From: Escherichia phage vB_ESM-pEJ01
Sequence record: OP114734.1
Length of the DNA stretch: 64,000 nucleotides
Direction: 5' to 3' (one strand)
Part shown: positions 1 through 64,000 of the stretch, one piece after another
How the letters are laid out: each line of letters opens with the position of its first letter
How positions within the stretch are numbered: the first letter of the stretch is position 1
Made by a program: the position numbers and the translations under genes
The notes under the pieces: generated by a model
Seen by the model: only the letters and a program-made list of their open reading frames with translations
The model's database searches: none
Told to the model about the DNA's origin: nothing

Positions 1-467
1 TGCACCATTTTAGGCATAGAGTTTTGCACAAATGCCGTAAAGCCATAAGCGCGACCATTGTAATAGTTTACGATTGTAAAGGTGTCAGTGTAGCTATAAG
101 CAGATTTCGCACCTAAACCAAAAGATCCGATATAATCATTAGTCTGGTCTTTGGTTGATTCAAAGTAAACCGTAAACAGTTGTTCTAATTCTTTCTTAGA
201 CGGAATACCAGTACCATAATCACGCACAGAAAAATACGGTTCGATTGCAGTCGGTAAATGAATATCAAACGGACGATCTAAGGTTCCTGCTTCTTTGTGA
301 GTGTCGGTAGCATTACATGAATACTCACGGACGCAAGCACGCTCACAATATTGATAAGTGTTCTTAGAAAGCACCATAAAAGCCTTGCTACTTGCTTTCA
401 GAGAAAAATCAACCGCACCGCTCAAGTCACTGCCAAATACTTCCTCATTATCGATATGCATTTTCAT
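1..467 (-). CDS. rIIA: rIIA protein, N-terminal fragment (gene continues past window start)
   Basis: Minus-strand translation from ATG at 465-467 (MKMHIDNEEVF...) matches remembered T4 rIIA N-terminus incl. GHKL-ATPase-like motifs VRDYGTGIP and GSFGLGAKSAYSYTDTF; SD GAGGA upstream. Confidence 0.8.
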   Translation of the reverse strand, partial: MKMHIDNEEVFGSDLSGAVDFSLKASSKAFMVLSKNTYQYCERACVREYSCNATDTHKEAGTLDRPFDIHLPTAIEPYFSVRDYGTGIPSKKELEQLFTVYFESTKDQTNDYIGSFGLGAKSAYSYTDTFTIVNYYNGRAYGFTAFVQNSMPKMV

Positions 468-481
468 AATATAATCCTCAC

Positions 482-739
482 TTAATTAAAATCTTCTTCG
501 TCCATCTCTGCGTAGATTACATCCCACGCCCATAAATCAATAAACGCATTATATGTCACGGTGCAATCGTTGTCAATCACTTCTTTCGCATATTTCTTGA
601 TGTTTTCGTAGGAAACTTGCGGATCAATTTTGTGTTTACGAAGGTGTGCATATTCATACCTCAAACATTTCATAAACAGGTTCATCGATTTCTTTTCTCG
701 ATGACACTTGGCGATCAGAAAATCAAAACTTCGACTCAT
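482..739 (-). CDS. hypothetical protein (85 aa)
   Basis: ORF track; AAGGAG SD 8 nt upstream of ATG at 739; no recognisable motif. Confidence 0.5.
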   Translation of the reverse strand: MSRSFDFLIAKCHREKKSMNLFMKCLRYEYAHLRKHKIDPQVSYENIKKYAKEVIDNDCTVTYNAFIDLWAWDVIYAEMDEEDFN

Positions 740-749
740 TTTCTACTCC

Positions 750-944
750 TTATACATTTTCAATCACCCATTGCAGATGGGCTTCTGCGTCAACCAGTTC
801 AGCGCGGCTTTTCTCTAAGCACTTGCTGTATTCTTTACGTTCCCAATCAGCAATTTCGTTTTTCAGGACTTCTTCATAGTAAGCAATTACGCCTTTCAGG
901 TCTGAAACTTTACGGCTTGCCAGTTCGATGTAATGGTTACGCAT
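750..944 (-). CDS. hypothetical protein (64 aa)
   Basis: ORF track; AAGGAGAATCAAAATG initiation region; no recognisable motif. Confidence 0.5.
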   Translation of the reverse strand: MRNHYIELASRKVSDLKGVIAYYEEVLKNEIADWERKEYSKCLEKSRAELVDAEAHLQWVIENV

Positions 945-1195
945 TTTGATTCTCCTTTGTTACTAGATAACGAATTTGGTCTTGCATTGCGATCAGTTCC
1001 CAGCGTGCTACTTTCATCATGGAAACCGACTCTTTGAACATAATATTAGCCTTTTCCTTATTCCCTGTCAAGTAGATTTCTGCAATTTTCACAAAATTTT
1101 TGAGTTTCTTCATTCTTAAACGGTTTCATATAAGTCAACCTTTTGTTTTCGATGGGGACATTATGATATATCCCCGATCCAATGTCAACAGATTT

Positions 1196-1495
1196 TTAAT
1201 CTTTTTTCAGTGCATCCATTACTCGCTCTGCGATCAGTTCTCGTAAGCACTGATAACCATGATATTTGATGGCAATGTCACGCAGATCATTAACCAGTTC
1301 CCGTACTTCATGGTCTTTCAGATCGTCTCTGTATTTCGATTTAACCGTGTCTTTAGGTGGATTGTGGATAACCTGAAAACCTTGTTCTGCAATCACTGCG
1401 GCTTCGCGCTGGCGTTCATGTTGTACTGTATTTTTGATCAGGTCTGCTTCCATGAACTTTGCCATACTCATCATCATGTTATTCTTTTTGCTCAT
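1196..1495 (-). CDS. hypothetical protein (about 99 aa)
   Basis: ORF track 1196..1531; start moved to internal ATG at 1495 (MSKKNN...) which has GAGGA SD, whereas the 1531 ATG lies inside promoter hairpin. Confidence 0.5.
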   Translation of the reverse strand: MSKKNNMMMSMAKFMEADLIKNTVQHERQREAAVIAEQGFQVIHNPPKDTVKSKYRDDLKDHEVRELVNDLRDIAIKYHGYQCLRELIAERVMDALKKD

Positions 1496-1518
1496 TATTA
1501 AATCCTCATAAAAGAAAA

Positions 1519-1557
1519 GGGAGACTCCCATTATAGAGAATCTCCCTTGTATGTCAA
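1519..1557 (-). promoter_or_regulatory. sigma70-type early promoter cassette (-35 TTGACA, inverted repeat gggaga/tctccc over -10 region)
   Basis: rc of tgtcaa at 1552-1557; inverted repeat 1519-1546; followed by SD and ATG of downstream gene. Confidence 0.4.
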
Positions 1558-2117
1558 CTAAAATTTAAAGATGCAAACTCCCCGTGATGAATTTTTGCAT
1601 ATTCATCATATGCTCTAGCGGCTTCCTCCTGAGTAGCAAACGATCCTATGTATTTTCTGTATCCGTTTATCCTTATTTGTGCTTGCCACGGTCTTTTGCT
1701 AGATCCTTTGCGATGAGTAACACCATTATATATGCTCGTGCACCCGTCCATTTTCTTTTTATTGTACATGTTTTGTTGTTGTGTTGCCTCCCGTAAATTT
1801 GGTGGATTGTTGTTTTCTGGATTCCCGTCTATGTGGTCTATTACCTTAACCTGTGTTCCATATTCAAGAAACCAGACAATTCTATGTACAAGATATGTAG
1901 ATGTTCTCTTTTTAACCTTATTGTAAACATCTATTGCCAAATGACCGTAATTTAACTTTTTTGTTTTTACTTTATCACCGACTCGGTAGAAATATCCCTC
2001 TGGTAGACCATTAAAAGACGGACTATTTGTTTTGTGATATAGAACACCTTCCGTGTGTTCAAATCTGCGTTTTAATTCCTCTTGAATTTCAGTATTCCAA
2101 AATTTCGCACTTTTCAT
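1554..2117 (-). CDS. HNH homing endonuclease with C-terminal AP2 DNA-binding domain
   Basis: HNH motif LVHRIVWFLEYGTQVKVIDHIDGNPENNNPPNLREATQQQN; AP2-like YNGVTHRKGSSKRPWQAQIRINGYRKYIGSFATQEEAARAYDEYA; start codon directly abuts stop of topoisomerase gene. Confidence 0.8.
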   Translation of the reverse strand: MKSAKFWNTEIQEELKRRFEHTEGVLYHKTNSPSFNGLPEGYFYRVGDKVKTKKLNYGHLAIDVYNKVKKRTSTYLVHRIVWFLEYGTQVKVIDHIDGNPENNNPPNLREATQQQNMYNKKKMDGCTSIYNGVTHRKGSSKRPWQAQIRINGYRKYIGSFATQEEAARAYDEYAKIHHGEFASLNFS

Positions 2118-2118
2118 A

Positions 2119-3942
2119 TTATGACGCCATCCATGCCTTCCTCATGTCTGAATCTTCGCTATAGAGCAAATCGAATAGCTCTTTATAGTTTTCCGGTAAC
2201 GTGATGATCTCCATGACAGGATCGTTGATCACGCGATGATAGTCTGATTCTGTGAGCGATGCTAAACCTTTGATATATCGAATGTTGTAACCTTTGATAT
2301 TATCTCGGTCGTTCTCGAAATCTTCTAGGTCATAATACCATCGAACATCATCACCTTTCTTTGGTTCAGCAATGATAATAGGTGTTTTGATAAACCGGAT
2401 TCGTCCATCTTCGAACAATTCAGGCCAACGTGCAAAGAAAGAGATCAGACTAGGTTTAATAGACCCGATCCCGTCGGTATCAGCGTCTGTCATAATCGCA
2501 ATATTTTTGTATTGCATAACTTCCAATGCATCAACACCAAATTGCAAGCCAGTGATCGCCATGATGTTAAAAATTTCGGCGTTATTAACGATCTTTGCCT
2601 CCGGTTGTTCCCACGTTGTAAGAGTTTTGCCTCGCAACGGGAAACCTCCATGTAAATCTTGATCGCGTACAGAGATCAGATAGTTGATCGCGGAATCACC
2701 TTCCGTCAAAAACAGGGTAGTTTCTGCGTCAGTTCCAATAAGGTTAGCTTTAACGTGTTTTGCCACCTTAGCCCGTTTCGCTGCCTTTGCTGCCTTAGTC
2801 GCTGCCGCTTTATCTGCTGCCTCTTTGCGTGCCAAGACTACAGCAATAATAGGCATGATAATGTTTTCTTTCTTCGCAATGACTTTAGCCAGCTTTTTAA
2901 AATCAAGATCAATATGACGCTTGATATCACCAGTCGGGTTAGTCAAGCGTTCTTTTGTCTGTGAATCAAAACGAAGGTTAGGCAATTCACGAACAATAAG
3001 AATACAGGTCAATCCAGATTTAACCGCAGCTTTAGTAACATCAACCTTATATTCTTTCTTGATTCGTTTTACAATCTCTTCACAAAGATCATCTGTCACA
3101 TAATCAACGTGTGTTCCCCCGTTTTTGGTAAACAGACCGTTAGCAAAGGATACTGATTTAAAACCTTCTCCCTCGACCGCCGGAACTAGGGCAAGTGAAA
3201 AGTTTTTATCTTCAATGACAAACGGATCATCATTGTATAGTTTAGCATAATCCTTGAACTTACTAACAATACGTTTACCATTAAACTTAAACGTGATCTT
3301 AGGAAATATTACGCTCAATGATTGCAGACGATCATGAACAATATCTAAAACAGAGTTGTCCATCATATAACCTTCGAAGTGGTCGAAGTCTGGACAAAAT
3401 GTAACCTTCGTTCCCTTCAATTTTGATGGTTTTGATGACCATGTGACATTTTCAGCACCGTTTGTGCATTGAACGGTCATTTCTGTTTCGCCGTCACAGG
3501 TCACACCAGTAAACCAATCGCTAAAGAAATTTGATAACGACGACCCAACACCGTTCATCCCTTGCGTTAATCGATTGGTATCATCAAAGTTAGACCCTGC
3601 TTTTGTTCGTGTCCATGCGGCTACAGGTTGCGGAATCTGCGTACCCTCTGGGGTAGTAACCATATGTTGAGGAATACCGCGACCATTGTCTGTTACCGTA
3701 ACAATATTGTTTTGGATATCGACGCTAATCACATTGGCAAATTCAAAGTTAGTGCGGATCGCCTCGTCTACAGAGTTGTCGATGATCTCATCAATGATTT
3801 TAACCAGTCCAGGAACGTATGAAATTTTTGTCCATTTACCGAACAGGAAACGTTGATGTTCTTCGTAAGTTGTTGATCCTATATACATTCCTGCACGCTT
3901 AAGGACATGTTCACGATCAGATAAAATGCGAAACTCACTCAT
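2119..3942 (-). CDS. 39: DNA topoisomerase II large subunit, uninterrupted (T4 gp39 plus gp60-equivalent in one 607-aa ORF)
   Basis: N-terminus MSEFRILSDREHVLKRAGMYIGS and GHKL ATPase motifs match T4 gp39; C-terminus NIAIMTDADTDGIGSI...RYIKGLASL matches T4 gp60. Confidence 0.9.
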   Translation of the reverse strand: MSEFRILSDREHVLKRAGMYIGSTTYEEHQRFLFGKWTKISYVPGLVKIIDEIIDNSVDEAIRTNFEFANVISVDIQNNIVTVTDNGRGIPQHMVTTPEGTQIPQPVAAWTRTKAGSNFDDTNRLTQGMNGVGSSLSNFFSDWFTGVTCDGETEMTVQCTNGAENVTWSSKPSKLKGTKVTFCPDFDHFEGYMMDNSVLDIVHDRLQSLSVIFPKITFKFNGKRIVSKFKDYAKLYNDDPFVIEDKNFSLALVPAVEGEGFKSVSFANGLFTKNGGTHVDYVTDDLCEEIVKRIKKEYKVDVTKAAVKSGLTCILIVRELPNLRFDSQTKERLTNPTGDIKRHIDLDFKKLAKVIAKKENIIMPIIAVVLARKEAADKAAATKAAKAAKRAKVAKHVKANLIGTDAETTLFLTEGDSAINYLISVRDQDLHGGFPLRGKTLTTWEQPEAKIVNNAEIFNIMAITGLQFGVDALEVMQYKNIAIMTDADTDGIGSIKPSLISFFARWPELFEDGRIRFIKTPIIIAEPKKGDDVRWYYDLEDFENDRDNIKGYNIRYIKGLASLTESDYHRVINDPVMEIITLPENYKELFDLLYSEDSDMRKAWMAS

Positions 3943-4041
3943 TATTAAACCTCTTCATAACATAACCATAACTTACTGCAACCGCCACAAAGACGGCTGC
4001 AACAATCATATTAAAAATTGAGTGATTGTCAAGTATATGAC

Positions 4042-4215
4042 TCATGACACGCGCACATTTTTATCATAGTACCCGCCATTAATCCCGCGCGGGGCAGTTA
4101 ATCCCTGTTTGCATTCTTTACCACATTCAGGGCATTCTGCCTTTTCACGCTCGGAAATTTTGCGGATTTTCTGAAATTGACCGTGTTCTTCACAAGAATA
4201 ATCATATAATGGCAT
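4042..4215 (-). CDS. small zinc-ribbon protein (FmdB-like CxxC...CxxC)
   Basis: MPLYDYSCEEHGQFQKIRKISEREKAECPECGK; start moved to ATG at 4215 with AAAGGGGA SD (track ORF 4042..4296). Confidence 0.5.
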   Translation of the reverse strand: MPLYDYSCEEHGQFQKIRKISEREKAECPECGKECKQGLTAPRGINGGYYDKNVRVS

Positions 4216-4216
4216 A

Positions 4217-4885
4217 TTATCCCCTTTGTTTCTTAACTGAATTTGGATCTGGATTTTCTGGTAGGTCTTCCAGACCCATAGCATAACGTTGTGCATAGAT
4301 TAGCATAAGAATATCGCGAGCGCAATCATGAATTGCATCATGTGCGATAAAACCATCTAGCGTACCCATTGGTAACGGGCATTCACACATACCACGATGC
4401 ATCAATGTACGCTCAATGGCGGTGCGAACATCTCGGATGTTCCAGAATCGCACAGGTTCAAGATTGAACGTCTCACGGGTATTGTGTGCACGGCGGATCA
4501 TATCAACCAGTAACGGAATATCAAACGCATTACCGCGTGACCACATTACGGATTTAACCGGATCTACTCCTACAGATTCACAGAATGCGTTAAAACGCGC
4601 TAAACCTTCTTTAGTTGATACTTCCGTACCATTTGTGATTAATTGCTTTCTCATGCCTTCTGAGGCGGTATTCTTCCACCATTCAACCACACCATGATCA
4701 AACACCCTTACACCTTTCTGGGAAGGAATATCAAATTTTACCAGAAAGGAATTGTCAACCAGTTCTTTAAATGTAGGTGGGTTGTGCGGATCTTCTTTAA
4801 ATCCGATTGCCGCCATATTGATCACCGCCCCATCAGGCGGATAACCTAAACTTTCAAAGTCAATCATTAAATCCACTGGAAGCAT
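4217..4885 (-). CDS. dexA: DexA-like 3'-5' exonuclease
   Basis: 222-aa ORF in the T4 dexA position between gene 39 and dda; sequence resembles remembered DexA but was not aligned. Confidence 0.65.
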   Translation of the reverse strand: MLPVDLMIDFESLGYPPDGAVINMAAIGFKEDPHNPPTFKELVDNSFLVKFDIPSQKGVRVFDHGVVEWWKNTASEGMRKQLITNGTEVSTKEGLARFNAFCESVGVDPVKSVMWSRGNAFDIPLLVDMIRRAHNTRETFNLEPVRFWNIRDVRTAIERTLMHRGMCECPLPMGTLDGFIAHDAIHDCARDILMLIYAQRYAMGLEDLPENPDPNSVKKQRG

Positions 4886-4886
4886 T

Positions 4887-5192
4887 TTAAATATCCTCCG
4901 CTATATGCCGGAACAACTCCAGATCGTTTTTATCTAGAATGAAACCGCTACAATCAATAATCCCTTTACCGTAATTATCAGTTAACAGTCGGTCCGTTGC
5001 CATGTATGCGCGTACTTTGTTGTTAAAATTAATTACATGTTGTGCATAATCACAATGAATCTTTTGACGGTTCCACGCGACAATTGATTGTAGATGTATT
5101 ACATTAGCCACATTATTAATAACAACCATATCAAAACCCTCGCTTAGTGGAATGTTCTGGCATTTTATTGATACATTCAGCTTGGTAGTCAC
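4887..5192 (-). CDS. hypothetical protein
   Basis: ORF track (GTG start at 5192); alternative ATG at 5129 with GAGGG SD would give about 80 aa. Confidence 0.45.
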   Translation of the reverse strand: MTTKLNVSIKCQNIPLSEGFDMVVINNVANVIHLQSIVAWNRQKIHCDYAQHVINFNNKVRAYMATDRLLTDNYGKGIIDCSGFILDKNDLELFRHIAEDI

Positions 5193-5196
5193 GAGA
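5126..5196 (-). repeat. direct repeat copy 1 (about 70 bp, roughly 80 percent identical to 5302-5372)
   Basis: accatatcaaaaccctcgcttagtggaatgttctggcattttattgatacattcagc... repeated with substitutions at 5302-5372. Confidence 0.6.
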
Positions 5197-5301
5197 TTTT
5201 TTTGACGAATTAAGAGCTACAGCCAAAAATCCTGTAACTGTTCGTTTGTCATTTTTGGCTTACACCGCGTATCTAAACCCTTCGTTCTTCTAGCTTCATT
5301 A

Positions 5302-5372
5302 GCCATATCAAAAACCTCTCTTAGTGAAATGCTCGATCATTTTATTGATACATGCAGCCTCACTATCGCCGG
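5302..5372 (-). repeat. direct repeat copy 2 (partial duplicate of gene start region at 5126-5196)
   Basis: gccatatcaaaaacctctcttagtgaaatgctcgatcattttattgatacatgcagc...; retains SD plus ATG but reading frame closes after 29 codons. Confidence 0.6.
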
Positions 5373-5475
5373 ACACGTTCCAGCCGTATAGACCCCATCT
5401 AAAGCACATGGTAACAGTTCCATTGTGACGGCTTACCGTCACATCATTAAATTCTGGGATACTTCGCATAATCAT
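5308..5475 (-). CDS. small hypothetical protein (55 aa), not in ORF track
   Basis: ATG at 5473-5475 preceded by GAGGAAATTATT SD; MIMRSIPEFNDVTVSRHNGTVTMCFRWGLYGWNVSGDSEAACINKMIEHFTKRGF. Confidence 0.3.
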   Translation of the reverse strand: MIMRSIPEFNDVTVSRHNGTVTMCFRWGLYGWNVSGDSEAACINKMIEHFTKRGF

Positions 5476-5485
5476 AATAATTTCC

Positions 5486-6877
5486 TCAAATATAGTCTAC
5501 TCGATACCTCGCACGGGTAACACCCACATATAATAACTGCATTGCCAATTCAAAGTCAACATTGTCTGTACACATGCAAGGAGTATACAGGAACACGCGG
5601 TCTACGCTGATCCCTTGTGACTTATGAATGGTGCAAGCTGGTAATGCTTTTACATTCAAGAACATACGCTTCATCGTCCAGAATGAATCCCAATCTGGTT
5701 TAAATTTTGGATTCTCTTTCTTCATTTCGCGATATTGTCCGGCGACCGTATTCAGATAGATAGAGAAAATGTTCTTCTGACGTTGTTCTGTCAGAATGTT
5801 GATTTCTACTAAATCTGGTTTATCTGTAGTGATTCCGACTGCATCTAAACCTACTTTCTGATTTAGGATTTCTTTGTCTTCGTCATCATCGACGCTTTCC
5901 ACTTTCAGAGTATATCCTAAAACTGGTTGCGGATCTACCCCCGTGCAACGTAATGTAAATTCACGCGGGATGACCTCTTTAACTCGGATCATCTCACCAT
6001 TGTTAAAAATAACATTGGGAATCTTCTTCCCGCGTTCATCTCGCAGATATTCGATCAATGGTTCCTGAGTAACCAGAATTTCATCTACAATCACTGGTTC
6101 ATCGGTGTTATAAACGCGCTTACGTACAATTTCATTGAGTTTTTCGACGCTCTTGTTAGTGTAGGCCAGAATACGGTTTTCTAGAAGGTCTTCCGGCGTT
6201 TTAACGGTTTCGAAATAATGCTTCATAAACTCCGGCAGAGTTGAGCTATGGAATACACCCTCGTTGCCGCACTGCTTTTCGAATACCCATTTACCATTAC
6301 GGACAGCGGTCGCCACATCAATTATTGGCGCATTAGATCGTTTAATCTCTGTAAGTTCTACATTCTGAAACCTTTCATCGGTGAAGAAAGGAGAGATCGA
6401 CGTTGCACCGCTCGGATCAACTGGTCGTAACTGGTACAGATCACCCACGGCAATAATAACAATTCGACCGTTGATACTCTTCATGAGAATATCAAATAGT
6501 TTCTTATCGACCATACTCGCTTCATCAACAATGATGATCTGAACATCATCTAGCTTAGGAGTATCTTTTTGCTCAAATACTTGAGTATCTTCATAGTTGG
6601 TCGGGTTTAGTCGCAGTAGTGCATGTAAAGTAAATGCTTGACGACCTACCGCTTTACTCAAAACTTTTTTAGCCTGGTGGGTAGGCGTTGCCAAAACCAC
6701 ACCAGTTACACCACGACGGACCATTTCCTGAACAATGAATTTCATCATTGCGGTTTTACCAGTACCCGCCGCACCACGGACAGTTGTATGCTTCTTTTGT
6801 TCAATGCGTTTCATTAGAACATCAAAAGCATGTTTTTGCCCGTCTGTTAACATATCGAAAGTTAATACTCTGCTCAT
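5486..6877 (-). CDS. dda: Dda DNA helicase (SF1)
   Basis: Walker A GAAGTGKT; FTEIKRSNAPIIDVATAVRNGKW and C-terminal LLYVGVTRARYRV match remembered T4 Dda; GAGGA SD. Confidence 0.92.
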   Translation of the reverse strand: MSRVLTFDMLTDGQKHAFDVLMKRIEQKKHTTVRGAAGTGKTAMMKFIVQEMVRRGVTGVVLATPTHQAKKVLSKAVGRQAFTLHALLRLNPTNYEDTQVFEQKDTPKLDDVQIIIVDEASMVDKKLFDILMKSINGRIVIIAVGDLYQLRPVDPSGATSISPFFTDERFQNVELTEIKRSNAPIIDVATAVRNGKWVFEKQCGNEGVFHSSTLPEFMKHYFETVKTPEDLLENRILAYTNKSVEKLNEIVRKRVYNTDEPVIVDEILVTQEPLIEYLRDERGKKIPNVIFNNGEMIRVKEVIPREFTLRCTGVDPQPVLGYTLKVESVDDDEDKEILNQKVGLDAVGITTDKPDLVEINILTEQRQKNIFSIYLNTVAGQYREMKKENPKFKPDWDSFWTMKRMFLNVKALPACTIHKSQGISVDRVFLYTPCMCTDNVDFELAMQLLYVGVTRARYRVDYI

Positions 6878-7191
6878 TATCCTAAAATCCTCACCTTGCG
6901 AACACAGATAGTATTGAGTTCTCGCCGTACCCGTTCTTTTTCATATTCAGGAATTTTATATTCGATACCATCCCGAACAATTTCAGAAGACCGGATTATG
7001 CCAAATTTTCGTTTAGGTACAACCTTGTATTTCGGTTCACCCGCCAATAGACTCTCACAATAATCTATCTGATCACACATTGACGCTAACGCAGCATCAT
7101 GTGTTTCGCAAGTTAGGACGCGACCTTTCGCGTCCACTGAGTATTGAAAGAATCCGTCTTTATCACGATAACATACAGCAAATACATGCAT
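6877..7191 (-). CDS. hypothetical protein (104 aa)
   Basis: ORF track; start overlaps stop of next gene; no recognisable motif. Confidence 0.5.
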   Translation of the reverse strand: MHVFAVCYRDKDGFFQYSVDAKGRVLTCETHDAALASMCDQIDYCESLLAGEPKYKVVPKRKFGIIRSSEIVRDGIEYKIPEYEKERVRRELNTICVRKVRILG

Positions 7192-7946
7192 TATAAACCT
7201 ACCTTCGCTTTCATCAATTCAATCCACGACGCATCAATCGGAAGCCCGTATTTCACGCGTTCTTTTTGTGCTGGCGTTAAGTTCTCATACTTAGAAAGAG
7301 ATTCAATCAAAACGCTGGTATATTTTAGCACGACTTCGGTATTGTTTGCAATAGCCTTAAGTTTTTCTTCTTTCTTGTTGATTTCGCTAAGGGCTTGCTT
7401 GAGATCTGCAATTTTCTGATAACGTTCTTCCATACGGAAGAGAGTATTTTTAATCGCTCGCTCGGCTGCCTCTGCTTTCTCCGGTTCGTTGTGCTTTTTG
7501 TGGCGCTCGATTGCTAACTTCTTTTCTTCGATTGCCATTTCCTGATTTTTGATGCGATTCTCGTTAAGTTCGATCCACTCGATGTACTTCGCACGTAGGG
7601 CAATTTCATCATCAGAAAGTTTACCGTTAGTTCCTAGTTCCTGGATCTCTTTAAGAGATTCGATAGTGTGATTGCCACGGAAAGAATTGTATTTCAGTTT
7701 AACCGGAATTACACTGCCATCAACATATCCTAGATTGCAATCAATGCGCTCTAAGGAGAGTCCATCATCACCTTCACCGAACGCTTCACCGGAATAGGCG
7801 CAATGAGTCTGACGGTAAATGTTGCGCACAGTGACTAAGCTCATAGAGAAGTCTTTGTTGCGACGTGAAGCGCCAGCCATGATAGAGTTCAGACGGAAAA
7901 CAACCAGCGCCAATTCTTCGTTAGATTTAAAAGCAAACAGTTTCAT
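7191..7946 (-). CDS. hypothetical protein with Lys/Glu-rich coiled-coil C-terminal half
   Basis: ORF track 251 aa; AGGAG SD; N-terminal segment HCAYSGEAF...ERIDCNLGYVDGSVIPV weakly HNH-like (uncertain). Confidence 0.5.
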   Translation of the reverse strand: MKLFAFKSNEELALVVFRLNSIMAGASRRNKDFSMSLVTVRNIYRQTHCAYSGEAFGEGDDGLSLERIDCNLGYVDGSVIPVKLKYNSFRGNHTIESLKEIQELGTNGKLSDDEIALRAKYIEWIELNENRIKNQEMAIEEKKLAIERHKKHNEPEKAEAAERAIKNTLFRMEERYQKIADLKQALSEINKKEEKLKAIANNTEVVLKYTSVLIESLSKYENLTPAQKERVKYGLPIDASWIELMKAKVGL

Positions 7947-7975
7947 AATTGATTCTCCTTAGTTGGCATGTGTGT

Positions 7976-8004
7976 ATTATTGTCTATCTGGTTTGTGCTG
8001 TCAA
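7976..8004 (-). promoter_or_regulatory. sigma70-type early promoter (-35 TTGACA at rc 7999-8004)
   Basis: rc of tgtcaa 7999-8004; A/T-rich -10 candidate 17-18 nt downstream; 25 nt before AGGAG SD of gene starting 7946. Confidence 0.35.
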
Positions 8005-8007
8005 CAC

Positions 8008-8511
8008 TTAAATTAAAGAAAATTTGTAAATCTCTATCAGATCGCCATTACACGCGTAAACTTCCTCGATCTCATCAAGGATCATGGTCGTCCCTGTCTT
8101 GTATATGCACTCGCGCTCATCTGCCAACATAGCATACAAAGACAGTCGAGTAGTCGGATTGTCATACTCTTTAGACACCACTCGGTCAATAGCATGTTCG
8201 TAATAATTCATGCAAGGCTTGGTAGGTTTTATTGCAATAATCTTTCCTGTTGCATAAACATCGGTTGCAAAGTCCTCTGCTGTTGATTGCAGTGGCGTAA
8301 AGCTCATAGGACGCTCTACAACGAAAGAATCGCCTACAATTAAGGTATCCAGCTTACGGCCTTCTCTTTTGCTCACACCGCGATACAAGGCTTCATGATG
8401 CACTAACCGCTCAGTCTTTTCAATCAATCCATTAAGGATCGACATATCGATATTTTCTTTAGAGTTCATCACCTCATCAATGATGTTAAGTTCTTCTGGT
8501 GTAAATTGCAT
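8008..8511 (-). CDS. putative mono-ADP-ribosyltransferase (ModA/ModB-like)
   Basis: 167 aa with candidate R-S-E triad: LYRGVS, LQSTAEDF, ADERECIY; syntenic with T4 modA/modB region; start codon uncertain. Confidence 0.4.
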   Translation of the reverse strand: MQFTPEELNIIDEVMNSKENIDMSILNGLIEKTERLVHHEALYRGVSKREGRKLDTLIVGDSFVVERPMSFTPLQSTAEDFATDVYATGKIIAIKPTKPCMNYYEHAIDRVVSKEYDNPTTRLSLYAMLADERECIYKTGTTMILDEIEEVYACNGDLIEIYKFSLI

Positions 8512-8520
8512 AATAAAAAA

Positions 8521-8544
8521 GCCTCCAATCTTTCGACGGGAGGC
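8521..8544 (-). terminator. rho-independent terminator hairpin (gcctcc/gggaggc) followed by U-run on minus transcript
   Basis: rc gives gcctcccgtcgaaagattggaggc then UUUUUUAUUA (8511-8520); lies just 5' of the 8511 start codon. Confidence 0.45.
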
Positions 8545-8574
8545 ATAATAAAACCATGATAGAGTAGTGTCAAC
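8545..8574 (-). promoter_or_regulatory. sigma70-type promoter (-35 TTGACA rc 8569-8574; -10 TATTAT rc 8545-8550)
   Basis: Predicted start falls inside terminator hairpin 8521-8544. Confidence 0.35.
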
Positions 8575-8580
8575 TAATTT

Positions 8581-9105
8581 TTAGTAGCCTCGTTCTTGAC
8601 GGGCGAAGTTTTCAGCATTTTTCAGATAGTACAGAATAAAGAGTTCTTGAGCGTCAATACCCAGCGGGATCATCTTTGACAGAATGAAGTGGATCGCGTC
8701 CACAAATTCAAATTTCACTTCAAGCTGATCTTCCGGTGACAGTTCAGAGAATTTACGCGCTCGCGCTTCTCCGTGGTTCTTTTTCCACATTTTCCAGATT
8801 GCACTTGCATCTTTACCATTGGACATTCCACCCAGCGATGTGTAAAGCTCTCGTGTTTCGTCTGCGATAGCGTCATCCATCCGCTGCATCCAATCCAGCA
8901 TTTCACCGCAAGTCTCTAGCTTAGTTGGATTTGGGACCCAATCAAATTTTTCGGATAATGCAACCTGCAAACCAGTTTGCATTTCGAGCATCACCTGAAA
9001 CGGATCTTTACCTTCTGCAATAGCGTGATGATATGCGGCGATAGCCGCGTTAATATCTTTTTCGTTAACCAGACCAGCACAAGAATTAAATTCTGACATA
9101 TTCAC
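8581..9105 (-). CDS. 56: dCTP pyrophosphatase (dCTPase-dUTPase) gp56
   Basis: DETRELYTSLGGMS, LSPEDQLEVKFE, LYYLKNAENFARQERGY match remembered T4 gp56. Confidence 0.9.
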   Translation of the reverse strand: MNMSEFNSCAGLVNEKDINAAIAAYHHAIAEGKDPFQVMLEMQTGLQVALSEKFDWVPNPTKLETCGEMLDWMQRMDDAIADETRELYTSLGGMSNGKDASAIWKMWKKNHGEARARKFSELSPEDQLEVKFEFVDAIHFILSKMIPLGIDAQELFILYYLKNAENFARQERGY

Positions 9106-9113
9106 CTCATTAA

Positions 9114-10142
9114 TTAAAATTTACAATATTTCATAAACCGCATTTTAGCCATCAGACCTTGTACGGTGTTCTCTTTGATATATTCCATGATCTGGTCGCG
9201 TGTAGCGCCCTCGTCCTGAATCATGGCGTTGACGTCTTTAGAATGCCACGGGCAACGATCCCACAATACAATCTTTTCCCCTGCATTGATAAACTTTTCC
9301 AGTCGGTGCATTGTATCGGCAGACCGTGGTTCCGCATCAAGTACAAACACTCGCTGATCAGGGAAAGGAATTTCATCTAATCCCAAAGTACCGCCAGTAA
9401 TTGCACACCCGTTATCAATAAACAATGAATCGATCGGACCTTCTAAGAAATACACTGGCCTACTCGGATCGGCGCGTTCAAGACCATAGACCTTACTCGC
9501 TAACTCATGAGTTTTAATCGTCATATATTTGGTCTTTCCGTAATCCTTTCTCAATGCTCGCCCCTGAATGGATTCTATCTTGTTCTCGCGGTTAAAGATA
9601 GGAATCACTAAACGCGGTTCAGGTTGTGGATTCTTGAAAGTATCAGCCTTAATGTGATTTGCTACCTTTTGCCATTCTCTCGTGAAATACAGAAGATCCC
9701 ATTTATCGTGGGGAATGCAACGATCACTGACATACTTTATTATAGGATGATTAGCCGGAAGAGTATCTAACCTCTCGCAGAAAGGCAATGTTTGCACTTT
9801 CTTAATCTCCGGCTTTTCTACCTTTTTCAGTGGCTTGAACGTGGTGTTCTTGTGGTCGCCTTGTTCCTTCCGTCGTTCCATAAGCCATTCCCTGAATAGG
9901 TCCGGCTTATATTGTTTAAGAAATTCACCTAACGGCTGATTATAGTTACAGTTGAAGCAACCACAACGCAAACTATCTTTATAGGTATAGATACGGAATC
10001 GCGCTTGAGTATGATTTTTCTTTGAGTCACCGCAGATCGGACAACTACACACCAGCGTAAATGAGCTAGTATGCAACCGTTTAAAATTTCGTTCGCCGTA
10101 TATGGCTTTTTCCGCTATTTCATAATCTGCGTAGTAAATCAT
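9114..10142 (-). CDS. 61: DNA primase gp61
   Basis: 342 aa (same length as T4 gp61); N-terminal zinc-binding cysteines CSCPICGD...CGCFNC; position next to gene 56. Confidence 0.85.
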   Translation of the reverse strand: MIYYADYEIAEKAIYGERNFKRLHTSSFTLVCSCPICGDSKKNHTQARFRIYTYKDSLRCGCFNCNYNQPLGEFLKQYKPDLFREWLMERRKEQGDHKNTTFKPLKKVEKPEIKKVQTLPFCERLDTLPANHPIIKYVSDRCIPHDKWDLLYFTREWQKVANHIKADTFKNPQPEPRLVIPIFNRENKIESIQGRALRKDYGKTKYMTIKTHELASKVYGLERADPSRPVYFLEGPIDSLFIDNGCAITGGTLGLDEIPFPDQRVFVLDAEPRSADTMHRLEKFINAGEKIVLWDRCPWHSKDVNAMIQDEGATRDQIMEYIKENTVQGLMAKMRFMKYCKF

Positions 10143-10151
10143 AATAACCTC

Positions 10152-10355
10152 TTATAGCTCAAATTTCATGAAAGTTCCCACACTTTCATTTTCATTCTCT
10201 CCGTTTTCATCTAAGCCAAATTTGTAGACACTACCATCTGGCGATGTGTAAGAGAATACACGAAAACGGCCTACCGGATCAAGTTCTGTAAATTCATATT
10301 CTTTTCCGGCTTCAAAAAGTGAATATGTGCTTTTAAGACATTTCATCGTGATCAT
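10152..10355 (-). CDS. hypothetical protein (67 aa)
   Basis: ORF track; co-oriented; no motif. Confidence 0.45.
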   Translation of the reverse strand: MITMKCLKSTYSLFEAGKEYEFTELDPVGRFRVFSYTSPDGSVYKFGLDENGENENESVGTFMKFEL

Positions 10356-10618
10356 TTAAGCGCCACCGACAACAGAATGAGAACTACACCAACATACATT
10401 GTGATCTCGGATAACTTTTCTGTTTTTGTTTTGTGTCCAGATAATCCGAAAACAACAACACCGACAATAGCGGACAGCAAGCCAACGATAAACATGATGA
10501 TACTAAGCACCGTCTTTCTCCTTTTTGCGTTTTTCTTTACCCGATATACTAGGTCCACGATTGGTAATAGATCCGCTCGTTTCACCTGCTGCGATCTTCT
10601 CAGGATTGCCGCCAGCAT
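10352..10618 (-). CDS. small membrane protein
   Basis: Two hydrophobic segments (SIIMFIVGLLSAIVGVVVFGL; MYVGVVLILLSVAL); start codon uncertain. Confidence 0.45.
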   Translation of the reverse strand: MLAAILRRSQQVKRADLLPIVDLVYRVKKNAKRRKTVLSIIMFIVGLLSAIVGVVVFGLSGHKTKTEKLSEITMYVGVVLILLSVALK

Positions 10619-10675
10619 CGCCAGCGGTCATATCTTCTTTGAGTTTATTTTCTTCAACAAACTGTTTAAAGCCAA

Positions 10676-11050
10676 TCATAGAATAATCTCTTTCAGTAAG
10701 TCAACAATCTGGTCTTTCGTCAGTTTATCCTGATTCTCTACAATCTTGATAACACAAGCGTTAACATCTTTTCGAGTAACGCGGGAGATCGTTTTAATAC
10801 GATGAAACGGTTCGTAGAAATATACTGCTTCATTATAGAGCGCAGCAATTTTTCGACGCATTTGATCTTTATCAGCCAGAAAAACAATTGCAGTTTTCGG
10901 ATCTACACCAGCCACATCATAAAGTTCGGCGACTCCCCAGCGTCCTTCCGGTTCAACCATCCCAGCGTGTTTACCGTTAATAAAGATAAGAACGTCTCCG
11001 TTATTTGCGGTTTTAAATGCTACATCTTCCGGTGTAATCATATTTTTCAT
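10676..11050 (-). CDS. hypothetical protein (124 aa)
   Basis: ORF track; AGGAG-like SD (aaggagactatattATG). Confidence 0.5.
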   Translation of the reverse strand: MKNMITPEDVAFKTANNGDVLIFINGKHAGMVEPEGRWGVAELYDVAGVDPKTAIVFLADKDQMRRKIAALYNEAVYFYEPFHRIKTISRVTRKDVNACVIKIVENQDKLTKDQIVDLLKEIIL

Positions 11051-11080
11051 AATATAGTCTCCTTAGAGTTTCATTATAGG

Positions 11081-11716
11081 TCAAGCGAACGTAGAAAGCA
11101 AATGTTTTGTTTCTTTCAGTTGTCTTTCAAGATCTTTGCGTTTCTCTTTAAGTTGCATTTTAGCATTATTTCGCTCTCTTGAAACCTCTCTATCAATGCT
11201 CTTAGTCCAATTATCAATATCAGAATAAGTTGGCATACCCAATTCTAAGCCTAATGCGGTTGGATACAGGGTAACAGTCCATAAACCGCTAATCTTCTTA
11301 AATAGGTCGGGGTGTAGTGTACTATCTACATCTTCCGGTGTCAACTCTTTTTCTTCTTTCAGTGGTGGGATCTCGTCATATGGTTCCAGTGCATTTACTT
11401 TAATATCAGATACCTCATCAAAGAATCCGCGTACATCCGCAGGAAATACACAAGCAATTTCCCAACCGTGGTCACGCAGAGAAGTAATATTTTTCACTCC
11501 CCCACCATGTGTGATGATTGATGTGACATTGCCATCAAGGTCCACCGAATTTACGAGAAATGGCTTATCGTCTGTCAGATCATTATAAAACTGTGCTTCG
11601 GCTGTAGTCATCTCCAGAAACAGATCTCGGATCGGACGACCATCAGGTGCGTTACCTTCCTTGAGAGTATAAAAACGACTTACGATCCATTTTGGCGGTA
11701 AAGCATTAGCGATCAT
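11081..11716 (-). CDS. hypothetical protein (211 aa), basic coiled-coil C-terminus
   Basis: ORF track; no confident motif. Confidence 0.5.
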   Translation of the reverse strand: MIANALPPKWIVSRFYTLKEGNAPDGRPIRDLFLEMTTAEAQFYNDLTDDKPFLVNSVDLDGNVTSIITHGGGVKNITSLRDHGWEIACVFPADVRGFFDEVSDIKVNALEPYDEIPPLKEEKELTPEDVDSTLHPDLFKKISGLWTVTLYPTALGLELGMPTYSDIDNWTKSIDREVSRERNNAKMQLKEKRKDLERQLKETKHLLSTFA

Positions 11717-11766
11717 GTTATATCTCCTATCAAATCATTCACCAGCGCCCCGCAGGGCGCATTTTA

Positions 11767-13179
11767 TTAGAAAGTCATGTTATTTGCTAGCTCGTCGAGT
11801 TTTTCTCGTTTCTCGGCTTGCTGTGCGCTTTGTGGTTTAACTTGTGCATTCTCCTGATCTGCGATCTGGTTTGGTACTTCATACCAACGCTGATTGCCTT
11901 TTTTCACACCAACGTTAAACCGTGAATAATAGTTCTTATCACCGTAACGAGACTTGATCTGCTTCATGAGTTGGACGCCCATTTTAGCCAGGTCTTCGGT
12001 TTCGATAACACCCAACATAAAGTCGGCAGTAGCCGGAAGACCTGCCGATTCAGCGGTATCACTCATGTTAAGGTCGGAAGCATCCCAACCCGCGCGGGTA
12101 GTCTGTGCCGCAGTCCAACCAACAACATCCCACTTAACAAAAAATCCTCGCAGTTCTTCCGCAATCGCCTTAACTAGTGTGTAACTATTTTCAGAGTATA
12201 CACGCAAGCGAGACGATGCGCAAATCCCAAGATAGTCAACAATCACAACATCAGGTTTAAACTGTTTCTTGAGTCGCAATTCATTCATTAACGCCTCAAA
12301 GTGATTGGAGTTCGCGCCACCAGTCGGATACTGCTTGATCATCAATTTTCCAACCGGACGATCTCCGATCTTCTTATTCTTAACACGCTTCATACGTGCG
12401 GAATATTCCGCAAAAGAAACATTACCATTATCCAATTCATCTAATGTAATGTCAAGCAAGTTTGCGTCAATACGTTTGGCTACGACATGCTCTGCCATCT
12501 CCATTGAGATATACAATACATCATAACCACATTCCATATAATCCGCAGCAAGAGAACACAGTCCAAGCGATTTGCCAACGTTTACACCAGCAAGCAACAC
12601 GTTTAGCGTTTTTCTTTCCGCCCCTCCTTTCGTGATTTTATTCAACATCGGCAGCTTAAATGGGATCTTATTCGCCTTAGTCTGATATAACAGGAATCGT
12701 TTTTCAAAGTCATTAAACCAGTCATGACCTACATCAGAATCAAACGTAATGGATAGTGCTTCCTGCATAATTTCAGGAATAGCGCCCTCACTAGGCAATT
12801 TCTTATTCTGTTTCTCTTTTGGTAGTTGTGCGTTCGCCTGAATCTCTAGCGCCCGTGACATTGCATTGTACATAGCACGGTCACGAATAAATTTTTCGGT
12901 TTCCTTCATTAACCAATCAAGGTCTTCCGGTGTATTCTCCAGCGAATCGAGAAGAGTTTTAGCCCCTTCATATGTTGTCTGATTGCCTCTCTCCTTGTCT
13001 AAAGCAATCTGTAATGCAGTTGGCGTAGGAATATTGGAATATTCGTCTACGTGCTTTTTAATCAGCTTATAAATCAGTTTTTCTTCGTCTTCGGTGAAGT
13101 AGTCCGCTTTAAGGTGAGGCCATACATTCGTAAAGAATGCGCCATTGTAAATCAACTGTGAAAAGATAGTTTTAATCAT
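11767..13179 (-). CDS. 41: replicative DNA helicase gp41 (DnaB-like)
   Basis: Near-colinear with remembered T4 gp41: LNVLLAGVNVGKSLGLCSLAADY, YISMEMAE, IKSRYGDKN. Confidence 0.93.
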   Translation of the reverse strand: MIKTIFSQLIYNGAFFTNVWPHLKADYFTEDEEKLIYKLIKKHVDEYSNIPTPTALQIALDKERGNQTTYEGAKTLLDSLENTPEDLDWLMKETEKFIRDRAMYNAMSRALEIQANAQLPKEKQNKKLPSEGAIPEIMQEALSITFDSDVGHDWFNDFEKRFLLYQTKANKIPFKLPMLNKITKGGAERKTLNVLLAGVNVGKSLGLCSLAADYMECGYDVLYISMEMAEHVVAKRIDANLLDITLDELDNGNVSFAEYSARMKRVKNKKIGDRPVGKLMIKQYPTGGANSNHFEALMNELRLKKQFKPDVVIVDYLGICASSRLRVYSENSYTLVKAIAEELRGFFVKWDVVGWTAAQTTRAGWDASDLNMSDTAESAGLPATADFMLGVIETEDLAKMGVQLMKQIKSRYGDKNYYSRFNVGVKKGNQRWYEVPNQIADQENAQVKPQSAQQAEKREKLDELANNMTF

Positions 13180-13493
13180 ACGTAGCCCCCAACTACACGC
13201 ATAACAAAGGTCTTGAGTTTATACCAGAAAGTTTCTTTTTTCAACTTTTCTTCTGCTTCTTTGATCTGCGCGGTTAACGCCTTAATGACGTGTGGATATA
13301 CCACATCACGATCTGACGGCGTGGAGTAGTCGACCACAATACCTTTAGTGTCTGGATCGTATTCAACATTATGAATATAGACAATATGATGTTCTCCCTC
13401 TTCATCAACAATTATCAGTTCCTGAATAACTGTCTTCATTGCTTCTTGAATCAAGCTGTGTGCTTCTTCTAAACTTGTTGGTTTCTTATCCAT
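13176..13493 (-). CDS. small acidic protein at the T4 gene-40 position
   Basis: 105-aa ORF between gene 41 and uvsX as in T4; sequence identity not verified. Confidence 0.5.
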   Translation of the reverse strand: MDKKPTSLEEAHSLIQEAMKTVIQELIIVDEEGEHHIVYIHNVEYDPDTKGIVVDYSTPSDRDVVYPHVIKALTAQIKEAEEKLKKETFWYKLKTFVMRVVGGYV

Positions 13494-13534
13494 AATATAA
13501 TCCTCTCAGTCAAAATATCATTTTACTACTTTAA

Positions 13535-14311
13535 TTATTCTATGTCAACAAATTTCCAATTTGGAAAGTCTGGACTCATACAACGACGCCGAACGGTTCC
13601 GCGCTCGTTTCCTAGTACCTTAGATACTTCCGATACAGATTTATAAATCACACCATCAACAAATACAGCCTTTCGGTCTTTCCTGTTTTGGTTTTTGCTC
13701 TTTTCTCTTCTGGCTTCTACGTTATCCGAATCATTCCATTGTCTCTTTGCTGTCTCTCTGGAAGATATTGCCTTTTGTTCTTTAACAATATCTTTAACGA
13801 GTTGTTCTTGTCCTGTTATCTTCGCCCACACATTAACAGACTGGATAGCATTAGCCTCACTCATTCCCCAGCGTTTGCCGGATATATTCTTACGACGCAC
13901 GCGTAGAAATTCGTTAAAGACTTCTTCGCATTGGTGCATATAATCACGAAATCCATATTTCTTAGCCCATGCCTCTTTAATTGCATCAGACATATTTTCG
14001 GCAATACGTCTACGCATCCATGCATACTCCTTATTATTGCGACCGTGACTGGTCATGCACATCATACGCGAAGCCATAATAAGACCCACATGTTTAGGAT
14101 ACATTTTAGCTAAAAGTAGATGTGCTGTAAAGTGTTCCTCTGGAGTCAATGGAACGAGATTTTCGTGGTCATCGGTTCCACCCATACAACGTGGTTTAAC
14201 GTGATGGATCTCTACATATCCGGTCGGCTTCTCGCGGGTTCTTGCTCGTTCAATCAATTTTTTGTAATGTGCTTTGTAGTTCATGTGATCCTCCATATGA
14301 AAAAGGGGCAT
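13535..14311 (-). CDS. HNH homing endonuclease
   Basis: HNH motif GYVEIHHVKPRCMGGTDDHENLVPLTPEEH; basic C-terminal putative DNA-binding region; inserted between gene-40-position ORF and uvsX. Confidence 0.75.
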   Translation of the reverse strand: MPLFHMEDHMNYKAHYKKLIERARTREKPTGYVEIHHVKPRCMGGTDDHENLVPLTPEEHFTAHLLLAKMYPKHVGLIMASRMMCMTSHGRNNKEYAWMRRRIAENMSDAIKEAWAKKYGFRDYMHQCEEVFNEFLRVRRKNISGKRWGMSEANAIQSVNVWAKITGQEQLVKDIVKEQKAISSRETAKRQWNDSDNVEARREKSKNQNRKDRKAVFVDGVIYKSVSEVSKVLGNERGTVRRRCMSPDFPNWKFVDIE

Positions 14312-14335
14312 AACGCCCCTTAACTGTCACTGATA

Positions 14336-15406
14336 TTATGCTAACATATCTTCGATTTCTTTGTCAACTGCTTCGTCGCTGATAATCTGGCCTAACTGAT
14401 AATGATCGTTGATTGCTTTCTGGAAGTGCTCATTGGTCAGTAGAGGTTTCCAGAACTCCACACTGTCAGTGTCTTTTGCACGCACCTTGCGGTCTTCAAC
14501 TTCCATTTCTCCGGTCTCCTCGTTAAGAATAGCGCGAGAATACCAGCCATTTGATGGTTTAACTACCCAACCCAACTCCACCGCAAGATCCAGCAATCCA
14601 GAATAAGGATCGATGCCACCACTAAACGTTACGCTAATCGGGAACTTTGATCCCTCTCTAACCGTTCGTGATTTCTCGGCTTTCAGAATAAAGTCATAAC
14701 CCGTAACCTCGGTTCCTTCTTTCTGCTGGCGACGCCCAATGATGAAAATTTCATTGGAAGAGTAAACGCCACCAGTACCGCCACCCATGATATCTTTCGG
14801 GTAAAGATCCATTGAGCTATAAACGTGGTTAATCGCAATGCACGGAATATCATTCATGGTCAGATACGGCGTAATCATACGGAACAAGCCTTTAAGTGCT
14901 TTAGCTCTCGTCATATCCTGTGCCGATTTCTCATTAATCGCGTCTTCAACTTCTTTTTTACTTGCCAAGTTACCGATTGAGTCAATAAAGATGATCACTT
15001 TATCTTCACGGGTAATTTGCTCAAGCTGGTTCATGATCTCAAATTTAAGTTCTTCGATGTTCTTGATTGGAACGTGCACCACTCGATCAGGATCTACACC
15101 CATAGATGACAGATACGCGGAAGTAATGCCAAATTCTGAATCAAAGAACAAACAAGCCGCATCTGGATTCTGTTTCATGTATGCACTAACACAAGTTAAT
15201 CCCATGTTTGATTTAAAGTGCTTAGACGGACCAGCAAAGAAAATCAGACCAGATTGAAAGCCTTTTTTAAGATCACCAGAAAACGCAATATTCAGCATCG
15301 GGATCTTAGTGCGAGTATTTGTTTTTTCGTTAAAGAAGCTGGATTTAGACAGTACCGCAGTAGTTTTCAGGGTAGAGTTCTTTTTCAGTTTTTCCAGTAC
15401 AGACAT
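14336..15406 (-). CDS. uvsX: UvsX recombinase (RecA-like)
   Basis: KIPMLNIAFSG, GPSKHFKSN (Walker A), FIDSIGNLASKKE match remembered T4 UvsX. Confidence 0.93.
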   Translation of the reverse strand: MSVLEKLKKNSTLKTTAVLSKSSFFNEKTNTRTKIPMLNIAFSGDLKKGFQSGLIFFAGPSKHFKSNMGLTCVSAYMKQNPDAACLFFDSEFGITSAYLSSMGVDPDRVVHVPIKNIEELKFEIMNQLEQITREDKVIIFIDSIGNLASKKEVEDAINEKSAQDMTRAKALKGLFRMITPYLTMNDIPCIAINHVYSSMDLYPKDIMGGGTGGVYSSNEIFIIGRRQQKEGTEVTGYDFILKAEKSRTVREGSKFPISVTFSGGIDPYSGLLDLAVELGWVVKPSNGWYSRAILNEETGEMEVEDRKVRAKDTDSVEFWKPLLTNEHFQKAINDHYQLGQIISDEAVDKEIEDMLA

Positions 15407-15417
15407 TATTAATACCT

Positions 15418-15645
15418 CTATTCAGTTAATCCGTAATACTTTAATTGCTTCATTGTTATTCGATCTTTGTAGTGCTCTTGAATTAACTTTTTCATCACAT
15501 CAACATCGATCGTCACAAATACTTCGTTGCTGTGATTTCCGTGAACTTTCTTGAAATGCTCTATGCCTTCCTCACGTTCACGTTTAATCTTTTCAATGTC
15601 TCTCATAATATATTTCTCACATTGGCGGGTATCGTAACCCAACAC
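15418..15645 (-). CDS. hypothetical protein (75 aa)
   Basis: Only ORF between uvsX and gene 43. Confidence 0.5.
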   Translation of the reverse strand: MLGYDTRQCEKYIMRDIEKIKREREEGIEHFKKVHGNHSNEVFVTIDVDVMKKLIQEHYKDRITMKQLKYYGLTE

Positions 15646-15667
15646 CCGCCATTATACACACTTTATC

Positions 15668-18346
15668 TTAAATGTCAAACAGGTCCGTAAGCGATGCCAC
15701 CTTTTCATATTGCAGCTTTGCAGCCGTGGTAATGTTCTCCAGTGGTTTGACGAAAGTCTTATTAAACAACAAAGGCCAGTCCAACCACTTCAACACCTCT
15801 GATTCAATTTCTGGAGGAATACGAGTACCAGACAACCAACCAAAACAGATTTCTCCAAACGGATTTCGATCTTTAAGCGGTACAATCATAACCTTCTCGC
15901 CTTCACGAATCGGATCTAGTCCGAATTTTCGAGCATTACGATTATAACACAATACACTCTTAACCGCATACGGACAACCCTTAATCGGATACCCGTTTGA
16001 ATCGCTGTATTTCTGTAGGTTGTTTGCAGATGATACCGCAGCAACATCAAGATAGTCAAGTTTTCTAAATTCTTGCTCAAAAATACCGTAGTATTCCTGC
16101 AATGACTCTTCACCTTCCTGCAACATACGGCGAATACATTCTTTCAGTGATTTCTGACATGCTTTAGGGGTGGAGCTACGTTGCGTTTCCAAGCCCATGA
16201 TTTTTAGCTTAGGTTCAGCAAAGCGCGTTCCTTCCATATCCCAAACATTAAGAGCATAACGCTTTTTGCCAGTCCAGAATCCACCGATACCCGCAGATTT
16301 CAACGGAGGACCAGCAATTGCCTCACGGTCCATAAACATCAAGTGCTCATAGTTGTTCATGTACTCGCATAACTCGCGATATCCCTTGTCGATAATAGGT
16401 TCCATTCGATGTTTACCGAAATTATCAAGGAAGTCAACAAGTTTTTCGGTATCGTCGAAACGATCTTCCCCGCCAACCTTATCAACAACATTGTTAACCA
16501 GCACATAAACGGAGTCAGTATCACAATAACGAACATATGCAAAATCGGTTGTTCCGCAAAGCTCGTTTAAGTATTCGTTAATCTTACGCTCAATCCACTG
16601 AATTGCAAGCTGACCGAACAGTGTGATCGCACTAGCGTTACGGAGATCATAAAAACGGAATTTAGGATTCCCCAACGCACCATAAAGTGAGTTGATCAAA
16701 ACTTTTCGAGAAAGCTGGTTTGTATTGCACAAGATCGACTCGTCTTTACATTCTTCCAGCAATTTCTCTAAGGTATCTTTGCTTAATTCAGAAAGCATCG
16801 ATTTAAACGCTTCATCGAAGTCGTGACGCACTTCAACGCTATAGCTAATGGTTCCCCCATAAACATGATTTTCATCGTGTAGAATCGCTTTACATAGTTC
16901 AGCATTGCGATCACATGCCAACATCATGTTTTTGTACTGCTTACGCTGATCGAATACCTTTTTAATCTCAATCGGTACGATACCATGAATATCTTTTCTA
17001 TACATCCATCCGTTAGGCGAGCAAGAATACTCATCACTCGGACGTGGTGCAGTTTTATTGATATACTCGTGCATCGGTGCAGCATCAAAAGATCCAGCGA
17101 TTGTTTCAGGAGAAATATTAACCTGTCGAATAATAGATGGGTACAGACTTGTTAAGTCAAAGCTCATCATCCAACGGTAAGCATTTGGCACAGGTTCTTT
17201 TACAAATGCGCCTGGATACGTCTGCTTAGGCTGTATCTTATTTTCCGGTACTACTTTACCCTCAGCTTTCAGAGATCCGAAGATAATAGCATCCCATACT
17301 TTCATCGGGTTATAAACATGGTTAAATTTAATCTTTGCATAGAAACATAGACTATACACAAGATCGATAAATCCACGCTTTTTATCAATCGCCAGCACAC
17401 GATCAACGTCGCCGATGTTATAATCGATGTAAAGTTGATGGTTGTCATCACGCAATTTCTTTAACGGACCATCATAATCAACCTTACCGATTCCTGTCTC
17501 ATATTCAGCAACATAATCTAACGCATATGTTGGTTGAGTCGTAAAGCTAAATTTCTTGTACAGGTCAATATAATCAAGGCTTTCGATCCCCATGATCGTA
17601 AATGCTTCACGCTCGTTGCCAAAATCATCCTGTGAGATTCTGGATTTAATCTTACCGCACGGGCTTAGACGGTTAGCGGTTCTACTTCCGAACTTATTAC
17701 TGATACGTTTAATGATATATGGAATATCGAATGTTTCTGTGTTCCAGCCAGTGAAACCAACGGGTCGGTTTTCCTCAAAGAATCGGATGTATTCTAACAG
17801 CAATTCATCTTCTGTGTCATAGACGTTATAAACAACGCGCTCTACAATATCAGGTCGAAGAATAGACTTGCTTGCTTCCCAGATTTCACCGTTTTTTCCT
17901 TTCAAATCAAATACAAAGAAACGATCATGTACGGAATCATAATGCGTAATTGCATCGATAGGATATTTCGCTTCTTCTGGTTTAGGAAATTCTGGGGCAG
18001 TGACCTCAATATCAACCCATGCTACACGGATTTTATTTCGGTCATATCGAATCTCGCCTTTATACGTATCAGACAGATAGGAGATGATAAAATCATCCAT
18101 CCCTAGTGCCTCCTGCCCCATTTCTCCCATCTTTTTACGCCATTTGTTGGCCTCGTTCATAGATGGGAATTTTTTAGCAATGCAAGGCTTGCCATAGATA
18201 TCTTTATAATTCGTAACCATACCAGGCGCGGCATGATGAAATAATGTTGGCGTATATTCAACGTAACGCTCTTGTTCTTGTCCAGCATCATCAATATAAC
18301 GCTCGTAGATCTTATCACCTACTCGCTCACATGACAGAAAATACAT
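15668..18346 (-). CDS. 43: DNA polymerase gp43 (family B)
   Basis: Colinear with remembered T4 gp43 (YGKPC, SFDLTSLYPSIIRQVNISPET, YCDTDS); start set to ATG at 18344-18346 with AAGGAG SD (track starts at upstream GTG 18376). Confidence 0.95.
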   Translation of the reverse strand: MYFLSCERVGDKIYERYIDDAGQEQERYVEYTPTLFHHAAPGMVTNYKDIYGKPCIAKKFPSMNEANKWRKKMGEMGQEALGMDDFIISYLSDTYKGEIRYDRNKIRVAWVDIEVTAPEFPKPEEAKYPIDAITHYDSVHDRFFVFDLKGKNGEIWEASKSILRPDIVERVVYNVYDTEDELLLEYIRFFEENRPVGFTGWNTETFDIPYIIKRISNKFGSRTANRLSPCGKIKSRISQDDFGNEREAFTIMGIESLDYIDLYKKFSFTTQPTYALDYVAEYETGIGKVDYDGPLKKLRDDNHQLYIDYNIGDVDRVLAIDKKRGFIDLVYSLCFYAKIKFNHVYNPMKVWDAIIFGSLKAEGKVVPENKIQPKQTYPGAFVKEPVPNAYRWMMSFDLTSLYPSIIRQVNISPETIAGSFDAAPMHEYINKTAPRPSDEYSCSPNGWMYRKDIHGIVPIEIKKVFDQRKQYKNMMLACDRNAELCKAILHDENHVYGGTISYSVEVRHDFDEAFKSMLSELSKDTLEKLLEECKDESILCNTNQLSRKVLINSLYGALGNPKFRFYDLRNASAITLFGQLAIQWIERKINEYLNELCGTTDFAYVRYCDTDSVYVLVNNVVDKVGGEDRFDDTEKLVDFLDNFGKHRMEPIIDKGYRELCEYMNNYEHLMFMDREAIAGPPLKSAGIGGFWTGKKRYALNVWDMEGTRFAEPKLKIMGLETQRSSTPKACQKSLKECIRRMLQEGEESLQEYYGIFEQEFRKLDYLDVAAVSSANNLQKYSDSNGYPIKGCPYAVKSVLCYNRNARKFGLDPIREGEKVMIVPLKDRNPFGEICFGWLSGTRIPPEIESEVLKWLDWPLLFNKTFVKPLENITTAAKLQYEKVASLTDLFDI

Positions 18347-18428
18347 AATATAAACTCCTTCATTTACGAAAGACACTCATTATAGGGGAATCGACCTAGT
18401 TTGTCAATACCCCTATCCCATCAGTATC

Positions 18429-18791
18429 TTAGCGTCCGATCTGATATTTCTCGATCAGCGTCCACTCTTCTTTCTGTTTGAAAGACAGTACACGGAAATT
18501 ATTAACTTCGGTAGTTTCAAAATCACTATCAATCAGGGTACACAGATTCCACTGCGCCAGAAGTTTTGCAATGTTATTACGGCGTAATTCATCTTCCCAC
18601 GTCATTTTAACACTACGACCATCTAATTTCAACAACTCCTTGAAATGAACGATGTAATAGCGCCCCTTCTTCTGGAGAATATGACAAGACTGATACAGTG
18701 TCTTGTCTCGATTGTTGGCAATGCCGCAGCGGGTTAAAGTCTCCTTAATTTTAAGGAAGTTTTCAGGACTAATCAAATTAATTTCAATCAT
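18429..18791 (-). CDS. regA: RegA translational repressor
   Basis: MIEINL...KETLTRCGIANNRDKTLYQSCHILQKKGRYYIVHFKE matches remembered T4 RegA. Confidence 0.9.
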   Translation of the reverse strand: MIEINLISPENFLKIKETLTRCGIANNRDKTLYQSCHILQKKGRYYIVHFKELLKLDGRSVKMTWEDELRRNNIAKLLAQWNLCTLIDSDFETTEVNNFRVLSFKQKEEWTLIEKYQIGR

Positions 18792-18792
18792 T

Positions 18793-19371
18793 TTACCACC
18801 TTTCTATAATCTTTTTAAGTCGTTTCCTTTCTGTCTGATTCTTAGTAACACCCGCCAAAAGTTCATCGGTCGCATACGGTTTAATGTGCTTCAATAACTT
18901 GTCCATATATCCCTTTTCATTAGCCAAATCGAGATAAAACCGGGCGTCATCCATATTTACACAATATGCTTTCGCCACTGCCATTAAAACCAATTTTTGG
19001 TCCAATTCTTCTGTTAGTTTAGCCCATTTACCGTATCGTTTCCCCTTAGAAATACTCTGTAAGAGATAATCAAAATGCATTTGATCTGGGAGGCCATGAC
19101 CGATTAAATTCATCACATACGCGCTATATAGGCAATCTGCGTGCTGGGAAAGAGCGGTGTTAATCCATCTCTGGTTATATGCAGAATTGTTTCCCACATT
19201 AACGCGCTGTTTATCTAAGGTGATATGATCCATCAGAGCAAATAATGCATTGTCGGTTTTCTCGGTGAATGTATCCGCTAATTCAGACACCTTTTCCCAA
19301 TCACGAGAACGCCATGCAATTTCATGCTCGTTTAATTGTGTATCATCTTCACCGAAAAATTGACCTAACAT
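18793..19371 (-). CDS. 62: clamp-loader subunit gp62
   Basis: QLNEHEIAW...RYGKWAKL match remembered T4 gp62; start overlaps gene 44 stop (TAATG). Confidence 0.85.
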   Translation of the reverse strand: MLGQFFGEDDTQLNEHEIAWRSRDWEKVSELADTFTEKTDNALFALMDHITLDKQRVNVGNNSAYNQRWINTALSQHADCLYSAYVMNLIGHGLPDQMHFDYLLQSISKGKRYGKWAKLTEELDQKLVLMAVAKAYCVNMDDARFYLDLANEKGYMDKLLKHIKPYATDELLAGVTKNQTERKRLKKIIERW

Positions 19372-20345
19372 TATACGAACTCCAATTCAACCATTAATTG
19401 CATTAACAAAAAGACAATGTGAATCTCTTTATCAGCCGCGTGCGCAAACATCTGATTATTTTCACCGATAATCTCGGTCAGACGAATAATAGAAGCTGGC
19501 TTAACTTGAGTATACAACTCATTATAAAGTTTCTTGACAAATTGAGCGTATGTATTGGTATAGCGTGGTGCGAGTTTACGCACATTAGCAAACTGTTTAG
19601 TTTTAAGTGCTTCCACCACATCGGTTACTTCGGTATTGCTACTTTCGATAACCATGCTCAATACGCCAGCATCAATTTTACCATGTTTAGCGTAGCGGTC
19701 CAAAAGTTTCATTACGCGTCGGAAGTCTGGGAAGTTCTGCTTAACCAATTCCGCTAATACGCGCATTTCTTCTACTGGCACACCTTCTTTATCAAGAATT
19801 GCTTTACACCGGACGATCATTTCTTTCATCATGCGAAGCTGATCATCTTTAGTCGGAGATCCAAACGTGATGGGGTCAAATCGAGATCGTAACGCTGGGA
19901 TAATACCTTCTAGATCGTTTGCTGTGATAATGAATGTCACGTTGTTTGAGTATGCCTCAGAGAAACTACGCAAGTGTCTTTGAGCATCAGCTAGCCCCGC
20001 TCGGTCATACTCATCGATAATAACAACTTTGCCTTTTTCTCGTTTTTCTTCATCGAGTGATACACTCTGCGCAAAGCGTGTAATCTCATCGCGGATAAAA
20101 TCAATCTTACAATCTGCGCCGTTAACAAACAGATAATCAACACCCACATCTTCGCAAAGCGCCTTAGCAACGGTTGTTTTACCAGTACCCGGCGATGGGC
20201 TATGCAGTATCATAGAAGGGATTCGGCCTTGCTTAACAATCTGCGCGAAGATCTTTTTATCTGCTTCCGGCAGAATACATTCAGAAATTGATTTCGGACG
20301 GTATTTCTGTTCCCACTGAAACTCATTTTCATTAACACTCAGCAT
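19371..20345 (-). CDS. 44: clamp-loader ATPase gp44 (AAA+)
   Basis: LHSPSPGTGKTTVAKAL, IIDEYDR, NFPDFRR match remembered T4 gp44; start set to ATG at 20345 (MLSVNE...), track begins at upstream GTG. Confidence 0.93.
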   Translation of the reverse strand: MLSVNENEFQWEQKYRPKSISECILPEADKKIFAQIVKQGRIPSMILHSPSPGTGKTTVAKALCEDVGVDYLFVNGADCKIDFIRDEITRFAQSVSLDEEKREKGKVVIIDEYDRAGLADAQRHLRSFSEAYSNNVTFIITANDLEGIIPALRSRFDPITFGSPTKDDQLRMMKEMIVRCKAILDKEGVPVEEMRVLAELVKQNFPDFRRVMKLLDRYAKHGKIDAGVLSMVIESSNTEVTDVVEALKTKQFANVRKLAPRYTNTYAQFVKKLYNELYTQVKPASIIRLTEIIGENNQMFAHAADKEIHIVFLLMQLMVELEFV

Positions 20346-20410
20346 ATAATCACCTCTCACAAATTACATCATTAAAACGGGGAGTATTTACACTCCCCAC
20401 AAACATTATA

Positions 20411-21097
20411 TTAGTCGGTGTAGCTGGAGTCAAGGTCACACGCGATCATATAAGATACGGTTTCACTTGCCAGCCATACAGCCTTACGGCGAGTGAAGCT
20501 CAGTTTGTAATCGCCGAAGTCAGTAGCAACCAGTTTCATGTTATCTTTACGAATAAAGAAATGGAAGTCTGCGGTTCCGGTATATTCGCCCATATCAAGA
20601 CAAAACATCTCATTCGGATTATTTTTGTCAATCTCTTCCCAGCCTTTGATCATCAGACGACCATCAATCGGAAGAAATTCAAGGCGATCCACTTTAAGCT
20701 GATTGCTCATTTTCATAAGCTGTTTCAGATCGTCGTTGCTCAGTTCGTAATCTACATCGCTTGCAGGTGGAGTAACTCGGCCTTTCGGTGATACGATAGC
20801 AGCAGCACTAGCACCAGGATAATTAATTTTCAGACGATCATTAGACACACGAATGTTTCCGGTGCGGTCATCAACCGTAATATCTGCTTCATCGCCTACC
20901 AGATTCAGAATACCCAGGAAAGAGTTAAGATCATAGATCCCAATTTCGTGTTCCAGTTCTTGATTCAGAGTCGCTTCACCATATACAACGTTTGTCATGT
21001 TTTTGGTGATCAGGACGTTTCCTTTTTTCAGGATGATACCTGGGTTAATAGCGGAAAAGTTTTTCAGGGTAGCAATGGTTTCTTTAGTCAGTTTCAT
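20411..21097 (-). CDS. 45: sliding clamp gp45
   Basis: MKLTKETIATLKNF...IYDLNSFLGIL resembles T4 gp45 N-terminus; rest divergent; start at ATG 21097 with AAGGTGA SD. Confidence 0.8.
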   Translation of the reverse strand: MKLTKETIATLKNFSAINPGIILKKGNVLITKNMTNVVYGEATLNQELEHEIGIYDLNSFLGILNLVGDEADITVDDRTGNIRVSNDRLKINYPGASAAAIVSPKGRVTPPASDVDYELSNDDLKQLMKMSNQLKVDRLEFLPIDGRLMIKGWEEIDKNNPNEMFCLDMGEYTGTADFHFFIRKDNMKLVATDFGDYKLSFTRRKAVWLASETVSYMIACDLDSSYTD

Positions 21098-21127
21098 CAA
21101 ATCACCTTTATCATGTTAATCAATTAA

Positions 21128-21526
21128 TTACGGGTTTACTGCGTGTTCGTTACGAATCTTGAGCATTTTGTTTTGAAAGTTTTCCGCAGCTTGCTCATCA
21201 ATAGCATGAGTATACTTAAATCCAATGTATGCTGTCAAGTATTGTTGCAGAGCATAGACAGTAACAGGATTCTTTGCGGTCTTCTTGCCTTCGAGATATA
21301 TCAGATCACCACGAACATCAAACGCAAGTTTACGACGAATCACATTATCAACAAACTCATCAACAACAAAATGCCAAATGTTGCTATCGGTTCCAATATC
21401 AAAATTAATCACAAATCCTTGTTTGACATAATCAAACGGTATCGGGAATAGTTTATAGTCAAGTTCGATAAACATTAATTGTTCTTTTAGGCTCATACGT
21501 TTCATTCTATCACTTCCCATCAGCAA
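21128..21526 (-). CDS. hypothetical protein at the T4 rpbA position
   Basis: 132-aa ORF immediately downstream of gene 45 as rpbA in T4; identity not verified. Confidence 0.5.
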   Translation of the reverse strand: MLMGSDRMKRMSLKEQLMFIELDYKLFPIPFDYVKQGFVINFDIGTDSNIWHFVVDEFVDNVIRRKLAFDVRGDLIYLEGKKTAKNPVTVYALQQYLTAYIGFKYTHAIDEQAAENFQNKMLKIRNEHAVNP

Positions 21527-21902
21527 TTGCGATCAGACGAGTTACTACTACGCTAGCGGCTTCAATCAGCAGTTCATCAGTGTCAATCTGATAACCTTTT
21601 TCGAGAATATCTTTACCTCGAATAGTTTTAGCGCCTTTAGCAATTGAATCATCGTAATACTTGCGCATTGCAGCGATCCATTCTTTTTGCACCATATCAT
21701 CAATATGCGCGTACAGTTCAAAGCGTGCTTGCTGCGGGATAACCTTCATTTTAGCTTTCTCGCTTTCTGGCATTTGTAGTACCCACGCTTTACGGATCTT
21801 GTTCATTGCTCGGTCAAATTCGAGGCTGGTTTTCTTGTTCTGAATGTCTGCTACAGTAATTTTAGCCAGGTTTGCGGAAGTAGTCATAATATTAATCTCC
21901 AA
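21510..21902 (-). CDS. hypothetical protein (130 aa)
   Basis: ORF track. Confidence 0.5.
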   Translation of the reverse strand: MEINIMTTSANLAKITVADIQNKKTSLEFDRAMNKIRKAWVLQMPESEKAKMKVIPQQARFELYAHIDDMVQKEWIAAMRKYYDDSIAKGAKTIRGKDILEKGYQIDTDELLIEAASVVVTRLIAIADGK

Positions 21903-21917
21903 AATAAAATCAGTATA

Positions 21918-22148
21918 TCACGTTCTAAAGTTTGTTGCAACCCCAGCATCAGGGTAATCAAGTTTATCAAAGTTGGGGACCAGCATAAACTCATGATGAC
22001 GACAAGACAACATTTTTGTTATGTCTGCATCGCTGTATATGCTGTTTTTCATATCCCCCATACTAACTACATATTCTTCACCGGAATATAGATTGATTAA
22101 GGTATACAATTCTAACTCCGGCTGCGTTACTCTGTCAAATGTTAACAT
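21918..22148 (-). CDS. hypothetical protein (76 aa)
   Basis: ORF track. Confidence 0.45.
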   Translation of the reverse strand: MLTFDRVTQPELELYTLINLYSGEEYVVSMGDMKNSIYSDADITKMLSCRHHEFMLVPNFDKLDYPDAGVATNFRT

Positions 22149-23817
22149 TCATTTCAGTGAATCGCCCACGTTTAACCATCTTGAGATGACGGCTAAAATC
22201 ATCAGGGTTATGGTCACGATGGCTGATAATATACACGTTATCATCTAACTTGTCAATGATGGAATCAAGTGCTTTTACGCCTTGAACGTCCGTAGCCCCA
22301 TCATAAATTTCGTCGAGTACCAACAAAGAAATATTAGTACCAGATACTTTACCAGCAACATCACGCCATGTAAAGAGCATCGCAAGGTCAATACGTGCCT
22401 TTTCGCCTTGACTGAACGATGTATACGAAAACGATTCACGCCCCCGTGATTTGATTGTTTCGTTAAACTCTTCATCTAGCGTAAAGATATAATCCGCTTC
22501 CATGATATCAAGATAATACGCAATCCGATCATTGAAATATGGAATATATTTCTTGACGATAGACGCCTTAACACCGGAATCCTTCAACATTTCTGTTACA
22601 AATCCACGGTGATATTTTTCAAGAACTAGCTTTGATTTTTCATTAGTAATCTCTACCAGTTCGTGTTCCAGTTTAGCAAGTTCTTCGGAATTGTCAACCC
22701 TTTCTTTTTGTAATTCCTGAATTGCTTTCTGGATCTGTTTAGCCCGACCTACAGATGCCGTTAAATTCGCTCTCTGTGACTCTATAGCGCGTTTAATTTC
22801 CAAGACCTTAGTTTGTGCTGTCTGGAAAGAATTGGCTTTCTCTGCGTATTCTACGCGTTTCTCGTCAATCAGAGACAGTTTATGTTCCGCTTGTGCTTTT
22901 TGTTCGCGTACAGCCTGATCATTACCCTGAATGATCGGTTGTGTGCACGTAGGACAGATCCCGCCTTTCTCATGCATATGAATAACACGGTCAAAGTTCT
23001 GGATCTGCGCACCAATCTGTGCGATAGCCGTATTAATTTTAGCCAATGCCGCGCTAGGATCTTCCGGCATAACAACAGCCAATAGCTCATCGGTCAAGCG
23101 CGTTTCTTCGGCTTTAAACGCTTTAGCTGATTCTACTTCTTTCTCGTACATATTCTGCAAACGCTGTAGATTCTCGGCACTCGCCTTGCTAGCGTCTTCT
23201 ATGTACTTTTTATGAGTGTTGATTTGTTGCTGAACGTGATTAGCTTTCATTTCCTGCATTTGGATATTCTGGGTAATCTCGCGCACATACGCTTTATTCA
23301 GTTTATCCATTTCGCCTAGCGTAGCAATATCAAGCAAATCCTCAACCAGTTTACGGCGACCCGCTGCCGGAAGACTCATAAACGGAACATAACCAGCAGT
23401 ACCTAAAACAACGATCTGTTTAAAGCTGGCTAGGTTCATGCCTATGATACCTTCAAAATATTCCTGAAAGTCTTTGGTGCTTGCGCTCTCGTCGATCTTT
23501 TGACCGTCGCGATGCACTTCGAATACTTCCGGTTTTTGACCACGTTTGATATAAAACTCTTTCCCGTCCAGTTCAAACCAGACTTCGACTAACAGTTTCT
23601 TTTTGTTGACGCTGTTAATCAATTGGCCTTTCTTGATACTACGAAACGGTTTACCGAACAACACAAAGCAAAGCGCCTCGATCATTGTTGATTTACCAGC
23701 ACCGTTAACACCAGTGATTAGTGTCTTTTTGAATCCGTCTAGCTGAATCTCAACAGGTTCAGCACCCACGCTCATTATATTTTGATAGCGCAAGGTTTTA
23801 AAATTTAACTTTGCCAT
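22135..23817 (-). CDS. 46: recombination endonuclease subunit gp46 (Rad50/SbcC-like ATPase)
   Basis: KTLITGVNGAGKSTMIEAL, GGICPTC zinc hook, C-terminal LLVLDEIYDG match remembered T4 gp46; start at ATG 23817 with GGAG SD (track starts at TTG 23832). Confidence 0.92.
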   Translation of the reverse strand: MAKLNFKTLRYQNIMSVGAEPVEIQLDGFKKTLITGVNGAGKSTMIEALCFVLFGKPFRSIKKGQLINSVNKKKLLVEVWFELDGKEFYIKRGQKPEVFEVHRDGQKIDESASTKDFQEYFEGIIGMNLASFKQIVVLGTAGYVPFMSLPAAGRRKLVEDLLDIATLGEMDKLNKAYVREITQNIQMQEMKANHVQQQINTHKKYIEDASKASAENLQRLQNMYEKEVESAKAFKAEETRLTDELLAVVMPEDPSAALAKINTAIAQIGAQIQNFDRVIHMHEKGGICPTCTQPIIQGNDQAVREQKAQAEHKLSLIDEKRVEYAEKANSFQTAQTKVLEIKRAIESQRANLTASVGRAKQIQKAIQELQKERVDNSEELAKLEHELVEITNEKSKLVLEKYHRGFVTEMLKDSGVKASIVKKYIPYFNDRIAYYLDIMEADYIFTLDEEFNETIKSRGRESFSYTSFSQGEKARIDLAMLFTWRDVAGKVSGTNISLLVLDEIYDGATDVQGVKALDSIIDKLDDNVYIISHRDHNPDDFSRHLKMVKRGRFTEMNVNI

Positions 23818-24061
23818 TAATCCACTCCGCAATCACACATTCCATAATATTAAATGCTAACACATCTTCATCAATATTGTAAACACTTGCCGCCTTCACT
23901 TTAACTAATGTGTCTCTGCGATCTGGCAACATGATCACATAATCCAGTGTCGCAGGATCATATGTCATAAAGGGATCAACATAAATCCCTTTATTCAATG
24001 CCAGATATTCGCGAAGACCTTCTATAACCCTGTGTCTAAGGTAGGTCATCGATAGAATCAT
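23798..24061 (-). CDS. hypothetical protein (87 aa)
   Basis: ORF track. Confidence 0.45.
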   Translation of the reverse strand: MILSMTYLRHRVIEGLREYLALNKGIYVDPFMTYDPATLDYVIMLPDRRDTLVKVKAASVYNIDEDVLAFNIMECVIAEWINGKVKF

Positions 24062-24654
24062 TTTAGTTTATGTTCCTCTAAAAATTCTTCAATTTCACCT
24101 TGCAGGTCTTCCGCTTGTTGTTCCAGAATATCGCGAAATTCACCTACAGTCAAGCGATAATCACACTTCACCAGTCGATGTGGGAGAATATACCCTTTAT
24201 ACATCGTCTCTGACGCTTCCAGGAATACCCCACTATGCATGACAGAGATCCAACCTGTTAGCGTCAATGGAGTATTCGGAAAATAATACTTGCTGGATTG
24301 TTTCCACTGGACGAAAGCACCATATACAATCGGATTATATTCACCAACCACACTCTTAATAATGGATTCTACTTTGTCTTTTACAAAGTCGCCAATGCCC
24401 ATAGTCACCATCAACTCTTGTGGGTGAATCACTTTAAGGTAACGACGGTAGCCGTCATCATACCACAGCTTAACCACTGGATGGCCCCACATTTTAGCAA
24501 TACGCGCTTTCAGATAACCATAGATCGGATTCTTGTAATATGATTGTTTTATTGTGTATGCGTGCACCAATTCAATAAAATATTCCATTGCTATCGAATC
24601 AGGATCAGCCGCGACCATAGTCGTATTCATAATATGTTCCTCGTTCAATTTCAT
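24058..24654 (-). CDS. hypothetical protein (198 aa or shorter)
   Basis: ORF track; overlaps upstream ORF by 50 nt so true start may be an internal ATG (24630 or 24618). Confidence 0.5.
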   Translation of the reverse strand: MKLNEEHIMNTTMVAADPDSIAMEYFIELVHAYTIKQSYYKNPIYGYLKARIAKMWGHPVVKLWYDDGYRRYLKVIHPQELMVTMGIGDFVKDKVESIIKSVVGEYNPIVYGAFVQWKQSSKYYFPNTPLTLTGWISVMHSGVFLEASETMYKGYILPHRLVKCDYRLTVGEFRDILEQQAEDLQGEIEEFLEEHKLK

Positions 24655-24925
24655 ATTGTTTCAGGTCTTCTAAAAGTTCATCCACTGCTTGTTTCAGCAC
24701 ATGACGCAGCGTAAAGTAATAGCTTTCATCAAATTCTATTTCCGCGCGAGGAATAGAGCGAAACTTACACTTAACAGTAGTATCGGTGAGTCGCTTTTCG
24801 ACCATCATCCGAACTTCTTCATGCTCTTTGGAATACCATACATCAACGGAGATTCCCTTACGGCGAGCGAACATAGGCAACGCTGCATTAAATTCCATTA
24901 CTTTTTGTGTAAGTGTTTTCATCAT
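24605..24925 (-). CDS. hypothetical protein (106 aa)
   Basis: ORF track. Confidence 0.45.
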   Translation of the reverse strand: MMKTLTQKVMEFNAALPMFARRKGISVDVWYSKEHEEVRMMVEKRLTDTTVKCKFRSIPRAEIEFDESYYFTLRHVLKQAVDELLEDLKQYEIERGTYYEYDYGRG

Positions 24926-25182
24926 ACAGACCCCATAGATCCACGCGCAATAACATTCTGGGTAATATCAGCAACCTTACGGGATACGATGTTTGTTAGC
25001 CCCTCTTTGGTGATATTTTCACGATCAAATGGGATTTCGTCATGAGTCCACAAACCATAGTTAGACCGAAATGATAGCATATACTGACCATCTCGCACAA
25101 CCTCAAATACATGGATCTTAGTGAATTTCGATAAACCTTCGTTGATTTCTTTCAGTGCATTAGTAATCATAACAACCTCCAA
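24922..25182 (-). CDS. hypothetical protein (86 aa)
   Basis: ORF track. Confidence 0.45.
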   Translation of the reverse strand: MEVVMITNALKEINEGLSKFTKIHVFEVVRDGQYMLSFRSNYGLWTHDEIPFDRENITKEGLTNIVSRKVADITQNVIARGSMGSV

Positions 25183-25224
25183 TCAATTTTTAGAGAGTAT
25201 AACGGGGATTTCTCCCCGCGTCAA

Positions 25225-26250
25225 CTAACTTTTTGCGTTATTTACTTCGGCTAAAAGTTCATCAGAAATACGCTTGACCGCCGCAAGTTCTTCCGGTTCT
25301 AGGTTTTGTTCTTCCAGATATTCATAGACCATCTGAATAGTGCTTTTAACTTCAATAACACCTGTTTCCTGTGATGCGCTACTCTCCAGTTTATGGACCA
25401 CCTTTAGCTTGTGTACAACGGCCTCTAACGCGCTTTCTAACTTAGTTAACCCATTATCAGCGACCGTTGCGATAAGACGCACACTAAGCCCTTTAAAGCG
25501 TTCGACATCGATTTTATCGTCTGACGGGTAAGTGATACGCACATGATAAGTTTTGTCATTCTGAATAAACTCTTTTTTGTGTGTATCGGTATCGAATACC
25601 CAAAAACCACGCGGATCGTTTTCGTCACCCGCCGTTAGTGTGTATGGTGTACCAATATACGTTACGTTACCGCCATCACTGATAGTATGAAAGTGACCCG
25701 AAAACACTTCACGGTATTTCTTGAGGAAGTCCGCGCTATAACCTTCGGATTTTAGCCCTTTATAGAAATAGTAACCGGACAATTCCCAATGGCCTACACA
25801 ATATTCGCTGAATGAGTTTTGAATAAACTCTAAAATCTCTGATTTATTGTCATCACAAAACCACGGGAACAGATCAAATGATACACCATCAAAGGTAACT
25901 GTTTCCGGTTTATCGATAACCTTAATGCAATCATACTGGCTTAACACTTCACGCGGTGCGTTAGGCTGGATCTTGTTTCGTTTAAACATATCATGATTCC
26001 CGACCGTGGTATAACAAGTAATATCAGCCTCTTCCAGTAACGGGATGACCTTAGTACGGTTAAATTTCATGGTTTCATGGGTAATTGCTTTTCGGCAATC
26101 AAACCAATCCCCTGTTTGAATCCATGTCTTAATATTATGCTCTTTGGAGTATTCAACCGCTTTCTTGATGGTATCAAGAATATACTCATGCACCCACGGA
26201 TCATCGCCACCGATACCAGTATGCAGATCACCTAAAAGCAAAATTTTCAT
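25225..26250 (-). CDS. 47: recombination endonuclease subunit gp47 (Mre11/SbcD-like)
   Basis: MKILLLGDLHTG, GNHDM, GHFH phosphoesterase motifs; GAGGAAG SD. Confidence 0.92.
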   Translation of the reverse strand: MKILLLGDLHTGIGGDDPWVHEYILDTIKKAVEYSKEHNIKTWIQTGDWFDCRKAITHETMKFNRTKVIPLLEEADITCYTTVGNHDMFKRNKIQPNAPREVLSQYDCIKVIDKPETVTFDGVSFDLFPWFCDDNKSEILEFIQNSFSEYCVGHWELSGYYFYKGLKSEGYSADFLKKYREVFSGHFHTISDGGNVTYIGTPYTLTAGDENDPRGFWVFDTDTHKKEFIQNDKTYHVRITYPSDDKIDVERFKGLSVRLIATVADNGLTKLESALEAVVHKLKVVHKLESSASQETGVIEVKSTIQMVYEYLEEQNLEPEELAAVKRISDELLAEVNNAKS

Positions 26251-26302
26251 AGTCTCTTCCTCTCTTCGTTTTCGATGCTCTCACTATATCACAGAAAAAT
26301 AA

Positions 26303-26318
26303 AAAGGGAAACCCCTTT
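26303..26318 (-). terminator. putative rho-independent terminator (aaaggg/cccttt hairpin plus U-run)
   Basis: Hairpin followed on minus transcript by UUAUUUUUC; just 3' of ORF 26341..26628. Confidence 0.35.
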
Positions 26319-26340
26319 CAGAGTCTCCCTTATAAAGCCA

Positions 26341-26628
26341 TTACAGCATACTTAATACCGTTTGCCGTGTACTAATCCACATAGCAGAAAGCAGTTCTGG
26401 CGTGTGTGGCTGTTTGTAGATATCACGTAATTTTCCGATAGCGTAGATATACGCATCACGATTATCATCGATGATAGCTTGTTCAGCCCACCGCTTAAGG
26501 CGTGCAATCTCTCGCGAGTTCTTACGCAAGATCTTTTCCGCTTTCTTAGCGGCTTTAGCCTCTAGTTCTGCTTGTACTTTGTCTACTTCATTCACTGCAA
26601 TCTGGTCATGCTGTTCATCGTAAGTCAT
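26341..26628 (-). CDS. hypothetical protein (95 aa)
   Basis: ORF track. Confidence 0.5.
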   Translation of the reverse strand: MTYDEQHDQIAVNEVDKVQAELEAKAAKKAEKILRKNSREIARLKRWAEQAIIDDNRDAYIYAIGKLRDIYKQPHTPELLSAMWISTRQTVLSML

Positions 26629-26629
26629 G

Positions 26630-26863
26630 TTATTTTCCTTCTGGGATATAGTCGATGATTAAAGAAAATTCATCTTCTGATACATTATAGCTATGTGAGA
26701 TTGTACCCGTAAAGACCTCAAGATCCGGTGATTTGATATTGCACGGATCGATAATCACCGGAACGCCGCAATCTCTCAAAAATAATTTGGCGAAATACGG
26801 CACGAGGTCAGTTTCAAACTCTGCTTCTTCCAGCAAACGGGAAATGTTAATTTTCAATCTCAT
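26630..26863 (-). CDS. hypothetical protein (77 aa)
   Basis: ORF track. Confidence 0.45.
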
Positions 26864-27380
26864 AAAATTGGTCCAGGCTAGGCAATTCCTCGGTCAATAC
26901 ATCTTCAACCTTTGGCGCTTTCGGTTTATTGACCGATTCCTCGTAGTTGTTGATTTTATCGTAAATGTCCTGTATGAATGCCTCATCAGCAATCTGGCAC
27001 ATATCAGCGTCGCGTTCGTCATATACATGATGCACAAAATATTTGTATTTTGCGGCTGTCGCTGTTCTCTCTTTTTTAATGCGCTGTACAAAAGCATTAA
27101 AGCACGCTTGCGTGATGTAAGCATGAGGATTTTTATACTTTGTCTCGTCAAAATTAATCAAACCCTTGACCGCCGCTTCGATTCCGTCGTCGATCATTTC
27201 TTCGCGCCATGTTTGACTATAACCAGAAAAGTTAAAACGACGTGATAGATTTTTAGAGATTTGCATAATTGCTAGGCCGATTTGATCGCTCATTGGAACT
27301 TGCCGACCTTCTGCTGCAATTTGTTGTTTCCAACGGCAAATTTCTTCGTAAAGCTCTTTATTGTTTACATAATCAGACAC
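26847..27380 (-). CDS. 55: late-transcription sigma factor gp55
   Basis: [50 protein letters not shown] match remembered T4 gp55. Confidence 0.9.
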
Positions 27381-27420
27381 TTCGCACCCTCGCTATTATT
27401 TAGGAAATAACCCTTTCGGG

Positions 27421-28890
27421 CTATTCCCCATTGCCATTATACTTTCTTTGCTTAGTTATCCACACTCTAACCATCTCTACTGATTCACCGTCAGACGGAT
27501 CAAGAGTTTTTCCTTTTTTCTTCATGCGGTACTTAAATCCGTTAAATCTTGCATTCTCTTGCTCGTTAAAGTCGAACATCTTTTTAAATGATTTTCGCCC
27601 TTTACGCTCACCACATTCTAGCGGAATCATTCGGTCTGTTATTACATTGGCATTAGGTAGAAACGTTTTTAGATAATCCACCAACGCCCAATCAGGAACA
27701 TATAGATTAACATTCTCCTTGCTCTCGTTGTCTCTCAGGTTACAACGCAAACATAATTGAAATGCTGGTTCCAGATAATCAGACACATGACGCGCTTTCA
27801 AAAACTCATTTGTCGGGAGATCACAACTATTAGCAAGACCTTTTAAAATATCAATCTCCCATCGTTGAGGGTTAAAGCTGAACATCACAGCAACATTTTT
27901 ATGATGAATGTAAGAGTTAAGACCATAAGATCCGTAAGGTATCCGCTCACCAATACCATTTGTACACGCTTCACGGTCCCGATTCACGGTATAAATGAAG
28001 TCATCACCACATTCATTTTTAACCATATCAACAAGACGTTCAAAGGTATTGTTTGTTTCTGACTGGTGACGCGACCATCGTTCGGAGTCCGTCATGAGGA
28101 TGATATTAACTCTATCTGTATTTTTATACTCTTTGAAATATAGTCGGGATTCTAGCGCACTCGGAACAAAATCGCAATTTTCATAGTATCGTAGATACTT
28201 CCCGCTATATGTATCAAAGAGATTTGCACATGCTATCGTAACCTTTTTAAAGTCTCCCCACGTACCGTGTTTGTTATCGTTCAAGAAAACAATTTTCGAC
28301 CCGTTCTTCCGGTGTCCTTCGTTATGTTTTACCATAACGTTGATTTTCTTCTCTAATAACGCCTCATAAAGCCCTCTAAGAGAAGAATCGATCATATCAG
28401 TACCATCCTTTGCACTTTCTATCTTTTCTTTGATAGCGGCCTTCTCAGAGTCTTTTAGAACTAAGTTCTGTAGGCATTCCGATTCGTCGGCGATTGGTTC
28501 GCAATGCTTCGTGATAAGTTCAAGATTAGACTTAAACGGATACTCATTAAATTCAACCAGTTGAGGAACTTCATCAATGTAAAGAGCATATTCACCAAAC
28601 ATTTTTGAACGTTCCATATTAGATAACGCTGTATGTGTAATGAATATCACATCAGCACCATCTTTAACTGATTGCATTATCGACGCTTGCACTGTCTTAA
28701 GGCTTCTTAGTCTTGTGCTATCAATCAAGACAGCACGACCGCCCATTCTTTTAAACTTATTGTAAGATTGTTCACTTAAAACACGAGATGGCGAAGCAAT
28801 AACCGCTTTTTCTTTTGTCTCTAGGACGTGGGAAAGTATAGCATCAGTTTTCCCCGCCGCTGGCAATGCGATTAATGTTTCAATCTTCAT
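27421..28890 (-). CDS. P-loop NTPase of unknown function (489 aa)
   Basis: Walker A LPAAGKT near N-terminus; candidate Walker B ALYIDEV about 95 aa later; large unassigned C-terminal region; sits where T4 carries alpha-gt. Confidence 0.6.
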   Translation of the reverse strand: MKIETLIALPAAGKTDAILSHVLETKEKAVIASPSRVLSEQSYNKFKRMGGRAVLIDSTRLRSLKTVQASIMQSVKDGADVIFITHTALSNMERSKMFGEYALYIDEVPQLVEFNEYPFKSNLELITKHCEPIADESECLQNLVLKDSEKAAIKEKIESAKDGTDMIDSSLRGLYEALLEKKINVMVKHNEGHRKNGSKIVFLNDNKHGTWGDFKKVTIACANLFDTYSGKYLRYYENCDFVPSALESRLYFKEYKNTDRVNIILMTDSERWSRHQSETNNTFERLVDMVKNECGDDFIYTVNRDREACTNGIGERIPYGSYGLNSYIHHKNVAVMFSFNPQRWEIDILKGLANSCDLPTNEFLKARHVSDYLEPAFQLCLRCNLRDNESKENVNLYVPDWALVDYLKTFLPNANVITDRMIPLECGERKGRKSFKKMFDFNEQENARFNGFKYRMKKKGKTLDPSDGESVEMVRVWITKQRKYNGNGE

Positions 28891-29177
28891 TAGAAACCCT
28901 TACGTCGTGCTTTCTGGCATTTCTTGATCATTTTATCAGAAATTTCGCGCTTAGGTGCAATCTCTTTCACACCGAAAGCACTAATGCCAAATTCAGAGAG
29001 AATATATTCAACTAACAATTCACGCACACGCGCTTTACCGATATTCACGCCGTTATTTTTCAGATATGTCTGACCTTCGACTTGCATCAGATCTAAATCT
29101 GCGTCGGTAATATTGATTTCTTCCATGCGCCCAAATCGAGAATAAACCATGTGTGCGATTGCATTGTGTACTAACAT
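28890..29177 (-). CDS. hypothetical protein (about 95 aa)
   Basis: Track ORF 28890..29195 begins at TTG; ATG at 29177 has GAGGA SD. Confidence 0.5.
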   Translation of the reverse strand: MLVHNAIAHMVYSRFGRMEEINITDADLDLMQVEGQTYLKNNGVNIGKARVRELLVEYILSEFGISAFGVKEIAPKREISDKMIKKCQKARRKGF

Positions 29178-29198
29178 AATATATTCCTCACTCAAGAA

Positions 29199-29357
29199 TT
29201 ACTTAATGATACTTACTTTACCAGATCCGTGACAATGAGCGCAACACCCATCACCACGCAATCCTGTTCCGTTACAGTGTTTACACTTCTTCAACGGTAA
29301 AGCCATTATAGCAAATAAAGCAATAATGAATACCGAAACTAAATTCTCAATAATCAT
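29199..29357 (-). CDS. small membrane-anchored protein with DnaJ-type zinc finger (52 aa), not in ORF track
   Basis: MIIENLVSVFIIALFAIMALPLKKCKHCNGTGLRGDGCCAHCHGSGKVSIIK: one hydrophobic helix then two CxxCxGxG repeats; GAGGG SD. Confidence 0.4.
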   Translation of the reverse strand: MIIENLVSVFIIALFAIMALPLKKCKHCNGTGLRGDGCCAHCHGSGKVSIIK

Positions 29358-29616
29358 AAATCGCCCTCAGTTCTTTATAGCCTCCAATGTGCTCGTTGTC
29401 AATGAATATCTGGGGGTATACAAACCGGAGGCTCTTTGAGTTTAGCCTCCCCGCCAGTTCTTCAATCATATCACGGTCGGGAATAATGTCAACCCCGACC
29501 TGCTTGAATACTGGTTTAAGTGTATACGGAATACCCAGATCATCCAGTAGCTTCATTGCACTAATACAACCATAACAATGATAAGCCTCTTTCGGTATAC
29601 CGTATATCTCGATCAT
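29347..29616 (-). CDS. glutaredoxin/NrdH-like redoxin
   Basis: CxxC active site YHCYGC near N-terminus, 89 aa. Confidence 0.7.
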   Translation of the reverse strand: MIEIYGIPKEAYHCYGCISAMKLLDDLGIPYTLKPVFKQVGVDIIPDRDMIEELAGRLNSKSLRFVYPQIFIDNEHIGGYKELRAIYDY

Positions 29617-30089
29617 TTCTCAGCCTTTAATCTTTCTAGTTCTTCTTCCAGTTCCTTGATCCGTTGGTCGCGTTCAAAGTCACGCTGTAACTTAGTGGCG
29701 AATACTCGTTTAAACTGATTGTAATCATCGATTTTAAACACTTCTTCTTCGCCATAGCGACGCACAGAAACTTCGTAGTTATTGAAGAATTGTTGCATCA
29801 TTGCTTCGGATGATAGTTCTGCTGATACTACTTTAAAATATTGATCTTCTGTAGGCGAAAACCAATTACAAGCATAAAGATAAACCTTTTCATTGTCTGG
29901 ACACTGGTAAGCCTTACCATCGATTTCAATCACAGAAACATATTCAGGTATACTAGATGAATCAATAGCTAAGACTTTAAACGCACGGTCCCCGATAAAC
30001 TCGGAGATCACACGATTCGCATCACTGGTTGCAAATGCTTTACGCGCTTGTTCGTTTTTCCACTGATAGGTCATACCAACAACAAACAT
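29613..30089 (-). CDS. modular paralog family member (one N-terminal beta-domain plus conserved C-terminal helical module)
   Basis: VGMTYQWKNEQARKAF...FKVLAID...IEIDGKAY...WF; start set to ATG 30089 (GAGGA SD); paralogous to neighbours. Confidence 0.55.
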   Translation of the reverse strand: MFVVGMTYQWKNEQARKAFATSDANRVISEFIGDRAFKVLAIDSSSIPEYVSVIEIDGKAYQCPDNEKVYLYACNWFSPTEDQYFKVVSAELSSEAMMQQFFNNYEVSVRRYGEEEVFKIDDYNQFKRVFATKLQRDFERDQRIKELEEELERLKAEK

Positions 30090-30090
30090 A

Positions 30091-30915
30091 TTACCATCCT
30101 CGCTCTTTACCAATCAAAAATTCAACTTCACGACGTTTAATGTCTTCTTGAAGGTCTTTAATCTTCTGGCGATCTTGCATGATTTCATCCATCTTGTCAA
30201 GTGCCGCAATGAAATCATCGAAACGTTCAAAGGTTTTACCTTCATTTGCTTCGCCAAATTTAACCATTGTCAGGCCGTAACGACTACTAAACAGACGTTT
30301 CAACTGTCCAACGATTTTAGAATCAGTGGTTATAACTTCCAATTCTTCTACTTCACGAAAGAATTTTCTATCAGAATCAATAAACCAGCTAGTTCCTTTA
30401 TGGTCTCTATCTTCGGTTGCGCTCATTAGAGTATGGTCTTTACCATCAATTTCAATTACATCAATTTGCCCACATGGACTAACATTTTTAACAGTAAAAG
30501 GTCTATAATTTATTGCTCGTGCAATAACATAATTAAGGTTAGATACGTTTTCAGCATAATGGCAGAAGTCGGTCATAGCATTCGCATCTTTCCAAGTATA
30601 AGTTTTACCAACTTCCCATTTCTGGGGAACTTCTTCAACTTCACGAAAGAATTTTCTATCGAATGGACTAAAGAAATATGTTGCCGTCCAAATGTCTTTT
30701 CCTGTAGCAGTTTTCGCCGTATGATAAACACCGTCTAGCTCTATTGCATAAATCCAACCGTTACCATCGATCTCGATGATGGTAAATGGCTTGTCACCAA
30801 TAGCTGCACTAATATCGCTGTTAAGTGGAGAAAGAACACCTTCTCCGTTAGTAATAAACTCAGTTTTAGCGTTTTCGTCTTTCCAGGTGTAAGTTTTACC
30901 AATTTCCCATTTCAT
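30091..30915 (-). CDS. modular paralog family member with two tandem N-terminal domains
   Basis: MKWEIGKTYTWKDENAKTEF... and QKWEVGKTYTWKDANAMTDF..., both ending DRKFFREVEE; DNA repeat cttcacgaaagaattttctatc at 30351 and 30639. Confidence 0.6.
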   Translation of the reverse strand: MKWEIGKTYTWKDENAKTEFITNGEGVLSPLNSDISAAIGDKPFTIIEIDGNGWIYAIELDGVYHTAKTATGKDIWTATYFFSPFDRKFFREVEEVPQKWEVGKTYTWKDANAMTDFCHYAENVSNLNYVIARAINYRPFTVKNVSPCGQIDVIEIDGKDHTLMSATEDRDHKGTSWFIDSDRKFFREVEELEVITTDSKIVGQLKRLFSSRYGLTMVKFGEANEGKTFERFDDFIAALDKMDEIMQDRQKIKDLQEDIKRREVEFLIGKERGW

Positions 30916-30927
30916 AATATATTCCCC

Positions 30928-31395
30928 TTAACCGATTTTATCAAGTTCGTTTAATGCTTTCTCTGCTTCCTGTATAGCTTGCACCCTTTCCGGCATTTTG
31001 TCAAGAAAATCTTTCAACTCTTCAAAACTGGAGATATGACGCAAGGCGTTAGCACCGATAGCCGCATGTGATTTGCATTCAAAGCGGATTTTATAATTAT
31101 CCATCGCCAACTTGAGAAGATCAATTAATTTAGATTCTTCTGGAATAATAATAATTTCTTCAAATCTGCTACGGTCATGATCCAGAAACCAACAAGATAG
31201 ACCTACATCGGTTGAACTCATATAAGTTCCATCATGAAGATAAACAGATCGCACGTATCCTTTTTTCGCATCAACCGACGCAACTTTAAACGGTAATCGC
31301 AGATATTTCAAATAATCAACATCATACCATTTAAAAAATTGGTTTGCATCTTTTACATCTTTCCACGCATAGGTCTTACCAACTTCCCATTTCAT
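30928..31395 (-). CDS. modular paralog family member
   Basis: MKWEVGKTYAWKD...FKVASVD; start set to ATG 31395. Confidence 0.55.
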   Translation of the reverse strand: MKWEVGKTYAWKDVKDANQFFKWYDVDYLKYLRLPFKVASVDAKKGYVRSVYLHDGTYMSSTDVGLSCWFLDHDRSRFEEIIIIPEESKLIDLLKLAMDNYKIRFECKSHAAIGANALRHISSFEELKDFLDKMPERVQAIQEAEKALNELDKIG

Positions 31396-31399
31396 AATA

Positions 31400-31927
31400 T
31401 CATCTCTCATTTTTGATACGTGATTCTAATTGGATCATACGGTCGCGCGTTTGTTTGTATTCTCGGATAGCACCGATCCGGCTAGGCATACCATCCAGTA
31501 CGCTCTTAATACCTTCTAGGGTAGTAATTTTGGCAATGCTATTATGTAACCCCATCTTATCGATCAACTGAATGTCGTAGGCTTCCATAAGCAGACCCAG
31601 ACGTTCTAAAGTTAGGTCTTCTTCTTTTTCTTTCGATTCTGGAATCTTAGGTTCAATAGTAACTTCGGTAAAGAAACGACGCTCACCAGCCCAAAACCAC
31701 ACACCATAACAATTGATAGAAGATTCTTTTAACGTCATCGGCTCGGTATCTTCACCGATAATGGTAATTTCACTAACATCACCATCAGCATCAAGTGCTT
31801 CTACCTTAAACGAACGACCGTTCAACAGGTCAATAATCATACTGTTAATGGATGACGAAAATTTAGTCAGTTCAGCTTTTGATATTTCACACTTAATGTT
31901 GTAGATCTTACCTACTTCCCATTCCAT
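31400..31927 (-). CDS. modular paralog family member
   Basis: MEWEVGKIYNIK...FKVEALD...RRFFTEV; start set to ATG 31927 (GAGGTGA SD). Confidence 0.55.
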   Translation of the reverse strand: MEWEVGKIYNIKCEISKAELTKFSSSINSMIIDLLNGRSFKVEALDADGDVSEITIIGEDTEPMTLKESSINCYGVWFWAGERRFFTEVTIEPKIPESKEKEEDLTLERLGLLMEAYDIQLIDKMGLHNSIAKITTLEGIKSVLDGMPSRIGAIREYKQTRDRMIQLESRIKNER

Positions 31928-31937
31928 AATAATCACC

Positions 31938-32447
31938 TCAAATAATTTTCACTGGAATACTATTAACAATCTTGTATTGTACTTGATTGTCAGACCCCCG
32001 CCACGGCTTCTTCGTTGGCATATCTTTAATATAACGCCCATCGATGAACATGTCAACTGATTCTACAATTTTTCTTTGCTCATCATTCAATTGGTCAAGG
32101 GTATAACCAGACCATAGCCAAATATCTTTATTTGGCATCCATGATTTTACTTCATCGATGATCCGCTGTACACCCTTTAAATTGCGTTTATACAGTGGAT
32201 CGCCACCTAAGAATGTTAGCCCCTGAATAAAATCAGGTCTAAGCAGGTCCAGAATCAATCCCATTGTATCATCGGTGAATGGTTCCCCGTTCTTAGGATT
32301 GAGTAGGCTAGCATTAAAGCAACCATCACATGCGTGTGAACATCCGGTAACGTAAAGGGAGACTCTCACTCCCTCACCGTTAACCATATCACAATCTTTA
32401 ATATCGGCATAGCGTAGTTTGCCGTATGTATCAGAACTCATATTCAA
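31938..32447 (-). CDS. nrdG: anaerobic ribonucleotide reductase activating protein NrdG (radical SAM)
   Basis: CSHACDGC radical-SAM cysteine cluster; about 160 aa. Confidence 0.88.
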   Translation of the reverse strand: MNMSSDTYGKLRYADIKDCDMVNGEGVRVSLYVTGCSHACDGCFNASLLNPKNGEPFTDDTMGLILDLLRPDFIQGLTFLGGDPLYKRNLKGVQRIIDEVKSWMPNKDIWLWSGYTLDQLNDEQRKIVESVDMFIDGRYIKDMPTKKPWRGSDNQVQYKIVNSIPVKII

Positions 32448-32658
32448 TTACCCCGAACTCGTTTACAATCTGCGCTTTATAGTAACCACCGCGAGATGCT
32501 AATAGATAAGCTGGGCTTAGGTATTCGTATTCACGGATTTCTACTTGTGCGTTTTCAGTTTCCCAAATCAGTAAAGTCCACATATTTGATTCTCCTGTAA
32601 AGTTGTATCTCGTCTTGATGAATATAGTATAGGGGATCTCGCGATCCCCGTCAAGCAT
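32431..32658 (-). CDS. hypothetical protein (75 aa)
   Basis: ORF track. Confidence 0.4.
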   Translation of the reverse strand: MLDGDREIPYTIFIKTRYNFTGESNMWTLLIWETENAQVEIREYEYLSPAYLLASRGGYYKAQIVNEFGVIEYEF

Positions 32659-33207
32659 TTATTTTAAATTTTTTCGAATGTATTCAGACCATTCCTTCCC
32701 TGTCATTTCGGACCCGTTCTGGAAACTGAAATATTCATACGGCATCGAGTCAAGATAAAACAGGATCATACATCGCGCCATATAATACCAATCACGATTA
32801 AAGTAAACTACGTTATCACCAGTACCATCAACCCCTTTATCATAACCATCGCGGGTACGGGCGACCCATTGAATAGTATCATTTTTCTCGCGGATCGTAA
32901 CAGGTTCCCAATATCCAGCACATCCAGCATGACCACACGAACAAGTCAGGAAATATTGACCTTTTGCTTTGTTGTCATCCCATTCACGATGGATTGGTTC
33001 GATCTCGTGAAACAGTGCTAAGCAATCATGATTATGCAACACTGGCTTACCATCAATCAATGCATGGAATGTATACAAACGACCAGTAGACAAATAGCTA
33101 TCCTCACGCTCAACCAGTTCAATAGCAATCTTTTTAGCTCGTTCTTTGTGTCGTTGTGCTTTACGCTTACGGTTTAATGATTTCATATTCACCTCACACA
33201 TTATCAA
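32659..33207 (-). CDS. hypothetical protein (182 aa), Cys/His-rich
   Basis: ORF track; LTCSCGHAGCAGYW. Confidence 0.5.
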   Translation of the reverse strand: MIMCEVNMKSLNRKRKAQRHKERAKKIAIELVEREDSYLSTGRLYTFHALIDGKPVLHNHDCLALFHEIEPIHREWDDNKAKGQYFLTCSCGHAGCAGYWEPVTIREKNDTIQWVARTRDGYDKGVDGTGDNVVYFNRDWYYMARCMILFYLDSMPYEYFSFQNGSEMTGKEWSEYIRKNLK

Positions 33208-33614
33208 AGGTCGCGATATAGTACATTATGAAAATGAGAACTTGCATTACCAATATTGTAGATAATAAATTCTTCATCCGGCGCTTGCGCTACAAATTGA
33301 GTATGAGCAACCGCCACAACCTTAAAAATACGATCCGTGATCTTGTGTTTAATTTCGGCTCCTACTTCCATAGGAACATATTCATGTGTTTCTGTTTCAG
33401 TCGCAAAACAGCCATCTTCTTCATAAGCACGAACAAATCGATCGCAATCAGTACGCTTAACAAATTCAAGAGTATACAATTCTCGTGAATTGTCGGTATA
33501 GACTAATACAGAATTATTCTGATAGCGAATCACATACAGGTTATTATCATCGTCAATTACGCAAAAGCTACGGATTTGTGTTCCTTCGCCTTTACTCCAG
33601 CAGATATTAACCAC
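33204..33614 (-). CDS. hypothetical protein (136 aa)
   Basis: ORF track; overlaps 33557..33751 ORF, start uncertain. Confidence 0.45.
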   Translation of the reverse strand: MVNICWSKGEGTQIRSFCVIDDDNNLYVIRYQNNSVLVYTDNSRELYTLEFVKRTDCDRFVRAYEEDGCFATETETHEYVPMEVGAEIKHKITDRIFKVVAVAHTQFVAQAPDEEFIIYNIGNASSHFHNVLYRDL

Positions 33615-33751
33615 AGTTCCTCTAATAAAAAACTTTCCTTTAAATTAAAACTAGCCAATGTGCTAGCGTGCATTTTAACAACAACACCATCGCCAATTTC
33701 CAGTTTACGAAGTTTAACTTCTTTGCTCAGTACACAAAACATCATCATCAT
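33557..33751 (-). CDS. small hypothetical protein (64 aa)
   Basis: ATG run at 33740-33751 with GAGAGGA SD directly downstream of promoter 33781-33808; overlaps next ORF (possible frameshift or alternative start). Confidence 0.35.
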   Translation of the reverse strand: MMMMFCVLSKEVKLRKLEIGDGVVVKMHASTLASFNLKESFLLEELWLISAGVKAKEHKSVAFA

Positions 33752-33780
33752 GTTGTCCTCTCGTTGTTTTCGATGTGAGC

Positions 33781-33808
33781 ATTATACATTAGCTAATCAT
33801 GTTGTCAA
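33781..33808 (-). promoter_or_regulatory. sigma70-type early promoter (-35 TTGACA rc 33803-33808; -10 TATAAT rc 33781-33786; 16-nt spacer)
   Basis: Perfect consensus hexamers on minus strand. Confidence 0.5.
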
Positions 33809-33824
33809 CACCCCAAAACGAAAA

Positions 33825-33846
33825 AGCCGACCCTTTCGGATCGGCT
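33825..33846 (-). terminator. rho-independent terminator 3' of nrdD
   Basis: rc hairpin agccgatccgaaagggtcggct followed by UUUUCGUUUU. Confidence 0.5.
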
Positions 33847-33851
33847 GAAAT

Positions 33852-35714
33852 TTACATGTGCTTAACGCGGTTTACCATCTCGGAGTGTTTCCCGTGGTTA
33901 AATGGACGCAGATCAACAGATCCAAGATATCCACTAACGCGACGGATAACATTCATCTTTTCCAGATTGTCATTGCCGCAATCAGGACAAACAAAACCAG
34001 ACTCGGTTGCTCTCATTTCCTTAGTAGATCCGCATACATGACATACATCAGAAGGAGTATTAACACCGAAGTAGTGCAATTTATCCATTGCATAGTCTAC
34101 TACAGTTTCAAGACCTTTCAGGTTGTTTTTCATGTCTGGGAACTCAACATAAGAGATCATGCCACCGGACGCCAGCCAGTGATAATCTTTCTCAAAGTCG
34201 ATTTTCTCAAATGGAGTGACTTTCCGGTCTACGTCAAGGTGGAATGAGTTGGTGTACCAGTCTTTATCGGTAGCACCCTTAACAATACCAAATTTCTCTC
34301 TGTCCAGTCGATTAAATCGATAGCAAAGACTCTCGGCTGGCGTACCGTAAAGACTAAACCCAAGTCCGGTTTCGTCCTTCCATTTTTCAGTATAATGACG
34401 CAAGATCTTAAGAATATGTTTACCGTATCGCTGCGCATCTTCCGAATCAAACGGATGAACACCAAACAGGACGCTCAATACCTCATGTAAACCAATATAT
34501 CCAAGAGAGATACTAGCGCGACCATCTTTCAACACTTCCAAAATTTCATCGTTTTGATGAATACGGAAAAATGCACCTTCGGTATACAGTACAGGAGCAA
34601 CATTGGCTTTAGCCCCTTTTAAAGCGTCTACGCGACTCATAAGCGCATCAAAACAAATAGGCAGACGATTCGCTAGCTCTTGTTCGAATAGCTCAATTCT
34701 GCGCATTACAGACTCTTTACCAGCACGACGCGCGGCAATAAGGGCAATACGCGGAAGATTCAGAGTCACAACACCTAAGTTATTACGTCCGTCTAATACT
34801 TCTTCGCCTTTCTCATTATGCCACACACCCAGGAAGCTACGACAACCCATCGGGCTAACCGGAACACTAGATCCAGTGATGCTACGGTTATTCTTCGCAG
34901 AGATATAATCAGGGTAAAGACGCTTACTCGAACATTCCAATGCAAGTTGCTTAATGTCGTAGTTCGGATCTTCCGGTTTAAGGTTTAATCCTTCTTCTAA
35001 GAACATCACCAGCTTAGGAAACACCGGAGTTATACCGTCTTTACCTAAACCTTTAGTTCGAACTTTCAGGATCGCTTTCTGAATCAGTTTTTCTTCCCAG
35101 CTAGTACCCATACCAAAGGTTAAAGTCACAAAAGGCGTTTGACCGTTGGTGGAGAACAAAGTGTTGATTTCATATTCCAACGCTTGATACCCGTCTAAAG
35201 TTTCTTTTTCTGTCTTCTCTTGTGCATAGAGAGTATCAGCTTTGATTCCGTAGGTTTCGGCATCAGCAAGGTGTTTATGATATGTTTTCTCAACGTATGG
35301 CGCTAAAACCTGATCGATGTTTGCGATTGTGGTCCCGCCATATTGATGACTTGCCACCTGTGCGATAATTTGAGCGGTTACAGCACAAGCAACGCCGATT
35401 GATTTCGGACTTTCGATTTGTGCGCTACCCAATTTAAAACCATTCTCTAACATGTCTTTGAGATTAACAAGACAGCAGTTAGTAAACGGCATAGCGGGTG
35501 CATAATCCATATCATGATAATGAATGTCACCGTCTACATGCGCTTTATAGATGTGCTCAGGTAACACGGTTTTAGCAATCTGTTTAGACACAGCACCAGC
35601 AATCAGATCTCGACGTGTCGGGAATGTTCGCGCGTCTTTGTTCGCGTTCTCTTTGCTTACTTCGTTTTCTTTACCCGTTGCGATCTCTGTAATGTCTTTG
35701 ATTAGTTTTTCCAT
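33852..35714 (-). CDS. nrdD: anaerobic ribonucleoside-triphosphate reductase NrdD (glycyl radical enzyme), uninterrupted
   Basis: 620 aa; C-terminal glycyl-radical motif RRVSGYLGS and Zn-ribbon CHVCG...CPDCG. Confidence 0.93.
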   Translation of the reverse strand: MEKLIKDITEIATGKENEVSKENANKDARTFPTRRDLIAGAVSKQIAKTVLPEHIYKAHVDGDIHYHDMDYAPAMPFTNCCLVNLKDMLENGFKLGSAQIESPKSIGVACAVTAQIIAQVASHQYGGTTIANIDQVLAPYVEKTYHKHLADAETYGIKADTLYAQEKTEKETLDGYQALEYEINTLFSTNGQTPFVTLTFGMGTSWEEKLIQKAILKVRTKGLGKDGITPVFPKLVMFLEEGLNLKPEDPNYDIKQLALECSSKRLYPDYISAKNNRSITGSSVPVSPMGCRSFLGVWHNEKGEEVLDGRNNLGVVTLNLPRIALIAARRAGKESVMRRIELFEQELANRLPICFDALMSRVDALKGAKANVAPVLYTEGAFFRIHQNDEILEVLKDGRASISLGYIGLHEVLSVLFGVHPFDSEDAQRYGKHILKILRHYTEKWKDETGLGFSLYGTPAESLCYRFNRLDREKFGIVKGATDKDWYTNSFHLDVDRKVTPFEKIDFEKDYHWLASGGMISYVEFPDMKNNLKGLETVVDYAMDKLHYFGVNTPSDVCHVCGSTKEMRATESGFVCPDCGNDNLEKMNVIRRVSGYLGSVDLRPFNHGKHSEMVNRVKHM

Positions 35715-35758
35715 TGTATCACCTATGAAAAAGCGGGATTTCTCCCGCTCGTTGATAG

Positions 35759-36253
35759 TTATTTTACCAGTTCTGCTAATTCTTTTTCTTTAGCTTCTAG
35801 TTCAGCTTTAAGCTGTTTAATCTCTTGTCGCTTCTTATTAGCGGCTTCTTGCTTACTATTTCGGATAACCTGATCTAGATACAACTCCCAATCCTGAATA
35901 TTTTTGATAATGTAACCGTCAACATTAATTGGTCGGAGATTCAGTACAGCTTCCAGTTTAGTTGCAAAAACTTTAATTGCTGGTGTGAAGTATTCATACT
36001 CGTTATCTTCAAACCAATAACCTAGACTTGCATTCTCAATACGAAGATGAAGTTTAAGATCAAGGTCTTTATCTTCGGTGTAAAGATCTTTCACCTGACC
36101 CAGCGAACTAACAACAACTTTAAAACGAATTTTATCTACACCACCAAACACATCAGTAAGTATACCAGCAATTGAGCTATTAGCGCAAGATTGGTCGCTG
36201 AATGCGTCAAGGTTTTCTTTAGTTACAGTATACCAAACATCTTGTACCCACAT
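35759..36253 (-). CDS. hypothetical protein (164 aa), coiled-coil C-terminus
   Basis: ORF track. Confidence 0.5.
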   Translation of the reverse strand: MWVQDVWYTVTKENLDAFSDQSCANSSIAGILTDVFGGVDKIRFKVVVSSLGQVKDLYTEDKDLDLKLHLRIENASLGYWFEDNEYEYFTPAIKVFATKLEAVLNLRPINVDGYIIKNIQDWELYLDQVIRNSKQEAANKKRQEIKQLKAELEAKEKELAELVK

Positions 36254-36307
36254 AATATAATCCTCTCATTGTTAAGTGGGAGTATTATAGCATACTCCCT
36301 TCGCATG

Positions 36308-37486
36308 TCAAGCACTAACTTTTTTCTTTACTGCTTTCACCTTCTGGCGAATTGCTCGAATCTCTTCGATCTCTTTTTCAGTCTCTTTAACAATTTCTTT
36401 GCGATTCTGAATATCTGTATCTAGATTATCATCAAGTTTAGGCAGCATGTCAATCAAGAACTTTTTAAAGTCTTTCAGGTTTCGGATAACAGCACCTTCA
36501 CCCATTACCGCCACGCCTACACCATCCGGCAGATCACCAAACAGCTTAACCAGTTCAGACAGATGATCATGATCTTCTAGTGCTTCTTCCGGTTCAGATG
36601 GCAGTTCAACAAAGTTATAACGTTCATCATTGCTGATCAAGTGATACCAGCAAAGCCCGAAAGATTTCGGTGTATATTCTACACCATCAATTTCAACCGC
36701 GTCAACACTTCCATAATCATCTACTTTAGTTACCTTAAATCCTTGTCCCAGCTTTTGAACAATTTCAACAACATGACTTGATACAGTTTCAGCGGTAAAC
36801 CAATATGGCAAATTATGCTGATTTGGTTTGTAGCGTTCACCTACTTTAAATCTCTGACCATCCGCTTGCATAGAATGAAATTGTTGTTTCGTGATTTCCG
36901 CGAAGTATTCAAATTCGCTACCGTCAAACAAGCAATTCCATTGATCACAAAAACGATCTGCCTTAACAGTTTCACCTTTCGCGGTGATCATGGTAGCTGA
37001 TCCGTGCAATTCTTCTTCAACTAAAAAGCCATATTCGACAAAATCAACAAGTTTCATAGCTTCTTTGTGATCTGGATCATGCTCTCCCCAGAATCGCTTA
37101 AATTCTTGCAAACCTTCTGGGGTAAACGAATAACATTTACCTTTTTCAAAGTAAGTCGGCATTGCATCCTCTTTCTTGTTCATCGCTTCGTATGCCTCTT
37201 TTGAGATACGTTTAAAGAATTTACGCTCATCGTGCATAATCATAGTAGCCCAATAATAAACGATATCCTCAGCGGAATAAACTACATCTCCAGCTTCAAT
37301 AGTAATAACATGACCGTGGTCATCTTTTTCTAATACTTTAAAGCCCTTTTCTACGATTTCAGCAACCCGAATATGACCACGGCGCGAAGCATCGGTCAGA
37401 ATAATTGAATAGCGAGAAAAGTCTAGAAACTCATCTTTACCGCCTTCACGGAATGCATAGTAATGACCTTCAAAGAATTTAGCCAT
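36308..37486 (-). CDS. modular paralog family member with three tandem N-terminal domains
   Basis: Three repeats (...GFKVLEKDDHGHVITIE...; ...GFLVEEELHG...; ...GFKVTKVDDYGSVDAVEIDG...) plus C-terminal LSELVKLFGDLP helical module; GAGGATTATATTATG start. Confidence 0.6.
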   Translation of the reverse strand: MAKFFEGHYYAFREGGKDEFLDFSRYSIILTDASRRGHIRVAEIVEKGFKVLEKDDHGHVITIEAGDVVYSAEDIVYYWATMIMHDERKFFKRISKEAYEAMNKKEDAMPTYFEKGKCYSFTPEGLQEFKRFWGEHDPDHKEAMKLVDFVEYGFLVEEELHGSATMITAKGETVKADRFCDQWNCLFDGSEFEYFAEITKQQFHSMQADGQRFKVGERYKPNQHNLPYWFTAETVSSHVVEIVQKLGQGFKVTKVDDYGSVDAVEIDGVEYTPKSFGLCWYHLISNDERYNFVELPSEPEEALEDHDHLSELVKLFGDLPDGVGVAVMGEGAVIRNLKDFKKFLIDMLPKLDDNLDTDIQNRKEIVKETEKEIEEIRAIRQKVKAVKKKVSA

Positions 37487-37542
37487 AATATAATCCTCTC
37501 GTTGTTTAGACGGGAGTATCTTACTACTCCCGTTTCATCATG

Positions 37543-38109
37543 TCAAGCGTTAAATGACTTTTGGATCTCTTTCAGTTCAGCTACTTTATCGGCGCTGAAT
37601 TTAGCGTAGGTATCATGTCGAATAATTTCACTTTCAAGAAAGGTTTCCAGCCGAGATCTATTTTCAATAAGGAACTCTTTCAGGTCTTCTGCGTTCTTGA
37701 TAAAGATTTTATTGTCGGTAATGTCATCTTCAATCGCAAAGGAGATAGAGCGAACTTTACCAAACAAGTTAATCAAATCTTCCAGTGATTCTTCTTTCTT
37801 AACTGGTTTCATTTCTTCAAACTGCTTTTTAGTGATGCGTTTAAAGTATTTGCGCTCGCTTGCGTCAATCATGATTGACGCGCCCTCATAATCATGAGTT
37901 TCTACCAAATATACTTTACCCATAACATTAACCGTAAGAACTTTAAAGCCCTTGTGAAGCACACCATACAGGAACGTGTTATGTTGTGGATAGCGTTTAA
38001 CAAATTCCTCTGCGGACTCAGCATTACGGAAAGTGTAATAACGACCTCGTTCAAAAACAGCATCATTTGAAGACTTAGCCGGATACAATTTATACGTTTT
38101 CTGTACCAT
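37543..38109 (-). CDS. modular paralog family member
   Basis: MVQKTYKLY...GFKVLTVNVMGKVYLVE...RKYFKRI; C-terminal LEDLINLFGKV module; start at ATG 38109. Confidence 0.55.
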   Translation of the reverse strand: MVQKTYKLYPAKSSNDAVFERGRYYTFRNAESAEEFVKRYPQHNTFLYGVLHKGFKVLTVNVMGKVYLVETHDYEGASIMIDASERKYFKRITKKQFEEMKPVKKEESLEDLINLFGKVRSISFAIEDDITDNKIFIKNAEDLKEFLIENRSRLETFLESEIIRHDTYAKFSADKVAELKEIQKSFNA

Positions 38110-38123
38110 AATATAATCCTCTA

Positions 38124-38396
38124 TCATTTCACTAATTGAACAGCACGGAACAGAATGCGCTCACACGGAAGCAGCATAAATTCCCAACGCGGATCAAAGT
38201 CTTTAGCGGTGTATGTTTTCCCATCAACCGAGATTTCACTTACATAACCAACAGGTGACACTTTAAGAACAGTAAACCCATTCTTGATGACTTCGTAGGT
38301 ATCTTTCACCCCTTCGTATTCATCATCTAAGAAGTCTTTATGTGCTTGCTCAGATTTAAAAACATAGGCAACACCGGATTTAAACATCTTACGCAT
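38124..38396 (-). CDS. modular paralog family member (single N-domain, no C-terminal module)
   Basis: MRKMFKSGVAYVFKSEQAHKDF...GFTVLKVSPVGYVSEISVDGKTY; start at ATG 38396 with AGGAGAATC SD. Confidence 0.5.
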   Translation of the reverse strand: MRKMFKSGVAYVFKSEQAHKDFLDDEYEGVKDTYEVIKNGFTVLKVSPVGYVSEISVDGKTYTAKDFDPRWEFMLLPCERILFRAVQLVK

Positions 38397-38427
38397 TGTT
38401 GATTCTCCTTCTTGATTAGATGGGAGT

Positions 38428-38456
38428 ATTTTACTACTCCCATTTCTTATTGTCAA
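38428..38456 (-). promoter_or_regulatory. sigma70-type early promoter (-35 TTGACA rc 38451-38456; -10 TAAAAT; inverted repeat gggagta/tactccc)
   Basis: 17-nt spacer; IR 38422-38441 overlaps -10. Confidence 0.45.
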
Positions 38457-38459
38457 CTA

Positions 38460-38933
38460 CTATCTTAATCTTTGTATAAATTGTTTCTTATACTTCTTCG
38501 TGATCTCTTCTCTTGTATCAGCGTCACAATAATCGAAACCTTCTGCGTCCATAATAGCAACCATCTCCGCGCGTGTCAAGCGTGAAAATCGTTTTACTTT
38601 ATCAACAGCATATTGAGGATGTAAATGATTGTTGGTGTAGTCTCCTTTGATGTAATTAACATAGTTTGTAGCCCAAACAACGAAATCAGCACCTAAAGCA
38701 CCAACACCAAACCGTTTAAAGTCTCCGGTCAACGATCCTTCTAGGCGGTTGCAACACGAATGAAGCAATCCCCTTACGCGGCCTTGCCCTTTCCCATCTA
38801 GATCGTGGTCGTGGTCAAGATGGTTTTTGCTCATATCCTCAAAAAGTGGCAATTGACAAAGGGGGCAAATGCCCCCCTGTTTTTCGAATAGTTCTTGTTT
38901 GTACTCTTTAGCACTCTTAGCAGTCAGTAACAT
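38460..38933 (-). CDS. 49: endonuclease VII (Holliday junction resolvase) gp49
   Basis: GGICPLCQ...NHLDHDHDLDG...VRGLLHSCCN...NHLHPQY match remembered T4 EndoVII; start at ATG 38933 (GGAGGG SD). Confidence 0.88.
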   Translation of the reverse strand: MLLTAKSAKEYKQELFEKQGGICPLCQLPLFEDMSKNHLDHDHDLDGKGQGRVRGLLHSCCNRLEGSLTGDFKRFGVGALGADFVVWATNYVNYIKGDYTNNHLHPQYAVDKVKRFSRLTRAEMVAIMDAEGFDYCDADTREEITKKYKKQFIQRLR

Positions 38934-38957
38934 AAATTCACCCTCCAAAGAAGGTAT

Positions 38958-39239
38958 TTAACCATTAATCTTGTTTTTGACTACAAAGGATCTGAACTCA
39001 TCAAAACCACCTATATAATCACCATTATAGAAAATCTGCGGCATGGTGGCAATAACTTCTACCCCTGCGCGATCCTGAATGTCGGCAATGATAGAATCAA
39101 TCTTTACCGGACGACCGTTTTCGTCTACACCATCATTAACCGGAATGTAGATGTAAGGGATCTTACGCGATTCACAAAGGCGCTTTGCATTCTGGCAATA
39201 CTTACAGTTGTAACCTTCAAAACCAAAAATTTCTACCAT
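38958..39239 (-). CDS. nrdC: NrdC-like glutaredoxin/thioredoxin
   Basis: CKYCQNAKRL CxxC site and C-terminal TMPQIFYNGDYIGGFDEF resemble T4 NrdC; start at ATG 39239. Confidence 0.8.
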   Translation of the reverse strand: MVEIFGFEGYNCKYCQNAKRLCESRKIPYIYIPVNDGVDENGRPVKIDSIIADIQDRAGVEVIATMPQIFYNGDYIGGFDEFRSFVVKNKING

Positions 39240-39240
39240 G

Positions 39241-39996
39241 TTATACCTCATTCAGTTCTATATCAAGTTCATTTTCAATAATATAGGCATTAACTGCCCG
39301 TGCCGCATCATCTTCTGTGTCAAATCTTCCTATATACACACCGCGAACTTTAGCACCGTAATTACCTTGTTTTGGTACTTTGTAAACGTATCTATGACGG
39401 GAACTTGCTGCTTTTTGGAGCTTCTTGCCATATTCAGACTTTGCATATTCTATATCATCAATCTCGTTTATACAAGACCTATCACCAAAATGTTTCAACG
39501 CTGCAAGATTATATGCATAAGCCGCACCGATCTCGGAGGGAAAATATCCTAAATGTATAGACTTCCCATCCAACATTATTGCACCAGTCCAATAACCTTT
39601 ATTCTTATTAAACGACACACCTTTATACTTCGAATATGTTTTGCATTTGGTCTTGCTCATATTCATATTATTTTGTTTGCTTGTCGTCTCTCTAAGGTTT
39701 TCAATGCGGCTATTATAACGATCTCGGTCTTTATGATCTATATACTTAGGACAATGACCATGAAACATATGATAGATAACACGGTGCATACGTTCGTATC
39801 GCTCGCCAGTCCATACAATACGATACCCATCGGGGGTATCACTTCCAGCTAATCCGTTTATAACACCTTTTCGGTGCGGGTGAATCTTCCACCTAAGAAA
39901 ACCATCATCATAATAAAACCGTGAATGATATAAATCATACAAACGTTTATCTTCTGGAGTCTTGTGTATAACCTCATATTTTAACATTGGTGACAT
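39241..39996 (-). CDS. HNH homing endonuclease with two AP2-type DNA-binding domains
   Basis: HNH HRVIYHMFHGHCPKYIDHKDRDRYNSRIENLRETTSKQN; AP2-like YKGVSFNKNKGYWTGAIM...AAYAYN and YGAKVRGVYIGRFDTEDDAARAVN. Confidence 0.8.
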   Translation of the reverse strand: MSPMLKYEVIHKTPEDKRLYDLYHSRFYYDDGFLRWKIHPHRKGVINGLAGSDTPDGYRIVWTGERYERMHRVIYHMFHGHCPKYIDHKDRDRYNSRIENLRETTSKQNNMNMSKTKCKTYSKYKGVSFNKNKGYWTGAIMLDGKSIHLGYFPSEIGAAYAYNLAALKHFGDRSCINEIDDIEYAKSEYGKKLQKAASSRHRYVYKVPKQGNYGAKVRGVYIGRFDTEDDAARAVNAYIIENELDIELNEV

Positions 39997-40789
39997 AAAC
40001 TTCCTTAGTATCGGATTTTTTACCCCCGCTACGGTCTAAACAATATGTTTTATCCAGTTCAACAACAGAAATATCATTACGTTCGATAAAATCAAGCAAA
40101 TGGTTGTTAACTTTCCCTTTGTGGTGAGTAACATTGCTTAATCCAAACTTAGTACCGCTAGACATTAATGATTCTATCCACATGTAGAATTTAATCTCTT
40201 CTTCTTCACTCCAGAACTTATTATATTCTGCCGACGTGATCCAATATGGCGGATCAAGGAAAACGAAATCACCTGGCAAGATCTCGATCTCATCATAACG
40301 ACCAGACGTAAAACTGATTCGACCGTCTTTGTTTTCTTCCTTAAAATTCAGGACACGCTCTACCGCGTTTTCGTTAAAAGTCCGTCGGCCAAAATTAGCA
40401 TTAAATTCGCCCTTCCGGTTGTGGCGGTTAATGTTGCTAAAACTATGCTGAATCAACACAAACAGCGATAACGGATCTGGATTCTCGTTATACTTCTTAC
40501 GGAATGTCATGTAAGCGTCTTTATCTTCGCGAGACAAACCATTTTCGGCAATAATACGCTTGATCGTAGAAACCGGATCAGGACACTCGTCAATCGCTTT
40601 GTACGCGTCAATTAAGCGGTGATCATAGTCATTAGCCAGCACATCCCCTTCGACGTACAGAGACACGCTCAAGCCGCCACAGAAGGCATCAACAAAGCGG
40701 TTATAGTGCTTAGGGAAATACTTACTAACACTTGGCAATAACTTTTCCTTATTCCCAGTATAGGGAATTAAACCTAATGCTTTCTTCAT
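39974..40789 (-). CDS. dam: DNA adenine methyltransferase (Dam)
   Basis: FVDAFCGGLSVSL (SAM binding) and FVFLDPPYWIT (DPPY catalytic motif); resembles remembered T4 Dam. Confidence 0.88.
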   Translation of the reverse strand: MKKALGLIPYTGNKEKLLPSVSKYFPKHYNRFVDAFCGGLSVSLYVEGDVLANDYDHRLIDAYKAIDECPDPVSTIKRIIAENGLSREDKDAYMTFRKKYNENPDPLSLFVLIQHSFSNINRHNRKGEFNANFGRRTFNENAVERVLNFKEENKDGRISFTSGRYDEIEILPGDFVFLDPPYWITSAEYNKFWSEEEEIKFYMWIESLMSSGTKFGLSNVTHHKGKVNNHLLDFIERNDISVVELDKTYCLDRSGGKKSDTKEVYVTNVKI

Positions 40790-41220
40790 TATCCCTTCCT
40801 CAAATAAGTTCGCTCAATCTCTACCAGTTCGAAAAATTCTTGCCAATCACACGGAAAATTGCAGTTTCCGAAATGATCCTCTTTGTAAAGTTCTTTACCG
40901 GATGGCAGCTTAATATCTGTTACGCTGTAGTATCCACAACAATCGCAATCACCCTCTGTATATTCTGTTTTAGTCGGAATATCCATCATTGCCAGATACA
41001 AAGGTACATCGTCTTGCTCAAAGTTCATGTAACCTTCATGGTCGAATGAAACAAAGTTATCATCACCACCGAAAGGGATATAATGGTCATAATCTGTTAC
41101 AGGTTGACCGTGTAATTCCCATTCTACAATTTTAACATTACCGCTAAACTTGATACCCATAATGTCAACAAGAAAATGAGTATCGTCAATGTAAATCTTA
41201 CTAGGAGTTGGATAAACCAT
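40789..41220 (-). CDS. hypothetical protein (143 aa)
   Basis: ORF track. Confidence 0.5.
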   Translation of the reverse strand: MVYPTPSKIYIDDTHFLVDIMGIKFSGNVKIVEWELHGQPVTDYDHYIPFGGDDNFVSFDHEGYMNFEQDDVPLYLAMMDIPTKTEYTEGDCDCCGYYSVTDIKLPSGKELYKEDHFGNCNFPCDWQEFFELVEIERTYLRKG

Positions 41221-41230
41221 TATATAATCC

Positions 41231-41527
41231 TCATATCTCAGAGAATAGAATCTCTGTTAATCGCACTGACTGCTCTCTGAATGTTAGCGTATACTCGAAA
41301 GGAAAGTCAACACCTAATTTCAAAAGAGAATAGCCTACCGCCTCTTTATGCTTATCAGTTAGGGCGATCCTAACCAATTCCCGTTGAATCTCTTTAGGCG
41401 GTGAATGGATAGTAACACGGGTATCATGTAATGTCCAGTCACCATTTCGAATTAAGATTAACGGTTTATCGTCATTGAAGATCACCGACCCCTTTCCGGT
41501 CGGTGAGTGTTTTATACTAATCATCAA
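41231..41527 (-). CDS. hypothetical protein (98 aa)
   Basis: ORF track. Confidence 0.45.
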   Translation of the reverse strand: MMISIKHSPTGKGSVIFNDDKPLILIRNGDWTLHDTRVTIHSPPKEIQRELVRIALTDKHKEAVGYSLLKLGVDFPFEYTLTFREQSVRLTEILFSEI

Positions 41528-41738
41528 ATTCTAAGAAATATTCTGGAACGATATACCCGTTAAAGTCATTGCACTTATAAAAATGTGGTGCATTTAATGC
41601 TGGATGAGCATTAGTAAAGAGTTTACCCTCTAGAAACAGAATGTAATTAATAGGTCTAATACCTACAGAATCAGGGTCTAAACCTTTTTCTTTCAGTTCA
41701 GCCAGCGTTAAAACTCGTCCAGATCGTAACTTAGCCAT
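41517..41738 (-). CDS. hypothetical protein (73 aa)
   Basis: ORF track. Confidence 0.45.
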   Translation of the reverse strand: MAKLRSGRVLTLAELKEKGLDPDSVGIRPINYILFLEGKLFTNAHPALNAPHFYKCNDFNGYIVPEYFLEFDD

Positions 41739-42024
41739 GATTTACCCCTAATTCATCAAGATTATGTCGCAGCATTTCAGAGTATTTTTCTACTTCCTTG
41801 ATCTTAGTGTGGATCTCCACGATCTCATCTTCACTATCAGATAGTTTAATGGCAATCGCGAGCGTGCTTTTACCAGCTTTCATAGTCTCTTTCCGTTCAA
41901 CCAATAGATCCGCGTGTTTCAATAGCAATTCCTCACGTCGAACATAAGCGACGGTCAAAGCCTCATCAGCGATTTCTAAAGCATTTTCAGCGACACCAAC
42001 AACCATTTTACGAGTAGACAGCAT
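41731..42024 (-). CDS. hypothetical protein (97 aa)
   Basis: ORF track. Confidence 0.45.
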   Translation of the reverse strand: MLSTRKMVVGVAENALEIADEALTVAYVRREELLLKHADLLVERKETMKAGKSTLAIAIKLSDSEDEIVEIHTKIKEVEKYSEMLRHNLDELGVNHG

Positions 42025-42038
42025 AAATTCACCTCACA

Positions 42039-42383
42039 TTATTTCACGTTAACGCCGTTATCAATCCAGCCGACGCTATTTGGTTTAACAGTTTTACCAT
42101 AGGATGCATACTTAATCAAGCATGGTTTAACATTGTTATCAAATCTTCCTAAGCGTACTCCCAAATCAGGAATATCCATGTATGCGGCTTTATATCCCCA
42201 TGTACCGTATTCAGAATCAATCTCAACCGGACGGCCTTTAAAAGCATACACTACACCGTGACGGTCAACGATAACATAGCGATAGCCAGCCGGAAGATAC
42301 ACAGTTTCGCCGTAAACTTTAACTGGAGTAGCAGAAGAGATAAACATAATATAATCCTCACATCGTTCATTTGATGCGGTCAT
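42039..42383 (-). CDS. hypothetical protein (114 aa or shorter)
   Basis: ORF track. Confidence 0.45.
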   Translation of the reverse strand: MTASNERCEDYIMFISSATPVKVYGETVYLPAGYRYVIVDRHGVVYAFKGRPVEIDSEYGTWGYKAAYMDIPDLGVRLGRFDNNVKPCLIKYASYGKTVKPNSVGWIDNGVNVK

Positions 42384-42417
42384 TATATGATAACCGCATT
42401 TTCATGTCAACAGTTTT

Positions 42418-42840
42418 TTAAAAATCTTCTTCCGGTTTATATCGACCGTCATCGACTGGTTTTGGACTGAATCCTTTATGCGTGCGCGGCTTCGCTTCCG
42501 GTTTACCAGCAATCATCAAACCAAAACATTTCATTCCCTTATAACACATAACAATATCAACCACGGTCCACGTTATAGGCCATACGATTGCAGCAATACA
42601 AAATGCTCCTGTATCGACCTCTTTGGTGTCCTTGTCGAATCTGGCGTACAAGCAGAATACTAGATACGAGATCATTGCACCAGTAGTCCAGATATAAAGC
42701 ACATTAACAATATCTTGTGTTGTCACATTATCCTCCTTACATGTCTTGCAGTGCATAAAAGCATTTTTCTTCATAGTCATAGAAAATGTCAAAGTATGCT
42801 TTTTCCACATACTCGCCATTAATCCAAGCGGCAGTAACAA
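42418..42840 (-). CDS. membrane protein (140 aa)
   Basis: Hydrophobic segments (YIWTTGAMISYLVFCLY; FCIAAIVWPITWTVVDIVM); start uncertain. Confidence 0.45.
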   Translation of the reverse strand: MLLPLGLMASMWKKHTLTFSMTMKKNAFMHCKTCKEDNVTTQDIVNVLYIWTTGAMISYLVFCLYARFDKDTKEVDTGAFCIAAIVWPITWTVVDIVMCYKGMKCFGLMIAGKPEAKPRTHKGFSPKPVDDGRYKPEEDF

Positions 42841-43015
42841 TCAGAGTGGTCCAGGTAGATCCGCTCTCAACGGTAAAGGTTTTAATACCCAGCTTCGCTG
42901 CCAAGTCGAACGCAAACCGGACGCAACCACGACAGGAAGTGATGTTGGAAGTTTTGATTTTAAAGCCACCGCGAGTTTTAGAAATTTCTACTTTAGCGAA
43001 AGACAGGTTGCTCAT
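42737..43015 (-). CDS. hypothetical protein (92 aa)
   Basis: ORF track; AGGAGAATCAAAATG initiation region. Confidence 0.5.
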   Translation of the reverse strand: MSNLSFAKVEISKTRGGFKIKTSNITSCRGCVRFAFDLAAKLGIKTFTVESGSTWTTLIVTAAWINGEYVEKAYFDIFYDYEEKCFYALQDM

Positions 43016-43094
43016 TTTGATTCTCCTTAAGAAAGTGTGTTTCGTTTTGATGTGTGTAGTATAGGGGATACGTGATCCCCTGTCAACAATTTTT

Positions 43095-43424
43095 TTATGA
43101 TTTTAGTGAATTAACCACTACATCAAAATGATGTACAGAGCACACCTTACGAAACACATATTCATCATGTTTCGGAATCGCCCCCAACCGCTTTATTTCG
43201 CTCGCTGACACGATAAACCGTTTATCAGGTGCATTTACCTTATATGCTTCAACAACGCACGGAAAACGCGTTTTAGAGAGTTCGGGATAGTTTTCTGACT
43301 CCATCAGGACAATGAATACCCTATTACATTGATTGTAGAATCCGGTTTTTGATTTCATCAAGTTTTCTTCTCTGTGAAATTCGTGCAATCTTCCTTTCAT
43401 GATTTCGTTGGTTCCTGTCTTCAT
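43095..43424 (-). CDS. hypothetical protein (start uncertain)
   Basis: ORF track; overlaps next ORF by about 100 nt so an internal start is likely. Confidence 0.35.
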   Translation of the reverse strand: MKTGTNEIMKGRLHEFHREENLMKSKTGFYNQCNRVFIVLMESENYPELSKTRFPCVVEAYKVNAPDKRFIVSASEIKRLGAIPKHDEYVFRKVCSVHHFDVVVNSLKS

Positions 43425-43665
43425 AGTCTACCCACTCAACAAGATCTTTACCTAACTCGAAAGCCCATTCTCGGTCCTGCTTTACGTTTTGTAGGTATGG
43501 ACTTTCCGACACTCGACGAAGTGATCCTGTCGTAACAAGAATGATCCCAGGAATGTTCGGATGTTCCTTTCCATATACAATGGGACGCGAGTCACTATCA
43601 ATACCCTGTAAGAAGGTGTATCCTGAATCACTTAGGATCATATACATTTTCATTTCATCCATCAC
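43324..43665 (-). CDS. hypothetical protein (113 aa)
   Basis: ORF track. Confidence 0.45.
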   Translation of the reverse strand: MMDEMKMYMILSDSGYTFLQGIDSDSRPIVYGKEHPNIPGIILVTTGSLRRVSESPYLQNVKQDREWAFELGKDLVEWVDYEDRNQRNHERKIARISQRRKLDEIKNRILQSM

Positions 43666-43922
43666 AGTTTCCTCAACCAGTTATTAAAGCGAGTAAACCA
43701 TGATGCTTTTCGTGCTTCTTTTACTTTATATGCACGCAAACCACTGAAACACCATTCATAATCATCACTGAAACATGATTCAACAGGAACACCCGCATTT
43801 CGTAGTTCTCTGGTCTTTATCATAAAAAATCCTTGACATAAGGGGCGACCTTCAACAATGATAGGAAGTTTAACTTTTTCCATGAAAGTATACCCAGCAC
43901 GGTCAATAATTTCAATCTTCAT
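43662..43922 (-). CDS. hypothetical protein (86 aa)
   Basis: ORF track. Confidence 0.45.
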   Translation of the reverse strand: MKIEIIDRAGYTFMEKVKLPIIVEGRPLCQGFFMIKTRELRNAGVPVESCFSDDYEWCFSGLRAYKVKEARKASWFTRFNNWLRKL

Positions 43923-44166
43923 TTACATTATCTCCATAGATCTTTCCAGCAATATCAATTTCACCAGCGCGAACATCTAGGATAAGATGCGGTAGGTGTA
44001 TGCAGTTTTCCCACCCCACTCGCTTCATTTCTGAAACAGTGACGTAAGCCCATCCGTTCGCTGTAATAAAGTCTACTTCAACCTTGAGAGGAAAGCAAGA
44101 CTTTTCTATGTCTTCAAATCCGATAATGTGTTTTGTCGTTGAATATGGAATATATCCGGTGATCAT
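43912..44166 (-). CDS. hypothetical protein (84 aa)
   Basis: ORF track. Confidence 0.45.
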   Translation of the reverse strand: MITGYIPYSTTKHIIGFEDIEKSCFPLKVEVDFITANGWAYVTVSEMKRVGWENCIHLPHLILDVRAGEIDIAGKIYGDNVNED

Positions 44167-44624
44167 TTTGTGATCTCCTTATACTCAACACACCATAAGC
44201 AGGTAGCCCATGATAAACGCTCATAACGCTGGCAGAAATCGGACCATAGATATTGTGCACCGTTCGGCATAGTTGAAATATGCGTTTTCTCTCCAACTTT
44301 CACGAAAGAAGTATTCGATTTTGTGATCTCGACCGGAGTATATCCGAAAGCGGGTTCCAACTCAACATCTGAACTAAATGCCAATTTAACAGAATTTGTT
44401 TTTCTGACCGCTGTCCGGTTTCCTTCTGGGTACAGCACAGCAGGTTTAGCGCCTAAGCGGATAAACTCAGTATTTTTAATGAACAGAATATCATGATAAC
44501 CGTCATATTCCGACACTTCCATAGTAACAGGAAAATCGATATGTGCTAAACCTGGTAGATCTCGCATATCATGAAATGTAGCCATAATCTTTTTCATTCT
44601 ATATTCCTCACTCTTCTGTTTCAT
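44163..44624 (-). CDS. hypothetical protein (153 aa)
   Basis: ORF track. Confidence 0.5.
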   Translation of the reverse strand: MKQKSEEYRMKKIMATFHDMRDLPGLAHIDFPVTMEVSEYDGYHDILFIKNTEFIRLGAKPAVLYPEGNRTAVRKTNSVKLAFSSDVELEPAFGYTPVEITKSNTSFVKVGEKTHISTMPNGAQYLWSDFCQRYERLSWATCLWCVEYKEITK

Positions 44625-44844
44625 TTCTTTTATATGGTACTATAACAGGATTAATACAGCAAGCACCAATTACGTTATGAGCACCACAATTTAAACATTT
44701 ATAGTCATGGAACTTATTAAGGAATCGACCAAACTCATAGCCGACTAACGCCGCATGTACTTGAGTCTCGATCTCATCCATATCAGCCAATGTTTTAACC
44801 TTCATAATATAATCCTCAAATTGTAGTTTTGCGAAGATGGTCAT
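44608..44844 (-). CDS. hypothetical protein (78 aa), Cys-containing
   Basis: ORF track; CLNCGAHNVIGACC. Confidence 0.45.
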   Translation of the reverse strand: MTIFAKLQFEDYIMKVKTLADMDEIETQVHAALVGYEFGRFLNKFHDYKCLNCGAHNVIGACCINPVIVPYKRNETEE

Positions 44845-45106
44845 TACATGCTTTTAATGCATCGGTCGCGGTGTCATAGCGAGTATTATCATAGCACCAA
44901 TAACCATCTGTCAACTGATAAATTAATCCATCCTTTTTAGCTTCGATGAAAGACAATTCTTTGAAAGTTTCTACTTTCTTTGCTGATACTCCACGGTCAC
45001 GGCGCTTATAGAGTTTAGCCAAAATGCGTTCAGCTTGTTCCTCTTTATCGCCAGACAGATCCCAGATGATGTTTCTGATATGCTTGATTAATTGTTCAGT
45101 GGTCAT
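44816..45106 (-). CDS. hypothetical protein (96 aa)
   Basis: ORF track. Confidence 0.45.
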   Translation of the reverse strand: MTTEQLIKHIRNIIWDLSGDKEEQAERILAKLYKRRDRGVSAKKVETFKELSFIEAKKDGLIYQLTDGYWCYDNTRYDTATDALKACNDHLRKTTI

Positions 45107-45135
45107 ATTTGATTATCCTTAGTTGGTATGCGTGC

Positions 45136-45163
45136 ATTATAGCATTGTGATTATCTTTGTCAA
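45136..45163 (-). promoter_or_regulatory. sigma70-type early promoter (-35 TTGACA rc 45158-45163; -10 TATAAT rc 45136-45141)
   Basis: Consensus hexamers, 16-nt spacer, followed by SD and ATG at 45106. Confidence 0.5.
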
Positions 45164-45180
45164 CACCCAAAAACAAAAAA

Positions 45181-45200
45181 GGCTACCCCGAAGGATAGCC
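45181..45200 (-). terminator. rho-independent terminator 3' of glycine-rich gene
   Basis: Hairpin ggctaccccgaaggatagcc followed on minus transcript by UUUUUUGUUUUU. Confidence 0.45.
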
Positions 45201-45207
45201 CATAAAA

Positions 45208-45984
45208 TTACACGCGAGCACCGTAGATCGTGCCTACTTTATCCCAGCGTGGAGCATTACCAGTAACAGCCTTACCAGCAGCACCGCCGTTATATTCTGT
45301 ACCGTTACCTTGAGTATTACATCTTCCTCCAGCAGCACCGACATTACCACCCGAACCGCCTGTATATGCACTAAGAGACCCCTCACCAACAGATCCTTTA
45401 CCAGGAGCGGAAATAGTACCAGCAGTTGCACCGGAACTCATATGAGAGGAAGACCCACCAGCACCGAATGGGCGACCACCGCCGCCGCCAAATACTAGTC
45501 GACCCCTGTTACCGCCGCCACCGCCGCCACCGCCGCCAGCGATAGCACCGTTATTTGTAATTCGTAGACGTGTACCGATAGCGTTATTGATTGCGTTTCC
45601 ACCAGCAGCGCCAGCAGCGTTACTACCACCATTACCCCCACGTCCGTAGACAGTCACATCGGAGTTGATGATCAGTGTTACATACTCGTTTGTTAACGAG
45701 CTAGGGAAGTCAAGACAAGGAACGCCAGTAGATTGGGAAACAATATTACCTGTGATAGTAATTACTACAGGAGTAGATCCTTGTGCTTTCATCCAGTTAA
45801 TAAGAGTGTCTTTATTGTAAGAGTTACTAGCACCAATGCTATAATGAATCTCTTTAGAGCGTCCGACCATTGCCGACATATACGCCGGACGACCTAAGCG
45901 TACAGCTTGCATTGCGGCGCTCATCCACCGTTGACCAGTCTCGGACACAGCAGATGATCCTACCCATCCAGAAGATATTGCCAT
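45208..45984 (-). CDS. glycine-rich protein (258 aa) with poly-Gly tracts
   Basis: C-terminal half about 45 percent Gly incl. GGGGGGGGG and GGGGG runs (ccg/cca triplet repeat 45511-45537); ordered N-terminal domain. Confidence 0.55.
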   Translation of the reverse strand: MAISSGWVGSSAVSETGQRWMSAAMQAVRLGRPAYMSAMVGRSKEIHYSIGASNSYNKDTLINWMKAQGSTPVVITITGNIVSQSTGVPCLDFPSSLTNEYVTLIINSDVTVYGRGGNGGSNAAGAAGGNAINNAIGTRLRITNNGAIAGGGGGGGGGNRGRLVFGGGGGRPFGAGGSSSHMSSGATAGTISAPGKGSVGEGSLSAYTGGSGGNVGAAGGRCNTQGNGTEYNGGAAGKAVTGNAPRWDKVGTIYGARV

Positions 45985-46038
45985 AAAATTTCCTCACAAG
46001 AAAAGCCCCATTTAAGGGGCATTGATTGATAATATTAC

Positions 46039-46260
46039 TTAGATGATCTCTGCTTCACCATTCAGGAAGAAAGACCATGTTTTGTTAGGATAGCGAAGCG
46101 CCCATGATTCAGCGGTTTTAACACCAGCTTCGAACAATTGACGGCTGGTTACTTTCGCCATACCATCTTCAATGTCAACGTTTTCAATAATCATCGGGTA
46201 CTTAGCGCCACGCATGAAACCGAAGCCAGCGGAAGATTTGATAATTTTAACAGTTGCCAT
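46039..46260 (-). CDS. hypothetical protein (about 73 aa)
   Basis: Track ORF 46039..46332; ATG at 46260 (MATVKIIK...) has AGGAGAATCAAAATG initiation region and promoter upstream. Confidence 0.5.
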   Translation of the reverse strand: MATVKIIKSSAGFGFMRGAKYPMIIENVDIEDGMAKVTSRQLFEAGVKTAESWALRYPNKTWSFFLNGEAEII

Positions 46261-46300
46261 TTTGATTCTCCTAGAAAGTGTATCTCGTTTCGATGGGTAT

Positions 46301-46329
46301 ATTATGCAATAACACCGGATCGCTGTCAA
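46301..46329 (-). promoter_or_regulatory. sigma70-type early promoter (-35 TTGACA rc 46324-46329; -10 CATAAT; 17-nt spacer)
   Basis: Part of recurring promoter-leader cassette. Confidence 0.45.
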
Positions 46330-46349
46330 CACTTTCTAAGAAAAAATTT

Positions 46350-46634
46350 TTAAACTAATCGAATATAGCCCAGAATTTCAGCACCTTTAGCCAAACCTAA
46401 AACTTCCCATTCAAGGTCGCCGTATTCGTAATTTGCAACCATCAACTGACCATTTTTCATGCAGCATTCATGAGAGAAAATTTGCCCCGCATAAACCACG
46501 ATAGTAATAAACTTTCCTGATTCTGGAGGTATGGAAGACAAAGCGACCATATGACCATTCAGCTTAGTCACCAGTGATGGAACAATAAAATTCGGGCTTA
46601 CCTGAATACCTTTAAATTCGTTTGTGTCTTTCAT
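46350..46634 (-). CDS. hypothetical protein (94 aa)
   Basis: ORF track. Confidence 0.45.
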   Translation of the reverse strand: MKDTNEFKGIQVSPNFIVPSLVTKLNGHMVALSSIPPESGKFITIVVYAGQIFSHECCMKNGQLMVANYEYGDLEWEVLGLAKGAEILGYIRLV

Positions 46635-46981
46635 GCCAGACCTCGCAAAACACTAATAGCATAATCATGCTGGTTATTCATAATATCAATTGCATTGTGA
46701 TAACGAGCTAAACCATCAAGGATAAATTCTTGTTTATCCTGTTTCAGTTTGGTATCACGCGCAGCCATAAGAGCATCAAGAACAGGTCCAAAGTGATTAT
46801 CTAATTCATCTTCGGTTGCAATGTTTCCTATTGCCTCGTCGATCCGTGATTCTAATGCTTGCTTTTCGTTGATCACTTGCTGGGTATATTCCAACACATC
46901 AAGAATATCGCGGGTAACGTCGCCATGATAAGGTATTCCCGCATGAAGATGATCAATTAATCGCTGAATATCAATGTTCAT
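46631..46981 (-). CDS. hypothetical protein (116 aa)
   Basis: ORF track. Confidence 0.45.
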   Translation of the reverse strand: MNIDIQRLIDHLHAGIPYHGDVTRDILDVLEYTQQVINEKQALESRIDEAIGNIATEDELDNHFGPVLDALMAARDTKLKQDKQEFILDGLARYHNAIDIMNNQHDYAISVLRGLA

Positions 46982-47316
46982 TTGTAACCCTCCTCTGAAA
47001 GCACATCCCAGATCGTTGAGTCAAGGTGCATTAAATTCCACATAATAGAGTCATAACTACCGAAGCCAGAAGTAAAAATTACATCACACTGGCGATAGGT
47101 CTTATGAAAATCGGTGGCTGTCTCTGCATCAATCGGCATATCGTCACCTGAAAGCACCAGACATTTAAGAATCATAACTCTGTTAGCCGTTGGCGCTTGC
47201 TTAGTCTTTTCAGCATATTTTTCGATGATCTGTTTTGCCTTTTCTTCTTTGATACGTCCAGACCAAATCCGGTTTCGGTATTGATTCATAATAATTTCAA
47301 TCACATCATTTTGCAT
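46978..47316 (-). CDS. hypothetical protein (112 aa)
   Basis: ORF track. Confidence 0.45.
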   Translation of the reverse strand: MQNDVIEIIMNQYRNRIWSGRIKEEKAKQIIEKYAEKTKQAPTANRVMILKCLVLSGDDMPIDAETATDFHKTYRQCDVIFTSGFGSYDSIMWNLMHLDSTIWDVLSEEGYK

Positions 47317-47515
47317 TCTTCACGGTCTCCATAATTGTTTTGTAAGCCAGCTTAAGATGATCACCGAAAAACTTTGCAGTGTTACCCTTCGGATCGCGGA
47401 GCATGGTTTCTACGATCTCATCGGCAGTAACAATTTCTCCTTTCTTTGCTGCATGTTCTACCATATACTTCAAAGTTTCTTCGGAGGCAAGTGCTGCGGC
47501 CACTGGATTAATCAT
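47306..47515 (-). CDS. hypothetical protein (69 aa)
   Basis: ORF track; AGGAGAATCAAAATG initiation region. Confidence 0.5.
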   Translation of the reverse strand: MINPVAAALASEETLKYMVEHAAKKGEIVTADEIVETMLRDPKGNTAKFFGDHLKLAYKTIMETVKNAK

Positions 47516-47542
47516 TTTGATTCTCCTTTGTTGTCGATGTGT

Positions 47543-47571
47543 GCATTATGCTATACCCTATTCCGGTTGTC
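47543..47571 (-). promoter_or_regulatory. sigma70-type early promoter (-35 TTGACA rc 47566-47571; -10 CATAAT)
   Basis: 17-nt spacer; recurring cassette. Confidence 0.45.
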
Positions 47572-47588
47572 AACACCTAAAAACGAAA

Positions 47589-47608
47589 AAGCCACCCTTT
47601 CGGATGGC
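47589..47608 (-). terminator. rho-independent terminator
   Basis: rc hairpin agccatccgaaagggtggct followed by UUUUCGUUUU. Confidence 0.5.
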
Positions 47609-47842
47609 TTTTGATTATATTTTATTCACGTCCATTTGTATAGTAGTGTTTGAATCGACCTTTGCTAAACTAGTTAAACATAGTAACCAATTCACCATCC
47701 CTTTCCAATGATAACCCTTCCTCGTCTTAGACGGGTCTTCCGATTCGGCAGTAATTGAACACGCGAAAGTATGAGGAAGCCAAATAGTTGTGTTAATGCT
47801 AGTATTCTTTTACTTCTGGTATGCATCCCACGGTGACTAACA

Positions 47843-48241
47843 TTAAGACAGTCGAGTGAGTTTATAAATTGTTTTAAAACATAGAGCTTTGATATCGTCT
47901 AAAACGCTCTGTAACGAGCTATCAACATCATTATAAATCTCACTAGCCATTTGCGTTAACTCTTGCAAATAGGCAATTTCGCTAATCTCCTTGCGGACGA
48001 CCAACGTTGGCTGATAACGACCAGTGATCCCAATATTGGTTTCAGTGAAATCATCAACCAATTCTTGCATTTCAAGATAGAACTCTTCTAGAGCCTTATG
48101 TTTTGCATAAGATCCAGGACCAGTTACCCCAAAATGCGCAGAATGCATATAAGTAACACTCATCAGACATTCACCGATAAAGCGGTCAACTTTATTATCT
48201 TTTCCCTCTTCGGACGTCTTTCGAAAATCACTGAATTTCAT
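47843..48241 (-). CDS. possible ferritin/Dps-like four-helix-bundle protein (about 132 aa)
   Basis: MSVTYMHSAHFGVTGPGSYAKHKALEEFYLEMQELVDDFTE loosely resembles Dps HWNVxG...HE motif; start at ATG 48241 (track ORF begins 48340). Confidence 0.35.
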   Translation of the reverse strand: MKFSDFRKTSEEGKDNKVDRFIGECLMSVTYMHSAHFGVTGPGSYAKHKALEEFYLEMQELVDDFTETNIGITGRYQPTLVVRKEISEIAYLQELTQMASEIYNDVDSSLQSVLDDIKALCFKTIYKLTRLS

Positions 48242-48530
48242 GTTCTCGATTCTCCATATTATGCAACATAACAAACTGTTGTGCGGCATATTCCCCCATA
48301 ATAAAACACTGCTTAGAATCCATACATTTACTACGAGCATACATCTTCATAATATGGGCATGAAATTTCTGGCTGGTTTCAATGGAAGGAGATATTTTGT
48401 TTACATATACTATCATTGCACCGTCGAAATAATCAGTAAAGTCACCAGTTGGATCATATTGATCAGCACTGACACTTCCGACCGCAGTCAAGCATATTGC
48501 CGCTGTTAGAGTTTTACGAATAAATGACAT
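48228..48530 (-). CDS. secreted/periplasmic protein with signal peptide
   Basis: N-terminal MSFIRKTLTAAICLTAVGSVSA signal-peptide-like; TATAAATA late-promoter-like motif (rc about 48568-48577) 40 nt upstream. Confidence 0.5.
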   Translation of the reverse strand: MSFIRKTLTAAICLTAVGSVSADQYDPTGDFTDYFDGAMIVYVNKISPSIETSQKFHAHIMKMYARSKCMDSKQCFIMGEYAAQQFVMLHNMENREHEIQ

Positions 48531-48598
48531 AAGTCATTCCCCCAGATTAAAAATATTCAGTTATATTTATAATCTGGGGCTTTATTTATGATTAACTC

Positions 48599-49195
48599 TT
48601 ATTTGGTAGTACCGTCAATAAAATGTTTACGGCACACAGAGACATATTTATCCTCTGCACCAACTTCTATTTGAGCACCATCGCGAATAACATTACCCTC
48701 TTTATCTACACGAAGGACCATTGTTGCTTTCTTGCCACAATGACAAATACCCTTCATTTCGACCAGTTTATCAGCAAATGCCATTAATGCCGCAGATCCT
48801 TCAAATAGATTGCCCTGAAAGTCGGTGCGAAGGCCATAGCACAGTACAGGGATATTTGCATCATCGACAAGCGCACACAAGCCTAAAACATGCTCTTTAG
48901 TCATAAATTGGGCTTCATCTACAAATACAGCATCAGGACGCCATCGATCCGGTCTACGCTTACCTAACGATTCACGATAAACCAAATCGAAAAGATCATC
49001 CGATTCAGTGAAGGTGATCGCTGGAGCACTTAGGCCAATTCGGGAAACAACTTCACTTTCTGAATCTCGATTATCAATCGCTGGCTTAAGAATTAATACT
49101 CGCATATCACGTTCGGTATAGTTATAAGCACTTTGTAACAGAGAAGTTGATTTGCCAGCGTTCATAGATGCATAGTAGAAATATAGTTGCGCCAT
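48599..49195 (-). CDS. tk: thymidine kinase
   Basis: Walker A YASMNAGKS, VDEAQF, C-terminal zinc ribbon CHCGKKAT...VCRKH. Confidence 0.9.
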   Translation of the reverse strand: MAQLYFYYASMNAGKSTSLLQSAYNYTERDMRVLILKPAIDNRDSESEVVSRIGLSAPAITFTESDDLFDLVYRESLGKRRPDRWRPDAVFVDEAQFMTKEHVLGLCALVDDANIPVLCYGLRTDFQGNLFEGSAALMAFADKLVEMKGICHCGKKATMVLRVDKEGNVIRDGAQIEVGAEDKYVSVCRKHFIDGTTK

Positions 49196-49488
49196 TAATT
49201 AATCTCCAAAAATCCAGCAAGACCTAAACCGATATAAGTCCAGATACAAAGGAAAAAGAAGCAAACACCCATAGCAAAGATAAATCCGCGTAGTGTCTTT
49301 GGATAACCTACCCAATATTCCCGACCATCTTCTAACCGGATCAGCTTATTTCCTTGAGAGTCCATATCAATTACAACATGTTTATTTCTGGATTGTAACA
49401 GATATTGCTTGACAATCTCAATACCCGCCACAATAACAATAACGAAATTGAAAGTCCACATAACAAGATTAATGATAGTCTCAAGCAT
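49195..49488 (-). CDS. small membrane protein (97 aa)
   Basis: Two hydrophobic helices. Confidence 0.45.
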   Translation of the reverse strand: MLETIINLVMWTFNFVIVIVAGIEIVKQYLLQSRNKHVVIDMDSQGNKLIRLEDGREYWVGYPKTLRGFIFAMGVCFFFLCIWTYIGLGLAGFLEIN

Positions 49489-49723
49489 TTTCTATCACCT
49501 CCACCCAATCAGGTGTTTCCTGAAAGACTCCTTCGCCTTCATGATGGTCGCAACCTTTATTGCTACAATACATCCACCAATCCCACATTCCCCACGGTAA
49601 ACGCTGCATATCGTCGTTACAGCAAGTGAAGATGATAGGCCAACCACATCTAACACATCGGCAGTTTTCTTTCATGTGAGCGGTATTAGGCTTCTTCATA
49701 GATGACTCCAATATAATCGACAT
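49481..49723 (-). CDS. Cys-rich small protein (80 aa)
   Basis: CRCVRCGWPIIFTCCN...CSNKGCDHH. Confidence 0.45.
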   Translation of the reverse strand: MSIILESSMKKPNTAHMKENCRCVRCGWPIIFTCCNDDMQRLPWGMWDWWMYCSNKGCDHHEGEGVFQETPDWVEVIENA

Positions 49724-49926
49724 TTACATTTAGGGCAATGCGGTTCTTTAATATAATACCCGTCTGTCTTTGGAACACTAACAGGAGCGGTTTTTATATT
49801 GTATTCGGTGAAACAACGAAAACAAGTTACGTTTTCTACAGACTGACGTTTCACCCAATAACCGGAATAGAGGTCATTTTTATTTGTCATATTCCACCAC
49901 CACAATGTTAATGTCTGGAGTAGCAA
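49696..49926 (-). CDS. zinc-ribbon small protein (76 aa)
   Basis: CFRCF...CPKCKC. Confidence 0.45.
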   Translation of the reverse strand: MLLQTLTLWWWNMTNKNDLYSGYWVKRQSVENVTCFRCFTEYNIKTAPVSVPKTDGYYIKEPHCPKCKCRLYWSHL

Positions 49927-50335
49927 TATTAATGATTTCTTCTACACATTCCAACTCAAGGCCACCGATACCGCAACCGATTTTAGGGATATAGAAAGGC
50001 TGTATAGCACCTTCAAAAACATCATTGAGAGTCTCAAATCCTTTCAGGATAGCACCATATTCAGCATTTGGACCCGGTCGGAATTGGGTATAGAGATTCA
50101 CCCCGCACCAGTTATAACCATTAACTTGATGCGTCCAGACACTAAACCCACCCAACTTTTCTACCTTACCGCGAGAAGTTTGCTTGTCAATCTCTAACGC
50201 TTGCGGGAACTCTTTCGCGATATCCGCAGCAATACCAGCGCCCATAGTATGAAAACAATTACAACCATGAATTAAATGACCGTTTCCTTGTTTAAACAGG
50301 GCGATGAGATCGCCCTTTACAGTATCAATAATCAT
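49880..50335 (-). CDS. Macro domain protein (ADP-ribose binding / ADP-ribosyl hydrolase-like)
   Basis: IHGCNCFHTMGAGIAADIAKEF and IPKIGCGIGGLELECV match the two conserved glycine-rich macrodomain motifs; 151 aa. Confidence 0.6.
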   Translation of the reverse strand: MIIDTVKGDLIALFKQGNGHLIHGCNCFHTMGAGIAADIAKEFPQALEIDKQTSRGKVEKLGGFSVWTHQVNGYNWCGVNLYTQFRPGPNAEYGAILKGFETLNDVFEGAIQPFYIPKIGCGIGGLELECVEEIINIATPDINIVVVEYDK

Positions 50336-50350
50336 AATATAAACCTCTCA

Positions 50351-50710
50351 TTAGTCACGGGAAGACAACCCAGCCATAAAACGGCTTAACAGTGTGTCGC
50401 GATAAGCAAAGCATAATTGCTTATCAGGGGCAGTATCACACAGGTTACGTTTTGTTTTAGCAAAGCTGGCAATACTCAGATCCCACGCTCGATTTTTTCG
50501 TTTTTCGTCTCGACCTTGTTTGTATGCTTCATCAAGTTCGAGCGCGATAAAATCACTACACATGTTATCATCATCACAGAAAGTTTTAATGATCTTTTTG
50601 TTGATCTCAAATCCTTTGTATTCGAACTTTGGATAAGGGCGCTCATTACTAGCAAGCGAACCAGCAGAGAACATCATAACAATCATAGCAATTATTGTCA
50701 ACTTTTTCAT
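50351..50710 (-). CDS. secreted protein with signal peptide (119 aa)
   Basis: MKKLTIIAMIVMMFSAGSLASN signal-peptide-like; 4 Cys. Confidence 0.5.
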   Translation of the reverse strand: MKKLTIIAMIVMMFSAGSLASNERPYPKFEYKGFEINKKIIKTFCDDDNMCSDFIALELDEAYKQGRDEKRKNRAWDLSIASFAKTKRNLCDTAPDKQLCFAYRDTLLSRFMAGLSSRD

Positions 50711-50717
50711 ATATTCC

Positions 50718-51308
50718 TCAATAGCGTTTAGTCTTAAGAATGCCTTTACTCTTTAGATGGTTAGCCTTTTTTAGTACGTCATCAGCATAACCTAATCCGG
50801 CTTTATAGTTCCATCCAGCATTGTAAGAAGCTAGCGCGAGTCGGATATTACCGTTTCGAACATCCAGCCAGTATGCTAACTCATCCATCGCGTAGAATGC
50901 AGAAACCTCGCGATTCATGATAAAGTTGATAGTCTGGCGATCACTCATTTTAACACCGAGCTTTGCATTTTTCGCTTTCACCGTTTTAAGGTAATTTTGA
51001 AACAATCCATAAGCATGATGATTTTTCTTTGGTGCTAAGTTTGCACCCGCGCTTGATTCTTGCCATGCGATACCCGCCAGGATGTGGCCTAAACCCTTTC
51101 CGTTATAGCGAATATTCGGATGGTCCTTTTTCAACTTACCGCTTTTCTCGAATTGCTCGCCGTATTGATAGGCGAAATGTAAATTATCTAGTTGGTGTGC
51201 TGTAAAGTTGTCTATCGGCGCTTTTTTGATCGGTGCGCTAGTCGATGCGTGTGTAGCACCAACGGCTAGTGACAGACTCAATACTATCGCTTTTAGAACT
51301 TTTAACAT
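50718..51308 (-). CDS. secreted lytic transglycosylase (SLT domain) with signal peptide
   Basis: Signal peptide MLKVLKAIVLSLSLAVGATHA; SLT catalytic region GIAWQESSAG...YGLFQ. Confidence 0.5.
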   Translation of the reverse strand: MLKVLKAIVLSLSLAVGATHASTSAPIKKAPIDNFTAHQLDNLHFAYQYGEQFEKSGKLKKDHPNIRYNGKGLGHILAGIAWQESSAGANLAPKKNHHAYGLFQNYLKTVKAKNAKLGVKMSDRQTINFIMNREVSAFYAMDELAYWLDVRNGNIRLALASYNAGWNYKAGLGYADDVLKKANHLKSKGILKTKRY

Positions 51309-51393
51309 TAATTTCTCCTGTTTGGCTTAACTTTCTGATTCCATAATATAGCCCTATCACCAGAAAGTCAAGCATTAATTTAACCAATTTCCA

Positions 51394-51816
51394 TTATTGG
51401 TCTACCTTCAAAACAACCGCCGACATTTTACCCGCCAGTCGTTTTGGATTCTCTATAATCATTCGGCAGCATAGACCGTGATATGGCTTACCCTCTTCGA
51501 TTAGATCTACTGTCATCCCGATCCACATGTTACCATCAGTAATTTCTAATCGATTAGGTCGGTCTTCCATTTTCAGGAAGTCGAAGATCTCCGGCAAACG
51601 AGTTTCTATCTTATTGAATAGTTCCATTGTCTTATGTTCATCGATATGACGATCGGTTAGACGGTCGATCATATGCGGACTAAAGCGAATGAAAATATAC
51701 TCACCGTAACCATCATTCAAGCACTTTTCTTTGATCTGCGCATTGGTTTTGCGCATTTCGGTTTCGAAGAATCTACGCAGCTTACTACGGCGAACATGTA
51801 CGTTAATTGTTTCCAT
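51394..51816 (-). CDS. regB: RegB endoribonuclease
   Basis: INVHVRRSKLRRFFE...NRLEITDGNMWIGMTV...CRMII resembles remembered T4 RegB; start at ATG 51816 (AAGGA SD). Confidence 0.8.
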   Translation of the reverse strand: METINVHVRRSKLRRFFETEMRKTNAQIKEKCLNDGYGEYIFIRFSPHMIDRLTDRHIDEHKTMELFNKIETRLPEIFDFLKMEDRPNRLEITDGNMWIGMTVDLIEEGKPYHGLCCRMIIENPKRLAGKMSAVVLKVDQ

Positions 51817-51820
51817 TTTA

Positions 51821-52156
51821 TTATCCTTTCTTAAACAAATTGCGAAGCCAGTATACAAACGGGATTTCTTTAAACTTGAATTTCTCTATAGTTAATTCTT
51901 TAGTAGCAAGATGAATACCATAAGCATCATGTGTCACGATATGCCATTTTCTATAGTCCAAATGTGAACAACCGTCTGGATCTAGGTTAATAAGAGTTTC
52001 TCGCTCACTAGGATTATTTTTCCACAATTTTGTAATAGGATCGCACATAATTCGACCTAGCGTACCATGAATAATCTCACAACGGTAAAGTTTTCCAGCA
52101 GTGAGATAGGCGCACCCGTCATAGTCGGTATAAACAAACACTTCTTTAACACTCAT
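51821..52156 (-). CDS. small paralog family protein (member 1 of 3)
   Basis: DPDGCSHLDYRKWHIV motif shared with next two ORFs; start at ATG 52156 (AAGGAG SD, promoter upstream). Confidence 0.5.
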   Translation of the reverse strand: MSVKEVFVYTDYDGCAYLTAGKLYRCEIIHGTLGRIMCDPITKLWKNNPSERETLINLDPDGCSHLDYRKWHIVTHDAYGIHLATKELTIEKFKFKEIPFVYWLRNLFKKG

Positions 52157-52184
52157 TTTAATACTCCTTTGTTTCGATGGGGGT

Positions 52185-52213
52185 ATATTACTACCCCCGT
52201 TTTGTTGTGTCAA
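52185..52213 (-). promoter_or_regulatory. sigma70-type early promoter (-35 TTGACA rc 52208-52213; -10 TAATAT; IR gggggta/taccccc)
   Basis: 17-nt spacer; IR 52180-52199. Confidence 0.45.
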
Positions 52214-52474
52214 CTACTTTTTCAAGATTTTTTTAATTGCGTTCCAAAGACCTTTATTCTCAGGTTGTTTTGGTTCTTCGATTAGTGTCCATGTTCGACC
52301 GTCTAAGTGTGCACAATTTTTAAGACAAATAAAAATCTGGTGTCCCTTATCATCACGGATATAACCACTATTCGCAAATCTTTCATGTGGTGTATATTCA
52401 TACAGTGTATTTGGTGTAATATACTTGCGGTTACTATAAGGTGTCATCACATACATCATGGTACTAACTCCCAT
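52214..52474 (-). CDS. small paralog family protein (member 2 of 3)
   Basis: YEYTPHERFANSGYIRDDKGHQIFICLKNCAHLDGRTWTL; start uncertain. Confidence 0.45.
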   Translation of the reverse strand: MGVSTMMYVMTPYSNRKYITPNTLYEYTPHERFANSGYIRDDKGHQIFICLKNCAHLDGRTWTLIEEPKQPENKGLWNAIKKILKK

Positions 52475-52650
52475 TTATCACCGCGAAGATGAGAACATCC
52501 ACCATCAAGAAGTATCGTAATACGATAACCTATATCATCTTTGATGTAACCGATTGTCGGTGGATTTTCGTCGTCTCGTGTCGGGGTAAAATCATACATC
52601 TTTCCGGGCGTAATATCTTGTCCTTTATTGCTATTGGTATAAACTTTCAT
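52456..52650 (-). CDS. small paralog family protein (member 3 of 3)
   Basis: YDFTPTRDDENPPTIGYIKDDIGYRITILLDGGCSHLRGDKWEL. Confidence 0.45.
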   Translation of the reverse strand: MKVYTNSNKGQDITPGKMYDFTPTRDDENPPTIGYIKDDIGYRITILLDGGCSHLRGDKWELVP

Positions 52651-52671
52651 TTTCTTAATCTCCTATATTAA

Positions 52672-53370
52672 CTAACCACGGGTATAGTGTTCCAGAACAA
52701 CTGTCAGATGAATATATTCTAATAGATCTTTCCAAAAGTCAACATCTGGTTCTTCCGGCATACCGTTTTTCTTTGCCTCTTCACGCGCGAGTTTAACACG
52801 TTCGTAGAGATCTTTCAATTCTTCCCGCACATTATCAAAGGTTCTTTCTCCTAACTTACACGCTAAAATAGAAGAACGTCGCGCGAGCGGGAATTGTAGA
52901 TCACCTGTCTGATAGATTTCAAGTAGCTGATAACCAACACGCAGAGCATGAGAAAGATCTTTCCAGTTACTGAAATACTTTTCAGATTTGGCTACCTGTT
53001 TCTTGAGATAACCAGACAAACCCCACATCCCAACATGATAGAATTTATCGCGATGTGTTCGGATGTATTCCCATTCTCTGGAGGATTCAATCAACATGTT
53101 ACTAGGCGCGTGCACCATGTCAATAGCGCCGATATCACCTTTACATGCCAGATTGATAAACCGTTTTAGACTAAACATATTAACGTCAATATCGTCTTTG
53201 GTGTTCTTGATACCTTGACCGCTAGTGCTTTGGTCATAGTGTTCTTTCATCGATCCTAAGATAATTTCTTTCGCAGTCGGAACAAAGATACCACGATAAT
53301 CTTTATCTGAATTTTCAGTATCAAGGCCGTATAAGTGAGATCCGAAGACCATTTTAACCATTGTATGCAT
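52672..53370 (-). CDS. minimal nucleotidyltransferase (Pol-beta superfamily fold)
   Basis: hG[GS]-x(n)-DhD signature FGSHLYGLDTENSDKDY near N-terminus; 232 aa with helical C-terminal half. Confidence 0.5.
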   Translation of the reverse strand: MHTMVKMVFGSHLYGLDTENSDKDYRGIFVPTAKEIILGSMKEHYDQSTSGQGIKNTKDDIDVNMFSLKRFINLACKGDIGAIDMVHAPSNMLIESSREWEYIRTHRDKFYHVGMWGLSGYLKKQVAKSEKYFSNWKDLSHALRVGYQLLEIYQTGDLQFPLARRSSILACKLGERTFDNVREELKDLYERVKLAREEAKKNGMPEEPDVDFWKDLLEYIHLTVVLEHYTRG

Positions 53371-53388
53371 AATTAAACCCTCAGTTGA

Positions 53389-53982
53389 TTAAACGTATTC
53401 AGCAACAACATTATGTTTAAAATTACCGCTCCTTTTTGGATTTGGATTTTTCAATCGACTATGTATTAAATTTTTGTTGTATCCGGTTGCTTTAGACGCT
53501 TCGCCAATACTTTGATAAACAACACCATTAACACGAATCGGACGAGACTTATTAAACAGTTTATTCAATCCGGCATCATATGCATGGTTTTGGTTTTCTT
53601 GCCTCGTTGCGATCTCAAGATTCCAAACACAATTACAAGATTTTACCCCACTTTTATGATTAATTTCAAGACCTTCACAATCACCTATAAAGTGTTCAGC
53701 AACTAGTCTATGAATATAGCGATATTTCTTACTTTCCCCATCATGCAAGCATACATTATAATAACCATCACCAGCGCGTTTAGGTCGGAGTAGTTTACCT
53801 TTAACACGTTTTATAGTAGGGAACTCACCAAATTGATTTCTCTGGATAAACGGAATCTCGCGGTCTAATGAACGGATTCGACCATAGTTAGACACTTGAT
53901 AAAAACTTTCATATCCTTTAATTGGCTTCCATATCTCAGGGATTTCTACACCATCAATAACAACAAGTTTAAATTCTTCCAT
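53389..53982 (-). CDS. HNH homing endonuclease (NUMOD4-like N-terminus plus HNH)
   Basis: IKGYESFYQVSNYGRIRS (NUMOD4-like); YIHRLVAEHFIG...INHKSGVKSCNCVWNLEIATRQENQNH (HNH). Confidence 0.75.
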   Translation of the reverse strand: MEEFKLVVIDGVEIPEIWKPIKGYESFYQVSNYGRIRSLDREIPFIQRNQFGEFPTIKRVKGKLLRPKRAGDGYYNVCLHDGESKKYRYIHRLVAEHFIGDCEGLEINHKSGVKSCNCVWNLEIATRQENQNHAYDAGLNKLFNKSRPIRVNGVVYQSIGEASKATGYNKNLIHSRLKNPNPKRSGNFKHNVVAEYV

Positions 53983-54001
53983 ATTTCACCTCATAAAAAT
54001 A

Positions 54002-54025
54002 AAGCCAACCCTTTCGGATTGGCTT
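54002..54025 (-). terminator. rho-independent terminator 3' of GrcA-like gene
   Basis: rc hairpin aagccaatccgaaagggttggctt followed by UAUUUUUAU. Confidence 0.45.
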
Positions 54026-54030
54026 GTTGA

Positions 54031-54444
54031 TTACATAGATTCCGTAAAGGTACGGGTGATAATATCAAGTTGTTGTTCGCGTGTCAAGGCGTTGAAGCGG
54101 GTAGCATAACCACTGATTCGAATTGTAAGCTGCGGGTACTTCTCAGGATGTTCAACCGCATCAAGAAGAGTCTCCCGACGCAGTACATTCGCGTTGAGAT
54201 GATGACCCGCGTTACTATTTACCCCGTTATCAATTGCTAAAGGACGGAAGCTAGTTGTGTGCAGTTCCAGCGAATCGACGTCTTCTGCGGTGATCACATG
54301 ATCTTCTGCGAAAGTTTTACTAACAATTACTTTAGCGCCGATCAGTGCTTTCGGTTCGGATACCAGAATCATAGGCGCGAAATGTCCACCGATAATAGTA
54401 CCTTTATGCTCACCTTTCATGATTTGAATTGCTTTAAATTCCAT
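54031..54444 (-). CDS. GrcA/YfiD-like autonomous glycyl radical cofactor protein
   Basis: C-terminal [58 protein letters not shown] closely matches remembered E. coli GrcA incl. glycyl-radical RxSGY motif. Confidence 0.7.
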
Positions 54445-54579
54445 AATTCACCTCTTATAGATCAGGACGTTCGTCATTAATTTTACCAACCAAAACCCCA
54501 TAGAGTTTATCAGGTTGGACTTTACGATTCTTATTGATTGTAGCACGGAATCGACGAGCCACGCTATCTTTATTTTTCA

Positions 54580-55071
54580 TTAGTTGATACCTAAGCCAAT
54601 GAAAATAGGTTGGTCTTCTACATTACCCATCCCAACACTAAGTCGATTCAATTCTAAAAACTGCAATACGCTGTCAGTAAATCCGCGCATGGTAGTATCT
54701 AGGATAAAAATTGTTTTGTCAAGACTACGACCTCGCCATGTGATCGGATTCAGGAAAGTTCGGATAGACGTACAATCTACATTTGAAATATTTACATTTT
54801 CACCGCGACCGCGATCTCGGATCGTTTTGGCATGTTCTCGCGTCGTTGAAACGATAAAGACACTATAGCCCTTTCGCGTATAATGGTCATATAACTTGAT
54901 TGTAGCGTCTGTATGCCCTGTCTGACGGCCTAAATTGATTGAGACAATGGAATCTAGGTCATCAGCAAAATTGCGTCGCTTACGGCGTTCTATGATGCCA
55001 TTTACGGCAGAAATACACGCAGCATAAATCAAATCTTTACTTTCTAATTCTAAATCAATGTCAATATTCAT
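54580..55071 (-). CDS. hypothetical protein (163 aa)
   Basis: ORF track. Confidence 0.5.
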   Translation of the reverse strand: MNIDIDLELESKDLIYAACISAVNGIIERRKRRNFADDLDSIVSINLGRQTGHTDATIKLYDHYTRKGYSVFIVSTTREHAKTIRDRGRGENVNISNVDCTSIRTFLNPITWRGRSLDKTIFILDTTMRGFTDSVLQFLELNRLSVGMGNVEDQPIFIGLGIN

Positions 55072-55133
55072 GGTAAAGTCTCCAGTGAACGGGGAGAGAT
55101 CCTTAGATTGTCTCCCCGTTGATGGTTAATATT

Positions 55134-55708
55134 TTATTTTGGATCTGGGAAATTCAATAGAGCATATTCTCCATAAAATTTCCTAGCTGCATTATCATAA
55201 GCGATTGCAGCTTCGATTTCTGTGTCATATTGTCCAAGAACATGTCTTTGTAGGTTGACCATTATACTAGCTCTCCATTTCTTACGCAAATCCTTCCTGT
55301 TACACTTACTAACACCCTTATACACACTAGAAAACTTTTAGACTTCTTCTTTCTATTATGTTGATTTTGCGCGTCGGTTGCCTCCATAAGATTTGGAGGA
55401 TTGTTATTAGCAGGATTACCGTCAATATGATCAATTAATCTAACTTGCGTCCCATGTTCTAGAAACCAAACAACCCTATGCACGAATAGATGAACTCTAG
55501 GAAGACCGTCATCTCTACTATGCCAAAATCTAAGATGACCATCTTTATTTGTTCTGACTTTAACTAAATCGCCGTGTTTATATCTACTCCCTAATGGTCG
55601 TCCTTTGATAGCTTTACTATCGACTCTATAATATAAGATACCCTCTATATGAGCATATCTAAGTTTTATCTCGTTTTGTAGGGATTCATCCCAATATTTA
55701 AAAGCCAT
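55134..55708 (-). pseudogene. HNH-AP2 homing endonuclease split by a frameshift at an A-run (or sequencing error)
   Basis: 55262..55708 carries HNH (LFVHRVVWFLEHGTQVRLIDHIDGNPANNNPPNL); AP2 domain (YKGVSKCNRKD...AAIAYDNAARKFYGEYA) continues in -1 frame as ORF 55134..55325; shift near aaaag at about 55318-55326. Confidence 0.55.
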
Positions 55709-55753
55709 TTTATAATCCTCACAAAGCCAGCGATTAAGCTGGCTTTATTTTAG

Positions 55754-56143
55754 TTATACCGGGTCTGGATATACCTTTTTATCGAGTTCCATATGCGGTC
55801 CGTCTTTAAAAGTAACCCAATCAACACCGCAGATAACAGGAACACCCAATTCTCGACCAGCTTGTTTAAATGCATCAGCGATCATGCGGTAATATTTCAT
55901 GTTCCATGTATCCTTATCTTTCGGATACGCTACAACGTCAACCGCGAAACCGTGAAGATGACGAGATTTCATAGTCTTAGATTTACCTTCCGCAACATAT
56001 TTCTTTTGCGTTTCTAGACTACGCACACCTTCCGTAATACCAAAATCGACCGGAGTCAGTTCTAATGCACGATGAACGACTTTTACCAGGTCTGGATGTA
56101 CACCAACAAGCCGATCTTTGCTTCTTTGAGATAATTTAAACAT
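55754..56143 (-). CDS. peptidase M15-like cell-wall hydrolase (candidate endolysin)
   Basis: Zn-binding signature SRHLHGFAVDV and later GPHMELD; 129 aa, no signal peptide. Confidence 0.5.
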   Translation of the reverse strand: MFKLSQRSKDRLVGVHPDLVKVVHRALELTPVDFGITEGVRSLETQKKYVAEGKSKTMKSRHLHGFAVDVVAYPKDKDTWNMKYYRMIADAFKQAGRELGVPVICGVDWVTFKDGPHMELDKKVYPDPV

Positions 56144-56171
56144 TATTCACCCCCTTTGTGAGTGATAATAT

Positions 56172-56363
56172 TTAGATTCCTGTGATCCTGCATAGAGTTC
56201 TTGTATTAGCACCAATCAGGATCGCATTAACAGCAACCATTCCCCAATCAACCCACGGATCATTATAAATGCTAAATCCGTTTGCAAGACCAAATACAAG
56301 CATTCCGGTACACATACTCAGAGCAATAATCAACATCACGGTAAAACCAAATGCAAATCTCAT
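56172..56363 (-). CDS. small membrane protein (63 aa)
   Basis: Two hydrophobic helices. Confidence 0.45.
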   Translation of the reverse strand: MRFAFGFTVMLIIALSMCTGMLVFGLANGFSIYNDPWVDWGMVAVNAILIGANTRTLCRITGI

Positions 56364-56364
56364 A

Positions 56365-56631
56365 TTATTTTCCTTTTCTCTGTTTACGTTTATAAAAGTA
56401 ATACATTACCTCATCTCGTCCGGTGACCCAACATGCTAGGGCGGTAAACAGGTTTACAATTCCCAACACACCTACGGATGCGGCGCTATCAACAGACATA
56501 GGAACAGTAAAGGCCATAGCTAACATAGCAACGCCACAAATGACATTAAGCACCATTATAATAAGACCGAAGAAAACCATTGTCAATCCTCCCAAATAAG
56601 AAAACCAACAATCACGCCAGTGATAAGACAT
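56365..56631 (-). CDS. small membrane protein (88 aa)
   Basis: Hydrophobic helices; basic C-terminus. Confidence 0.45.
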   Translation of the reverse strand: MSYHWRDCWFSYLGGLTMVFFGLIIMVLNVICGVAMLAMAFTVPMSVDSAASVGVLGIVNLFTALACWVTGRDEVMYYFYKRKQRKGK

Positions 56632-56774
56632 GATGCGCCGCTAATAAGACAACCCGCGCCAAGTGATTCCCACCAGATCAGAGAAGCGACAATAACACAG
56701 AATCCCCATACTACCGCAATCACAACATAGGCAAGGGTCGCCCAAAACATATATTTGTTCATAATAAATCCCAT
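56583..56774 (-). CDS. small membrane protein (63 aa)
   Basis: Two hydrophobic helices. Confidence 0.45.
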   Translation of the reverse strand: MGFIMNKYMFWATLAYVVIAVVWGFCVIVASLIWWESLGAGCLISGASCLITGVIVGFLIWED

Positions 56775-56947
56775 TCACCAAACAAATAAGAAAAAAGCCA
56801 TATCAACAGAAACGAGGCAATTGATCCGGCAAGCAAAATGATATTAGAGAATCCGCCGTCTATCCAGGCGACAAAACAGAATACGCCAGTATAGAAGCAT
56901 AAACCCAGTACAAAGCATACTATAAGCAACCATAGACAAAACGCCAT
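56759..56947 (-). CDS. small membrane protein (62 aa)
   Basis: Two hydrophobic helices. Confidence 0.45.
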   Translation of the reverse strand: MAFCLWLLIVCFVLGLCFYTGVFCFVAWIDGGFSNIILLAGSIASFLLIWLFSYLFGEWDLL

Positions 56948-57171
56948 AGAAAGCCCTCCAGTGAGCTAATTTAGTGCGGGTAGTACATTACCCTACCCGT
57001 ATTGTTAATCATCGCAGAGCTTCTTCTAGCGCGATCCAAAACCATCCACAAACAACGCCCATACAGACAGCTACAAGAAGATTCATTCTCTCTTTAGGGA
57101 TCATTGCAATCATAACAACAACCATACAGAAAGCCACATTACCATTGAAGTTAACATTTGTTCAACCATTA

Positions 57172-57510
57172 TCACACCTTTAAAGTCATAGACGCATAAA
57201 CATTAATGCCAGGCCAGTTAGGATCGCAATTATACTCAACATCCCACAAATAAAGCGGTTTAGATGTATCAGCCAAGTTTTTAAAATCTTCTACCCACAT
57301 TTCAAGGCTATATGATGGATAAACTAGGCTATCATATCCGCCGTAACGTTGGCCTACTGGTCGGTCAGTAAAAACTACCTCAAGATCCGGTAATTCTTTT
57401 TCAAGGATAACCGCCAGCGCATAAATCAGACGGTCTTCCTTGTTACGCTGCCGAAGGACCGTTGTCAGTTGGTTTTTCTGGTTCACTAGCAAGCACCTCC
57501 ACATTTTCAC
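57172..57510 (-). CDS. hypothetical protein (possibly 3' part of a frameshifted gene)
   Basis: Overlaps upstream ORF by 68 nt; no ATG after the overlap until residue 71. Confidence 0.35.
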   Translation of the reverse strand: MKMWRCLLVNQKNQLTTVLRQRNKEDRLIYALAVILEKELPDLEVVFTDRPVGQRYGGYDSLVYPSYSLEMWVEDFKNLADTSKPLYLWDVEYNCDPNWPGINVYASMTLKV

Positions 57511-57763
57511 AGAATGAAATTTTCACAGACACAATTTTACCATAAGTGAAGAATGAATATACATTATCGAGATATTCAACGTCACCTACAATCACATCAA
57601 ACTGCGGATCAGCAACCGCCGCAACATATTCTACCAGTTCATCAAGAGAATGCAACTTAATTTCATCAATTCGGCTGTATTTGGTTGCATCTTTAATTTT
57701 AAAACCACGTTCTTTCAGTTTGTCAATCAGAATTTCACGCGGAGTTTCAAACAGTTTGCTCAT
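57443..57763 (-). CDS. hypothetical protein (106 aa)
   Basis: GAGGATTATATTATG initiation region. Confidence 0.5.
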   Translation of the reverse strand: MSKLFETPREILIDKLKERGFKIKDATKYSRIDEIKLHSLDELVEYVAAVADPQFDVIVGDVEYLDNVYSFFTYGKIVSVKISFCENVEVLASEPEKPTDNGPSAA

Positions 57764-57784
57764 AATATAATCCTCACATTAAAT

Positions 57785-57985
57785 CTAAAATTTGTTAACG
57801 ACGAATTGCATAATTAGACTAATCACAAACATTGCAAACCAAGTATAAATGCAACAGATAAAAGCTACATACAATTCAATCTGGTCAGAGAATACACCGG
57901 GTAAAAGCATTAGCAAAATAACAACAGTAAAGACGCTAGCGATACCCGCAACAAAACCAATATCATTTTTACTAATCGTCATCAA
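57785..57985 (-). CDS. small membrane protein (66 aa)
   Basis: Two hydrophobic helices. Confidence 0.45.
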   Translation of the reverse strand: MMTISKNDIGFVAGIASVFTVVILLMLLPGVFSDQIELYVAFICCIYTWFAMFVISLIMQFVVNKF

Positions 57986-58191
57986 GTCACCGTTTTGTAA
58001 AGAAACACAATAAAATCCAAGACAAGAAAGACAGTGTAAATGATCATCGTCAAGACAGTAAACACTGTCAAATTTTCATCGTTAGTTAATTCATAGTCGC
58101 CCATCCATACAATCACAAGATATAGCATTGAAAGAATGGAAGCACCTACGAAGTTAAAAAACATATTCTTGAGCGTCATATTAACAACCAT
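57982..58191 (-). CDS. small membrane protein (69 aa)
   Basis: Two hydrophobic helices. Confidence 0.45.
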   Translation of the reverse strand: MVVNMTLKNMFFNFVGASILSMLYLVIVWMGDYELTNDENLTVFTVLTMIIYTVFLVLDFIVFLYKTVT

Positions 58192-58363
58192 CGCGGCTTA
58201 AGTCAACAGCAATTGCATACAGCATAATGAATATGCTAGCAGATCCGAGAATCAATACACCCTCACATTTTGAAACTCGCTCATCAAAATGTAACATTAT
58301 CCATCCGAGGATGTTAAAGGCGCAGACCGCGCCTATGTTCGCTAACCAATTAATCTTTTTCAT
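58181..58363 (-). CDS. small membrane protein (60 aa)
   Basis: Hydrophobic helices. Confidence 0.45.
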   Translation of the reverse strand: MKKINWLANIGAVCAFNILGWIMLHFDERVSKCEGVLILGSASIFIMLYAIAVDLSRDGC

Positions 58364-58371
58364 AATATACC

Positions 58372-58698
58372 TTAGAAAGAAACAGTTTTCAAGAAATCCA
58401 GATTTTCAGTACCGAAAAAGGAAAAGTAGTGTTTTCCTTTTTCGGTTTTAGAGAAAGCGATTGTCTTCTCTACATGGTGACGGAAGCCAGACAGACGATC
58501 ACCCAGGTCAAGGCGGCAAGCGTAAGTAGTGCCGTTTTCGAAAGTAACCTCGATTTGAGTTTTGTCATATTCGCTTTCATAGGCTTTTGCTGCCGCGTCC
58601 TGTGCTTTACGCTCGAAGTCTTCGAAGTGGAATACTTCGTTTGCGTTAGCGAATACAGAAGATTCAGAGAAGATAACTTTAACAGATACTGGTTTCAT
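58372..58698 (-). CDS. hypothetical protein (108 aa)
   Basis: Promoter-leader cassette upstream; AGGAGTATCAAAATG. Confidence 0.5.
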   Translation of the reverse strand: MKPVSVKVIFSESSVFANANEVFHFEDFERKAQDAAAKAYESEYDKTQIEVTFENGTTYACRLDLGDRLSGFRHHVEKTIAFSKTEKGKHYFSFFGTENLDFLKTVSF

Positions 58699-58740
58699 TT
58701 TGATACTCCTTAGTAGTTCGTGTTTCGTTTCGATGGGTGT

Positions 58741-58769
58741 ATTATGCTATACACCCTCTCGCGTGTCAA
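58741..58769 (-). promoter_or_regulatory. sigma70-type early promoter (-35 TTGACA rc 58764-58769; -10 CATAAT; IR gggtgtat/atacaccc)
   Basis: 17-nt spacer; recurring cassette. Confidence 0.5.
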
Positions 58770-58777
58770 CAACTTTT

Positions 58778-58966
58778 TTAGTCTTTTTTCATAATTTCTA
58801 GAGCAGTTTCTACAGCACCTTTCCAACCTTCCCACATAATGGACATAGTAAGGAAGTTAAAGCACCCGCAGGAATCAACCTTTTTAGAGATAAACCATTC
58901 TACAAACGCTTCGCTCATACCATGCTCTTTAGCGGATTCGCGTAATTGTTCAATTTGGTCTTCCAT
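58778..58966 (-). CDS. hypothetical protein (62 aa)
   Basis: ORF track. Confidence 0.45.
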   Translation of the reverse strand: MEDQIEQLRESAKEHGMSEAFVEWFISKKVDSCGCFNFLTMSIMWEGWKGAVETALEIMKKD

Positions 58967-58975
58967 AGTATCACC

Positions 58976-59176
58976 TCAACACTTAACATTATTCAAACGA
59001 TTTTGAAAGTACATATAGCAAGCATAATTTTGTTTTGGCTGTACCGTATCAGATAAGCACGCTTTTACAGCCTCGCGGTCCGATGGATCTACGCCCTCAG
59101 CGTTAAGCAATGCTAAGATCTGATAATAGCGTACTCTCAGTTGCGTTAATGGTTTCTCTCCCATAAAACCCTCCAA
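58976..59176 (-). CDS. hypothetical protein (66 aa)
   Basis: ORF track. Confidence 0.45.
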   Translation of the reverse strand: MEGFMGEKPLTQLRVRYYQILALLNAEGVDPSDREAVKACLSDTVQPKQNYACYMYFQNRLNNVKC

Positions 59177-59404
59177 TTAAAGTTGTTCTGCAATGTATGC
59201 GGTGCATTTACGGAGTTTAGCCATAGCACTACCTTTCATGTCGCTTGCGCCTACAATGTTCATGATCTCTAAGCGATCAGCCGGATTCAGTCTAGTAGCC
59301 CAGATCTGGTTAGCCAGTTCCATTTTACCCATCTGCGGTTCCATCTCAAACATTTCACGCTCAAAGTCGATAATTTCTTTTGCTGCGTCTTTAAAGTTAA
59401 TCAT
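59177..59404 (-). CDS. hypothetical protein (75 aa)
   Basis: ORF track; SD GGGAGGACCAAAATG. Confidence 0.45.
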   Translation of the reverse strand: MINFKDAAKEIIDFEREMFEMEPQMGKMELANQIWATRLNPADRLEIMNIVGASDMKGSAMAKLRKCTAYIAEQL

Positions 59405-59470
59405 TTTGGTCCTCCCGTTTCGTTGATGGTTGTATTGTAGGGGAGTTATCCTCCCCTGTCAACAATTTTA

Positions 59471-59656
59471 TCAGAAATATGCAATATAGTTTGCCAGTCC
59501 TACAGAGTCATCATTCGGCATTGCTTTTACCGCCAGTTCAAACCCTTCTTCAACTTTCTGTTTAGCGGATTCTTCGTTATAACCCCAGATGACCAGAATA
59601 GCTACTACGTTTTCTTTGCTTACTGCTTTCAGTGCTTTAGTGATGCGACGTGCCAT
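59471..59656 (-). CDS. hypothetical protein (61 aa)
   Basis: Promoter-leader cassette upstream. Confidence 0.45.
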   Translation of the reverse strand: MARRITKALKAVSKENVVAILVIWGYNEESAKQKVEEGFELAVKAMPNDDSVGLANYIAYF

Positions 59657-59702
59657 AATTTGATTCTCCGTTTAAGAAAGTGTGTTTCGTTTCGATGGGT
59701 GT

Positions 59703-59731
59703 ATTATGCTATAGGCGTGATCTGGTGTCAA
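59703..59731 (-). promoter_or_regulatory. sigma70-type early promoter (-35 TTGACA rc 59726-59731; -10 CATAAT)
   Basis: 17-nt spacer; recurring cassette. Confidence 0.5.
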
Positions 59732-59763
59732 CAACTTTTTTAAAAAATTTTAGGCAATAAAAA

Positions 59764-59785
59764 AGCCACTCCGAAGAGTGGCTTA
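59764..59785 (-). terminator. rho-independent terminator
   Basis: Hairpin agccactc-cgaa-gagtggct followed on minus transcript by UUUUUUAUU. Confidence 0.5.
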
Positions 59786-59786
59786 T

Positions 59787-59932
59787 AGGGAAGGTAGCGA
59801 ATCTTCCTTGTCTCCAACCTGCTAGCGGCCTAGCAAGTGAATGCTTTAGCGTACCGGATCACCCCATACGCTGTAATAAATGCGGCTAGGTGACGTCCAA
59901 ATCATTCTAACCGCGCTGTCTTTAGTTCACTA
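59787..59932 (-). ncRNA. candidate structured non-coding RNA / long 3' UTR (about 145 nt between stop codon and terminator)
   Basis: Several short hairpins (ggaag/cttcc, gctag/ctagc, gcgta/tacgc, gcggctag/ctaaccgc); no ORF; no tRNA cloverleaf found. Confidence 0.25.
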
Positions 59933-60151
59933 TTATTTATATCGCTTTCTCTCGCGACGTTTTTGATCTTCTTCCTTGATAGAGTTAAACGCATCAAAAA
60001 GACACATGACACTGATAATGAACATAACCGTATTTTCTACGATATCCCACGGCTTCGCATCAGTACAGATCCCCCAAACGGTAAGAAATGCAAATAGTGC
60101 AGAAGAGATCACAAGCATGATACTTGCTAAGATATAAAAAGTCATTTTCAT
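59933..60151 (-). CDS. small membrane protein (72 aa)
   Basis: Hydrophobic helices; basic C-terminus. Confidence 0.45.
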   Translation of the reverse strand: MKMTFYILASIMLVISSALFAFLTVWGICTDAKPWDIVENTVMFIISVMCLFDAFNSIKEEDQKRRERKRYK

Positions 60152-60342
60152 GGTTTTACCTCAATTCTTCGATATTCATCACACATCCACGCAGTAAGCA
60201 AGAATCCCAGCACATAAGCAACAAAATACGTTAATGCTTCTTCTGGTTTCGTGCTATGTATCATCAGTAAACCAGCGAGAACGGTCTTAACAATTACATT
60301 TAAAATAACTAGCCACGCAAATAATTTCATCGTTTGCCCCAT
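60148..60342 (-). CDS. small membrane protein (64 aa)
   Basis: Hydrophobic helices. Confidence 0.45.
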   Translation of the reverse strand: MGQTMKLFAWLVILNVIVKTVLAGLLMIHSTKPEEALTYFVAYVLGFLLTAWMCDEYRRIEVKP

Positions 60343-60566
60343 TTCGGTCGAGTCTTTTCAAACTTATACATTCCGTAACAATCTCGAATCATCCACGTAA
60401 CAAGAGCACCAGTCAACACAGACAATACACAGAAGAAGTAAAACGGTCCGGTTGCATTATCAACATGAGCAAGCCATGTAAAGAAAACACATGCAAGGAA
60501 CGTGAAGAACATCATAAAGCACAAGAAAGCAAAATATTTTATACTACTCATAGCGCCACCATACAA
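60327..60566 (-). CDS. small membrane protein (79 aa)
   Basis: Hydrophobic helices. Confidence 0.45.
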   Translation of the reverse strand: MYGGAMSSIKYFAFLCFMMFFTFLACVFFTWLAHVDNATGPFYFFCVLSVLTGALVTWMIRDCYGMYKFEKTRPKWGKR

Positions 60567-60654
60567 CAGATCATAAGAAACCCCAACGCAATAAGAATTG
60601 CGTCAAATTTAGTGAACTCAGGTCCACCTATCAACATCATTCGTTCTATTTCGT

Positions 60655-60897
60655 TCATAGCGTACAAAGCCATTTAAAAGCACCACATAAAGCGAGCAGA
60701 ATACTAGGTATAAACGAGATCATAACAAGTTTGCAAAAATCATCTAAGGTAACGCCGGAATAGCTACCTACTGTAACAACACCGATCATCAGACACAGAA
60801 AGAAAACAAATGCAACCAGAAACAAAGTATTGCTAAACAGTTTAGTGATCATTAGACACCCCACGACGATCAATTTCAAAAACTTTTTTACCATCAA
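60655..60897 (-). CDS. small membrane protein (start uncertain)
   Basis: Hydrophobic helices; overlaps upstream ORF by 56 nt. Confidence 0.4.
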   Translation of the reverse strand: MMVKKFLKLIVVGCLMITKLFSNTLFLVAFVFFLCLMIGVVTVGSYSGVTLDDFCKLVMISFIPSILLALCGAFKWLCTL

Positions 60898-61045
60898 CGA
60901 AGCATGTCACAACTGCCTCGTTGACTTCCGCAAATTGTTGTGTTACCCACTTAAGGTCAGAGCGAAACAATGTTCTATTAATAACAAATGTTTTACCGCT
61001 CTTATCCTTACCCATAAATTTTGCTTTAACCATATCCAATTCCAT
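60842..61045 (-). CDS. possible Dmd-like antitoxin (67 aa)
   Basis: MELDMVKAKFMG...QQFAEVNEAVVTCFVDGKKVFEIDRRG resembles my recollection of T4 Dmd (not verifiable here); not in the T4 dmd position. Confidence 0.35.
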   Translation of the reverse strand: MELDMVKAKFMGKDKSGKTFVINRTLFRSDLKWVTQQFAEVNEAVVTCFVDGKKVFEIDRRGVSNDH

Positions 61046-61054
61046 ATTATCACC

Positions 61055-61213
61055 TTATTTGCTAATCGCTAAACCCAATCCGAAGAGAGCACCCGATGCT
61101 ACAGTATACCCGAAAGTTTCAAATGCAGTAAAGATATCTAAGCCACCAGCTAACAGAGTTGCAGTAAACAGAGTACCAGCTACGAACATAAAAGTTTTAC
61201 CGATGAATTTCAT
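61055..61213 (-). CDS. small membrane protein (52 aa), not in ORF track
   Basis: MKFIGKTFMFVAGTLFTATLLAGGLDIFTAFETFGYTVASGALFGLGLAISK; AGGAGAATCAAAATG initiation region and promoter directly upstream. Confidence 0.5.
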   Translation of the reverse strand: MKFIGKTFMFVAGTLFTATLLAGGLDIFTAFETFGYTVASGALFGLGLAISK

Positions 61214-61244
61214 TTTGATTCTCCTTTCGTTTGTTTGTGGGGGT

Positions 61245-61273
61245 ATCTTACTACCCCCGTTTCATGTTGTCAA
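61245..61273 (-). promoter_or_regulatory. sigma70-type early promoter (-35 TTGACA rc 61268-61273; -10 TAAGAT; IR gggggta/taccccc)
   Basis: 17-nt spacer; IR 61240-61259. Confidence 0.45.
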
Positions 61274-61279
61274 CTATTT

Positions 61280-61654
61280 TTAAGAATATTTTACTTCGTC
61301 TACAATGTCTTTCATGACATTGATTTCCATTCCGGTCAGAACACGTTGGAACATGTGCTGCACATACGCTTTCAGGTATTCATTTGATGGCTTACTATCG
61401 AAAGTCTTTTTAGTGTAGTAGTCATCACCGAAAGCTACTGTAATTACATTTTCGTCGTCGCTCCAAGCGATATAAGCAAATTTGCCGTTATCCCAGAAGC
61501 GAGCACTAATTGCTACTTTTGTTGAATCGAATCCTACTTCGCTGTGAGATTCAAGAACTACTTGTGTGCCAGTTTCTTTATGAATGTAGTAGCGGGATAC
61601 TAAGTCAAAGTTACGGGTGTAGTGACATTCGAATTTATCTTTAAACATCATCAT
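61280..61654 (-). CDS. hypothetical protein (124 aa)
   Basis: Promoter-leader cassette upstream. Confidence 0.5.
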   Translation of the reverse strand: MMMFKDKFECHYTRNFDLVSRYYIHKETGTQVVLESHSEVGFDSTKVAISARFWDNGKFAYIAWSDDENVITVAFGDDYYTKKTFDSKPSNEYLKAYVQHMFQRVLTGMEINVMKDIVDEVKYS

Positions 61655-61692
61655 TTTTGATTCTCCTAAGTGTGTTTCGTTTCGATGTGTGC

Positions 61693-61721
61693 ATTATGCT
61701 ATAGTCGTTTATGGTTGTCAA
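61693..61721 (-). promoter_or_regulatory. sigma70-type early promoter (-35 TTGACA rc 61716-61721; -10 CATAAT)
   Basis: 17-nt spacer; recurring cassette. Confidence 0.5.
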
Positions 61722-61738
61722 CACATAAAAACAAAAAA

Positions 61739-61757
61739 CCCCGAAAAATTTTCGGGG
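61739..61757 (-). terminator. rho-independent terminator 3' of the 2H phosphoesterase gene
   Basis: Hairpin ccccgaaaa/ttttcgggg followed on minus transcript by UUUUUUGUUUUU. Confidence 0.5.
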
Positions 61758-61764
61758 TATAAAA

Positions 61765-62235
61765 TTACAGTTTGGACGTCCACTCCAGGTCTAGATCTTC
61801 GACATACTCATGAGATCGGACAATCTCTAAATCGAACTCTAGGTCAGTGCCAAATTTACGCGCACCAACATCATAAGAAAGCGTGATATGCGGTACATAT
61901 TCAGGATAATCCCACGTCGCGCCTAAAGCAGTGCCTATATCGTGTCTGAATTGCATGTAGTCGCTTTCAAATGCCAACACAAGCGCATTAGTACCGGATT
62001 GAGTTTCAAACACTTTAAGATGGCATAGAGAGCCTAAGAACTTTTCACCCTCTTCTGGTATAAACGGAACATAGACACGAGAATATAAGATAGTGCTATG
62101 CAGTTTATCACGAGGAACGGCATTAGGCAGATCGTAGAACTCCTGCAATTTTTCAATGCGGTCTAGTGTATCCTCAGTGAATTTAACCGCCGCATATGTA
62201 CCTTTAACGGATTCTCTAAACGGGGTCATAATCAA
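61765..62235 (-). CDS. 2H phosphoesterase, Acb1-like (T4 57B position; candidate anti-CBASS cyclic-nucleotide phosphodiesterase)
   Basis: Two H-x-T/S motifs (HSTILYS and HITLSYD) about 90 aa apart; about 155 aa; adjacent to 57A-like gene. Confidence 0.55.
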   Translation of the reverse strand: MIMTPFRESVKGTYAAVKFTEDTLDRIEKLQEFYDLPNAVPRDKLHSTILYSRVYVPFIPEEGEKFLGSLCHLKVFETQSGTNALVLAFESDYMQFRHDIGTALGATWDYPEYVPHITLSYDVGARKFGTDLEFDLEIVRSHEYVEDLDLEWTSKL

Positions 62236-62558
62236 GCCTCCGTGATCAGTTCTACTTCCTCTTCTGCGTCTTCCTCTTCTGCGTCTTCCTCTTCTGCGTC
62301 TTCCTCTTCTGCGTCTTCCTCTTCTGCGTCTTCCGCTGCTTCGTCTTTAGGGAGAAGTGCTTTCACTTCTTCGACAATAGCATCAAGGGAAACAGTGCCG
62401 TTTTCGTCTGGCTGAATACCAAGAATGCGTACCAGTTCCATCAATACACGCTCACGATCTTTCAGTTGGCCTTCTAAGAATGCGGCCTTTTCTTGAGTGT
62501 CAAACAGACGTACTTTCAGGACATTAATCATTTGTTCATGCTGATTGGACATATTCAC
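62232..62558 (-). CDS. 57A: gp57A-like tail-fibre assembly chaperone with acidic repeat tail
   Basis: N-terminal coiled-coil; position upstream of gene 1 as in T4; C-terminal (DAEEE)n encoded by 15-nt tandem repeat. Confidence 0.55.
   Translation of the reverse strand: MNMSNQHEQMINVLKVRLFDTQEKAAFLEGQLKDRERVLMELVRILGIQPDENGTVSLDAIVEEVKALLPKDEAAEDAEEEDAEEEDAEEEDAEEEDAEEEVELITEA
62261..62335 (-). repeat. 15-nt tandem repeat cttctgcgtcttcct x about 5 (codes EDAEE repeats)
   Basis: Direct tandem copies at 62261, 62276, 62291, 62306, 62321. Confidence 0.85.
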
Positions 62559-62584
62559 ATCTCCTACTTGTTGATAACTTTTTA

Positions 62585-63241
62585 TTAAATGTTCGCGAGA
62601 ATCGCGCTTTCAAATTCTTCTAATGTACCATTATTTATGATGATGGTTTCACCGTCAATAGGCAAAATTCCTTTTTCGGTGGAGTGAGTCGATACAATAC
62701 CAGTATCACGCTGAATATGCAACACCTTAGCACCCATAGCACGCATGAGAGCAATTTCAATAGGCTGACGCACATCAACCACTACAAAATACCCTTCTTC
62801 ATTTTTGCGCTTCATAAACTCATCCACAAAGAGATTACACCAATAAAGCGGATTGATCAAGTTAACCATTATATCAGTACCGAGAGTGGTTAACATGAGA
62901 CGAATAGACCAGACGTTATTATGTTTTTCGCCGATCTCATTAACGACCTTGTAAATCTCAGCCAGACGATCACAAGTAAAGGAACTACCGCCATACTTCG
63001 AATCTAGCATAAGCAGACACTGAATAAACCACTTATGCGCGGTATAGGTATCAATACCTAGATCGGCTTCTCTGTCACGCCCTAACCCGTCAAAGTCAAG
63101 ATAAGTCAGACCTAAGTCTGGTTGACATTCGCATAAGATTTCTTTGATCGGTGCTGCCAGTTGATAACTATGTCCATCAATGATTAACGCGGCAGTGTCT
63201 TTTCCTACTCGCTTTTTACCACAAAGTGCAATCAATTTCAT
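62585..63241 (-). CDS. 1: deoxynucleoside monophosphate kinase gp1
   Basis: MKLIALCGKKRVGKDT P-loop; YQLAAPIK, TTLGTDIMVN, VVVDVRQ resemble remembered T4 gp1. Confidence 0.88.
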   Translation of the reverse strand: MKLIALCGKKRVGKDTAALIIDGHSYQLAAPIKEILCECQPDLGLTYLDFDGLGRDREADLGIDTYTAHKWFIQCLLMLDSKYGGSSFTCDRLAEIYKVVNEIGEKHNNVWSIRLMLTTLGTDIMVNLINPLYWCNLFVDEFMKRKNEEGYFVVVDVRQPIEIALMRAMGAKVLHIQRDTGIVSTHSTEKGILPIDGETIIINNGTLEEFESAILANI

Positions 63242-63256
63242 TATATAAGCCTCTTA

Positions 63257-63847
63257 TTACTTTCTAAAAGCAGGGTGCATAGCTTTAATACCTTCCACCC
63301 GCTGACGATCCGCCGCCTGAATTGCTGGGCGAGGAACGATCAGTTGACCATCACGTTCAATGCTCATTGTTTTAAAGGGAAGAATTGCAGTACACACCAG
63401 AGATTCATGCATATCATCGGTGTATGTTAACTCAAGTTCCCCCAATTGTGAACACCAACAACCATAAAAGTTAAAAGTGCACACAATGTTACGTCGTTCG
63501 TTGTCCATCATGTGAACTTGAACGGCTTCCGGCATTGAATCCTTCCACGCAGTGGAGTTACCGTTATTGTAGTCTACTATAGAAAGCATCCATGTGTAAA
63601 GGTTTAGATAGCTTTCCAAATGCTCATCGACAATAAACCGGACTACCAACGGGTCAAACTCCACATGACTAGACGGATAATCAGCGACCGCCAAACCATA
63701 TTGACCAGCAACTTGCTTAGTCGGTGGAATGGTTATAGCAGGAAGTGTAACACCTTGAGCATTTAAAGTAAAGCCTTTTGTTAGTTGTCCATCTGGAATA
63801 TTGATCTGCCAGTTGCTAGGGTTAGCATAGTTAAAGAGATTAGACAT
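63257..63847 (-). CDS. 3: probable tail completion/sheath stabiliser protein (T4 gp3 position)
   Basis: 196-aa ORF immediately upstream of gene 1 as gene 3 in T4; sequence not verified. Confidence 0.5.
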   Translation of the reverse strand: MSNLFNYANPSNWQINIPDGQLTKGFTLNAQGVTLPAITIPPTKQVAGQYGLAVADYPSSHVEFDPLVVRFIVDEHLESYLNLYTWMLSIVDYNNGNSTAWKDSMPEAVQVHMMDNERRNIVCTFNFYGCWCSQLGELELTYTDDMHESLVCTAILPFKTMSIERDGQLIVPRPAIQAADRQRVEGIKAMHPAFRK

Positions 63848-64000
63848 TACTGATTCCTCAAATGAAAATATTTATTAACAATTGTCGCTTTGCGACGTGC
63901 CTACGGCACTGACTACTTTTTAACCGAAACAAATTTTTATTATTCTAAAGATCTTTCTTCGTTTTGGTTATGTTTTAACCAATAACTATATTTTTATACA

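Follow-up and report, generated by a model that had tools for sequence, protein, structure and literature searches.

Two overlapping early genes, very probably not one frameshifted gene, in the small-ORFan block of an RB49-like phage

Background

Short same-strand overlaps with an internal Shine-Dalgarno (SD) sequence, and with it translational coupling, are usual in the early gene clusters of T4-type phages. The programmed +1 site of prfB, the gene for RF2, consists of an SD-like element, then CUU and then an in-frame UGA. The tail assembly chaperone pair G/GT is produced by a -1 programmed frameshift in lambda and many tailed phages.

Here we describe a pair of overlapping minus-strand ORFs, A and B, located in the window, i.e. 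the whole 64,000-nt stretch of DNA that was analysed. The pair had been predicted to represent either one gene of about 210 aa interrupted by a frameshift, programmed or accidental, or two genes with an unusual overlap. It resembles the coupled overlaps of T4-type phages in that the start codon and SD of B lie inside the 3' end of A, and in that the genes are tightly packed and co-oriented. It differs from them in that its overlap of 44 nt is the longest in 50 kb of RB49 annotation, in that B would begin with GTG and not ATG, and in that coupling is proposed from the sequence. As in G/GT, two frames overlap and the second ORF seemingly lacks a start codon downstream of the overlap. In contrast to G/GT, B lies in the +1 and not the -1 frame, no XXXYYYZ heptamer occurs in 57510..57443, the locus belongs to a block of early ORFans and not to a tail module, and B is served by an SD and a GTG of its own. 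With prfB the pair shares a downstream frame of +1 and a GGAGG element 2 nt upstream of a CUU in the upstream frame, although B has its own start, and the homologues of A and B are two genes.

The closest described relatives of the pair are RB49p109 (NP_891680.1) and RB49p108 (NP_891679.1) of phage RB49, which are orthologues of A and B with 97-100% identity and the same order, strand and 44-nt overlap. Together with their orthologues in Phi1, JSE and GEC-3S, they constitute the same gene pair as A/B. The Krischvirus orthologues show no substantial difference from the pair in the window; their annotations diverge only in the choice of the start codon of B and in the omission of B from two records.

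Methods

Substitutions were scored in ten Krischvirus genomes. An artificial A-B fusion was used as the query in an exhaustive phmmer search, performed with no word index, of 1.84 billion representative proteins. A word-indexed search with the same fusion gave zero matches and missed the RB49 proteins too; the exhaustive search was used instead. Four more distant T4-like lineages from metagenomes (L011, L012/L015, L013 and L014) served as the outgroup; about five divergent lineages of the A/B family are known. Private stop codons were traced through 58 genomes by 28-mer word matching. Protein models were generated with AF2 from shallow alignments and compared with the PDB and BFVD using Foldseek.

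Results

ORF A (57763..57443, minus strand), the homologue of RB49p109, begins with ATG and encodes 106 aa. ORF B, in its maximal call (57510..57172, minus strand), begins with GTG and encodes 112 aa. According to the ORF listing, the stretch common to both is at most 57443..57510, or 68 nt, which confirms the original prediction of two ORFs in different frames with an overlap of this length. The 68 nt are nonetheless a mechanical maximum that depends on choosing the most upstream start of B. Relative to A, B is in the +1 frame (57763-57510 = 253 = 3x84+1), and the same holds for a GTG at 57486 measured from the start of A (57763-57486 = 277 = 3x92+1). A relation of +1 does not fit a -1 frameshift of the G/GT or dnaX type. 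Start-type codons in the B frame are GTG 57510, ATG 57504, TTG 57492 and GTG 57486, after which the next is ATG 57300, codon 71 of ORF B. It had been noted beforehand that 70 codons pass without a start codon after the overlap; such a gap does follow the overlap, but its real length is 47 codons, the figure of 70 having been counted from the start of the ORF. Because the next start codon comes only 47 codons past the overlap, the start of B is placed inside it.

From GTG 57486, its likeliest start, gene B (57172..57486, minus strand), the homologue of RB49p108, encodes 104 aa. The segment read in two frames would then be 57443..57486 (minus strand), which encodes the C-terminal tail of A in one frame and the N-terminal tail of B in the other, and its length of 44 nt is the same as in the RB49 annotation. 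In 50 kb of that annotation, with about 100 gene junctions, 44 nt is the longest overlap, the runner-up measures 35 nt and most overlaps measure 1-19 nt. The overlap thus lies in the tail of the normal distribution and not outside it.

The 1.2 kb around the ORF pair is 90-99.7% identical to sequences in 58 phage records, all of them Krischvirus, including RB49, Phi1, JSE and GEC-3S of the T4-type Straboviridae. By this measure the window itself is Krischvirus, that is, from an RB49-like, T4-type coliphage. Both ORFs are present in the 58 records at no less than 96% amino-acid identity. In RB49 the pair is entered as two CDS, RB49p109 (106 aa) and RB49p108 (104 aa), with an overlap of 44 nt. 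The GTG equivalent to 57486 is the annotated start of B in RB49, JSE and Makalu, the ATG equivalent to 57504 is that in GoldenSnicker, UPWr_E1 and G37-3, and two GenBank records are without any annotation of B. A matches the profile phrog_16584 over its full length (1-106 of 106; E 6.5e-72), and B matches phrog_16246 (E 1e-71), with profile positions 1-104 falling on residues 9-112 of the 112-aa ORF. Pfam contains no family for A or B. A tblastn search of 50,697 phage records with A and B recovered Krischvirus members only; matches to Streptomyces and Helicobacter phages (E 5-9) were discarded as noise. In scans of IMG/VR with A and with B, phage ECD7 was the sole match.

Taken alone, the window looks like a split gene, with two ORFs in different frames and no start codon downstream, and it does carry one private indel, though in a neighboring gene. 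On such grounds a gene of about 200 aa might have been split by an indel introduced in sequencing or assembly, or by a recent pseudogenizing mutation. Ten independently sequenced and aligned Krischvirus genomes, however, keep the same frames and show zero indels over the 592 nt of the pair, so the arrangement is not an assembly artefact. The 58 records carrying both ORFs, the purifying selection on both halves in their own frames and the two genes of the outgroup lineages speak against such a split as well. An accidental frameshift is refuted by these comparative data, and we leave it next to no probability.

Seven proteins passed an E-value of 0.001 in the phmmer search with the A-B fusion, and every real one covers one half of the query. 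P0001 is A itself and P0002 is a piece of B. P0004 (83 aa) matches residues 9-86 of A with 49% identity, and P0003 (105 aa), P0005 (88 aa) and P0007 (84 aa) match B with 38-56% identity. P0006 (3759 aa), which apparently spanned the artificial junction, matched by chance through a tandem SVKVTFDENVTV repeat and was rejected. When 5.8 billion clusters were searched with profiles, one further homologue of B (P0009) and one of A (P0011, 88 aa) were recovered. The homologues of B (P0003, P0005, P0007 and P0009) each stand alone, with lengths of 84-105 aa. A fused A-B homologue was found neither among the 1.84 billion representatives nor among the 5.8 billion clusters. The comparison of homologues, which the original prediction had proposed as a check, has returned separate genes, each encoding 83-105 aa and each with a start of its own.

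Contigs carrying the outgroup homologues are T4-like, with neighbors such as dNMP kinase, Acb1/57B, an M15 endolysin and a glycyl-radical protein, and in all of them the homologues of A and B are adjacent yet separate genes. The B homologues are all in the +1 frame, start with ATG and have an SD-like sequence (-4.9 to -6.9 kcal/mol). In L012/L015, A ends in GAGGGT TGA, which is followed by a single A and then by the ATG of B, leaving a 1-nt gap. In L011 (...GAGGTGAAATATGAATAA) and L013 (...GGAGATGAAAATGATTGA) the genes share the classic 8-nt ATGNNTRA overlap, and in L014 the ATG of B lies 23 nt before the TGA of A, giving an overlap of 23 nt. The 44-nt overlap in the window is the long end of this series. 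It had been suggested that homologues arranged as two independent genes with the same overlap would tell against a split gene; two genes are indeed what the distant lineages have, but their overlaps are shorter (-1, 8 and 23 nt). A homologues (P0004, P0011 and the ORFs of L014 and L013) stop 1-10 residues past a conserved ISFCE motif, and A in the window extends 20 residues beyond it. In the alignment, B homologues begin 6-20 residues later than B in the window. Because the homologues end and begin inside the tails that A and B have in the window, the conserved cores are free of overlap and only lineage-specific tails overlap. This comparison of lineages shows a two-gene ancestry of A/B.

The A-only part contains 16 polymorphic sites (6.3%), 14 of which are synonymous in the A frame, and the B-only part contains 25 (9.2%), with 20 of the 25 synonymous in the B frame. 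As judged from these substitutions, A and B are each shown to be under purifying selection in their own frame. The 68-nt maximal overlap is the most variable stretch, with 12 variable sites (17.6%), and each change in it is non-synonymous in at least one frame; by the same count both overlapping tails are weakly constrained. Past 57486, the changes at 57475, 57468, 57466 and 57454 are synonymous in B and those at 57473, 57470 and 57452 are synonymous in A. B-synonymous and A-synonymous changes interleave in the overlap, with no single clean switch between them, which counts against a single shift point because one shift point predicts one clean switch.

Two private stop codons bear on the same question. 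In G37-3, GAG is replaced by TAG in A at the equivalent of 57499 (L009 765-767), which cuts A to an outgroup-like 88 aa and brings back an overlap of 8 nt (ATGTGTAG), as in the distant relatives. In PHB13, an in-frame TAG (equivalent to 57495-57493) stands in the B frame between ATG 57504 and GTG 57486. A shift in G37-3 would have to precede the opening of the B frame of PHB13, so no single site is open in both. Each stop occurs in 1 of the 58 genomes; as singletons they are supporting and not decisive, and they could be sequencing errors.

An SD sequence for B, GGAGGTG (57494..57500, minus strand), lies inside A, 7 nt upstream of GTG 57486. Its duplex with the 3' end of 16S rRNA reaches -10.6 kcal/mol, which ranks among the best 0.5% of positions in 50000-63900. 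The GAGG/GGAGG core is kept in 7 of 8 aligned genomes and is weakened to TAGGTG in G37-3. TTG 57492 is too near this SD, and the profile phrog_16246 begins at the residue of GTG 57486. On the strength of the SD, the profile and the substitutions upstream, GTG 57486 is likely to be the start of B, and we infer that it is really used for initiation.

Two genes with a start of B further upstream, either at ATG 57504 (110 aa; 62-nt overlap) or at GTG 57510 (112 aa; 68-nt overlap), represent an improbable variant of the same arrangement. This variant is favored by the greater strength of ATG over GTG as a start codon, by the annotations of GoldenSnicker, UPWr_E1 and G37-3, which place the start of B at ATG 57504, and by the new TAG in G37-3, which makes the ATGTGTAG overlap of 8 nt, as in L011 and L013. 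Against this, no anti-SD pairing precedes ATG 57504 or GTG 57510 (+0.4 kcal/mol), the in-frame TAG of PHB13 stands between ATG 57504 and GTG 57486, and the PHROG profile for B opens at the residue of the latter. All four substitutions in 57510..57487 are, moreover, non-synonymous in the B frame (W>L, W>C, C>Y and C>W). The upstream extension of ORF B (57487..57510, minus strand), which holds GTG 57510, ATG 57504 and TTG 57492, is probably not translated in the B frame.

The +1 frame of B relative to A, the 47 codons past the overlap without a start codon and the adjacency of A and B in every lineage could also be accounted for by a programmed +1 frameshift inside 57510..57443, yielding an A-B fusion of about 196-200 aa, either alone or beside the separate proteins. 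Candidate sites are CUU-G (57493..57490), just past the SD-like GGAGG, and an A-run at 57477..57473; the position of GGAGG, 2 nt upstream of the A-frame CUU, recalls prfB. Unlike the prfB site, however, the CUU is followed by neither a stop nor a rare (hungry) codon, and re-pairing on UUG would be poor. Nor is the motif conserved, since CUU is replaced by GUU in PHB13 and A stops upstream of the candidate sites in G37-3. The A-run reads AAGAA or AAAAG, in place of AAAAA, in four genomes, and with both candidates polymorphic the overlap contains no conserved slippery site. No stimulatory or sequestering RNA structure was found in 57535..57425, whose predicted folding is weaker than that of shuffled controls (z = +1.78). 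A fused homologue is absent from the representatives and clusters searched, the distant homologues are separate and have their own ATG, and the synonymous patterns interleave with no one-time switch. The SD, finally, is fully accounted for as the ribosome-binding site of B. We consider a programmed +1 frameshift very unlikely. The predicted gene of about 210 aa, whether split by a programmed or an accidental frameshift, is not supported, in view of the separate distant homologues, the lack of a fusion in the databases searched, the SD-GTG of B and the stop in G37-3; the alternative that accompanied it, two genes with an unusual overlap, is borne out by the homologues, the SD-GTG and the selection in each frame.

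Two separate genes are also consistent with the proteins themselves. A has a conserved folded core at residues of about 8-86 and a non-conserved tail at 87-106, and the conserved core of B begins at about residue 15. The AF2 model of A (mean pLDDT 67.5) has an alpha/beta core at 8-84 and a tail at 85-106 with a pLDDT of about 46-52; that of B (mean 76) has a pLDDT below 50 at residues 1-14 and a confident core at 16-104. The low-confidence parts of these models, both built on shallow alignments, are exactly the overlapping parts of A and B. Each protein is predicted to fold as its own alpha/beta domain, and the tails encoded by the overlap are probably disordered.

Foldseek searches of the PDB with the two models gave nothing significant (best E 0.33 and 0.58). 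In BFVD, the model of B matched itself and, weakly, a 106-aa JSE protein (E 3.9e-3, TM 0.48), which may be A. Residues 38-64 of A (HSLDELVEYVAAVADPQFDVIVGDVEY, 57650..57570) and 59-85 of B (YSLEMWVEDFKNLADTSKPLYLWDVEY, 57312..57232) are 37% identical (BLASTP E 0.015); in both AF2 models this 27-residue similarity coincides with a helix-strand unit, and its register recurs across lineages. A comparison of the A and B profiles gave an hhalign probability of 1.3% and HMM scores of 2-8 bits. That A and B are ancient tandem paralogues is possible but unproven. We assign one slight probability jointly to two further ideas: that such paralogues form a heterodimer, and that a minor +1 shift at CUU (57493..57491), prfB-like but without the stop, produces a small, Krischvirus-specific fraction of A-B fusion. 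Because they are adjacent in all five lineages, A and B may tentatively be supposed to act together.

A and B are early ORFans. The pair sits within a long block on the minus strand that consists of small hypothetical genes and runs from the endolysin/vs.8 region to 55.3/dmd. A hyperplastic ORFan region of this kind has been described for RB49 and Phi1 (PMC2839356). The SD and start codon of A (57761..57775, minus strand) form the 15-mer GAGGATTATATTATG, which has 11 minus-strand copies in the window versus 0.02 expected, with 5' ends at 479, 13505, 29189, 36265, 37498, 38121, 41232, 42359, 44817, 50347 and 57775. Upstream of several copies (36265, 37498 and 42359) stand TTGACA, a GC-rich stem-loop and TATAAT, which is the architecture of the PeSL promoter/stem-loop cassettes of RB49 and Phi1 (PMC2839356). 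By its sequence context, GAGGATTATATTATG corresponds to the 3' end of PeSL elements. The A homologues of L012 and L014, both distant contigs, are likewise preceded by the motif.

Several features of the surrounding genes were observed in passing. Very small hydrophobic ORFs (60-90 aa) flank A/B at 56172..56947 and 57785..58363 (minus strand) and are putative membrane proteins according to the W115 annotation. Several of the flanking ORFs overlap by tens of nucleotides when called mechanically, e.g. 56583..56774 with 56365..56631, and these small ORFs share the start-codon ambiguity of ORF B. Directly downstream of B lies the homologue of RB49p107 (57009..57167, minus strand), a putative membrane protein of 52 aa (MVEQMLTSMVMAFCMVVV...). 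It contains a 2-nt TG insertion at 57138..57137, where the window reads AATGTGGC versus AATGGC in relatives, and this insertion splits it into an ORF of 19 aa (57167..57108) and a GTG-initiated ORF of 42 aa (57137..57009). The insertion is missing from five aligned relatives, and 0 of 39 matching phage records are 100% identical over the site; it reflects either a real frameshift private to this genome or an error of sequencing. Between a vs.8-like gene and the endolysin, an ORF of 148 aa (55262..55708, minus strand) carries HNH-endonuclease-like motifs (HIDGNPANN...), and the RB49 annotation lists no such gene at this place. This ORF is possibly a mobile homing-endonuclease insertion limited to this genome or sublineage.

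Discussion

A/B is very probably a pair of separate, overlapping genes, the second of which has an internal ribosome-binding site, and not a frameshifted gene; as such it is an ordinary arrangement that has already been annotated in relatives. We propose that A and B are co-transcribed as separate early genes within the small-ORFan block. A would be translated from its own GAGGA-N7-ATG site, and B would be translated independently from GTG 57486, served by GGAGGTG (57500..57494) in the 3' end of A. With B starting at this GTG, a 44-nt overlap in the +1 frame results. Translational coupling of B to A is a plausible addition, in which ribosomes on A would keep the start of B accessible. The overlap itself would have arisen in this lineage as the tails of A (C-terminal) and B (N-terminal) lengthened.

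Conclusions

The locus needs no frameshift annotation. A frameshift, if true, would have made the locus a new case of +1 recoding in a phage of the T4 type, and the evidence is against it. For gene B, on whose start GenBank records differ when they include the gene at all, we offer a reasoned start, GTG 57486. The pair further provides a small worked example of how an overlap may lengthen, from a 1-nt gap through 8 and 23 to 44 nt, via the extension of unconstrained tails.

Follow-up and report, generated by a model that had tools for sequence, protein, structure and literature searches.

Among the closest described counterparts of the locus reported here are the ToxI RNAs, the type III antitoxins of ToxIN in P. 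atrosepticum and on E. coli plasmids; in vitro, a ToxI core stripped of its single-stranded overhangs fails to bind ToxN (PMC8860590). Phages carry pseudo-ToxI elements as well, for which the escape locus of PhiTE is the experimental precedent (Blower et al. 2012, PMC3475682), and elements of this kind contain at least one near-complete 36-nt unit that is 88-98% identical to ToxI. T4 encodes two protein inhibitors, TifA and Dmd, acting on ToxN and RnlA/LsoA (PMC10853763). A further kind of element, the promoter-early stem-loop (PeSL) cassette, has been described for RB49 and phi1; PeSL stem-loops are terminators and attenuators, they recombine, and PeSL regions are hyperplastic (Arbiol et al. 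2010, PMC2839356).

We analyzed a stretch of 64,000 nt from Escherichia phage vB_ESM-pEJ01 (record OP114734.1), hereafter the window. Its minus strand carries, at positions 59787-59932, a non-coding segment of 146 nt between the stop codon of an upstream open reading frame (ORF) and a terminator. An initial sequence-only reading had described this segment as untranslated and structured, with at least four hairpins and a strong terminator at its end, and our analysis confirmed this description, with four hairpins and coordinates correct to within 1-2 nt. The segment is likely the body of a conserved, expressed non-coding RNA gene specific to Krischvirus, and not spare 3' UTR, as judged from sequence comparisons. 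Our best overall explanation goes further and takes it for a non-coding RNA gene with a ToxI-like decoy module; we give this reading a probability of roughly 0.4.

The upstream ORF (59933-60151, minus strand) encodes a membrane-like protein of 72 aa (phrog_15168), and the segment constitutes the 3' UTR of its mRNA. Its stop codon, TAA at 59933-59935, is followed by an in-frame TAG. This ORF comes last in an early operon that has promoters at 61721-61693 and 61273-61245, includes dmd (60842-61045, minus strand) and ends at the segment; 57B is located about 1.9 kb upstream of the segment on the same strand. On the other side, the downstream gene (59471-59656, minus strand) is a 61-aa ORFan expressed from the early promoter of a PeSL cassette, and homologs of it exist, without the RNA, in contigs of about 50 kb that possibly belong to T1-like phages. 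In RB49 the segment is found between RB49p118 and RB49p117, on the same strand as 57A, 57B and dmd and downstream of them. The RB49 record has no annotated feature at this place, and none of the Krischvirus records inspected has an annotated non-coding RNA gene. Many relatives show an apparent indel of 680 bp here, yet the RB49 alignment has no large gap, and for this reason the indel probably reflects joined matches to PeSL repeats.

No ORF of at least 30 aa is present inside the segment according to the list of ORFs. The only ATG frame, of 19 codons, is broken between strains by indels of 1-2 nt in the second hairpin (H2); since these shift the frame between strains, the segment is not coding, and a small peptide from this frame, considered as a candidate, was dropped.

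The intrinsic terminator (59757-59784, minus strand) consists of a 9-bp stem, AAGCCACUC-UUCG-GAGUGGCUU, followed by U6, and supplies the stem-loop part of a PeSL cassette. Relatives of this terminator, at 85-87% identity, are found at three other RB49 loci. In phage FL15 the terminator loop is inverted. An AT-rich tract separates the terminator from a conserved early sigma-70 promoter (59703-59731, minus strand; TTGACA-17-CATAAT, 11/12 consensus positions), which lies outside the RNA. The stretch 59703-59784 thus has all parts of the PeSL definition, and its terminator, AT-rich spacer and promoter are typical of the cassettes of RB49 and phi1. What differs is the 145-nt body upstream, which is not included in the repeated motif and is single-copy in RB49.

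The body (146 nt) folds with -48.7 kcal/mol (z = -2.79), a value reached by one in 200 dinucleotide shuffles, and the 172-nt RNA that includes the terminator with -63.3 kcal/mol (z = -4.76), reached by none of 200. The complementary strand folds less well (-41.7 kcal/mol, z = -1.46), which fits an RNA made from the minus strand, because the stems hold G-U pairs. Four hairpins, H1 to H4, were recovered both by the single-sequence fold and by the alignment fold. In the order of the predicted transcript, and all on the minus strand, they follow a 5' leader (GAACUAAAGACAGC, 59915-59928) that has one variable column among 11 sequences. H1 (59882-59914) has an interrupted stem of 12 bp (GCGCGGUUAG..CUAGCCGC), inside which a UGAU/GUCA stem carries the loop UUGGAC. 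H2 (59848-59872) has 7+2 bp, with a kept stem, (A)GCGUAU/GUACGC(U), and a hypervariable apex with indels of 1-2 nt, which reads GGGGUGAUCCGGUACGCUAA in the window's variant. H3 (59818-59837) has 8 bp, CUUGCUAG-GCCG-CUAGCAGG, and is invariant in 17/17 sequences; H4 (59789-59807), with 5 bp and a 9-nt loop (GGAAG-AUUCGCUAC-CUUCC), is invariant too.

When the window was scanned in 5110 pieces of 150 nt, the region of the segment was among the approximately ten lowest raw minimum free energies (MFE). Because the GC content of the region is 0.49, against a window mean of 0.40, correction for GC leaves a residual of only z = -2.2 to -2.4, an ordinary-to-high value. The structure of the segment is real, yet the window has others like it. 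Among homologs, all five substitutions in stems preserve pairing: one is a compensatory pair change (G-C to A-U, in the H2 stem) and four are wobble-compatible, three of them in the H2 stem. In H1 only one column varies, by a change of A to G after which a U-G pair still forms. The covariation statistic was equalled by 38 of 500 shuffles, a weak result that follows from there being so little variation among homologs. The four-hairpin fold is plausible on these grounds; covariation is too sparse to amount to proof.

A 1-kb query around the segment matched 58 phage records at 97-100% identity, all of them RB49-like (genus Krischvirus, family Straboviridae), and the segment is present in 58/58 records bearing the Krischvirus 57B gene. 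Scans of IMG/VR and metagenomes, by pattern and by flanking proteins, added only three homologs, each at least 94% identical. These three are the most divergent relatives, with identities of 79.0, 91.3 and 90.0% in the upstream ORF and, in the same order, of 94.6, 98.0 and 95.9% in the segment. Nucleotide diversity (pi), computed from 11 sequences (invariance and promoter counts are from 17 homologs), has the values 0.0055 for H1 and 0.003 for the stretch from linker 2 to the end of H4, compared with 0.03-0.12 in the flanking ORFs; the diversity of H1, H3, H4 and the linkers is 10-20 times below that of the flanking ORFs. Between the two low-diversity blocks H2 reaches 0.11, with indels. Invariant blocks on both sides of a hypervariable H2 favour site-specific constraint over a simple block of recent recombination. 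As the homologs of the segment are all at least 94% identical, its invariance is partly a matter of shallow divergence, and the downstream 61-aa ORF is likewise 97-98% conserved.

The T4-type late promoter consensus, TATAAATA, occurs as an exact motif at 59934-59941 (minus strand), over the last codons and the stop of the upstream ORF (cga TAT AAA TAA). Replacing it with TACAAGTA would keep the coding of Tyr-Lys-stop. Only two exact copies are present in the 64-kb window, against 5.6 expected, both on the transcribed strand, and the second precedes rI. The RB49 genome contains 14 exact sites, all on the sense strand, 12 of which are located 25-45 nt upstream of the starts of late genes (rI, 53, 9, 18, 22, 23, 24, uvsW, 51, 31, 34 and p250); the site at gene 21/22 of RB49 overlaps a stop codon in the same way as that of the segment. 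The motif is kept in 16/17 homologs and deleted in MAVA L037, a metagenomic variant. By sequence, the segment has the arrangement of a T4-type late unit, in that the transcribed strand has the consensus near -10. Late transcription is predicted to start at about 59928/59927, 6-7 nt past the motif. A late-promoter consensus at the 5' edge of the segment suggests two sources of the RNA: the operon transcript, whose 3' end it probably forms early, and a stand-alone transcript of about 170 nt that is probably made late. Our search of the literature found no transcriptome or sRNA study of any Krischvirus.

We also searched for known RNA families. Rfam (4227 models), the kind of Infernal check that the sequence-only reading had called for, gave no match in the window at the gathering threshold, the best sub-threshold match being RNAI, with 22.8 bits against a threshold of 47. 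Rfam misses genuine ToxI arrays too, so this negative result is uninformative on ToxI. ARAGORN predicted no tRNA genes in the window and no RF00005 match was found at E <= 10, which discards a tRNA or tmRNA and bears out the earlier observation that no cloverleaf can be drawn; at the relaxed threshold of 80%, ARAGORN returned only an artefact of 91 nt with a "2-nt anticodon", a level seen in 19/200 shuffles. A 10-nt identity that H1 shares with the D-loop of E. coli tRNA-Asp was dropped as within chance expectation (about 0.4). T4 RNAs C and D are matured from a tRNA precursor and have tRNA-like ends. The analogy that had been drawn with these RNAs holds for the map position, since rnaC and rnaD are small non-coding RNAs that, with the tRNA cluster, lie downstream of 57A-57B in T4 and on the same strand, and fails for homology: blastn-short gave only 8-nt chance words, there is no similarity of sequence or structure, and the window has no tRNA cluster.

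A host origin was rejected: 5,426 E. coli genomes, 72,556 plasmids and 185,579 GTDB genomes gave no match beyond three of 20-23 nt in Fibrobacter and Verrucomicrobiota, which are due to chance. Several further candidates were set aside. A RegB site in linker 3 matches GGAGRAYARAA at only 8/11 positions, with a disfavoured C at position 6; pairing of the H2 loop (GGUGAUCC) with the 3' end of 16S rRNA is not conserved among strains; and the count of CTAG is not above expectation.

The resemblance to ToxI is concentrated in a module at 59793-59818 (minus strand) that comprises linker 3 with the 5' arm and loop of H4, GUUGGAGACAAGGAAGAUUCGCUACC, and is invariant in 17/17 homologs. For comparison we used a 36-nt ToxI repeat, which has 100% matches in pECA1039 and in E. 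coli plasmids, and collected natural variants of ToxI, those of E. coli and Klebsiella plasmids among others. The module (read as 59818-59793) is identical in 22/26 nt to the repeat junction of the pKpnJMC-type ToxI. Within it and just beyond, GAUUCGCUACCUU (59803-59791) is identical in 13/13 nt to the ToxI repeats of the E. coli ETEC4065 plasmid and of pPA21A, and again to the ToxI-like units that VR20 and TG1, two T4-like phages, carry as single copies. The best local ToxI score, 30, was equalled by 2/5000 dinucleotide shuffles and by 6/4618 RB49 segments (0.13%), which make up three loci; the other two loci are antisense to coding genes and presumably score by chance. The H2 apex of the window's variant is identical in 18/22 nt to a pGRT1-type ToxI unit (score 24); in other strains H2 scores 14-21, and this match is not conserved. 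The two best matches in the window's sequence sum to 50, compared with 27.6 +/- 3.3 in shuffles, none of 1000 reaching it. A ToxI HMM placed its best match in the window at the segment, but with E = 0.85, and ranked it sixth in RB49. Extending the ToxI alignment into H3 was not significant (22/3000). The idea of three ToxI-like units, as diverged internal repeats, was unsupported, the best self-alignment being of 6 nt, below the shuffle mean.

At the level of single nucleotides, AAGGAAGAUUCGCUACCUU..UAUAAG contains the ToxI core positions G2,G3/C14,C15 of stem 1, G5, A6, U12 and A19, A20, G21, and the likeness to ToxI of ToxIN (PMC8860590) lies in the stem-1/loop-1 core together with G5, A6, A19, A20 and G21. 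The module also keeps GUUG-A-ACAA, which resembles the 3' overhang, and the loop UUCGCU, and carries a 6-nt insertion in loop 2. The 3' strand of ToxI stem 2 (G23 C24 R25) is absent: after AAG the terminator begins (CCACUC...), with no GCG downstream. A 3' overhang in the proper position is lacking from the module as well. The ToxN cleavage motif (AA^AU or GAAAU) was not found, AAAU being absent from the entire RNA, and the position aligned to the GAAAC of the pKpnJMC type reads GGAGAC.

The match falls in the invariant part of the segment, on the transcribed strand and directly before the terminator. The same layout is seen in VR20 and TG1, which have one complete ToxI-like unit just after rIII, and in Bas88, which has one before a terminator; all three are unannotated. 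Outside the ToxI core, the whole RNA has no similarity to the intergenic regions of these phages. A BLAST search with ToxI dimers found ToxI-like sequences in 297 phage records, with Krischvirus not among them.

Judged by its sequence, the segment is not a ToxI. It shares with ToxI arrays an end at a terminator, where their last unit also ends, and differs in having no tandem repeats (none of about 34-38 nt by self-alignment and TRF), no second pseudoknot stem, no AAAU/GAAAU cleavage site and no toxN gene; three ToxN queries gave no credible tblastn match for toxN/abiQ in the window or in RB49. Nor is it a classical pseudo-ToxI. Like the elements of PhiTE, VR20, TG1 and Bas88, it is non-coding, on the transcribed strand, intergenic or in a 3' UTR, and followed directly by a terminator. 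A near-complete ToxI-like unit is absent, the matches being those of 13/13 and 22/26 nt; in contrast to the phage elements, the segment has only about 26 nt of repeat junction plus AAG, embedded in a four-hairpin RNA with a candidate late promoter. From these sequence matches we lean towards reading linker 3 and H4 as derived from ToxI or as a mimic of it.

The genomic context offers a possible link to anti-toxin functions. In T4, dmd is adjacent to gene 61.4, which we take to be tifA. The tifA-dmd locus is referred to in PMC10853763, and the parallel is that dmd stands beside 61.4 in T4 and shares an operon with the RNA here. TifA homologs are present in 675 phage records. The T4 TifA is a protein, and a tblastn search of RB49 detected no homolog of it (best E 0.7). 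Substitution of TifA by the RNA is only a hypothesis.

Taken together, the proposed explanation runs as follows. Early in infection the RNA would be the 3' end of the dmd-containing operon transcript, and late a stand-alone transcript of about 170 nt running from TATAAATA (59941-59934) to the terminator (59784-59757). It would fold into four hairpins, of which H1, H3, H4 and the linkers would be kept near-invariant by selection and the H2 apex left free. Linker 3 and H4 would represent a derivative or mimic of a ToxI repeat junction in which GGAGAC has taken the place of the cleavage motif GAAAC, and the terminator that of the second pseudoknot strand. The RNA could then serve as a protein-binding decoy for ToxN-family endoribonucleases freed by the decay of host ToxI in infected cells. 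Early and late promoters would supply it over the whole course of infection, and it would complement Dmd from the same operon in a phage without TifA. The action as a ToxN-family decoy, suggested by the sequence match, is in itself doubtful. A stronger version, in which a single-copy, uncleavable mimic of the ToxI junction within a four-hairpin RNA neutralizes abortive-infection RNases of the ToxN family and replaces the TifA of T-even phages, and the H2 apex is an arms-race surface tracking ToxN clusters, is a more speculative idea still.

Among the alternatives, a base-pairing or chaperone-bound sRNA, derived from the 3' UTR or made late, would pair with mRNAs or sponge Hfq, ProQ or CsrA, its likeness to ToxI being a coincidence. 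The layout is of the enterobacterial type, with a structured body, an intrinsic terminator and a U6 tail; loops and linkers are invariant; and phage sRNA precedents are known. Linker 3/H4 also contains ACAAGGAAG, similar to the CsrA SELEX motif, which we take to be ACARGGAUG. Against this, no complementarity of at least 12 nt to any RB49 transcript was found, the number of GGA motifs, 4 where 2.4 are expected, shows no enrichment, which also led us to reject a CsrA sponge, and the ToxI match (p about 0.001) would be left unexplained. We regard such an sRNA as unlikely, at a level similar to that of the next alternative.

This is a purely cis-acting 3' UTR, whose hairpins would shield the early operon mRNA from 3' exonucleases, aid termination or insulate the PeSL promoter. 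The position of the segment between a stop codon and a PeSL terminator speaks for it, and PeSL stem-loops are known as terminators and attenuators (PMC2839356). The other PeSL terminators of the window, however, are found within a few nt of stop codons, as at 61758 after the 57B stop at 61765, and the other long untranslated stretch before a similar PeSL terminator (47585-47842) is unstructured (z = -1.57 only). Moreover, a stabilizer requires structure, not near-invariant loops and linkers, and it does not account for a late promoter consensus at the exact 5' edge. The sequence-only reading had left the choice between a small RNA and a structured 3' UTR; the first is now the better supported, by purifying selection, presence in 58/58 genomes and the late-promoter consensus, and a role in cis alone appears unlikely.

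A non-functional relic is less probable than either. It would be what is left, after decay, of a captured ToxI array or of an ORFan that PeSL recombination deleted, conserved through shallow divergence and hitch-hiking with its neighbours. The partial ToxI features, the visible decay of the ToxI-like H2, the conservation (97-98%) of the downstream 61-aa ORF and the hyperplasticity of the region (PMC2839356) all agree with it. Diversity in H1 and in linker 2 to H4 is nevertheless 10-20 times under that of the adjacent ORFs, with a hypervariable H2 in between, which argues for site-specific constraint, and the segment was kept in all 58 genomes.

An element acting at the level of DNA, for example in recombination, in protein binding or as an origin of replication, would be consistent with hairpins that fold on both strands, with the recombination of PeSL stem-loops (PMC2839356) and with the inverted terminator loop of FL15; the two strands fold unequally, G-U pairs being in favour of a minus-sense RNA, and promoter, terminator and ToxI-like strand share one direction, making this very improbable. 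Finally, a tRNA-like RNA or a homolog of T4 RNAs C and D is effectively refuted, its comparable map position downstream of 57B being outweighed by the lack of a cloverleaf, of an Rfam tRNA match, of rnaC/rnaD similarity and of any tRNA gene in the window as a source for its processing.

RB49-like phages find use in phage therapy and serve as a model of "pseudo-T-even" genome plasticity. The segment would be the first candidate non-coding RNA gene among the Krischvirus records inspected, genus-wide, under constraint at the nucleotide level and with what appears to be a late promoter of its own; if this is true, a T4-type late promoter would, unusually, serve to make a non-coding transcript. If the likeness to ToxI proves functional, mimicry of type III antitoxin RNA would extend beyond the single laboratory example of PhiTE to a natural, fixed counter-defence of coliphages, and phages would counter ToxN either by protein (TifA) or by RNA. 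The ToxI-like units that stand singly and unannotated in some 300 phage genomes bear, in turn, on the reach of toxIN in shaping phage genomes.

Unannotated, single and near-complete ToxI-like units were found in 297 phage records, with 88-98% identity to plasmid ToxI, the antitoxin RNA of the type III toxin-antitoxin system ToxIN. Two of the phages carrying them, VR20 (Gaprivervirus; locus L057, positions 401-446) and TG1 (Tegunavirus; L058, 401-436), are T4-like, and in both the unit lies directly 3' of the rIII stop codon. In phage Bas88 (L059, 401-440) it is located just 5' of a terminator. In the literature searched, pseudo-ToxI was not described for any T4-like phage.

Within the window, canonical ToxI was also matched exactly over 16 nt (GTGATTTGCTACCTTT) at 9654-9669 (plus strand), antisense within a 342-aa primase-like ORF (9114-10142, minus strand). 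The match is probably due to chance, although it scores higher than the ToxI match in the predicted non-coding RNA itself (59787-59932, minus strand); the expectation is below 0.02 exact matches of 16 nt per window.

The RNA has one copy of the T4-type late promoter consensus TATAAATA at its 5' edge. Besides this copy, the only TATAAATA of RB49 with no start codon after it is in the gap of about 500 nt between genes 23 and 24, outside the window (RB49 94996-95367; L040, 44996-45367). The small ORF RB49p162 is about 365 nt downstream of this site; the stretch could be either the long leader of a late transcript or another non-coding RNA made late. At the terminator, phage FL15 has the same stem as the window and an inverted loop (CTCTTCGGAG to CTCCGAAGAG; L006, 778-757, equivalent to window 59776-59771). 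Such a flip of the hairpin loop fits with recombination or template switching in the stem-loops of PeSL (promoter-early stem-loop) cassettes.

Other stretches of the window are also structured or untranslated. In a scan with 150-nt windows, three regions (23851-24050, 18351-18500 and 47976-48150, all minus strand) fell below the GC expectation in folding by more than the RNA did, with residual z of -3.3 to -4.1. A second long untranslated stretch (47585-47842, minus strand; about 230 nt) is flanked by an rI.-1-like ORF and another PeSL terminator/promoter; it contains a 44-codon ORF (47692-47826), and its folding is not unusual (z = -1.57). The region 45376-45650 has a GC content of 0.58-0.64, where the window averages 0.40, and folds with strong strand asymmetry (minus -64.7 versus plus -29.4 kcal/mol). 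A gp38-like tail-fibre adhesin is annotated in RB49 at similar coordinates; if the region is that gene, both features may come from its codon composition and not from an RNA element.

The operon 5' of the RNA (59933-60897, minus strand) contains at least five very small, hydrophobic, membrane-like ORFans in a row (41-80 aa), each a separate PHROG of unknown function, with dmd directly upstream of the run. Downstream of the PeSL, a 61-aa ORF (59471-59656, minus strand) has homologs with 74-79% amino acid identity in sixteen viral contigs (L013-L028), mostly of about 50 kb and possibly from T1-like siphophages. The RNA is absent from these contigs, and the pattern indicates gene exchange across phage families.

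Follow-up and report, generated by a model that had tools for sequence, protein, structure and literature searches.

The locus described here lies in a 64,000-nucleotide stretch of DNA from Escherichia phage vB_ESM-pEJ01 (OP114734.1), hereafter the window, which belongs to the genome of a Krischvirus, an RB49-like, T4-type coliphage. Every gene at the locus is on the minus strand, and eight of them (G, F, dmd, E, D, C, B and A) make up the module. We consider it very probable that the locus is an early operon of approximately 2 kb inside a hyperplastic region of the Krischvirus genome. In all likelihood it reads from a PeSL (promoter-early stem-loop) promoter at 61721 through ORF G, an internal PeSL promoter at 61273 and then F, dmd, E, D, C, B and A, and there are strong grounds for placing its 3′ end at a structured 148-nt region followed by an intrinsic terminator at 59784-59763. 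The locus shares 93–98% nucleotide identity with all 58 Krischvirus records, in each of which the module is present and complete and the gene order is kept. An apparent 680-bp insertion in relatives, which had been suggested by matches in two pieces, proved to be an artefact of joining repeated PeSL sequences, and the operon gives a single uninterrupted alignment over its whole length. In RB49 the flanking ORFs are RB49ORF118c-125c, the same operon as in the window, and comparison of dmd with RB49 and the other 57 Krischvirus records identified the same gene, with differences that are allelic only (for example at Dmd residues 6, 51 and 52, and in the class to which the ORF E allele belongs).

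The promoters and terminators at the locus were assigned as consensus matches only. At the upstream edge, a predicted intrinsic terminator after 57B/acb1 (61738..61758, minus strand; a 9-bp stem with 5 GC pairs, then a T-run) supplies the upstream PeSL stem-loop, and the same cassette contributes the module's first promoter, which is predicted to be of the early sigma-70 type and lies at 61693..61721 (minus strand; TTGACA-N17-CATAAT, 11/12 consensus). A putative internal PeSL-type promoter (61237..61273, minus strand) precedes ORF F; its TTGACA-N17-TAAGAT match (61273-61245) agrees with the consensus at 10 of 12 positions, and a GGGGGTA/TACCCCC stem-loop at 61237-61260 overlaps its −10 box. 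Two near-consensus sigma-70 promoters, both recognised by consensus match, are found upstream of dmd with no terminator between them and dmd, a context compatible with early expression. The predicted intrinsic terminator of the operon (59763..59784, minus strand), which is also the downstream PeSL stem-loop, has a 9-bp stem capped by a UUCG loop, with a T-run after it, and is essentially invariant in relatives, with one variable column (the length of the T-run). At the right-hand edge of the module is the downstream PeSL promoter (59703..59731, minus strand; TTGACA-N17-CATAAT, 11/12 consensus), the putative driver of the next gene (59656-59471). Both flanking promoters lie inside a 56-nt direct repeat (61668-61723 and 59678-59733) whose copies are 84% identical and 1990 bp apart.

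Shuffling by PeSL cassettes has been published for RB49 (Arbiol et al., 2010, PMC2839356), and a class in which a G-run/C-run stem-loop overlaps the −10 box has been reported for RB49 and phi1 (PMC2839356); the internal promoter at 61237..61273 fits this class. Both flanks of the module carry the components of a PeSL-bounded cassette, namely a near-consensus early promoter, a stem-loop, a conserved leader and a Shine-Dalgarno sequence, in a hyperplastic ORFan region. The module resembles the ORFan cassettes described in RB49 and phi1 (PMC2839356; Comeau et al., 2014, PMC4122927) in its near-consensus TTGACA-N17 promoters with adjacent or overlapping stem-loops. Unlike those cassettes, it consists of eight genes, including one of known function (dmd), rather than one or two ORFans, and it is fixed in 58 of 58 genomes; we found no presence/absence polymorphism of the PeSL-bounded module between close relatives among the 58 Krischvirus records.

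Dmd, the discriminator of mRNA degradation, is the antitoxin of T4 against the RNase toxins RnlA and LsoA. The initial annotation had suggested that a 67-aa ORF (60842..61045, minus strand) resembles this protein and had called for an alignment against Dmd; the resulting similarity was significant, and the suggestion is borne out by Pfam, PDB and PHROG matches together with the predicted fold. The product of this ORF is a genuine member of the Dmd family. It matched the Pfam Dmd profile PF17587 with 55.4 bits (gathering score 27; E 7.8e-15) over profile positions 2-60 of 60, T4 Dmd from the complex with LsoA (PDB 5hy3_B; E 1.9e-12) over its full length, RB69 Dmd (PDB 5i8j; E 1.8e-9) and PHROG 2102 ‘Dmd’ (E 1e-30). 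All ten residues that are invariant in a 45-sequence alignment of the family are present (F10, D30, Q37, A39, E40, N42, V46, V55, E57 and D59). The AlphaFold model has a beta-beta-alpha-beta-beta topology (pLDDT 91), and a Foldseek search with this model returned 5hy3_B (rmsd 0.4 Å, TM 0.97) and 5i8j (rmsd 1.1 Å), the next match having an E value of 0.17; as the training set of AlphaFold includes the PDB, the 0.4 Å fit is not independent evidence. The gene is under purifying selection (pN/pS 0.18), and homologues of Dmd were found in 796 phage records, with one copy per genome.

In common with T4 Dmd (gene 61.5), the protein has the beta-beta-alpha-beta-beta fold, a core of similar size (62 residues vs 60 in T4), the Q-(F/Y)-A-E-V-N helix motif and, in a coliphage that is likewise of the T4 type, predicted early promoters of the sigma-70 type. 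In contrast to these shared features, the two proteins are only 45% identical, and the conserved T4-type G-W-F-(E/K)-N segment is replaced in the window by G-K-D-K, the tryptophan after G12 having become K, so that the toxin range of Krischvirus Dmd could differ from that of T4. The Krischvirus protein also differs from T4 Dmd in a variable C-terminal tail of 2–5 residues, which is toggled by a G-run indel. Residues 51-52 are polymorphic across the genus (DG, DD, CD and GD); the near-invariant D52 is D in most Krischviruses and G in the window. The Dmd identification is correct but already known: the RB49 record AY343333 names the gene ‘dmd ... T4 gene synonym 61.5’ (protein AAQ15378), most of the other inspected Krischvirus records likewise use dmd or ‘discriminator of mRNA degradation’, and our confirmation brings no novelty, this annotation having been part of RB49-type genomes since they were first released. 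A literature search found no paper testing a Krischvirus Dmd.

A location between genes 41 and 61 is typical of Tevenvirinae dmd, although it is not a defining feature. In T4 the gene order is 41-dmd-61.4-sp-61.2-61.1-61, Dhakavirus agrees with T4 in having 41-dmd-tifA-sp-...-61, and dmd is within the 41-61 interval in the Dhakavirus phages JS10 and IME341 and in phage Mizar. The corresponding interval of RB49 contains dc2, dc1, 61.1 and two ORFans and has no dmd; RB49 carries this gene near 60 kb, in the stretch from 57B to 55.3. The displacement of dmd from the 41-61 interval proposed at the outset is therefore real: the gene lies some 46 kb from its T4 position, and 57B, the anti-CBASS gene acb1 (match to 7t26, E 1.5e-43), is 0.7 kb upstream of it. 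The new setting resembles the counter-defence cluster in the T4 41-61 interval (dmd, tifA/61.4, sp and adfA/61.2) in having an early promoter and small accessory genes that are co-transcribed with dmd, here by prediction, and the presence of acb1 nearby means that Krischvirus dmd, too, is close to an anti-defence gene. Unlike in the T4 cluster, tifA, sp and adfA are absent beside Krischvirus dmd, and the genes around it encode six genus-specific membrane proteins and Acb1.

These six proteins are encoded by small minus-strand ORFs with one or two transmembrane (TM) segments each according to Kyte-Doolittle hydropathy, and each ORF has a full-length PHROG profile match. ORF F (61055..61213) encodes a glycine-rich, hydrophobic protein of 52 aa (phrog_16462; pN/pS 0.07), and on the other side of dmd are ORF E (60655..60852; 65 aa, two TM segments; phrog_17225; pN/pS 0.53), ORF D (60548..60658; 36 aa, a single C-terminal TM segment; phrog_15282, a 36-aa profile; pN/pS 0.35), ORF C (60327..60551; 74 aa, two TM segments and a basic C-terminal tail; phrog_15290; pN/pS 0.08), ORF B (60148..60330; 60 aa, two TM segments; phrog_15717, a 60-aa profile; pN/pS 0.22) and ORF A (59933..60151; 72 aa, two TM segments and a highly charged C-terminal tail; phrog_15168; pN/pS 0.06). 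ATGA stop/start overlaps join E to D, D to C, C to B and B to A, and the first 11 nt of ORF E are shared with the 3′ end of dmd. No other gene of the operon evolves as fast as ORF E, which occurs in two allele classes. Its true start is the ATG at 60852, because a GGGG/GGGGG indel in JSE-type relatives removes the in-frame starts upstream; the same ATG opens both the PHROG profile and the gene annotated in RB49, and 60897 is merely the TTG start of the longest possible ORF. The initial annotation had described five small hydrophobic ORFs around the 67-aa ORF, at 59933-60897 and 61055..61213; the cluster and its coordinates stand, except that there are six such ORFs and that the 60897 end gives way to 60852. 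It had rightly credited the ORF at 61055..61213 with its own promoter, as described above, and with a strong Shine-Dalgarno sequence (AAGGAG, which contains the GGAG motif, 7 nt before the ATG), but had taken it to be unannotated, whereas ORF F is RB49ORF124c in RB49 and a ‘putative membrane protein’ in W115.

All six small hydrophobic ORFs are real genes, since they are open in relatives, have pN/pS values of 0.06–0.53 and are linked by the four ATGA overlaps. That they are chance ORFs is a notion to which we give practically no credence and which is already effectively refuted: at 36–74 aa they are of a length that is common in a mechanical ORF list, but no frame is interrupted in any of 11 genomes or in a divergent contig from a metagenome (79–87% nucleotide identity), the variation in A, C and F is concentrated at third codon positions (pN/pS 0.06–0.08), and neither the precision of the four overlaps nor the full-length PHROG matches favour chance. 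The six ORFs are confined to Krischvirus, as a tblastn search with the concatenated proteins found only 58 Krischvirus records among 50,697, and a single-sequence search of 1.84 billion representative proteins with ORF A returned only its own cluster. No above-threshold match to a known family was found for ORFs A-F in Pfam, the function-assigned PHROGs or NCBIfam, and no Imm or Sp PHROG matches any of them. There was no evidence of paralogy among the 15 small membrane ORFs of both clusters of this kind when Smith-Waterman scores were compared with those of shuffled sequences (maximum z 3.9 over 105 pairs).

The first gene of the module, ORF G (61280..61654, minus strand; RB49ORF125c), encodes a soluble protein of 124 aa that belongs to phrog_15253, a family of unknown function, and has a pN/pS of 0.05. 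It was represented by 3 clusters only in a database of 5.8 billion proteins. Its AlphaFold model (pLDDT 68) was uninformative in a fold search of BFVD, which returned the protein itself and noise, and a Pfam match to Gp30.7 (E 0.0036) was below threshold and was rejected.

Between ORF A and the terminator we identified a conserved, GC-rich, structured non-coding region of 148 nt (59785..59932, minus strand) on the basis of folding and conservation. Four hairpins are predicted (MFE −64.7 kcal/mol, z −4.5), and the GC content is 48.6%, compared with 40% for the window. Only 7.4% of columns are variable across 11 genomes, and the region is almost invariant even where adjoining genes have diverged by approximately 20%: in contig L016 it is 95% identical, compared with 79% for ORF A. 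One compensatory pair was observed, in a sample with little power to detect covariation given that scans of IMG/VR and metagenomes yielded only near-identical Krischvirus-like contigs. The element is without annotation. It had no match in Rfam at the gathering score, the sub-threshold matches being driven by the terminator, and ARAGORN predicted no tRNA or tmRNA in it. It has no sequence similarity to T4 rnaC/rnaD, which lie downstream of 57B in T4. A host origin was also rejected, as blastn found no match in 5,426 E. coli genomes, and two exact-pattern scans of 185,579 species genomes in GTDB found none. The region contains a 19-codon ATG ORF whose frame is broken in relatives by 1–2-nt indels in hairpin 2, and a peptide was accordingly discounted.

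By homology with T4 Dmd, whose mechanism is described in PMC8266594, PMC5308261 and PMC9391042, Krischvirus Dmd would be made early from the sigma-70 promoters; host shut-off would lead to decay of the labile antitoxins RnlB and LsoB, Dmd would form a 1:1 complex with an RnlA/LsoA-type HEPN RNase toxin by occupying the groove that separates the NRD of the toxin from its Dmd-binding/HEPN domain, and the blocked toxin would then spare middle and late phage mRNAs from cleavage. Krischviruses are propagated on K-12 MG1655, a strain that carries rnlAB (PMC11990801). Judging from the 56-nt direct repeats at its two edges and the mechanism published for PeSL cassettes, the module may have been brought to its present location, or dmd taken out of the 41-61 interval, by recombination between promoter/stem-loop cassettes. 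For the six membrane proteins, the most likely role, guessed from context and not from homology, is that of accessory early ‘host-takeover’ proteins that are inserted in the inner membrane and contribute to exclusion, to anti-defence or to modulation of the envelope. The membrane ORFs are linked to Dmd function by predicted co-transcription alone.

Several other readings of the module were weighed against this one. The Dmd-fold protein may have been retargeted to a different toxin or to a subset of the RnlA family compared with T4 Dmd, or to another role in RNA decay. The low identity to T4 Dmd, the replacement of GWF(E/K)N by GKDK, the polymorphism at residues 51-52 and the different genomic neighbourhood would all be in keeping with such a change, but the ten family-invariant residues and the fold have been kept, selection is purifying, and the hosts (K-12 and O157) are strains in which RnlAB and LsoAB are known; we regard retargeting as quite improbable. 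Dmd and the six membrane proteins might alternatively constitute one counter-defence unit, in which the latter neutralise membrane-acting abortive-infection effectors, or anchor or regulate Dmd. A gene order conserved in 58 of 58 genomes, translational coupling that includes the 11-nt dmd/E overlap, the adjoining acb1 and the rapid evolution of ORF E are consistent with this possibility, as is the fact that T4 dmd shares a counter-defence cluster with tifA and adfA and lies beside spackle, a periplasmic protein of superinfection immunity. However, the Dmd of T4, a soluble protein of 60 aa, works by itself, and in the remaining 738 phage records with a dmd gene none of the six ORFs is found beside it. 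Tight packing with gene overlaps is the norm for T4-type early regions, and we regard a single unit as rather improbable.

We also considered that the two-TM proteins may act in lysis timing or superinfection exclusion, as holin- or antiholin-like or Imm- or Sp-like proteins, which we judge to be unlikely. ORFs A, B and C combine two TM segments with a charged C-terminal tail, an architecture like that of class II holins, and Imm and Sp are encoded in T4 early regions, with imm and sp beside dmd in phage Mizar. Architecture alone is nevertheless weak evidence in hydrophobic proteins of 60–75 aa, the predicted early sigma-70 promoters imply the wrong timing for a holin, and no match to such families rose above threshold in Pfam, PHROGs or NCBIfam; the holin reading of ORF C came from a Phage_holin_3_6 match (E 0.049) with 14 bits, where the cut-off is 28.4, and was rejected. 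A further idea, which we hold only tentatively and think improbable on balance, is that the 3′ element is a functional phage RNA of an undescribed kind and that, together with the six membrane proteins, Dmd and Acb1, it forms a Krischvirus-specific counter-defence or host-takeover island. Such an RNA could be a stable 3′-derived small RNA or an element that protects the mRNA.

Dmd is a classic phage-encoded antitoxin that disarms toxin-antitoxin defences of the host (RnlAB and LsoAB). The value of the locus described here is modest and lies in an anti-defence gene that has moved between hyperplastic regions of T4-type genomes and is flanked by PeSL cassettes, the proposed drivers of such movement. 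Of similarly modest value is the unusually conserved, structured non-coding element that closes the operon. The six conserved membrane proteins encoded beside dmd and acb1 are reasonable candidates for anti-defence and exclusion screens.

The initial annotation had likened a 67-aa ORF on the minus strand (60842-61045) to the T4 antitoxin Dmd, and this interpretation was supported by alignment. The ORF matched Pfam family PF17587 'Dmd' across profile positions 2-60 of 60 (E 7.8e-15, 55.4 bits; gathering score 27), PHROG 2102 'Dmd discriminator of mRNA degradation' (E 1e-30), and the PDB entries for T4 Dmd in complex with LsoA (5hy3_B, E 1.9e-12 over residues 4-62) and for RB69 Dmd (5i8j, E 1.8e-9). 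All ten invariant columns defined from a 45-sequence family alignment are kept (F10, D30, Q37, A39, E40, N42, V46, V55, E57 and D59). An AlphaFold2 model with the 45-sequence family alignment as input has a beta-beta-alpha-beta-beta fold (pLDDT 91), and Foldseek placed it on 5hy3_B with an rmsd of 0.4 Å (TM 0.97) and on 5i8j with 1.1 Å, the next-best PDB match having E 0.17. On profile similarity and predicted fold we identify this ORF as Dmd. It is 45% identical to T4 Dmd, and the most visible difference from T4-type Dmd is the replacement of G-W-F-(E/K)-N by G-K-D-K. Among Krischviruses residues 51-52 are polymorphic (DG, DD, CD or GD), and close to the 3′ end of dmd a G-run (60853-60858) carries a GGGG/GGGGG indel that toggles the C-terminus between a 67-aa form ending in RRGVSNDH and a 64-aa form ending in RRGGV.

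We also found that dmd is displaced from its T4 position between genes 61 and 41, as had been proposed. The T4 order is 41-dmd-61.4(tifA)-sp-61.2-61.1-61, and Dhakavirus JS10, IME341 and phage Mizar retain dmd within the 41-61 interval. The same interval of RB49 contains dc2, dc1, 61.1 and two ORFans, with dmd absent; the gene lies instead at ~60 kb, in the order 57A-57B-ORF125c-ORF124c-dmd-ORF122c..118c-ORF117c...55.3. A Dmd locus was detected by tblastn in 796 of 50,697 phage records, once per genome, comprising 58 Krischvirus records and 738 T-even-type phages with less than 60% identity. Region 59400-61700 had matches of 90-98% nucleotide identity in 58 phage records, every one a Krischvirus (family Straboviridae; RB49, phi1, JSE, GEC-3S and relatives). 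Directly upstream of the dmd module, 57B (61765-62235, minus strand) matched the anti-CBASS cyclic-nucleotide phosphodiesterase Acb1 (PDB 7t26, E 1.5e-43), which places two counter-defence genes within 1.4 kb. The adjacent gene for the tail-fibre chaperone gp57A (62232-62558, minus strand) contains a 15-nt tandem repeat (62255-62347, 6.2 copies, 96% matches) that codes for an acidic EEDAE repeat close to the C-terminal end; RB49 (86 aa) and the divergent IMG/VR contig L016 have a shorter version of it or none.

The small hydrophobic ORFs noted around dmd were confirmed at their sites, all on the minus strand, although we counted six rather than five. In the direction of transcription these are ORF F (61055-61213, 52 aa), upstream of dmd, followed downstream by E (60655-60852, 65 aa), D (60548-60658, 36 aa), C (60327-60551, 74 aa), B (60148-60330, 60 aa) and A (59933-60151, 72 aa). 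From Kyte-Doolittle profiles, A, B, C and E are each predicted to span the membrane twice and D once, at its C-terminus; F has one clear transmembrane segment and a weaker, glycine-rich second. ORF F had been described as unannotated, but relatives carry it as RB49ORF124c. The previous upstream boundary of ORF E, 60897, is merely the TTG start of the longest ORF; we place the start at 60852, an ATG 11 nt within the 3′ end of dmd, because the GGGG-to-GGGGG indel of JSE-type genomes removes the in-frame starts upstream of MITKLF. The same indel converts the 11-nt overlap into a short stop/start overlap, and ATGA overlaps occur at the E/D, D/C, C/B and B/A junctions.

Sequence comparison argues that all six are genuine genes. 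They are open in 11 of 11 genomes compared, with pN/pS values of 0.07 (F), 0.53 (E), 0.35 (D), 0.08 (C), 0.22 (B) and 0.06 (A), alongside 0.18 for Dmd (codons 1-62) and 0.05 for ORF G, the first gene of the module. ORF E, which evolves fast and has two allele classes, is the outlier among the membrane ORFs. Contig L016 retains all eight module ORFs in unchanged order; dmd and ORFs A, B, D, E and F are 79-87% identical there at the nucleotide level, and ORF C 93%. Matches to the concatenated F, E, D, C, B and A proteins in tblastn were confined to the 58 Krischvirus records, and a search of 1.84 billion representative proteins with ORF A reached no cluster but its own. Searches of Pfam, PHROGs and NCBIfam returned nothing beyond self-families without a known function or noise below threshold. 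The phage W115 record labels four of the small ORFs 'putative membrane protein'. No paralogy was detectable among A-F or with a first cluster of about nine more small hydrophobic ORFs (41-71 aa) just downstream in the direction of transcription (55750-58363, minus strand), whose members likewise lack detectable paralogues within their cluster or among the dmd-operon ORFs (maximum z 3.9). ORF G (61280-61654, minus strand), a soluble 124-aa protein encoded between acb1 and dmd, occurs in just three clusters among 5.8 billion proteins; it had no PDB match, a below-threshold match to Pfam Gp30.7 and a low-confidence AlphaFold model (pLDDT 68), and is an uncharacterised candidate within the counter-defence neighbourhood.

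All genes between 58.3 and 62.6 kb lie on the minus strand, and TTGACA-N16-18-xAxxAT occurs 23 times on that strand of the window and never on the other. Two near-consensus sigma-70 promoters precede dmd, at 61721-61693 and 61273-61245, with no predicted terminator between them and 59784-59763. The latter promoter (TTGACA-N17-TAAGAT) belongs to ORF F, whose AAGGAG Shine-Dalgarno lies 7 nt upstream of the ATG, as the initial annotation had recognised. The module is flanked by a 56-nt direct repeat (59678-59733 and 61668-61723; 84% identity, 1990 bp apart), each copy being a piece of a terminator/promoter/leader cassette that, by sequence, we assign to the promoter-early stem-loop (PeSL) elements of RB49 and phi1. 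Compared with published PeSL classes, the promoter before ORF F is of the class with a G-run/C-run stem-loop overlapping the -10 box. Further early promoters, such as those at 58769, 47573 and 46329, carry the leader motif of the repeat as well. PeSL elements have been shown to work as promoters and terminators, and were proposed to mediate insertion and deletion of ORFan cassettes and mini-circle formation in hyperplastic regions (PMC2839356, PMC4122927). Given the flanking cassettes, PeSL-mediated shuffling is inferred as the most economical account of the relocation of dmd; the module is fixed in 58 of 58 Krischvirus genomes, which leaves no polymorphism recording the event.

The phage endoribonuclease RegB cleaves at GGAG. 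Each PeSL promoter is followed by a first gene with this motif in its Shine-Dalgarno sequence, namely G (61664-61667), F (61222-61225) and the 59656 gene (~59666-59669), all on the minus strand, whereas the Shine-Dalgarno sequence of dmd (AAGGTG) lacks it; genes close to a promoter could thereby be shut off differentially.

The Dmd of T4, an early protein, is a direct inhibitor of two HEPN endoribonuclease toxins, RnlA from the E. coli K-12 prophage CP4-57 and LsoA from the O157 plasmid pOSAK1, and acts once host shut-off eliminates their unstable antitoxins; it binds in a groove between the NRD/TBP2 and Dmd-binding/HEPN domains (PMC8266594, PMC5308261, PMC9391042). By homology, Krischvirus Dmd would most likely be made early, inhibit RnlA/LsoA-type toxins after antitoxin loss and occupy the same groove. 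Its context, with two upstream promoters and an uninterrupted path to 59784-59763, would fit such a role, as would the routine propagation of Krischviruses on K-12 MG1655, which has rnlAB (PMC11990801). A literature search found no published experimental test of any Krischvirus Dmd.

Between the ORF A stop and the operon terminator lies an unannotated 148-nt element (59785-59932, minus strand) that contains no credible ORF and has a GC content of 48.6%, compared with 40% window-wide. It is predicted to fold into four hairpins plus the terminator (MFE -64.7 kcal/mol, z -4.5 versus shuffles). Sequence conservation is strong, with 7.4% variable columns among 11 genomes versus ~20% at third codon positions of adjacent genes, and the changes are concentrated towards the apex of hairpin 2, where 1-2-nt indels exclude coding. 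The L016 element is 95% identical, versus 79% for ORF A, and near-identical except in hairpin 2, where the stem AGCGUA/UACGCU becomes GACGUA/UACGUU. Covariation support is thin, amounting to one compensatory G-C to A-U change plus one A-U to G-U. No match was found in Rfam, a tRNA search, E. coli genomes or GTDB bacterial genomes, and the element does not resemble T4 rnaC or rnaD. It may act as a stable RNA derived from the 3′ end, stabilise the mRNA by its structure or serve as a site at the DNA level, and we regard it as a candidate for a novel phage RNA element.

The identification and displacement of dmd are correct, but public annotation already contains both: RB49 record AY343333 labels the gene 'dmd ... 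T4 gene synonym: 61.5', and most other inspected Krischvirus records also call it dmd. For the membrane ORFs, predicted early expression, putative co-transcription with dmd, a position 0.7 kb downstream of 57B (Acb1) and the precedent of T4, where tifA and adfA accompany dmd, suggest through guilt by association accessory roles in host takeover, exclusion or anti-defence. The sole leads worth following up are the conserved 3′ element and these six membrane proteins, which are uncharacterised and encoded next to two anti-defence genes.
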